Below are positions 1 through 26,871 of a DNA stretch of 26,871 nucleotides, one piece after another. The translations under genes were made by a program, and so were the position numbers. Origin of the DNA: Promethearchaeota archaeon (lineage in GTDB: Archaea > Asgardarchaeota > Thorarchaeia > Thorarchaeales > Thorarchaeaceae); contig WJMJ01000138.1 in the NCBI GenBank assembly GCA_014728035.1, positions 1 to 26,871 of the forward strand, read 5' to 3'. Every line of letters starts with the position of its first letter. Position 1 is the stretch's first letter. Below the pieces are notes generated by a model. That model had not been told where the DNA came from. It did not search any database and saw nothing but the letters and a program-made list of their open reading frames with translations.

Positions 1-1368
1 ATCCTCTGCAGTAATAGGAGTACCATCGGTCCAGGTTGCGTTCTGGATCATATTGAAGGTAAACCTAGTGTGACCATCAGGTACTGCTGGGTTGTCGTCA
101 TGGGTCTCAGTTGTGAAGTCTTCACAGAGCCAGTTGATGTCATTGCCATCTGGGTCCAAAGTGATAAGACTATCCCAAAGCTGGTTATTGATGTTTGTTG
201 CATAGGTAGACGAGCTTGTCATGAAGTTGAAGGTGTCGATGTCTAGAGGATTGCTCCAGCGGAAAGTTCCACCAATCTCTTGACCAGCAGTCTTTCTGTG
301 AACCTTATAGTTGGTCCACCATCCAGGTACACCATCACTAACATCGTTGATATATCCCTCAAAAACATCGGTTCGATAAGCCGAGAGAAGAACGTTCTCA
401 TAACAGATGATCAGTGGACACTCAAATACCCAGATCTTCTGCATCTCTATAGCTGCTTCATATACCTCTTCAAAAGTGGTACCATAAAGAAGCTGATTTC
501 TCCAACTATCATATGAATCGTTTCTGAAGTTAGGGAAGTTCCAGTATGGTTCATCTGCATATTCTGACCAGTACTCATAAGCGAGCCAGTCAACATCAAA
601 TGTACTATAACCACCCCCAAGAAACACGATATCATAATCTAAGTGGAAGTAAAGACGGTTAAGATATTCATAGAAGTCCGTTGCGATTGAAGTTGCATCA
701 ATTTTTAATGCTCGAAGAGCCTCTGCAACTTTCTGACCTACTTCAACAGCAATCTCAGAAGATTGTGCACATTCTACGAGGATGTCAAAGTCTTCACCAT
801 TAGGTGCTTCCAACCAGTCATCATCGTCTACGTTTGCAAACCCAGCCTGAGCAAGTAGATTCTTACCCTTCTGTACGTTGGCTGCGTAGTAAGTATAAGG
901 CAATTGGCCTTCAATTGAGAATGGGTTCACCTGTGGCACACAGGAGTCCTGTGGTACTGATAGACTATCCCAAACTTGGTCCGAGATTGCGTTTTTATCT
1001 AGTGCAAAAGAAAGAGCTCGGCGGAAGGCTGTATAGTTAAGTGGGTACTTATCACAGTTTATTGTGACATATCCATATCCGTTTCGGAGTACATTTACGA
1101 CATCGATGTTTTCGTCCTCCTCCAATTGAGGAAGAAAACCTGGGTCAACCATGTCACCGATAAGATCGATTTCATCGTTTTGTAAAGCAAGTACTTGTGC
1201 ATCATCTCCTTCAATCACGTTGAAGACCAGTTTGTCAATGTAAGGCCCTGACTTTGCATGACCAGGAAGTCCATCCTGTGCAACGACAAGAGCTGGAGAA
1301 ACAGCCATTAACATGAATGCAAAGATAAAGAACACACCGAGTGCTCGCTTCTTTGTTCTATTTTTCAC
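1..1368 (-). CDS. ABC transporter substrate-binding protein, family 5 (peptide/nickel type); 3' end runs off the window
   Basis: Not in the ORF track. Manual translation from GTG at 1368 (GGTGA SD upstream) is open to position 1: MKNRTKKRALGVFFIFAFMLMAVSPALVVA signal peptide, SGPYIDKLVF, ALQNDEIDL, FRRALSFALDK, GGTFRWSNPLDIDTFN, WTDGTPITAED. Confidence 0.92.
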   Translation of the reverse strand, partial: MKNRTKKRALGVFFIFAFMLMAVSPALVVAQDGLPGHAKSGPYIDKLVFNVIEGDDAQVLALQNDEIDLIGDMVDPGFLPQLEEDENIDVVNVLRNGYGYVTINCDKYPLNYTAFRRALSFALDKNAISDQVWDSLSVPQDSCVPQVNPFSIEGQLPYTYYAANVQKGKNLLAQAGFANVDDDDWLEAPNGEDFDILVECAQSSEIAVEVGQKVAEALRALKIDATSIATDFYEYLNRLYFHLDYDIVFLGGGYSTFDVDWLAYEYWSEYADEPYWNFPNFRNDSYDSWRNQLLYGTTFEEVYEAAIEMQKIWVFECPLIICYENVLLSAYRTDVFEGYINDVSDGVPGWWTNYKVHRKTAGQEIGGTFRWSNPLDIDTFNFMTSSSTYATNINNQLWDSLITLDPDGNDINWLCEDFTTETHDDNPAVPDGHTRFTFNMIQNATWTDGTPITAED

Positions 1369-1979
1369 TTTTAAATCACCATGCGGCCGAGTCGAAAATC
1401 CGCAGAGTCAATAAAGACCCAAGAATGAAGGAGATTCCAGACATAATAAGCAGAAATGCACGATTATTTATTCGTAAAGATGACTATAGCCAAAAATGGT
1501 CATAGCGCATTATTTTGAGTGGGCAAATTCGTCCTATAGAATAGAAAATGACGCAAGATGAGATGCTATCTAATTCGTCATTGTCCTGAGGGAATTGCAA
1601 TCCAAGTTTCTTGTTGCAATGGCACCTGGATTTTAAACGTAATAGACAAGTAACACAAATTTATAACTAAGCTAGAAGGACCTAATAATACAAAATGAGG
1701 AACTATCAAGCACCTCATTTTGCAAATAGAGAGGTTCAGGTTGGTAAATCAACCTTGAACTATGGCTAACATATATTCTCCAAAATATGCTATTAAAGAA
1801 AAATCCACCAAGAAATATACGTAGAATTGGTTATAGGGGAATGCAATCATTCATCAAGCTAAATACAGACATATGTACATAATGAACCATTCTTAAAAGA
1901 ATTCATCATATTGGAGCGACTCGGAATTTTCGAGTGAATATCTTATCTCATCAGACACTAGAGATAATATCAGATAGAC

Positions 1980-2306
1980 ATGACAAGATACGACATCCAT
2001 TGGCGCGGCCCTTATACATATCGACAAGTGATTGAATCAGAAGGTTATGACTCAGCTGAACGAATATATGCGGTTGTTGAAATAATAGACAAAGAGATAA
2101 AACCAATATGTCTGGGAAGAGCAGTCAATCAATCGATTGCTGAAGCGCTTCAAAATCCAGATTGTGGGATAGATGATAGTAAAAAAGACAAGCTCTACTA
2201 CTATTTAGCCAAGATCATTCCAAAGGCAGCACGAAGAAGTTTTGGCTTCATCATTCGACACAAAGGAGAAGTGCCTCCATTGGTAAGAACACTGACTATT
2301 CCATGA
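1980..2306 (+). CDS. Small hypothetical protein, degenerate GIY-YIG-like
   Basis: 108-aa ORF; WRGPY...RIYAV...ICLGRA resembles GIY...YIG spacing. Confidence 0.6.
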   Translation: MTRYDIHWRGPYTYRQVIESEGYDSAERIYAVVEIIDKEIKPICLGRAVNQSIAEALQNPDCGIDDSKKDKLYYYLAKIIPKAARRSFGFIIRHKGEVPPLVRTLTIP

Positions 2307-3234
2307 ATTGGCTCTGTTTTTTTCTTGCCTGATTTATTTGTAGAAATAAGACACTACAGACAACTATCAGCAAACCAATCCAATCCATCAAATCAGGAAA
2401 CTCACCAAGAAATATCATCGATAGTACCACAATTTGAGGAAGCATAGTACTATTGAGAATGGAGATATCAACTGCACGAAGTGACTGCATCGCTTTATTC
2501 CAAATTGTAAATGCAATAGCTGTATTTACTACACTAAGCCAGAGGACCAAGAACCACGAAAGAAGACTTAGTTGAGTATATCCTTCCAATAGAAAACTAA
2601 GGAAGAGTAACAAAATAGACCCGAAGCCCATACTTAGACCAGTCACGACAACAGGAGGTGTAGTTGATGTACGGTTGATAGATCGTCCAATGATTGATGA
2701 GAGAGCATTAGCAATGACTCCAAAAATTACAATTATTACACCAATCATTTGAGTTGCAGGAAGTACCACAGGCCAGAAATATAGTAAAGCTCCAGAAACA
2801 CCTAGCAATATCCAACCAATCTGTTTCTTAGTGGGAACTTCACGAAGAAGTAAGATACCCATCACTAGTACCACAATCGGAGTGAGATTTAGTAACATAG
2901 AAACTGTTACAGCTGGTAGTAAGGATAACCCTAGGAATTGAGCTCCTTGGGTGATTGTAACAAAGATTATTCCATATACTACAAGTGAAAACCACCATTT
3001 ACGATTTTGCTGTCTTGCGCTTTTTCTAAGTTCTGGGCGAAGGTAAATCACACACAATAATATCATAGAAGCAATAGAGTATCGAAGACTGGAAAATGTA
3101 AGAGGTGGTATCTCTTGTAGTCCGAACTTGATAATAACCCATGACGATGACCACAATATGGTTACAAATACAGCCTGTCCTACGACAAGGTAATGACTTT
3201 TTTCATCTTCTGTTGTTTCAGATATCAAGCTCAT
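2296..3234 (-). CDS. EamA/DMT family transporter
   Basis: About 10 TM helices; LWSSSWVIIKFGL, PPLTFSSLRY, LLNLTPIVV...LLRE, FLGE motifs. Start moved to ATG 3234 to avoid overlap with the divergent gene. Confidence 0.93.
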   Translation of the reverse strand: MSLISETTEDEKSHYLVVGQAVFVTILWSSSWVIIKFGLQEIPPLTFSSLRYSIASMILLCVIYLRPELRKSARQQNRKWWFSLVVYGIIFVTITQGAQFLGLSLLPAVTVSMLLNLTPIVVLVMGILLLREVPTKKQIGWILLGVSGALLYFWPVVLPATQMIGVIIVIFGVIANALSSIIGRSINRTSTTPPVVVTGLSMGFGSILLLFLSFLLEGYTQLSLLSWFLVLWLSVVNTAIAFTIWNKAMQSLRAVDISILNSTMLPQIVVLSMIFLGEFPDLMDWIGLLIVVCSVLFLQINQARKKQSQFME

Positions 3235-3271
3235 CGCTGGATAATGCATGACTTTTTTACCAATTAGTATA

Positions 3272-3291
3272 GTGCCGTCATAGGACGGTAC
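3272..3291. promoter_or_regulatory. Inverted repeat in divergent promoter; candidate operator
   Basis: GTGCCGTC-ATAG-GACGGTAC (7/8 match) between the EamA and HTH regulator starts. Confidence 0.45.
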
Positions 3292-3296
3292 CGGAT

Positions 3297-3977
3297 TTGA
3301 TTGTCCAAAGCACAATAGGAATCAGCTCCACAGATTATTACTCATGTGAACTCACAAGCAGAATCCCAGTCAAGGTGTCAATTCTAACAATAAATGGAAA
3401 CACTGGATTCGGAATTGTGGAATCAGAAAAAGGAGAGGAACCACTAATCCAATATGTGGAAGAACTGAGTGAATCACCCAGTATTGTAAATGTTGAAGTT
3501 TCACACAAGTCTGAACAGATGTATTGGACAAAAGTAGTTCATCATCTTAATGAAGAATCAATCTATGAAAGAATTCTGTCGAGTGGATGTATGTCAAGAC
3601 TCCCAATTCTAATTGAGAAGGGAATACAATATCATGTAATCTTTGCCCCATCTCAAAATACTCTCAGAAAACTCATACACACATTGAGAGACAGATACGA
3701 TAGTGTCAAAATACATCGAAGATTTCGTGTACCAAAATATCCCTTCTATTCTAGTCTCACGGAGAAACAAAAAGAAGCATTCGCATTAGCATATTTCTCA
3801 GGATATTACGAGATGCCAAGAAAAGCAAAGATTTCAGATCTAGCAAGAAAGATTGGAATCAAGCGAGTTGCTATGCAAGAACGATTGCGCCGAGTAGAAA
3901 AACAAGCAATGACAATGTTTGCATTAGACGTTTTAAGATTAAGAAAGAATGAGAGCAGAGAAAAATCTCTACTCTAA
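3297..3977 (+). CDS. Archaeal transcriptional regulator with C-terminal HTH_10 (bacterio-opsin activator type) domain
   Basis: [35 protein letters not shown]...ERLRRVE is the HTH_10 signature. Confidence 0.9.
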
Positions 3978-5975
3978 AAGTTTTCGTGCTCGTTCTAGCA
4001 CATTTTCAACACTGAAGCCAAGTCGACGGAACAATTCGTCTGAGGGAGCTGATACCCCAAATTCATCAATGGAGATGATATCACCTTGGTCACCTACCCA
4101 TTGGTGCCATCCAAGACATCTACCAGCTTCAACAGCAATTCTCTTTGTAACAGAGGGGGGGAAGACTGAATCACGATAGTTTTTGCTTTGTTGTTTAAAT
4201 AATTCCCAGCTTGGGAATGATACCAAACGAACAGCAATGCCTTCTTTTGCCAGAATCTGGCCTGCTTCAGTAATCAGATGTACTTCTGAACCCGTAGCCA
4301 TCAGGATGATGTCAGGATTATCACCACCCAAATCAGCAAGAACATAGGCGCCCTTGTGTAATTCTTTAGCAGAGGTGTACACTGAACGATCAATGATGGG
4401 TACTTTCTGTCTGGTCATCGAAACAAGTGTTGGACCCGTTCTTCGCAAGATAGCAGCTTTCCAAGCCTCAACTACCTCATTTGCATCATTGGGACGAATT
4501 ACTACCAAATCAGGTATAGCACGAAGGCTAGCAAGATGTTCAATAGGTTGATGTGTAGGTCCATCCTCACCAAGACCAATACTATCATGTGTGAATAACC
4601 ATATACTGGGATGGCTTGATAGAGCGGATAAACGAATAGAAGGACGCATATAATCTGAAAACATCATAAATGTTGCAGAATAGGGCATGATACCTCCATG
4701 AGCTGCCATTCCATTTACAATTCCACCCATAGCATGCTCACGTACTCCAAAGTGAATATTACGCCCTTCAGGACTGTCACGTTGGAAGGATACACTCTCT
4801 TTAATCCATGTCTTGTTAGAGGGGGTTAGATCAGCTGAGCCACCCATAAGCTCAGGAAGAATTGAAGCTAGTGCGTTAATCACATCTCCAGAAGCGTTGC
4901 GAGTGGCAACTCCTTTTGAATCAGCACCATATGAGGGGAGTTGCTTTTCCCATCCATCTGGTAGTTCACCAGCCAATCGACGTTTAAGCTCCTTTGCTAA
5001 ATCAGGATGGTCTTGTGCATAATTTTCCATTCTCTTTACCCATTCAGTCTCAAGGGTTTTTCCACGTTGAATTGAAGTACGGAAGTGTTCTTTCACATCT
5101 TCGGGAATGAGAAAACGAGGTTTGACTGGCCATCCGACCAGCTCTTTGGCAGTATCCAATTCCTCATCACCAGCAGGAGCACCATGAGAAGATGCGGAAT
5201 CCTGTTTTGTTGGAAGCCCCAACCCGATATGAGTATGACAATCGATAAGAGAAGGTCTCGGATCTTTCTGTGCTGCTATGATAGCATCTGTAACAGCATC
5301 TATATCATCTCCGTCTTTGACATCTTGGAAGTGCCAACCGACACTCTCGAAACGACTTTTATGATCGTCACTAAACGTCAAATCTGTACTTCCATCAATT
5401 GAGATTTGATTGTCATCATATAGAAAGATAAGCTTGCCCAATCCAAGATGACCTGCAAGTGAAGTTGCCTCATAGGAGATTCCTTCCATAAGATCCCCAT
5501 CTGAAACAATAGCATATGTATAATGGTCAATCACATCATGATTAGGCCTATTGAATACCTTTGCAAGATGTTTCTCTGCAATAGCCATTCCCACTGCATT
5601 GCCAACTCCCTGGCCAAGAGGTCCGGTGGTTACCTCAATACCAGGAGTACGACAACATTCAGGGTGGCCTGGAGTTTTACTCTCCCATTGTCTAAAATCC
5701 TTGATTTCATCAAGCGAAAGGTCGTAACCAGTGAGATGCAATAGGGAATAAAGTAGCATCGAACCATGTCCGGCAGATAGTATGAATCGATCTCGATTTG
5801 GCCATGAAGGATTAGCGGGATTGTGGCGTAACTGTTTCATCCATAACGCATATGCCATGGATGCAGCACCCATTGGCATACCTGGATGTCCGGAGTTAGC
5901 AGCCTGAACGGCATCAGCCGATAAAAATCGGATTGTGTGTAATGCACGATTGAGAAGGTCCTTTGAAATTGACAT
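3969..5975 (-). CDS. tkt: Transketolase (single-chain)
   Basis: [73 protein letters not shown]. Confidence 0.99.
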
Positions 5976-5980
5976 TGGTA

Positions 5981-6040
5981 GGTCAGTCTTTGGAGTAGAA
6001 CGGTCCTTGAAAAAGGTAAGCCTTCGCGAATTACCTGACC
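5981..6040 (-). promoter_or_regulatory. Putative tkt promoter with nested inverted repeats
   Basis: Minus-strand TTTTTCAAGG ~30 nt upstream of the ATG; AGGTAA(6014-19)/TTACCT(6031-36), TTCGCGAA palindrome, GGTCAG(5981-86)/CTGACC(6035-40). Confidence 0.35.
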
Positions 6041-6130
6041 ATATAATTCACGAAATATATTAGAAAAGGGATGCATTTCATTTAGAGGCCTTGTATATCG
6101 TAGAATCAATCATTTAATGTATATGATGAT

Positions 6131-7006
6131 TTAAAATACACATGCTGATGCAGAATCCCCATCATACTCGCTATCATCTAAAGGCATTCCAAGTGCGTCT
6201 CGTATTGCATTATGCATGGTTTCTCGCGTATCAGAAGAGAGTGCATCAATGGCACACAGTTCAATAGTAGGAATCCCCAATATGGATTCAACTCGAGAGC
6301 CAGTCAGTGCCTGAGGGAGATCTTGTTTGTTTGCGACACCTAATAATGCTGCATCTGGTGCTGATTTTCTGACAAGTGAGAGCATCTTTTTCGACCAGAG
6401 TGTGCTTCGAAGACTACTATCTGTGATATTGATTACCAGACTGGACCCCGAAAGATATCTTGGCCAAATACTACTGAATCTACTCTGGCCACCTATATCC
6501 CAAAGGACGAGACCACGATTTGGACCAAATATGCCTTCTGGTACCATTTTCACCTCAACTCCGATAGTGGCATTATGAACGAGAGGAATTCGATCTCTCA
6601 TTATGAGACAACTGATAGTTGTCTTTCCAACTGCAGGTAATCCAAAGAGGGAAATTTTGATAGACATCTCATATACATTCTCGATGATAACTTGAGAGAT
6701 TTCACAAAGTCTTCCTTGACGAATCAGAGGAACTATCCGTTCTCTCAATTTTTGGCAGGTTCTAGTGAGACTGACTTCACTATCTGAACGTTCAGCAATA
6801 ATTATCAAAGTCACATATTCAGAAACCAAATAGCAGATTGTGAAATCACCAAGTACTGAACATTCAATCTCAGATGTGGCAGAGTGAATCATTCTAAACA
6901 TCACATGTGAGAATCTATCAGTATCACAATCTGATAGAACTCTACCAGTTTTCTGAGATACCATTAGGTTACCGCTTGCGTCATAGACAAATACTGCTTG
7001 TATCAT
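6131..7006 (-). CDS. Small Ras-superfamily (Arf/Rab-like) GTPase with N-terminal longin-like domain
   Basis: G1 GLPAVGKTT, G2 ATIG, G3 WDIGGQ, G4 NKQD, G5 CAI. N-terminus MIQAVFVYDASGNLMVSQ is longin/AP-sigma-like. Start set at ATG 7006. Confidence 0.88.
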   Translation of the reverse strand: MIQAVFVYDASGNLMVSQKTGRVLSDCDTDRFSHVMFRMIHSATSEIECSVLGDFTICYLVSEYVTLIIIAERSDSEVSLTRTCQKLRERIVPLIRQGRLCEISQVIIENVYEMSIKISLFGLPAVGKTTISCLIMRDRIPLVHNATIGVEVKMVPEGIFGPNRGLVLWDIGGQSRFSSIWPRYLSGSSLVINITDSSLRSTLWSKKMLSLVRKSAPDAALLGVANKQDLPQALTGSRVESILGIPTIELCAIDALSSDTRETMHNAIRDALGMPLDDSEYDGDSASACVF

Positions 7007-7069
7007 AAGGGGATGTCCTATGTTTTGATACAACACAATACAATGGTGAAAAAGGATAATATTTGCTAA

Positions 7070-7999
7070 TTATTTCAGAATAATGGGAGAATTCAATTCT
7101 TTGAGGGTTTTGTTTGCTTCTCTTTTGATTTTTCCAAGTATATGGGATGACTTTGTATCTAATGATTTTTCTAAATACGATTCACAACGTTGCACCAAAT
7201 CACTGAGATGTTTAGTTGGTTGTTTGGCTCGTTCGCCCCAATCCCATACACTACACCATTTCTTTCCTAACCATTCGCCATAGGCATTCTTTGCTAGCTG
7301 TAAATTTTTTTCAGTGCTGATAGTATGAGGATTCAGCCAAGGCATATCAGTCCCATTTTCTTCCACTCCAAAAATAGCGTTACTGAAGAAAACATAGAGA
7401 GGAACATCAATACTATCGGCTAATTCCTTCAGACGTTCTGCCCCATCAATCCCACCAGCAATAGAAAATACAATTAATGCTTTGATATCATCACGTTGAT
7501 TCAGAGTAGTTTTCAGAATTTTGATGATAGTTCCCCCAGTTGCAATCGTGTCTCCAATCAGTATTACCGATTCAGGATTTAGCGCTTCAAAATTCTCATA
7601 TGCTAATTTTGTCTTCCAACCCGATTCGGAAAGATATCTCTTAGCACCAACAAAACAACGATTTATGGTTTCACCAAATACATCCTCGAAAGCCTCAGCC
7701 ATGCTATAATAGAGTGCACCTGCTAGAGGTACCACCTCAGAGATATGGGCATAGCTCGACACCCGAATTTCATCAGCAATAAAATACATGGTTCGTAGAA
7801 AATCAGTACTACATTTCCTCGCAAGATTAGCAAGTTCAGCTCCAACAATCCAAGGTTTAAGAAGAATCTCAAGACCACTTGGAGATTCAAGTAAATAGGT
7901 CTGATGATGAAAACGGTCATCATCTACACGATATACATTCAATCGAGCATGTGTGGAGATTTCTTTCAATTCAGTACGATAATATGAACACATGGTCAT
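7070..7999 (-). CDS. Type I phosphoribosyltransferase-fold protein (UPRT-like), substrate unknown
   Basis: PRPP-binding loop VILIGDTIATGGT; late DWGER recalls the UPRT GDxG motif. Confidence 0.75.
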   Translation of the reverse strand: MTMCSYYRTELKEISTHARLNVYRVDDDRFHHQTYLLESPSGLEILLKPWIVGAELANLARKCSTDFLRTMYFIADEIRVSSYAHISEVVPLAGALYYSMAEAFEDVFGETINRCFVGAKRYLSESGWKTKLAYENFEALNPESVILIGDTIATGGTIIKILKTTLNQRDDIKALIVFSIAGGIDGAERLKELADSIDVPLYVFFSNAIFGVEENGTDMPWLNPHTISTEKNLQLAKNAYGEWLGKKWCSVWDWGERAKQPTKHLSDLVQRCESYLEKSLDTKSSHILGKIKREANKTLKELNSPIILK

Positions 8000-8056
8000 T
8001 CTCCAAAAGAGTAGATTTGGAAATACTCAACTACTCATATGAACTGGAAAGTATGC

Positions 8057-8770
8057 TTACTTATCCGTATTGGTTTTTTTCTTCAATTCCCAAAGAGTAT
8101 TAACATACTTTTTGACGATATCAAGACCTTTATTGAGACTGTATTGATATTTCTGACGGCCCCATTTACTTGTCGATGTTCTACGTTTTACAATTCCAAG
8201 AGTCAGAAATCGCTTGATGACATTATTTCGGCCATAGAGTGCCTTTTTTGGCACATTTGCCAGCTCCATCAACTGATTCTTATTACGCCATCCACCTAAA
8301 AGATATGGTTCCTTTCCCAAATTAACAGGACCATCTTCAATCATAGCCTCTGCAAGAGCACGGAATATAGCCAATTCAACAGGCAACAGATATGTGCTAA
8401 GATACTTGTGAATATCTTGTAACTCAGACCGTTGACTTGCATAGTCAATTATTTTCTGTACTACTTCAGACTCATAATCTTTAGATTCTCGAAGTTCCTC
8501 AAGCTCCTGAGTTGTTATGAAATTGTCTTCAGCAACGATTGCATGAGGAATATCTACTAAATTGCCCTCGTAACGATTAATCACCAAATAGCTTGAGATT
8601 GCACCACCAATAAGTGCAAGAACAACAAGTAATAGAATTTCAGTAAGCAGTCCTAGTTGCAATAGTGTCCCTCTTACTTTTGCTAGGGGAATAGAAACAT
8701 ATCTCTTTCGCCATATTAGAGTTAAATCAATAAGAAGAGCGGAAGATGGAAATAGAAACAATACCATCAC
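8057..8770 (-). CDS. Membrane-anchored winged-helix (TrmB-like) protein; true start may be TTG 8662
   Basis: TM segment ILLLVVLALIGGAISSYLVI; C-terminal NQLMELANVPKKALY...FLTLGIVKR...GRQKYQYSL wHTH pattern. Confidence 0.65.
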   Translation of the reverse strand: MMVLFLFPSSALLIDLTLIWRKRYVSIPLAKVRGTLLQLGLLTEILLLVVLALIGGAISSYLVINRYEGNLVDIPHAIVAEDNFITTQELEELRESKDYESEVVQKIIDYASQRSELQDIHKYLSTYLLPVELAIFRALAEAMIEDGPVNLGKEPYLLGGWRNKNQLMELANVPKKALYGRNNVIKRFLTLGIVKRRTSTSKWGRQKYQYSLNKGLDIVKKYVNTLWELKKKTNTDK

Positions 8771-8797
8771 TAAAGGTACTATTAGCAGGTATGAACA

Positions 8798-9682
8798 ATG
8801 ACACTAACATTAGACAATATGGACCACCTCAGCCTTGGTAAGAAAGTTAGACTAAAGCGACTCATGTATGAGCATGGGCCAGGAAATGGCAGATTACTCA
8901 TTCTGCCAATTGACCAAGGAATGGAGCATGGACCGAGAGACTTCTTTCCCAATCCAGTCTCGGCCAATCCAGAGTTTCAGTATAAACTGGCTTTGGAGGG
9001 AAAGTATTCAGGAATTGCATTGCATCTTGGTCTTGCAGAAAAGTATGCTAGACCCTATGCAGGAAGTGTACCGATTGTCCTCAAGATTAATGGAAAGACC
9101 AGTATACCCCCAGACCATCATGCAATCTCACCAATGACAGCATCCGTGGAGGATGCGGTTCGAATTGGAGCAGATGCAGTAGGATATACGTTATACGTGG
9201 GAAGCCCCTCTCAATATGATGATATGAATCAATTCCGCCAAGTGAAACGTGATGCGGACAGGTACGGAATGCCTGTTATATTATGGTCATATCCCAGAGG
9301 TGAGTCAATTGAGAAGAAGGGTGGTCGCGATTCTATGTATGCGGTTGACTATGCAGCCAGAATCGCTTCTGAGCTCGGAGCTGATGTTGTAAAACTGAAT
9401 GTTCCAGAAGTCGATGAACGAAAGAAAGACCAACCTGCACCATACGACTCGCTTGATTATGACTATAGAGAAAGAGTGAGACATGTCATCAAGAGTGCTG
9501 GAAAGACTCTGGTATTATTTTCAGGAGGGAGTAAGATTAGTGATGATGATGTCATACATCGGGCAAAAGTATGTCTTGAGGAAGGCGCAGCGGGTCTAAT
9601 CTTTGGCAGAAACATGTGGCAAAGAGACTGGGACGATGCTATATCTATGACAAAGAAACTTCACGAGTTAATGAAATCGTAG
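8798..9682 (+). CDS. fba: Class I fructose-bisphosphate aldolase, archaeal/DhnA type
   Basis: LPIDQGMEHGP, GADAVGYTLYVGS, WSYPRG, ELGADVVK (Schiff-base Lys), FSGGSK, IFGRNMWQ. Confidence 0.95.
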   Translation: MTLTLDNMDHLSLGKKVRLKRLMYEHGPGNGRLLILPIDQGMEHGPRDFFPNPVSANPEFQYKLALEGKYSGIALHLGLAEKYARPYAGSVPIVLKINGKTSIPPDHHAISPMTASVEDAVRIGADAVGYTLYVGSPSQYDDMNQFRQVKRDADRYGMPVILWSYPRGESIEKKGGRDSMYAVDYAARIASELGADVVKLNVPEVDERKKDQPAPYDSLDYDYRERVRHVIKSAGKTLVLFSGGSKISDDDVIHRAKVCLEEGAAGLIFGRNMWQRDWDDAISMTKKLHELMKS

Positions 9683-9715
9683 GATATGATGACCTAACCG
9701 TTGGAGGGAAAAAAG

Positions 9716-10045
9716 ATGAGAGCTCTTTCAGATTGGTTTATTGTAGACTTTGATGACAAAAGAATTCAGATCAGAATAGTAGAACCAGGGACTCCATCAA
9801 AGACTGAAATATTATGGAAAGATATCATCAGAGTCTGCTACAAGACTGGCTCTTTTCTTGAATCAGATGAGATTTTCATTTTTGTGAAACAAAGGCCTGA
9901 GAGCTACCTCATTCCTACAGAGGCATCTGGTACAACTGACCTCTGGGGCGAGATTATTGAGCGAAACTTATTTGATGCAAAAGAGGCTCTCAATGCAGTC
10001 CTTGCAGAGGACCACACAGTGACTTGTTGGCCACCTCCGAAATAG
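9716..10045 (+). CDS. Hypothetical protein
   Basis: ORF with GGAGG SD before ATG 9716; co-directional with the aldolase. Confidence 0.75.
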   Translation: MRALSDWFIVDFDDKRIQIRIVEPGTPSKTEILWKDIIRVCYKTGSFLESDEIFIFVKQRPESYLIPTEASGTTDLWGEIIERNLFDAKEALNAVLAEDHTVTCWPPPK

Positions 10046-10178
10046 GAGTGAGGTCCACTGTCAGATTTTTTAGTTTCGTGCTAGTAGCTAACGTGAGATG
10101 ATTGATGAATCAGACTATTTCGATATATACCGCTAAAGAAATCAAATACTCCTCCTACCATGTATCACACTTCAAATA

Positions 10179-10880
10179 TCATGTTAGATATCCAAAGTAG
10201 TTCAGTATTCTATTTTGGGAAGACTCTAGATAGGGACCAAGAATCTGGTCAAACCCTACGATTCTACCAGATTGGTACATTCCAATAATGAAGAAAGCAA
10301 TAGAACCAACAAAATTAATTCCAAAAGTGGATATACTTAACCAGCCAAGCAAGATAAGGAAAGTCCACTGCATCAGTACTCCACCAACTGCTCCAAGCCT
10401 AGTGAAAGCACCAAAGAACATCGATAAACCAATGAGTAATTCTCCAACTGCTATCAAGAGTAGAAAAGCCTCGTAATTTCCAAGAAGTATTGTTAATGCA
10501 CCTTGAATCCAAGGACTTGGAGCAGCTGATGCACCATATCCAATCAATCCAGGACTTGCCAAGTAAGTAGGATCTACCAGTTTCTCAATACCACCATGGA
10601 GGAACTCGTAAGCCAAAGCTAAGCGAAGGGGAAGTAAAAATGATTCTTCACCAACCTTTTCCGGCCAAGCCCAATGTAAGATGAACAACGTTGGAACAAG
10701 AACTACTGTCAAGACAACTAGAGGAGACATAATGAGATTCAAATAAGGGATCAATATTTCCGAGTTTGGTACCAGCCAACTTGGTCCAAACGATAAGGCA
10801 AGTAATGTAACTAGAATAACATCAGTCACAGTAATCAGCAAAATAGCAAGTATTTTTGTTCTGTCAAGTTCCACTATCAT
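10179..10880 (-). CDS. DoxX family membrane protein (DoxD/TQO-like)
   Basis: LRLALAYEFLHGGIEKL, GELLIGL...GAFTRLGA, GFD motifs, with two extra N-terminal TMs. Confidence 0.85.
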   Translation of the reverse strand: MIVELDRTKILAILLITVTDVILVTLLALSFGPSWLVPNSEILIPYLNLIMSPLVVLTVVLVPTLFILHWAWPEKVGEESFLLPLRLALAYEFLHGGIEKLVDPTYLASPGLIGYGASAAPSPWIQGALTILLGNYEAFLLLIAVGELLIGLSMFFGAFTRLGAVGGVLMQWTFLILLGWLSISTFGINFVGSIAFFIIGMYQSGRIVGFDQILGPYLESSQNRILNYFGYLT

Positions 10881-10967
10881 CACTTCAATAATTAACAATT
10901 GTTAATATAGTATATAAATTAGGTGGTTACCAAACTGAAAGTATTAATGACAAAGTATATGTGTATA

Positions 10968-10981
10968 TGCTATATATAGCA
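10968..10981. promoter_or_regulatory. Perfect 14-bp palindrome; candidate PadR operator
   Basis: TGCTATATATAGCA in the divergent DoxX / CopD-like-PadR promoter region. Confidence 0.45.
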
Positions 10982-11000
10982 GTAATATCTATTGAATGTG

Positions 11001-11498
11001 ATGAGCATGACAAATGAATTGATTCTTGGAACAATCAAATTCATTCATGATTTGTGTACTGCCATTTGGATTGGTGGACTAATCGTATTGGGAAGTGTCC
11101 TACTTCCATCAATAAAACAAATCATCGGAATGAATGAACAGACGAAACAGCTTACTAAACAGATTAAGAATAAGTTGAGTAAAATAGTATACATATGTAT
11201 GATTGGACTTCTAATAACAGGAGTCTTGATGAGTAATAGATCTCCTCTTTTTACAAGCTTTTTCTCTATCAGTAATGGATACTCGCTATATCTTACAATT
11301 AAACACATTCTTATTGGCGGAATGGTGATAATTGCATTGACAAGAAGTCAAGTGATTGAACGATTGAAACAGATAACTCCTAGAACGAAAAACAAATTGA
11401 ATATTTTACTTATTGCAGTCAACATTGTTTTTGGAATTCTAGTATTGTTCTTCAGTGGGCTTATTGCTGCTATTGGGCTGATGGCTGGCACACCTTAA
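11001..11498 (+). CDS. CopD/DUF4149-like 4-TM membrane protein
   Basis: FIHDLCTAIWIGG, LLITG, Y...LTIKHILI motifs. Confidence 0.8.
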   Translation: MSMTNELILGTIKFIHDLCTAIWIGGLIVLGSVLLPSIKQIIGMNEQTKQLTKQIKNKLSKIVYICMIGLLITGVLMSNRSPLFTSFFSISNGYSLYLTIKHILIGGMVIIALTRSQVIERLKQITPRTKNKLNILLIAVNIVFGILVLFFSGLIAAIGLMAGTP

Positions 11499-11528
11499 TA
11501 GCAACATCATTCGATGCAATGGTAAAAT

Positions 11529-11915
11529 ATGGAGAAAGTGGATATGAATGGCACAGAAAATACGCATGAACAGAATTATTCAGATATTAGACGGGAAACG
11601 CTTGAGCCGATTCCATTAGTACGTGTTTTCTTTCTAGCATTCATATCCAAATATCCAGATACCGCAGGATACGATTTGATAAAACTGACAAAGAATTTCA
11701 CAAAAGGAAGAGTTGAACTCAGCTCTGGAACAGTATATACTGAACTTAGACGATTGGAGGAGGCAGGTTATGTGATTTCAGGCGAAGCAAAAGGAAGTAG
11801 GAAAAGGAAGAGTTACAAAATTACTGAAGAGGGCAAAGAAGAATTAGGGAATCTAGTAAAACAGATTGAGATACGAATTGAAACAATACTCAAACCACTC
11901 ATTGACTTCATCTAA
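11529..11915 (+). CDS. PadR family transcriptional regulator
   Basis: GYDLIK...LSSGTVYTELRRLEEAGYV...RKSYKITEEGKEEL. Confidence 0.95.
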   Translation: MEKVDMNGTENTHEQNYSDIRRETLEPIPLVRVFFLAFISKYPDTAGYDLIKLTKNFTKGRVELSSGTVYTELRRLEEAGYVISGEAKGSRKRKSYKITEEGKEELGNLVKQIEIRIETILKPLIDFI

Positions 11916-11931
11916 TGGTCTAAAGCTTCTC

Positions 11932-12141
11932 TTAATTGGATGCTTCAATTTTTGACGAAACGAATCTAAAAACCAAAATAAGACAGAGGAAAACGAACAG
12001 AACACCCACCACAATCAATGCTAACTGACTGATAAATAGAATAATCAGAAGGACAAGAAGGATTGTTAGACAATTGATTCCAAACACTCTTGGACTCATG
12101 TCAAAACAGATGGACCATTCAAACTCGGTTTCTTCAGACAT
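11932..12141 (-). CDS. Small 2-TM hypothetical membrane protein
   Basis: 69-aa ORF filling the gap between genes; two hydrophobic helices. Confidence 0.6.
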   Translation of the reverse strand: MSEETEFEWSICFDMSPRVFGINCLTILLVLLIILFISQLALIVVGVLFVFLCLILVFRFVSSKIEASN

Positions 12142-12226
12142 GAAATCTATAGAAAAAAGATTGCTAGTTTAAGATTTTGTTGAGGAATACATAGACAATA
12201 CGCTTTTTTGTGGATTATGATTCAAC

Positions 12227-13045
12227 TTGCTGATTAATTTGAAACGATTTTCTCTGTTAGTTCTAACGGGATGTATCCTTTCATTGGTCTTGATGGCGCC
12301 GCAAGTCACACCAGTTAAGGCTTTGAAAATGGAGTATTTCCCTCTATCCCCGGGTAATTTTAACGAGTTCAATACCACAACAGATAGCGAAACGTGGATG
12401 ACAAAACGATACGTGGCAGACGATTGGGAATTTCTAGGTGGGCCCTTTGGTACATTCACCATATATTGGTGCGAAGCCCATATGTATGAAGATGAAACGG
12501 ACTACACATGGGTCAATCAAATGTGGCTATCAAAGACTGATGACACAGTAATCTGGTGGGGTTTTGAAGATGCCAATGCAAAAATTACAGTATCTCAAGG
12601 ACTCCCATATGTACGAGAACCAGTTCAAAATGGAACGAAGCTCGGAGGGTCGTCCACAGGAGACTTGTTGGTTAAGGAAAGCGGTCAAGTCATTCCGAAT
12701 GTTCCTTTCAAGGCAAATTACACAATTGAGGCTCTTGAATCGGTGACGGTTCCCAAAGGCACATTTGAGAATTGCATTAGGATCCATGAGGAGGAAATTA
12801 CGCCAGACGGAGAGATCAGCTTCTGGGTCTGGTATGCGCCCAATGTAGGAGCTGTAAAATACTTCTATCCAGATCAAGAAAATCGCACTGATGTGCTTGT
12901 TGACTATGGGGTAGACCTCGAAAATGATCCATGGGACGCCTGGTTCGTGCCCCAACTTCCAACTGTACTACTCATCACCACTATAGCGATTGTAGCAGTA
13001 GTATCTGTAGGTGTAATATTTCTAGTTAGAAAACGAAATGCATGA
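12227..13045 (+). CDS. Secreted beta-rich protein with C-terminal membrane anchor (VTVPxGTF family, DUF3108/TapB-like)
   Basis: Signal peptide; ESVTVPKGTFENCIRI...WYAPNVGAVK; C-terminal TM followed by RKRNA. Confidence 0.75.
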   Translation: MLINLKRFSLLVLTGCILSLVLMAPQVTPVKALKMEYFPLSPGNFNEFNTTTDSETWMTKRYVADDWEFLGGPFGTFTIYWCEAHMYEDETDYTWVNQMWLSKTDDTVIWWGFEDANAKITVSQGLPYVREPVQNGTKLGGSSTGDLLVKESGQVIPNVPFKANYTIEALESVTVPKGTFENCIRIHEEEITPDGEISFWVWYAPNVGAVKYFYPDQENRTDVLVDYGVDLENDPWDAWFVPQLPTVLLITTIAIVAVVSVGVIFLVRKRNA

Positions 13046-13062
13046 GGTGGAACTTCCACCTC
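13044..13062. terminator. Hairpin between convergent genes
   Basis: GAGGTGGAA-C-TTCCACCTC perfect 9-bp inverted repeat at the convergent stops. Confidence 0.55.
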
Positions 13063-13070
13063 TCACATTT

Positions 13071-13928
13071 TTATAATTCTGAAAAATCAAGTCCGATTAT
13101 TTTTTCGTCCTGTATGATTCGGTCAATCCATTCATGTACAAACATATCAAATAATACAGATTGGTCCAGAGGTAGACCGTGACCGGCCGCATCCAATAGA
13201 ACAAAACTAGTTTTTAGGAACTTATCTTTGATCTTCCATGCATCACGGTAGCCCACAGAATTATCCTGAGCCCCAGTTAGAATCAGAGTTGGTTTTTCAA
13301 AGACAGGCATCTGAAAAATATCAAATGAAAACGAATAATTGCCTGATTTGATTCGTTCTAAGAATGCCATATTTGCTATTTCAAAGGCGGGATTGTAGAT
13401 TAATTCACCGCGCTTGAGAACTTCTTTTTCGACTACAGGGATTCCAGCCACTCCTGTACGTATAGATTCTTTCATCTGCGGTTCAAGAGATGAATACAAA
13501 TCAACATCGATTTTCCTTATCATGGCATGAGGTTTGTGTCGCTTTGATTCATCCGGTTCAATAAGCGGGCATAGTAGCAACAGCCCGTCAATCTTATTCG
13601 GCTGTCTGGTTGCTAGTCCTAGACTCAGATAACCACCAAAAGAGTAGCCCACTAAACAGAAAGAGTCATCACCAATCACTTTAGTGATGAATTGCTCAAC
13701 CACATCTAGTACTTGGTCAGATGAATGTATCCAATCTGGAGCTTCTGAATCACCATTTCCAGGTGAGTCGAGATAATAACGCTTCCAACCTGAGAGATTC
13801 TCGAATATCGGTTCAAAAATCTCCATCATGCCATTAGATATACCAACGAGACCATGTAAGAACAAGATAGGTCTTCCTTCACCTACAACATGATAATGTA
13901 ATCTGATCTTATCGAGTTGAACATACAT
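13071..13928 (-). CDS. Alpha/beta fold hydrolase
   Basis: ILFLHG, GYSFGG nucleophile elbow, GAQD acid, AGH histidine. Confidence 0.95.
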   Translation of the reverse strand: MYVQLDKIRLHYHVVGEGRPILFLHGLVGISNGMMEIFEPIFENLSGWKRYYLDSPGNGDSEAPDWIHSSDQVLDVVEQFITKVIGDDSFCLVGYSFGGYLSLGLATRQPNKIDGLLLLCPLIEPDESKRHKPHAMIRKIDVDLYSSLEPQMKESIRTGVAGIPVVEKEVLKRGELIYNPAFEIANMAFLERIKSGNYSFSFDIFQMPVFEKPTLILTGAQDNSVGYRDAWKIKDKFLKTSFVLLDAAGHGLPLDQSVLFDMFVHEWIDRIIQDEKIIGLDFSEL

Positions 13929-14036
13929 TGAACATCATTGAGTAGGAGGTTTTACTTCTATTTGAAAGTGGTCAAAAAAGTCTGCGGAAGGAGTAACTTT
14001 AATTGCCACGTATAACCATGCATTTGTTGGTTAAAC

Positions 14037-14420
14037 ATGTATTTGAAGTTCTATTATGATTCAACGGTTGACCCTGACGACAACCCAATTAATGCAGGCA
14101 TTGAAGATGCAATCGAGAGATTGAAAGATATGGCAAAGATTATCCGTATTGATATCTTTGACACAAAAGGATGGCCTGAAAAAAAACTATCTGAAGCATA
14201 TGAAACAGTAATGAAAGTTGCAATCATGAATAAGACAGCAATACGTAGAATTTACGGAACAGCACAGCAGCGTGCTATCAGATTTGCCAAAGAAGTTCCA
14301 TCACTCATTGTATTTGATGATTCCAAAGGATACGCGGTAGAAGTGTATCCAAAGTTAGATGAAGGAAAAGTAATGACTATCATGGACTATCTCAAAGAGT
14401 ATACTGAAAACGGACAATAG
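14037..14420 (+). CDS. Hypothetical protein (possibly thioredoxin-like fold, no CxxC)
   Basis: 127-aa ORF with TTTAA box upstream; EVPSLIVF recalls the thioredoxin cis-Pro strand. Confidence 0.7.
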   Translation: MYLKFYYDSTVDPDDNPINAGIEDAIERLKDMAKIIRIDIFDTKGWPEKKLSEAYETVMKVAIMNKTAIRRIYGTAQQRAIRFAKEVPSLIVFDDSKGYAVEVYPKLDEGKVMTIMDYLKEYTENGQ

Positions 14421-14453
14421 TTAATTCAGAGAAAATCTGCAATTCTGTTCAAT

Positions 14454-14981
14454 TTACGTTTCTCTAAGTGGACTCCAGTGACTATGCGGATAGTGGTAGA
14501 TATAATCAAGGCCCACTTCCCATTTTTTCCCGCATCCTATACATCTCACATAGACAAGATGAGTTATACCAAAATCAACATCATCTAAGTGCTTTTCCTC
14601 AATTATTTCAAGATCTTCTTGATAGGGAGGTGTATTGAACCGTCCATTATGATATACTGCACAATTACAATCTGCTCCGTTTTTTCCATTCTCAAAAAGA
14701 GCCTTGAGAAATTGATACTGGTTATGATATGTATTGGTCCAACGGCTCTCGAAAGACAAGAATGTTTCATATGAGGGGAGATGACGTAATAGCGCTAGAT
14801 GTGTGAAGGCTAGCTTCACCACCGTAGAATGGTCTTCAAAGGAAATTTTGTCCACAACCCATTTACAAAATGCTATCCTGTCAGATGAAGAGTATTCTAT
14901 TAGTCTATCAAAGAACTTGTGAGGCTTGAATTCACCAGATTGTAGGCCTTCTTCTAAGGACCGAATCAGTTTGGACAACAT
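14454..14981 (-). CDS. Hypothetical protein with putative C-terminal metal-binding Cys/His
   Basis: DCNC...CIGCGKKW...YHYPHSHW. Confidence 0.7.
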   Translation of the reverse strand: MLSKLIRSLEEGLQSGEFKPHKFFDRLIEYSSSDRIAFCKWVVDKISFEDHSTVVKLAFTHLALLRHLPSYETFLSFESRWTNTYHNQYQFLKALFENGKNGADCNCAVYHNGRFNTPPYQEDLEIIEEKHLDDVDFGITHLVYVRCIGCGKKWEVGLDYIYHYPHSHWSPLRET

Positions 14982-15107
14982 AAGAGAATCTAACCAACTG
15001 AAAACATTAGTATTTTTATGATACCGAATTTCATTGCTTGGTAAAAAAAGATGAAAAACCGAGTCTATATTAGACAGAATTGTCTTGTATGTTGCTTGGT
15101 GCTTGTA

Positions 15108-15932
15108 ATGGATAAGAAGAGAGAGAAAAGGATACTGCAGATTCTGAACATATTGACTCCAATATTATGTGGAGTGTTCATAGCTTTACTTAATGTTGAT
15201 TTTGTAGGATCACTTACAGATGAGGCATATTCCAAACTTCTAAGTCCAGCTCCCTTCACCTTTGCAATATGGGGGCCGATTTTCATCTTTCAAGCTCTAT
15301 TCTATTTCTATCAGGCACGAGACATATTAAAACCACCTGAAGAACAGATAGAGATGCCTTATGTTCATGAGGTCAGCGTATTCTTTTTCCTGTCTTGGGC
15401 ATCAACAACTGCATGGTACGCATTATGGAGTCTTGGATATATTTGGCCAGCAATAGGTGCAATGTTTGCATATCTTATTACATCATTAGGAGCCTATCTA
15501 AGACTAGGTATCAACAAAAGAGATAGACCATTAAAAGAACATCTGTTTGTAACTGTTGCATGGAGTATGCTTTCAGCTTGGGTGACAGTCGCGGCTATTG
15601 TTAACACAACAACAGGCTTGGTTTCAATCGGTTTCGATTCCGGCCCTCTAGGTGAGAGTGGATGGACAGTCCTAGTGCTACTCATGACCTTGATAATCTA
15701 CATATCAGTACTCGTCACCAGGAATGACTTCATATTTACGGGGGTGGGACTTTGGGCGATTATTGGTATTATTGGGGAGAGGCTTAGTCCAGCAAGTACT
15801 CCAGCACCAGATGTGACTGCAGTTGCAATTCTTGGAGCCCTCATTCTTGCAGTATTGATGCTTATTTGGCTTATTTATCTCCACAAAAAAGAATCCATTC
15901 AAATTATTCAGAAGTTGCGGAACTGGAGATAG
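15108..15932 (+). CDS. TspO-related (tryptophan-rich sensory) membrane protein
   Basis: SPAPFTFAIWGPIF, AWVTVAAIVN, WAIIGI motifs; about 8 TMs. Start set at ATG 15108. Confidence 0.8.
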   Translation: MDKKREKRILQILNILTPILCGVFIALLNVDFVGSLTDEAYSKLLSPAPFTFAIWGPIFIFQALFYFYQARDILKPPEEQIEMPYVHEVSVFFFLSWASTTAWYALWSLGYIWPAIGAMFAYLITSLGAYLRLGINKRDRPLKEHLFVTVAWSMLSAWVTVAAIVNTTTGLVSIGFDSGPLGESGWTVLVLLMTLIIYISVLVTRNDFIFTGVGLWAIIGIIGERLSPASTPAPDVTAVAILGALILAVLMLIWLIYLHKKESIQIIQKLRNWR

Positions 15933-15935
15933 CAA

Positions 15936-16181
15936 TCAGTCAGCTTTCTCAATCTTGAGAGCTCTGAGAGTCTTACTGTCCAAAATGGGCTCGTATATGA
16001 CATGTACCTTAGCATCCTCTTTAACAGTCTCACATTCGGTATTAATATTAATCTCAAATTTATAGTACTCCTTGTCGGGAGCACGAATAGTAACGATTCC
16101 TGTTGGAATGTCGTTATCCCCATAATGTTCAATCTGAGAAGACACAATAGTACCTTCAATCTCACGTTTCATTGATATCAA
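15936..16181 (-). CDS. Small hypothetical protein, probable OB-fold
   Basis: IEGTIVS...VTI...KVHVIYE...ALKIE five-strand pattern. Confidence 0.6.
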   Translation of the reverse strand: MISMKREIEGTIVSSQIEHYGDNDIPTGIVTIRAPDKEYYKFEININTECETVKEDAKVHVIYEPILDSKTLRALKIEKAD

Positions 16182-16242
16182 CCAGATAATTAACTATTGT
16201 TACAATCTAATATAAGAGTAGAGATGCCACCAATTGGACGGT

Positions 16243-16794
16243 CTATTCGTATGATAGTTCGACCTCTTTCACTCGATCTTCATAGACGTTGTGAATAAGT
16301 TCTCGGTCGAATTTGTATTCTTCCTTCAACATCAGATCCATCTCTTCACGGGACAGATATTTCATTGCCGCTTTGAAGAACACTTTATCTTCCTTTTCGA
16401 TATGTTGGGGATAGAATTCCACCAATTGACGCATCACATCAACAATGGAGATGATGGCCTCGTCCGTTCCAGATATATACCTCTCTTTTGCATCAACCAG
16501 CTCTTTCGTCAATTTTCGACCAAGTATATGTTCCTGAATCAATTCATCCATCAATGCTTGATCCTCATCAGTCAAGGCTTTCTTCTTCAAATCACGAAAG
16601 AGTATATCTTCTTCCTTTCCATGGTGGCATCTATCTGCATATGTCTGGATGAAATCTACAGCTACCTCAATAAAAGTGGGATCTGCCGTATTGTCCTCCT
16701 CGATGCGTTCAATCTCTTTCTCCATTGCTGCAATCATTCTTTCAATCAGACGATGTTCTATCATTAAGGAGCTAATAGGTTGAACCAAGTTCAC
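16243..16794 (-). CDS. Hemerythrin (HHE cation-binding) domain protein
   Basis: LMIEH, HHGKEEDILF, EHILGR, HIEKEDKVFF; GAGGT SD upstream. Confidence 0.93.
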   Translation of the reverse strand: MNLVQPISSLMIEHRLIERMIAAMEKEIERIEEDNTADPTFIEVAVDFIQTYADRCHHGKEEDILFRDLKKKALTDEDQALMDELIQEHILGRKLTKELVDAKERYISGTDEAIISIVDVMRQLVEFYPQHIEKEDKVFFKAAMKYLSREEMDLMLKEEYKFDRELIHNVYEDRVKEVELSYE

Positions 16795-16898
16795 ATAACC
16801 TCATTTTGAGTTATCTAATTCTCACTATTAACTATGGTTAAAAACACCTAATAATTGCTTCTGTGTCACATAAATTTAAACTTGGAAATAAGAAGCAT

Positions 16899-17588
16899 TC
16901 ATAGGACACGAATAATGCAAAAGATGCTTGATTCATCTATTTCTGAGATGGCCACTTCGAGATTGTCTTGCTCTAAGGAAGTGGTGAGTTTAAGAAAATC
17001 CTCCTGGGTGAAAGTCGTTGCTCGAAAACCATCTTTACAGACAATCTCCCCGTCTTTGGTTAGAGCCCAATCAATTTCGCCAAGGAGACCCTCATCAGAC
17101 TGTAACCTAAACCATTCCATCCGGCCATTCCAAAATTTTGGGGAATAGCTGGAGAAGATTGATAGACCTCCATCTCTTGTTACCCGAATAGTTTCCATCA
17201 TCAGTTGTAATGGGTCTAATTTGAAAGCAGATATTCCATTTTGTAAAACCAATACAGCATCAAAAGATGCATTTCTGAAGGGAAGGAGATTTGCATTGGC
17301 TTGTAAGAGATGTATTCTATTCCCCATTATATACTCATTCTGAGCCATAGAGAGGCTAGTATATGATGTATCAATACCAACAACCGTTTTGCCAGATTCT
17401 GCTAAACGAGGGAGTATTCGGCCATATCCACAACCTAATTCTAAAACAGTATCATCTTCGTCTATGAGAGAAGTTGCGTAATCAAGCTCTGCATCAAGAT
17501 ACTGTTGCGTTCGAGGTGGTGCAATATCATAACATCTCTTGAGCCTATCAGCAGAGAGCTTCTCTGAGTAGTATTGATTATCTGGCAT
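16899..17588 (-). CDS. Class I SAM-dependent methyltransferase
   Basis: VLELGCGYGR, VGIDTS, LPFRNASFDAV. Confidence 0.93.
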   Translation of the reverse strand: MPDNQYYSEKLSADRLKRCYDIAPPRTQQYLDAELDYATSLIDEDDTVLELGCGYGRILPRLAESGKTVVGIDTSYTSLSMAQNEYIMGNRIHLLQANANLLPFRNASFDAVLVLQNGISAFKLDPLQLMMETIRVTRDGGLSIFSSYSPKFWNGRMEWFRLQSDEGLLGEIDWALTKDGEIVCKDGFRATTFTQEDFLKLTTSLEQDNLEVAISEIDESSIFCIIRVL

Positions 17589-17592
17589 ACCG

Positions 17593-17639
17593 GAAGTCTA
17601 GGGACCAATCCGCCTTGAAAGTTTCGGTCCCTAAATTTC
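17593..17639. promoter_or_regulatory. Inverted repeat flanking a TATA-like box (operator or terminator)
   Basis: GAAGTCTAGGGACC / GGTCCCTAAATTTC (12/14, inner 8 perfect) around minus-strand TTTCAAGG. Confidence 0.45.
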
Positions 17640-17650
17640 TGAATTTGTTA

Positions 17651-20600
17651 CTACTCAGTTAGTGGTAAATCATGGTATTCATTGGAGTGACGTCCTCTTA
17701 ATCTATCTACTAATTTTGGAAACCATCTCACAAACCTTGAAGACACAAATGGTATCAATACTAGGAATAAGATGGGAACCAACACAATAGCTGCCATTGA
17801 GTAGTTCTTCAGGATGAAATCTAGCTGAACTACTGTAGTTGCACCTAGAATAAGCAAGAACATCAGGAACTTGATTCTGATTGAAGATCCTGTTCGACCT
17901 ATTAGAATTACTTGTTCCTCGTCAACCACATTCTTTGGTGTCCCAGCTGCAATCATATCATCAATCCGTTGTAATCCCTTTCGAATCTCACGATAGAAGC
18001 TGATAACTACAACCACGATGCTGCTCATATATGTTGCAAGGATGGTTGCAAGTAGAGGTGGAAAACTTAGACCACCTATTGATATCCATTCAACACTCAT
18101 AACATATCTATCAAAGAACTCAAAGCTCGGACCATAATAGAAGATGAGCAGTACAATGAACGGTACGAGAACTAGATGCCAGATACCCAAAGCAATTCTC
18201 CTTTTACTTAGCTGACCGTGTAACAGGATTGAAGAGTATGCATCCCTATAGAGCCATATACCATATAACAGAACGGATGAGCCAAGTAGAAGGATGCTCT
18301 CAAGCAAAGCTAATGCAGCCTCACCTGCTGAGAAAAGAGACCAGGAATGAAGGAACAACAGTCCCGATATCGCCACGATAACAAGATAGATTCTATCTAT
18401 CTGTCTTATACTTCTTGTAATATCTTCGTCTTTTCTAGGTGTTGTCGATACAGCTGAAGAAACCTTCACAAACAGGACCATCCCGATTAAGCTAAGAAGT
18501 AATGACAACCCTCCTGCAATAGATACTGTTTCTGCACTAAGTGCTTCATTACCAGGAGTGGAAACTTCAACGACGACCGATCTACTCATGCTTCCAGAAC
18601 TTGTGAGGGAGCCATTCACTTGCACTGAGATATCGTATGTGCCAAAGTATGTGTGTCCAATATCGAACATTGCAATATATGTACCTCTCAGATTCCCTTC
18701 TTCCGCAACTTTACTCATCCCTGCGAACTCCACCAAGACCTCAAGGTCGGTGATAGGATTCTCATATAGATCTGCGACTTCTACAGTCACATTAAGAGTA
18801 GTGAATTGCTCAGGGCGCTCAGATGATGGAACAATTGTAATGGTCGGTACTGCGATGACCGAAAGATTTCCGCTTATCTGGGATATGTACAGATACTCAT
18901 GTTCTACCGTAAGTTGATATGGGTGTTGTCCATACGGCCATCCCACTGTAGAGATTTCTGTTCCGTAGACACCATCACTGACATAATCAAGAGAATAGGG
19001 AATGCCCCTGATTCTGAGACTCACTGATGCATTCTCGATAGATGTTCCCAACCAACCTTTGACAGCAACCTCGATTGAAGTTGTCTCGGTCTGGTTAACA
19101 GACCATCCACTTGATGGCGAGATGGAGATAATCGAGTTAGATTTTACAGAGATATATTCGACTGTTTTAGCATCATGGATGAATTCGGAACCATAATACA
19201 CAGTTAGTGTCCATTCCCCTACGGGATATGTTGCATTCAATTGTGCTCTAAAGGAGTTCCCTGAAATCTTGGATGTGGTGTAATTAGTACCATCTATCTC
19301 AACCAAGACCCAGGTATCACTTGGAATTGGTCCATAATCATCAGTGATGAAGACGGTCACATTGAATAGTTCTCCACCAGTCACAGAATCAATCTCAAGT
19401 ACATTTGGTTCAACAAGTCCAATTGTGGCCATATGAAACTCACCAAAGGTAGAACCTTGAATGTAGTCGTGTATTACTTGAATCTCGAAGGTATGATTGC
19501 CTAGTTCCATTGCAGCAGTTGAATCAAGATAATAGCATCCGGTTTCTATCTCAGATAAAGAGAGTTCCAAACCTGCACCCGTGATAGATACCTGTGCGTT
19601 ATCAATAGGATGATCAAAGATGTCAGTGATGTTAATCCATCCAGAAAATGTATCATCTTGTTCGATACTAACTGGCATGAATCGGGATATCTGAATCTCA
19701 TCGACTTCAATACTGAACGATACAGTAGCATAGGTTATGGTATCAGAGTATACGTGACTTGCTGACGCATTAATCATATATGGTCCAGGTTTGAGGTCTA
19801 TATTTGGAATTAGCAGACGGTATAGATTACCGGAATAAGCAACTATGTAATGACTGCCCTCCAACTCGATATTAACAGATGCATCCGACACGCGTGTACC
19901 AAGACTATCTGTAACAGTTACATCTGCAGTTAAAGTCTGATTTTGCATCAGAACACTCTTTGTATAGACTTCTACACTCAAGTCACTCTTCACAACTAAT
20001 GCATCGGGATAAGACTCCTCAAAGGCATCGTATAAGTCATGATTGATGGTCAGACTGAAATTCACAATACCCATTGGCCATGTTGCTGCGAGTGTCGTAG
20101 AATAATTAGAAGAACCATGGATAAGAGCGCTCGTTTGACTGATAATAGAACCGCCCGATTTGTAATGAACAGTTAAGAACACTTCTGCATCTGAAATTTC
20201 TTCGGAATAGATATTGGTTACATCAACTGATACGTCTAATGATTCACTTTGCACTATCTCATCTATAGAATAGCTAAGAGAGGCATTTAAGCGTCTGATG
20301 AGTACGATATCCCTAATCACACCAATCTTCGTCACGCCATCCTGAATCAATGGATATGCTACAATCTCTTCACCATAGCCAAGGTCGATGTTGCTCAGCT
20401 TCATTGAGCCATGCCCTTCACCAACGTTAAGCTCTCTTTCAATTTCACCATCCAACGAGATAATCCATAGCATAGAATCCTGCTCAGTGAACACTGCAAT
20501 CTCATCCTGATCATCACCATCGAAATCAACGATAACAGAACTCAGAAAATCAGCCGTGCTTAGCGATAATGACCAGTCTACGACAATAGGATTGTCCAGT

Positions 20601-23176
20601 CTCAAAAGTGCAACATCTTGATTGAACAAGCTAACACCAAAAATTTCATCCGTTCCATCATCCTCAACGTCAAGGATTTTCAGATGGTAATAGACCTCGT
20701 TGTCCTTGTGAAAAAGTGGGGTCTCATTGATTTTAACGGTTGATGCATCGAATACTTGGAAACCACAGCTAAATTCACCACCATCAACAAAGTACATGTA
20801 TAATAGAAACTTAGTACGAGATTCTGATGCATTATGATAGTTGAAAAGATATGCAGGTATCGTGTTATCAAATTCGGGTCGTGTCACATTGTGAGTTGAT
20901 AGAATCGTCATACTTGACGCATTGATAATGTCTACGTCACCTGATGCTGCAGATACAACAGCTTCTGCAGAGTTGTCATTTAATGAATAAGCAAGACTTA
21001 CTGAATAGATTTCAGAATTATACCCAGTTAATGAAACATTGGACCATGACCCATCTGCTTTCAAACGAGCAAGATATGCATCATAGCTATTGCTCGAGTT
21101 CTCGAATACGAAGAAGAACTCATCTATACCATCATTATCACAATCATAGGTCTGACCAGATTGGATTTTTCTCATTTGGTCAAAGGGATACTGAGTCGAG
21201 TACCATAATGTACCTGTGTTTCCATGATAGATTGTCACATTTACTATCTCAGCTGTCGCATTGTACAATAAGATGACTGGGTCTAGAAGATGATCTCCAT
21301 CCATCATTCCGGTATAAATCCAGTAATCGCTGAATGTTCTATTCGCAACAACACTCAATGATTGATTTTCACCCCTAGGCGTGTAACTATCCAAATAGAT
21401 TACATCATTGCTTGAATCCAATGTATAGATTACTTCCTCTCCTGTCGAAGTGTTACCTATGTCCATCAGTTGATGATTTAAATCAGTAGTATGATGTTTT
21501 GTGTCGGACCAAGCAAGATTGCCAGCCACTGTGAAGTTTACTGGATGAGTTTCGTTCCCAAGAGATCCTATATTCAAATATACATCCATAAAGACGAGAT
21601 AGTATTCATAGGCACCTTCGGGTAATCCGACAAGAAATGCAAAGTATTGAGTTCCAGCGTTTTGAAGTTCGTCAACTGGCTGAGTCCAATTGCCTTCTTC
21701 ATATCGTAAATATATATCTGCCAGAATAACGGATGTCCCCTCTTCAACACCAACCTCAATTTCGATGTAGGGATCTCGAATAGTAGGGTGAGGGGGTGAT
21801 AATGTTTCCGGAGTTATTATTGGAGCAGTCACATCACTAAGCATCACATATACGTATTGACCTTCCAAAACGAGAATATCATCTCTGGAGTTATTGTTGA
21901 TATCGAATACCTTAATGTTTACTGGCTTGCTTGAGATTGTAGACTCCTCATATCCAACAGTCCCATCAAGACCCCTAAGGAATGCCGCACTACTGGAGGT
22001 TCCTTCGAGGATGGCAAAATCTGTAAGATTATCATTATCAATGAAACCACAGTCGATAAGTGGTGCTGGGGGAGTTCCAGAGATTTGTCCCTCAGAAGTT
22101 CCAGCAATCGTATCTGAATACCGTATGATAGAACCATTGGTACCATCAATAAATACCGTGTAATTATCCTGTATCGGAGCAACTAGTAAGTCAGTTTGGC
22201 TATCATCATTCAGATAACCTGTTGTCACGACACTCCGTTCGGGAAGTCCTGTGACATTGTATAATGATGTCATGGTCGAGGGGGAGATTGTAGTAAGATT
22301 GCCATCAAACATCATAAGTGCAATGTCATCAAGTCCTCCGCCATAGTCAAAATTCGTCATACCCAGTATTTCAATGTGCATCATAGCAGTTCTCTGAATT
22401 GTGCCATTTCCGGCAATAATCGTGAAGTTTCCATTCTTATTAGCATCATAGATACCCATGGCAATGGAATCCTCTGTTGGTTCGATGAAACGTCCGACGG
22501 AATAACAATCAATCTCAAAACCAGAAAATGTCAAGTTTGCGAGAACCTGTTCGGTATGAATATCCAGTATTTCAACACCTAATATTTCATCACTTACTGC
22601 TCCATAGAATATAGCAACATCAAGAAACGAATCGTCATTGAAGTATCCAGTTGTAACATCTGTAGGGTAGCGAGCGTTAGTAATAGAGGTGTTGTAAATA
22701 GTGGTAGTAGCATCGTTGAAATCGACAACCAACAGATTGTATACTGTACCATTGTCATTCATCAATAGAAATTCAGTGCTCCCATCAGCATCAATATCAA
22801 CACTGGTGAGAATTTTCTCTTCGACCGTTCCAGACTCTATTGTTTGGTTCAAGGTCACATTATTTATGGGGTCGACAAATCTGACCTCATCAGCATATTG
22901 ATCAGTATATGCAAATCCTCGATAAGCGTCTACAACTCCAGGCGATATGCGGTCGGGACTATGTGTCAAGGAAATAGGTAATAGCAGTTCATTCTCTGTT
23001 AGGATTACAGCATCAACAGGTTCTTCTGCAGGCAAACAGACATCTTGTGAAGGCCCAGACATCAACGGCAAAATCGCTATACATAGCATAATTGAAAGAG
23101 GAATCAGTTTAATCGCATAACGTTCAGAGTTTCGAAGGTGACGTACTTTTATCCTTTCAGCGGCGTTTCTGGCCAT
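17651..23176 (-). CDS. Large cell-surface protein: FG-GAP beta-propellers, Ig-like repeats and C-terminal 7-TM domain
   Basis: N-terminal signal/TM; many DxDxDGxxD/E-type loops (DIDADGSTE, YFNDDSFLD, YLNDDSQTD, DINNNSRDD, DCDNDGIDE, DFDGDDQDE); ~95-aa repeats VxVTDxxGxxIxxAxV; seven hydrophobic helices at the C-terminus. Confidence 0.88.
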   Translation of the reverse strand: MARNAAERIKVRHLRNSERYAIKLIPLSIMLCIAILPLMSGPSQDVCLPAEEPVDAVILTENELLLPISLTHSPDRISPGVVDAYRGFAYTDQYADEVRFVDPINNVTLNQTIESGTVEEKILTSVDIDADGSTEFLLMNDNGTVYNLLVVDFNDATTTIYNTSITNARYPTDVTTGYFNDDSFLDVAIFYGAVSDEILGVEILDIHTEQVLANLTFSGFEIDCYSVGRFIEPTEDSIAMGIYDANKNGNFTIIAGNGTIQRTAMMHIEILGMTNFDYGGGLDDIALMMFDGNLTTISPSTMTSLYNVTGLPERSVVTTGYLNDDSQTDLLVAPIQDNYTVFIDGTNGSIIRYSDTIAGTSEGQISGTPPAPLIDCGFIDNDNLTDFAILEGTSSSAAFLRGLDGTVGYEESTISSKPVNIKVFDINNNSRDDILVLEGQYVYVMLSDVTAPIITPETLSPPHPTIRDPYIEIEVGVEEGTSVILADIYLRYEEGNWTQPVDELQNAGTQYFAFLVGLPEGAYEYYLVFMDVYLNIGSLGNETHPVNFTVAGNLAWSDTKHHTTDLNHQLMDIGNTSTGEEVIYTLDSSNDVIYLDSYTPRGENQSLSVVANRTFSDYWIYTGMMDGDHLLDPVILLYNATAEIVNVTIYHGNTGTLWYSTQYPFDQMRKIQSGQTYDCDNDGIDEFFFVFENSSNSYDAYLARLKADGSWSNVSLTGYNSEIYSVSLAYSLNDNSAEAVVSAASGDVDIINASSMTILSTHNVTRPEFDNTIPAYLFNYHNASESRTKFLLYMYFVDGGEFSCGFQVFDASTVKINETPLFHKDNEVYYHLKILDVEDDGTDEIFGVSLFNQDVALLRLDNPIVVDWSLSLSTADFLSSVIVDFDGDDQDEIAVFTEQDSMLWIISLDGEIERELNVGEGHGSMKLSNIDLGYGEEIVAYPLIQDGVTKIGVIRDIVLIRRLNASLSYSIDEIVQSESLDVSVDVTNIYSEEISDAEVFLTVHYKSGGSIISQTSALIHGSSNYSTTLAATWPMGIVNFSLTINHDLYDAFEESYPDALVVKSDLSVEVYTKSVLMQNQTLTADVTVTDSLGTRVSDASVNIELEGSHYIVAYSGNLYRLLIPNIDLKPGPYMINASASHVYSDTITYATVSFSIEVDEIQISRFMPVSIEQDDTFSGWINITDIFDHPIDNAQVSITGAGLELSLSEIETGCYYLDSTAAMELGNHTFEIQVIHDYIQGSTFGEFHMATIGLVEPNVLEIDSVTGGELFNVTVFITDDYGPIPSDTWVLVEIDGTNYTTSKISGNSFRAQLNATYPVGEWTLTVYYGSEFIHDAKTVEYISVKSNSIISISPSSGWSVNQTETTSIEVAVKGWLGTSIENASVSLRIRGIPYSLDYVSDGVYGTEISTVGWPYGQHPYQLTVEHEYLYISQISGNLSVIAVPTITIVPSSERPEQFTTLNVTVEVADLYENPITDLEVLVEFAGMSKVAEEGNLRGTYIAMFDIGHTYFGTYDISVQVNGSLTSSGSMSRSVVVEVSTPGNEALSAETVSIAGGLSLLLSLIGMVLFVKVSSAVSTTPRKDEDITRSIRQIDRIYLVIVAISGLLFLHSWSLFSAGEAALALLESILLLGSSVLLYGIWLYRDAYSSILLHGQLSKRRIALGIWHLVLVPFIVLLIFYYGPSFEFFDRYVMSVEWISIGGLSFPPLLATILATYMSSIVVVVISFYREIRKGLQRIDDMIAAGTPKNVVDEEQVILIGRTGSSIRIKFLMFLLILGATTVVQLDFILKNYSMAAIVLVPILFLVLIPFVSSRFVRWFPKLVDRLRGRHSNEYHDLPLTE

Positions 23177-23407
23177 GGTGGTTCCATCCCAAATGGATTC
23201 AGAGATGCATATGAACAAACACATTTCTATGTTTCTAATCTATTGGAATTCAATGAAGTGTACTTTCAATTGTGACAAGATATCGCTATGCTTCGAAAGT
23301 CCATATAGAAAAAACACAATACTGTCATTGTAAATACGTTTCAACTTGGAAGGTAGAGGTTTTCACTTTGAATCATTTGGAGTATCTGATATTACGTATC
23401 ACAACAG

Positions 23408-23466
23408 TCTAGTTCATGCTCAACCAGACAATTGATGCAAAATAAGTAGGTTGCTAAACAGTGGGC
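23408..23466 (+). repeat. Inter-cassette repeat copy 1 (left arm and core only)
   Basis: TCTAGTTCATGCTCAACCAGACAAT...TAGGTTGCTAAACAGTGGGC; aligns with copies 2-4. Confidence 0.85.
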
Positions 23467-23502
23467 GGACTGCACATCACACAACTCATATACGTTTTTC
23501 AA

Positions 23503-24000
23503 TCAGCTTAATTGTTCCAAAATCTGCAGATAGTATTTTGTGGAGATACGAAATGAGGTTCCTTCAATAAGGTAGTTGAACTTGGCAATTGCATTATTCT
23601 TAGAGAGAATATTGGTCTTCACTGCACGCAAGAGTATTCCGATTGTTCCAGTGAGATCTAATCCAAGAGTTCGTGCAATATCGCGAGCCGCAAGGTCATC
23701 AATGATAACAATCGATTCCGTTTCTTTCATCTCATACCCAAGGGAGATAACATCAATCTCTCCCTGATGCAGGCCCATCATGCTGAGCTTTTCTGATAAA
23801 GGTGATACACGCACAGAACTCATTTTCAACCAGGATTCAAAAGCATCTGTAAGAATAGTAAATTCAGGTGTTGTCGCATCAAGCACTTCATTCATCACAG
23901 AACGAGTTGTGATGATACTATCAAATAGATCTCTCAATAGGTGAACCAAGCCAATCTTTCCCAAGTAAATGAGAGGTGATGAGTTAACAATACCTATCAC
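23503..24000 (-). CDS. PIN-domain toxin, DUF3368 family
   Basis: IVNSSPLIYLGKI, LHQGE, IIDDLAAR, GTIGILL. Confidence 0.92.
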   Translation of the reverse strand: MIGIVNSSPLIYLGKIGLVHLLRDLFDSIITTRSVMNEVLDATTPEFTILTDAFESWLKMSSVRVSPLSEKLSMMGLHQGEIDVISLGYEMKETESIVIIDDLAARDIARTLGLDLTGTIGILLRAVKTNILSKNNAIAKFNYLIEGTSFRISTKYYLQILEQLS

Positions 24001-24003
24001 AGG

Positions 24004-24315
24004 TTATCCCTCAGCAAAGAGCAAATCTTCCCTAAGTGATTGTTCATCATATATGGAGATACCACGCTTTGCTATCTCTGTCATCATGGCCCTCAGAGAG
24101 ATTCCCGCTATTGAAGAAGCCTTCCACATACTAAGGCGTTTTGCGGCAACCTCCTCAGAGAGAAAGTCAAGGAGGTCTTCTCTAAGTGAACGGTCAATCA
24201 AACGACGGACATATGCAGACTTGTCCACAATCTTCCGTTTTTCCATCAGGAAGGCAAGCCGTTTTTCCAAGTCTTCATCAAGGCGAACTGATAGTACGTC
24301 AGCCATCGTCATCAT
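24004..24315 (-). CDS. Antitoxin, UPF0175 family (N-terminal RHH plus HTH)
   Basis: VLSVRLDEDL...KSAYVRRLI; LSMWKASSIAGISL; lies 3 bp upstream of the DUF3368 gene. Confidence 0.9.
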   Translation of the reverse strand: MMTMADVLSVRLDEDLEKRLAFLMEKRKIVDKSAYVRRLIDRSLREDLLDFLSEEVAAKRLSMWKASSIAGISLRAMMTEIAKRGISIYDEQSLREDLLFAEG

Positions 24316-24350
24316 GTATACTATGTATGACAGAGTATATGACTTTTATG
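24316..24350 (-). promoter_or_regulatory. TA promoter/operator 1
   Basis: Minus strand CATAAAA-GTCATATAC-TCT-GTCATAC-ATAGTATAC-ATG: TATA-like box plus GTCATA direct repeats. Confidence 0.5.
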
Positions 24351-24374
24351 TAGTACATTGAGCTATATCTAGAA

Positions 24375-24510
24375 TCTAAGCTACACTCAATCGGATAATA
24401 ACAAAGAAATGAAAATAGGTAGCTCAACAGTGGACGAGGAGGCAAGTAACTATTTGTCAGACCGCTGTTCGTCGGGTATTGCAGATTTTATGAGTCTACG
24501 CAATGCGTAA
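24375..24510 (+). repeat. Inter-cassette repeat copy 2
   Basis: TCTAAGCTACACTCAATCGGATAAT...TAGGTAGCTCAACAGTGGACGAGGAGGCAAGTAACTATTTGTC...GTTCGTCGGGTATTGCAGAT. Confidence 0.88.
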
Positions 24511-24565
24511 AATGTGAGTGATGATGAAAGTCAATTGAAATGACTAATTCGATCTGAAGTCAGAA

Positions 24566-24958
24566 TTAGTATGACTCTACACTCAAGTCTTGGAATCTTT
24601 CAAAATGTCGAAGGTTACGAGTCACGACAGTCTCTTTATGTTGGACTGCAATCCCAGCAATCTGTGCATCTATTGGATCGATTGAAATCCCTACTCCTTT
24701 CAAACGGCCAATCTCCAGACCAGCCCACCATGCGGAAACTGCATCAAGGGGAAGGATTTGAAATTCTTCCAGAATACTATCAATCCGTTTCTGTTCCTTG
24801 CTTGGTAACTTTGCCAAAGAAAGACCAACCGCTAATTCCATTACTGAAGGGGATGCAAGATACTGGGGATGTTGACCTTGTTGTATCAATTCGAGTTTTT
24901 GCAGAGCATCCTCGTTCGTTCGCATGATATCAATAACAAAACTTGAGTCTGCAATCAA
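24566..24958 (-). CDS. vapC: VapC PIN-domain toxin
   Basis: IADSSFVID, SVMEL, PIDAQIAGIA, VVTRNLRHF; 4-bp overlap with the antitoxin stop. Confidence 0.95.
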   Translation of the reverse strand: MIADSSFVIDIMRTNEDALQKLELIQQGQHPQYLASPSVMELAVGLSLAKLPSKEQKRIDSILEEFQILPLDAVSAWWAGLEIGRLKGVGISIDPIDAQIAGIAVQHKETVVTRNLRHFERFQDLSVESY

Positions 24959-25197
24959 TGATCTGTCACCAACTCTTCCATACTTTTTTCCCAGGTCTTG
25001 GACCGCTCTTGTCTGAAATCTGCTAGTGCATCAGTCAGTCTACTTACTGATTCTTCTGAAATGCATCCTATGAAATCACTCAAGGTTCGTCTTTGTGCGA
25101 GCCTAATGACAACTTGACTGAAACTCTCATTCTCACGTTTTGCTTTTTTCAAAATAGCATAGGCTTCTTCAGAGAGTGAAATTGTCTTGTATCCCAT
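24955..25197 (-). CDS. vapB: VapB antitoxin (archaeal DUF217/COG1753 type)
   Basis: KTISLSEEAYAILKKAKRENESFSQVVIRL; start at ATG 25197. Confidence 0.93.
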   Translation of the reverse strand: MGYKTISLSEEAYAILKKAKRENESFSQVVIRLAQRRTLSDFIGCISEESVSRLTDALADFRQERSKTWEKSMEELVTDH

Positions 25198-25208
25198 CTT
25201 GCTCGCTC

Positions 25209-25238
25209 GTGTATGTATGTGTATGAGGAGATATAAAA
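25209..25238 (-). promoter_or_regulatory. TA promoter/operator 2
   Basis: Minus strand TTTTATA followed by CATACA-CATA-CATACAC direct repeats. Confidence 0.55.
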
Positions 25239-25300
25239 TCACTGCTCTTGCAATTTAGAGGGAGATGTCACCATCTGGGACTACCTGCAATCTCTGGTGA

Positions 25301-25444
25301 CCTAGTTCCCACTCAACAAGACAATCATTGCAAAAACGAAAAGGTGCTCAACAATGGACATGAGGAGTAGGTAACCGTTTGACCTTCTCCCGCTCGTCTG
25401 CTATTACAAATCGCTGAACGATTTGCGAAATAAATGTCTAGGAG
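25301..25444 (+). repeat. Inter-cassette repeat copy 3
   Basis: CCTAGTTCCCACTCAACAAGACAAT...AAGGTGCTCAACAATGGACATGAGGAGTAGGTAACCGTTTGACCTTCTCCCGCTCGTCTGCTATTACAAAT...ACGATT...ATGTCTAGGAG. Confidence 0.9.
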
Positions 25445-25500
25445 TAAGTCGTAGAACGGATTCATGATGGGATGTGCGCGTTTGAGGATCATTCTATGAA

Positions 25501-25550
25501 TTTATATTGTCAGAATAGATAATATCAATCAGAATAGAGATAGAATATCA
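25501..25550 (+). promoter_or_regulatory. TA promoter/operator 3
   Basis: TTTATA at 25501; TCAGAATAGA at 25510 and 25529, plus TAGAATATCA; GGAG SD. Confidence 0.55.
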
Positions 25551-25561
25551 GGAGAATCATA

Positions 25562-25816
25562 ATGAGTCTGACTAAAGAGAGTCAAATCGGAAAGAAACAT
25601 ACGATATATCTTCCAAAAACGATTGTGGACAAAGCACGTCTTGAAGTAGGCATGAAGATTTTGATAACAGTTGAGGGGAATAAGATAATCATTGAACCAT
25701 TGCCAGACCCCATCACCTTGGCACTTCATGGGAAGAAATTTGCATCCATGACCTTAGAAGAAATTGAGGCAATCAGTGTTGAAGAGCAATCAAGACAAAC
25801 AGATGATACTTCTTGA
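25562..25816 (+). CDS. AbrB/MazE/SpoVT family antitoxin
   Basis: IGKKHTIYLPKTIV...LEVG...VEGNKIIIEP. Confidence 0.92.
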   Translation: MSLTKESQIGKKHTIYLPKTIVDKARLEVGMKILITVEGNKIIIEPLPDPITLALHGKKFASMTLEEIEAISVEEQSRQTDDTS

Positions 25817-26231
25817 TACCTCATTTCTGCTACCGTCTCTGGGAATAGAAGTGGAAAAAGAAGTGATGGAAACCCTTTCAAAACTAGTCTCCGATGACAC
25901 TAGCCTATTCTATTCAGAATGGAGCATCCTTGAGTGCAGTTGGATTGCAATTAGACAGATCAAAGGGGACAATTATGATCAATCTCTCTTTAGAAGGGGG
26001 CTTCTCAGTATAACCAAGACAGAAGTATACAATCTAATTCAACCAGATCCAGAAGACTATCTGAATGCACTGACACTCTATCAAAAAGGCCACCATGATA
26101 TGATGGATAATCTACTATATACAACTGCTCTGCGGAAACAGTACCGATTTCTCACGATAGATTATGATTTGTCTAGATTCATATCCAAGAATCAAATAGA
26201 GAATATCATACTCACACCGGAAGATATCTAA
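25803..26231 (+). CDS. vapC: PIN-domain (VapC-like) toxin
   Basis: MILLDTSFLLP, SILE, GHHDMMDNLLY, FLTID; overlaps the antitoxin by 14 bp. Confidence 0.9.
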   Translation: MILLDTSFLLPSLGIEVEKEVMETLSKLVSDDTSLFYSEWSILECSWIAIRQIKGDNYDQSLFRRGLLSITKTEVYNLIQPDPEDYLNALTLYQKGHHDMMDNLLYTTALRKQYRFLTIDYDLSRFISKNQIENIILTPEDI

Positions 26232-26265
26232 ATTCTCAGAATTACAACAGAATATACTTCTTAAA

Positions 26266-26404
26266 TCTAGGTTCCATTCAGCCTGACAGAAAGAAGATAA
26301 TGAGCGGGTGCTAAACAGTGGACGTGAGGGATGGGAAACATCTTCCTTCCCCCGTTCACCTGTGTTATCGCAGATTATTACGATTCACTGATATGTGTAG
26401 GAGG
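26266..26404 (+). repeat. Inter-cassette repeat copy 4
   Basis: TCTAGGTTCCATTCAGCCTGACAG...GGGTGCTAAACAGTGGACGTGAGGGATGGGAAACATCTTCCTTCCCCCGTTCACCTGTGTTATCGCAGAT...ACGATT...ATGTGTAGGAG. Confidence 0.9.
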
Positions 26405-26442
26405 TAATCCATCCGATCTTCTACTACAGATACCTTTGTCAT

Positions 26443-26853
26443 CTAATAATCTATCACTACAATACCATCAACAACTTTGAAATGGCTATCACGTGTGACT
26501 AAGGGGATATTGTGATGCTTTGAGGTGGCTGCGACTACAACATCAGCATAGGGAACCTTATTCCCCTGCTTTAACAGCAGGGCATCGATGTATGCAGCTT
26601 CTCGTGCAATTGAAGTGGTGAATTCCAGTTGTTCAAAATGAGCGAGGTCTGTGAAGGCCTTTCGGAGCTTATCATCCAGCGTTTTCTTCCCGATATGATG
26701 ATAATAGACACCTCGCAAATACTCGTGTACTGTTACTACAGATACCGCTTTTATGTCAGTGGTTTCATCAACCTGTTTTGCTGTGGATATAGCATCAACG
26801 TCACCTCTAGTGAGGTCTATGAGAAAGGTCGTATCAAAGATAGGCACGAGCAA
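26443..26853 (-). CDS. vapC: VapC PIN-domain toxin (cognate antitoxin presumably beyond the window end)
   Basis: IFDTTFLID, TVHEY, YADVVVAAT, LVTRDSHF; start is TTG 26853 or GTG 26847. Confidence 0.95.
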   Translation of the reverse strand: MLVPIFDTTFLIDLTRGDVDAISTAKQVDETTDIKAVSVVTVHEYLRGVYYHHIGKKTLDDKLRKAFTDLAHFEQLEFTTSIAREAAYIDALLLKQGNKVPYADVVVAATSKHHNIPLVTRDSHFKVVDGIVVIDY

Positions 26854-26871
26854 TCATCCCTCTTGTTGTGA

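Follow-up and report, generated by a model that had tools for sequence, protein, structure and literature searches.

What holds together a row of unrelated toxin–antitoxin (TA) modules, and how did they come to lie side by side? This question is raised by one end of a 26,871-nucleotide stretch of DNA (hereafter, the window) from a Promethearchaeota archaeon of the family Thorarchaeaceae. A first-pass annotation had read this end as a repeat-delimited array of TA cassettes, in which all sites face the same way while the cargo flips, and had argued that tandem duplication fails to explain the cargo; each of these points was borne out by the core matches, profile searches, and Pfam assignments described here. 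The 14-nt core GCTMAACARTGGRC starts at 23453, 24422, 25346, and 26310, exactly as annotated, always on the plus strand, with 0 mismatches and at spacings of 969, 924, and 964 bp; about 0.86 matches with at most two mismatches would be expected by chance. Homology among the four copies far exceeds the core, and the repeat unit is about 150–180 nt long: a profile of this unit (nhmmer) matched 23403-23555, 24370-24523, 25296-25452, and 26261-26413 with E-values of 4e-20 to 2e-33. From 23403 to 26871, four co-oriented units thus bound four TA modules.

The units, here called r1 to r4, are annotated on the minus strand for the reason given below. Unit r1 (23403-23555; nhmmer E = 4e-20) is the most degenerate copy and the furthest from the 16S rRNA gene to which, as described below, the array is anchored in relatives; after it, in the 16S orientation, comes the conserved chromosomal flank, represented at this far end of the array by the gene of an FG-GAP repeat protein of 1857 aa (17651-23224, minus strand; Pfam PF13517). 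In a second genome of the same genus, G025, this gene is syntenic and directly follows the last unit (L019, about 15987-16061), which is orthologous to r1. Cassette T1 comprises a DUF3368 (PIN-like) toxin gene (23503-24000, minus; PF11848, E = 1e-8), with an orthologue in G025 that holds the same place in the array, and a UPF0175 antitoxin gene (24004-24315, minus; PF03683, E = 4.6e-7). Unit r2 (24370-24560; nhmmer E = 7.5e-28, and alignments) contains a degenerate 16S-like part, hairpin 2, hairpin 1, box 1 (CACTGTTGAGC), a T-rich run, and box 2. At higher coordinates lies cassette VapBC-2, with a VapC (PIN) toxin gene (24566-24958, minus; PF01850, E = 5.9e-10) and a VapB antitoxin gene (24955-25242, minus; PF02697, E = 2.9e-15), the latter preceded by a TTTTATAT box of its own, some 30 nt before the ATG at 25197. 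Between r3 (25296-25475; E = 1.9e-33) and r4 (26261-26441; E = 6e-32, aligned to a real 16S end) lies the only cassette directed against the 16S gene, which encodes an AbrB/MazE-type antitoxin (25562-25816, plus; PF04014, E = 2.8e-6) and a PIN toxin (25764-26231, plus; PF01850, E = 8.1e-5). Unit r4 holds a degenerate 16S 3′ end of about 43 nt (plus strand AGGAGGTAATCCATCCG...ATACCTTTGTCA, 26399-26441), and the stop codon of the VapC (PIN) gene of cassette V (26443-26853, minus; PF01850, E = 1.3e-14) lies 1 nt past this 16S-like part. The four toxins are pairwise at most 22% identical and are therefore not tandem duplicates.

The VapB partner of cassette V and the remainder of the array continue on another contig, C81, whose end is 100% identical to the window over 141 bp (26731-26871); a second copy, 96% identical, lies at the opposite end of C81. 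In the 4.33-Mb genome that contains the window (G000), nhmmer found ten unit copies in total, all of them on the end of the window contig (C111) and on three short contigs, C14, C81, and C168. Exact 141-bp end overlaps connect C111 to C81 and C14 to C168. For the rest of the genome, the next-best match had an E-value above 0.3. A dispersed repeat of the MITE or REP type, scattered irrespective of cassettes, is ruled out by this confinement of all ten copies to the array contigs.

Alignment to 16S rRNA genes showed what the unit is: on the minus strand it copies the 3′ end of 16S rRNA together with the trailer. Its functional orientation is therefore on the strand opposite to the annotated core. 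In this direction the last 43 nt of 16S (from TAACAAGG) come first, followed by two trailer hairpins and then by the processing stem's 3′ strand (CACTGTTGAGCACC); a T-rich run (CTTTTCATTTTGCA), possibly a terminator, comes last. When the 16S 3′ end of G025 was used as a query, only two places in G000 matched; one unit of G000 (C14_6221) is 96% identical to this end over 51 nt. Four units retain the last 38–43 nt of 16S near-intact, and three of these begin exactly at TAACAAGG; in many units the 16S-like part is degenerate. The 16S leader contains the complement of the unit core, GCTCAACAGTG, and this pair covaries in the genome G081, where it reads GCTCAGCAGTG and CACTGCTGAGC. Over 16 units, hairpin 2 shows compensatory changes (one pair, for example, is GC in seven and AU in six), with G-U pairs on the 16S-sense strand only. 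A search of the unit against Rfam returned no family matches. The first-pass annotation was right that the site is neither a canonical attC nor dif; its identity with the 16S tail and its anchoring to the 16S gene had been missed.

Relatives show the array anchored to a 16S gene: in six further genera of the family it begins directly behind the real 16S gene, and in G081, G078, G011, G033, G063, and G017 the Rfam SSU matches stop where the first unit starts; in G025, the 16S gene runs off the contig end 34 nt into a unit. Because the 16S gene of G000 is unassembled, anchoring in this genome rests on G025 and the other relatives. The 16S gene at the start of the array is not linked to the 23S gene. 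Across the family, the unit query matched 49 of 86 genomes and 14 of 16 genera, some of these matches being only the genome's own 16S 3′ end, and many matching genomes have at least three units on one contig. The right boundary of the unit, just after TTTTGCA, is constant in six genera despite differing trailers, and TAACAAGG marks the left boundary in two genera (in three units of G000 and G025, and in G009). No published description of cassette arrays bounded by 16S tails was found.

Among 115 array ORFs from eight genomes, PIN (11), VapB (8), ParE (3), MazE (3), and Doc (2) families were found. Most TA cargo is directed as the 16S gene is, and a rough automatic selection gave 77 ORFs running along this direction and 44 against it. 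Cassettes are minimal, with one TA pair in 0.7–1.3 kb, placed tens of nucleotides from the units. The TA modules probably stabilize the array and may add to defence.

Comparison of G000 with G025 showed rearrangements of whole cassettes. Synteny extends over the far-end flank and most of the cassettes; between the two genomes, one cassette is missing (from G025), one is duplicated, two have swapped order (X,Y,V in G025 vs V′,Y,X,V in G000), and one of 5.8 kb is present in G000 only. The AbrB/PIN cassette has no match in G025. Unit r3 is also missing there except for box 2, and in the pairwise alignment homology resumes exactly at GTTGAGT. All G000/G025 junctions fall within a single zone of about 40 nt in the unit, from box 1 to box 2, both of which read GTTGAG. 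Units are mosaic, with segments A–C going with the upstream cargo and segment F with the downstream cargo, and at two junctions there is either a box 2 without the remainder of the unit or a unit without box 2. Gene order is thus not fixed: gain, loss, duplication, and reordering all have breakpoints inside the repeat. The best-preserved units are not those closest to the 16S gene, which fits poorly with a simple model in which the newest insert lies beside 16S.

We therefore consider it likely that the window is the far end of a chromosomal cassette array that starts, in relatives, immediately downstream of the 16S gene and grows by integron-like capture; because related species differ in module order, the rRNA flank would act as the capture site. 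In the 16S direction, a cassette consists of a short 5′ box (GTTGAGTGGnAACTAG), the cargo (mostly type II TA genes with their own promoter), and a 3′ unit; the cargo would move together with its downstream unit as an integron ORF does with its attC. Recombination between units would gain, lose, duplicate, and move cassettes, which might be excised as circles, and the resident 16S trailer would serve as the docking site. The enzyme could be a novel site-specific recombinase or the host homologous recombination machinery.

The arrays resemble sedentary integrons and CALINs in several respects. They are long, with co-oriented sites between cassettes of one or two genes whose content varies among relatives; each cassette combines cargo with a structured site, and sites are similar within one genome, as are the VCRs of Vibrio. 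TA cassettes that bring their own promoters can point either way, the order of cassettes varies among relatives, and junctions lie at a GTTRRRY-like box. In contrast to integron sites, the Thorarchaeota site measures about 180 nt, copies the 16S 3′ end and trailer, and is homologous to its docking site; the arrays have neither the R″/R′ inverted pair nor IntI, several of the genomes have no tyrosine recombinase, and an rRNA gene takes the place of intI-attI as the anchor. Another comparison is with pdif sites, which are 28-bp, dif-like sites of alternating orientation found on plasmids and dependent on XerC/XerD, whose archaeal counterpart is XerA. Acinetobacter pdif modules are likewise small, integrase-less, and often made of TA genes, with short recombination sites and an enzyme encoded elsewhere; Thorarchaeota units, unlike these, are about 180 nt long, all direct, chromosomal, and rRNA-derived, and no Xer-type recombinase could be detected in several of the genomes. 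Direct repeats of about 180 nt and three array-bearing genomes without a PF00589 hit speak against a pdif/Xer mechanism.

No recombinase linked to the arrays was found, and neither a circular cassette nor an excision junction was seen. For the integron integrase TIGR02249, nothing exceeded the cut-off of 265 bits, the best score being 24 bits for a generic recombinase on contig C17. Three array-bearing genomes, G025, G078, and G009, lack tyrosine recombinases (PF00589); G078 also lacks serine recombinases (PF00239), and Y1 transposases (PF01797) are missing from G025, G081, and G011. No recombinase family figures among the 25 commonest families of the 115 array ORFs, Pfam scans detected none in the cassettes of G000 and G025, and none of the recombinase families is common to the array-bearing genomes.

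How the cassettes are moved can be read in more than one way. A tentative proposal is a dedicated, IntI-independent capture system in Thorarchaeaceae, and perhaps in other Asgard archaea, in which the 16S 3′ end and trailer would be the analogue of attI in the chromosome and, copied onto each cassette, that of attC, and a new recombinase would cut at the GTTGAG boxes. Rather doubtful is an origin with no dedicated machinery, by an ancient duplication of the 16S trailer followed by homologous recombination, unequal crossing-over, and gene conversion. The array-bearing genomes, which have no common recombinase family, are compatible with such an origin, and in every genus examined the internal units look like the genuine trailer of the genome they belong to, a sign of gene conversion. 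Moreover, the junction zone is the longest stretch that is near-identical in all units, so homologous recombination would place junctions there too, and exchange confined to the 35 best-conserved nucleotides of a unit would produce these same junctions. However, homologous recombination alone cannot join new, unrelated cargo to a unit, and many unrelated cargo genes have tight, uniform boundaries; the constancy of the right boundary in six genera and of the left in two also argues against it, as do the junctions that split box 2 from its unit, which are not a product of equal exchange. We regard as improbable a graveyard of integrative elements (proviruses, plasmids, or islands), each with its own integrase, that inserted at an attB in the 16S 3′ end, as happens at tRNA genes, and decayed to addictive TA genes and att scars. 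Insertion by an integrase classically leaves direct repeats that copy an RNA gene's 3′ part, and those of the Thorarchaeota arrays are partial 3′ copies of the adjacent RNA gene, the adjacency being seen in relatives. The tycheposon islands of Prochlorococcus (bioRxiv 10.1101/2020.12.28.424599) are a documented case of such tandem accretion; they also grow beside a stable RNA gene, there a tRNA or tmRNA gene, with modules separated by partial copies of its 3′ end, newcomers displacing older modules inward, and accessory or defence cargo. Two further loci fit this explanation: a single 4.7-kb insert between duplicates of the 16S end and trailer in G213, of another Asgard family, and a longer 16S fragment of roughly 150 nt beside defence genes on contig C92. 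In the Thorarchaeota arrays, by contrast, the target is the 16S rRNA gene, the duplicated block, made up of the gene end, the processing stem, and the T-rich run, measures about 180 nt vs about 40 nt, and modules have no integrase or replication genes; no element-borne integrase or remnant of one was seen among the 25 commonest families or in the cassettes of G000 and G025. The cargo goes with the downstream repeat, with junctions at the repeat end furthest from 16S, whereas a tRNA-type model would tie the cargo to an attP copy lying upstream, by which the RNA gene is restored. Finally, the very same minimal cassettes, each with one TA pair tight against the units, occur in different order and copy number in two species, and therefore move as cassettes.

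Integron-like capture by way of the 16S flank also has to be set against an ordinary CALIN, with attC sites served in trans by an integron integrase, which we judge very unlikely. Asgard CALINs have been listed, including two Thorarchaeaceae MAGs with 2 attC each (Ghaly et al., 2022, PMC9668308), and the co-oriented sites, the TA-rich cargo, the order of cargo then site, and a box (GTTGAGC/GTTGAGT) that fits the core-site consensus GTTRRRY would all agree with one. Yet the paired R″ (RYYYAAC) and R′ (GTTRRRY) boxes of a canonical attC are absent, although GTTGAGC fits R′: the unit contains no inverse core site that would pair with the GTTGAG box, and the expected R″ position reads GCGATAA, GCAATA, or GCAACGA, varying by unit, with only a wobble-rich 5-bp pairing predicted. 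The true complement, GCTCAAC, is in the 16S leader, 1.5–2.4 kb upstream of the 16S 3′ end. In addition, attC and attI are mutually unrelated, whereas the units share about 180 nt of homology with the resident 16S flank; searches for an integron integrase found none, and the three genomes without PF00589 have no tyrosine recombinase of any kind. Screening based on IntegronFinder reported attC in only 2 Thorarchaeaceae genomes vs the 49 of 86 with unit-query matches, some of which are own 16S 3′ ends only. Just as improbable would be the retention of units mainly for a role at the RNA level, as terminators or 3′ UTR stabilizers, insulators of the 16S transcript, or anti-Shine-Dalgarno decoys, the cassette appearance being secondary. 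This would account for the compensatory changes and strand-specific G-U pairs of hairpin 2, the prevailing direction of the cargo, and the T-rich run that closes each unit, but it leaves unexplained the gain, loss, and reordering of cassettes and the fixed start of the 16S-tail copy; furthermore, cassettes bring their own promoters, the 16S-like part is degenerate in many units, and Rfam gave no match.

If integron-like capture is correct, the 16S 3′ flank would be a family-wide capture platform and a new route to accessory-gene and defence islands, in the archaeal group nearest to eukaryotes, where the routes of horizontal gene flow are debated. The array logic and TA-rich cargo are those of integrons, but an essential RNA gene supplies the site and no integrase can be seen, which makes the recombinase question directly testable. 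Were the system a dedicated one, cassettes placed behind the cell's strongest promoter might gain read-through expression. Because of the repeats, assemblies break precisely at the 16S gene, and this helps to explain why 16S is missing from these MAGs, and spare 16S 3′ ends can mislead both rRNA annotation and anti-Shine-Dalgarno analyses.

The 14-nt core reported in the first-pass annotation is present exactly where it was placed, at 23453, 24422, 25346, and 26310, always on the plus strand and with 0 mismatches (about 0.9 matches at ≤2 mismatches are expected by chance). Alignment of the four window copies, and then of all ten genome copies, extended the repeat unit well beyond this core, to ~150–180 nt, and an nhmmer profile of the unit matched the four window units (r1 to r4, at 23403–23555, 24370–24560, 25296–25475, and 26261–26441) at E = 4e-20 to 2e-33. 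The genome scan with a repeat model that the annotation had proposed located 10 units in the 4.33-Mb assembly (G000): four at the end of contig C111, which the window covers in full, and the others on C14, C81, and C168, all of them short. Exact overlaps of 141 bp join the ends of C111 (window 26731–26871) and C81, and those of C14 and C168; the array thus extends past the window and broke the assembly. Overlaps of this length are what a k = 141 assembly graph leaves where repeats break it, and with them ~15 kb of the array can be put in order. No Rfam family matched the window (gathering thresholds or E ≤ 1) or the three short contigs, and the unit core had no match in viral contigs. Among metagenome contigs 17 loci matched, yet only one of them, from the White Oak River (L151; 4 units), is a true array, and a pattern scan of genome contigs was dominated by lone chance matches.

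On the plus strand of the window, the well-preserved units terminate in AGGAGGTGATCCATCCGCAGC..., the 3′ end of a 16S rRNA in reverse complement. Read on the minus strand, i.e., in the 16S direction, the unit can be cut into segments A to F. Segment A comprises the final 43 nt of 16S from TAACAAGG (helix 45 plus the anti-Shine-Dalgarno tail), B and C are hairpins 2 and 1, respectively, D is box 1 (CACTGTTGAGCACC) with CTTTTCATTTTGCA after it, E is a ~12-nt spacer, and F is box 2, GTTGAGTGGnAACTAG. When the 16S region of the same-genus genome G025 (Candidatus Thorarchaeota isolate BC, SHMX01) was compared with G000 by BLAST, it matched in two places only, unit C14_6221 (96% over 51 nt) and the start of contig C92.

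The 16S processing stem is an established feature of archaeal pre-rRNA (e.g., PMC7038931). Judged from sequence, box 1 is the 3′ strand of this stem, because its exact complement, GCTCAACAGTG, lies in the G025 16S leader, because a genome of another genus (G081) carries a compensatory change (leader GCTCAGCAGTG, trailer CACTGCTGAGC), and because leader and trailer cofold into a long helix. In hairpin 2, pairing is kept through two-sided changes across 16 units (e.g., GC in 7 and AU in 6), and G-U pairs are confined to the 16S-sense strand. Single-strand folding energies were no better than those of shuffled sequences for r1 and r2 and reached z-scores of only about -1.5 to -2 for r3 and r4, so that folding energy alone supports nothing. 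The hairpin 2 loop is inverted between the orthologous units that follow a VapB/Doc cassette in the two genomes (TCTCATGGA vs. TCCATGAGA; ~1230–1255 of L004, on C81, vs. ~12420–12445 of L019), which would be the kind of flip made at palindromes by template switching or cruciform processing.

A one-unit BLAST query matched 49 of the 86 genomes of the family, in 14 of 16 genera, some of these matches being to nothing but the 3′ end of that genome's own 16S; in several family genomes, 3–8 units share a single contig. In six genomes from other genera (G081, G078, G011, G033, G063, and G017), the real SSU rRNA gene, as delimited by Rfam, terminates where the first unit starts. In these other genera unit-to-unit similarity ends directly after TTTTGCA, and internal units are close to the real trailer of the genome they belong to. 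The G025 16S gene lies at a contig end, the contig stopping 34 nt into a unit. No SSU match was obtained in the single-contig genomes G009 and G057, labelled “complete”, so neither can serve as evidence that an array is anchored to an entire 16S gene; the G000 assembly is without its 16S gene. The window holds the array end most distant from 16S: r1, the final unit, is more degenerate than any other, and the FG-GAP protein gene beyond it is syntenic with the gene after the last G025 unit.

Pfam upheld the cargo of the window as first annotated (DUF3368/UPF0175, PIN/VapB, AbrB-MazE/PIN, and PIN), and the PIN toxins are as divergent as claimed, with pairwise identities of ≤22% among the four. 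Among 115 array ORFs from 8 genomes, the top families were PIN (11), VapB (8), ParE, MazE, Doc, and DUF3368/UPF0175, and these toxin-antitoxin families are accompanied by transporters, hydrolases, and methyltransferases. In the G078 array region, a match to PYLIS_3, the pyrrolysine insertion element of mttB, lies inside an ORF (L023, G078:C2, 1946–2045, minus strand), which suggests a Pyl-containing methyltransferase gene in the cargo.

The annotation had also called for a comparison of strains, and cassette order and content do differ between G000 and G025, with junctions that fall within the repeat, between box 1 and box 2; the evidence comes mainly from this pair of congeneric MAGs, and contamination of one of them is estimated at 8.5%. 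The two genomes have most cassettes in common, at 68–87% nucleotide identity, and the differences consist of whole cassettes. The order is X (VapB/PIN), Y (VapB/Doc), V (VapBC) in G025 vs. V′, Y, X, V in G000, V′ being a second copy of V with 96% identity. A 5.8-kb cassette encoding an HTH protein, an LRR protein, and an ABC transporter is found only in G000. G025 also has no counterpart of the window's AbrB/PIN cassette, and homology restarts there exactly at the box 2 GTTGAGT. When each segment of the units was clustered separately, segments A–C tracked the cargo upstream in the 16S direction (C81_1287 grouped with G25_12476, both behind Y; C81_474 grouped with r4, each of which follows one of the two V copies), while segment F tracked the downstream cargo (C81_474 with G25_11668, both in front of Y). 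A cassette thus consists of box 2, the cargo, and the downstream unit. The reverse arrangement, in which cargo moves with its upstream unit so that the 16S end is rebuilt by the unit that arrives, was rejected, since segments A–C follow the upstream cargo.

Taken together, these data probably reflect an array of cassettes that is anchored to the 16S flank and whose units recombine with one another. Such an array would follow an integron-like logic, with a chromosomal docking site, one copy of a structured site borne by each cassette, and exchange confined to a short zone of that site. Whether the enzyme would be an unknown site-specific one or the exchange would proceed by homologous recombination is roughly an even choice. 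Host homologous recombination among units is a serious rival because the junctions lie in the part of the unit with the highest similarity across all copies. However, three observations argue against it as the sole process: boundaries are uniform (TTTTGCA on the right in six genera, TAACAAGG on the left in two), box 2 is separable from the remainder of the unit, and unrelated cargo has to become attached to a unit in some way.

Integrons and CALINs (attC clusters without an integrase) have been reported in Asgard archaea, where Thorarchaeaceae are represented by only two MAGs with 2 attC sites each and rRNA is never mentioned (Ghaly et al., 2022; PMC9668308). The present evidence does not fit a place among the integrons: the integron integrase model TIGR02249 gave nothing above cut-off, and the GTTRRRY-like box has no R′′ partner within the unit. 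Likewise, no PF00589 tyrosine recombinase was detected at E ≤ 0.001 in the whole genomes of G025 and G078 (97–98% complete) and G009 (86%), which therefore have no recognisable Xer-type resolvase. None of TIGR02249, PF00589, PF00239, PF01797, and PF00078 is common to the array-bearing genomes; several of them lack serine recombinases, and the same holds for Y1 transposases and for reverse transcriptases. An RNA or cDNA origin of the units was dropped as a leading idea because a reverse transcriptase was found in G000 only. Tycheposon islands, which grow by tandem accretion at tRNA genes, have RNA-gene scars and island growth in common with the array but, unlike it, comprise elements with their own integrases and sites of ~40 nt (bioRxiv 10.1101/2020.12.28.424599). 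Our literature searches found no published cassette array anchored on a 16S gene.

Several observations concern the surroundings. The G025 16S gene (L140, G025:C2, 4939–7349) spans 2.4 kb vs. a 1478-nt model and so contains ~0.9 kb of insertions, presumably introns. In the window, past the giant FG-GAP gene on the side far from the array, 16243–17588 holds genes for a class I SAM methyltransferase and a hemerythrin-domain protein; both have the look of normal chromosomal genes, and synteny with G025 holds over the entire stretch. The G000 contig C92 (L144) ends in the 3′-terminal ~150 nt of a 16S gene (1–163; Rfam 94 bits over 16–140, model positions 1344–1467). The sequence before this fragment is not 16S but carries genes of defence type, namely AbiV-HEPN, DUF6602, and a YhcG-type PDDEXK nuclease, and the locus is either an assembly chimera or a unit whose 16S part is much longer. 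The proteins beside this fragment and those within an insert in G213, a genome from a different Asgard family, have no recombinase domain and no mutual similarity. The G213 insert encodes 914-aa and 241-aa proteins, both without a Pfam match, and an archaeal histone. There, the real 16S 3′ end and ~60 nt of trailer are duplicated 4.72 kb downstream with ~91% identity (L145, G213:C5, 340–447 and 5063–5169), so the 16S flank may serve as an insertion site outside Thorarchaeaceae too.
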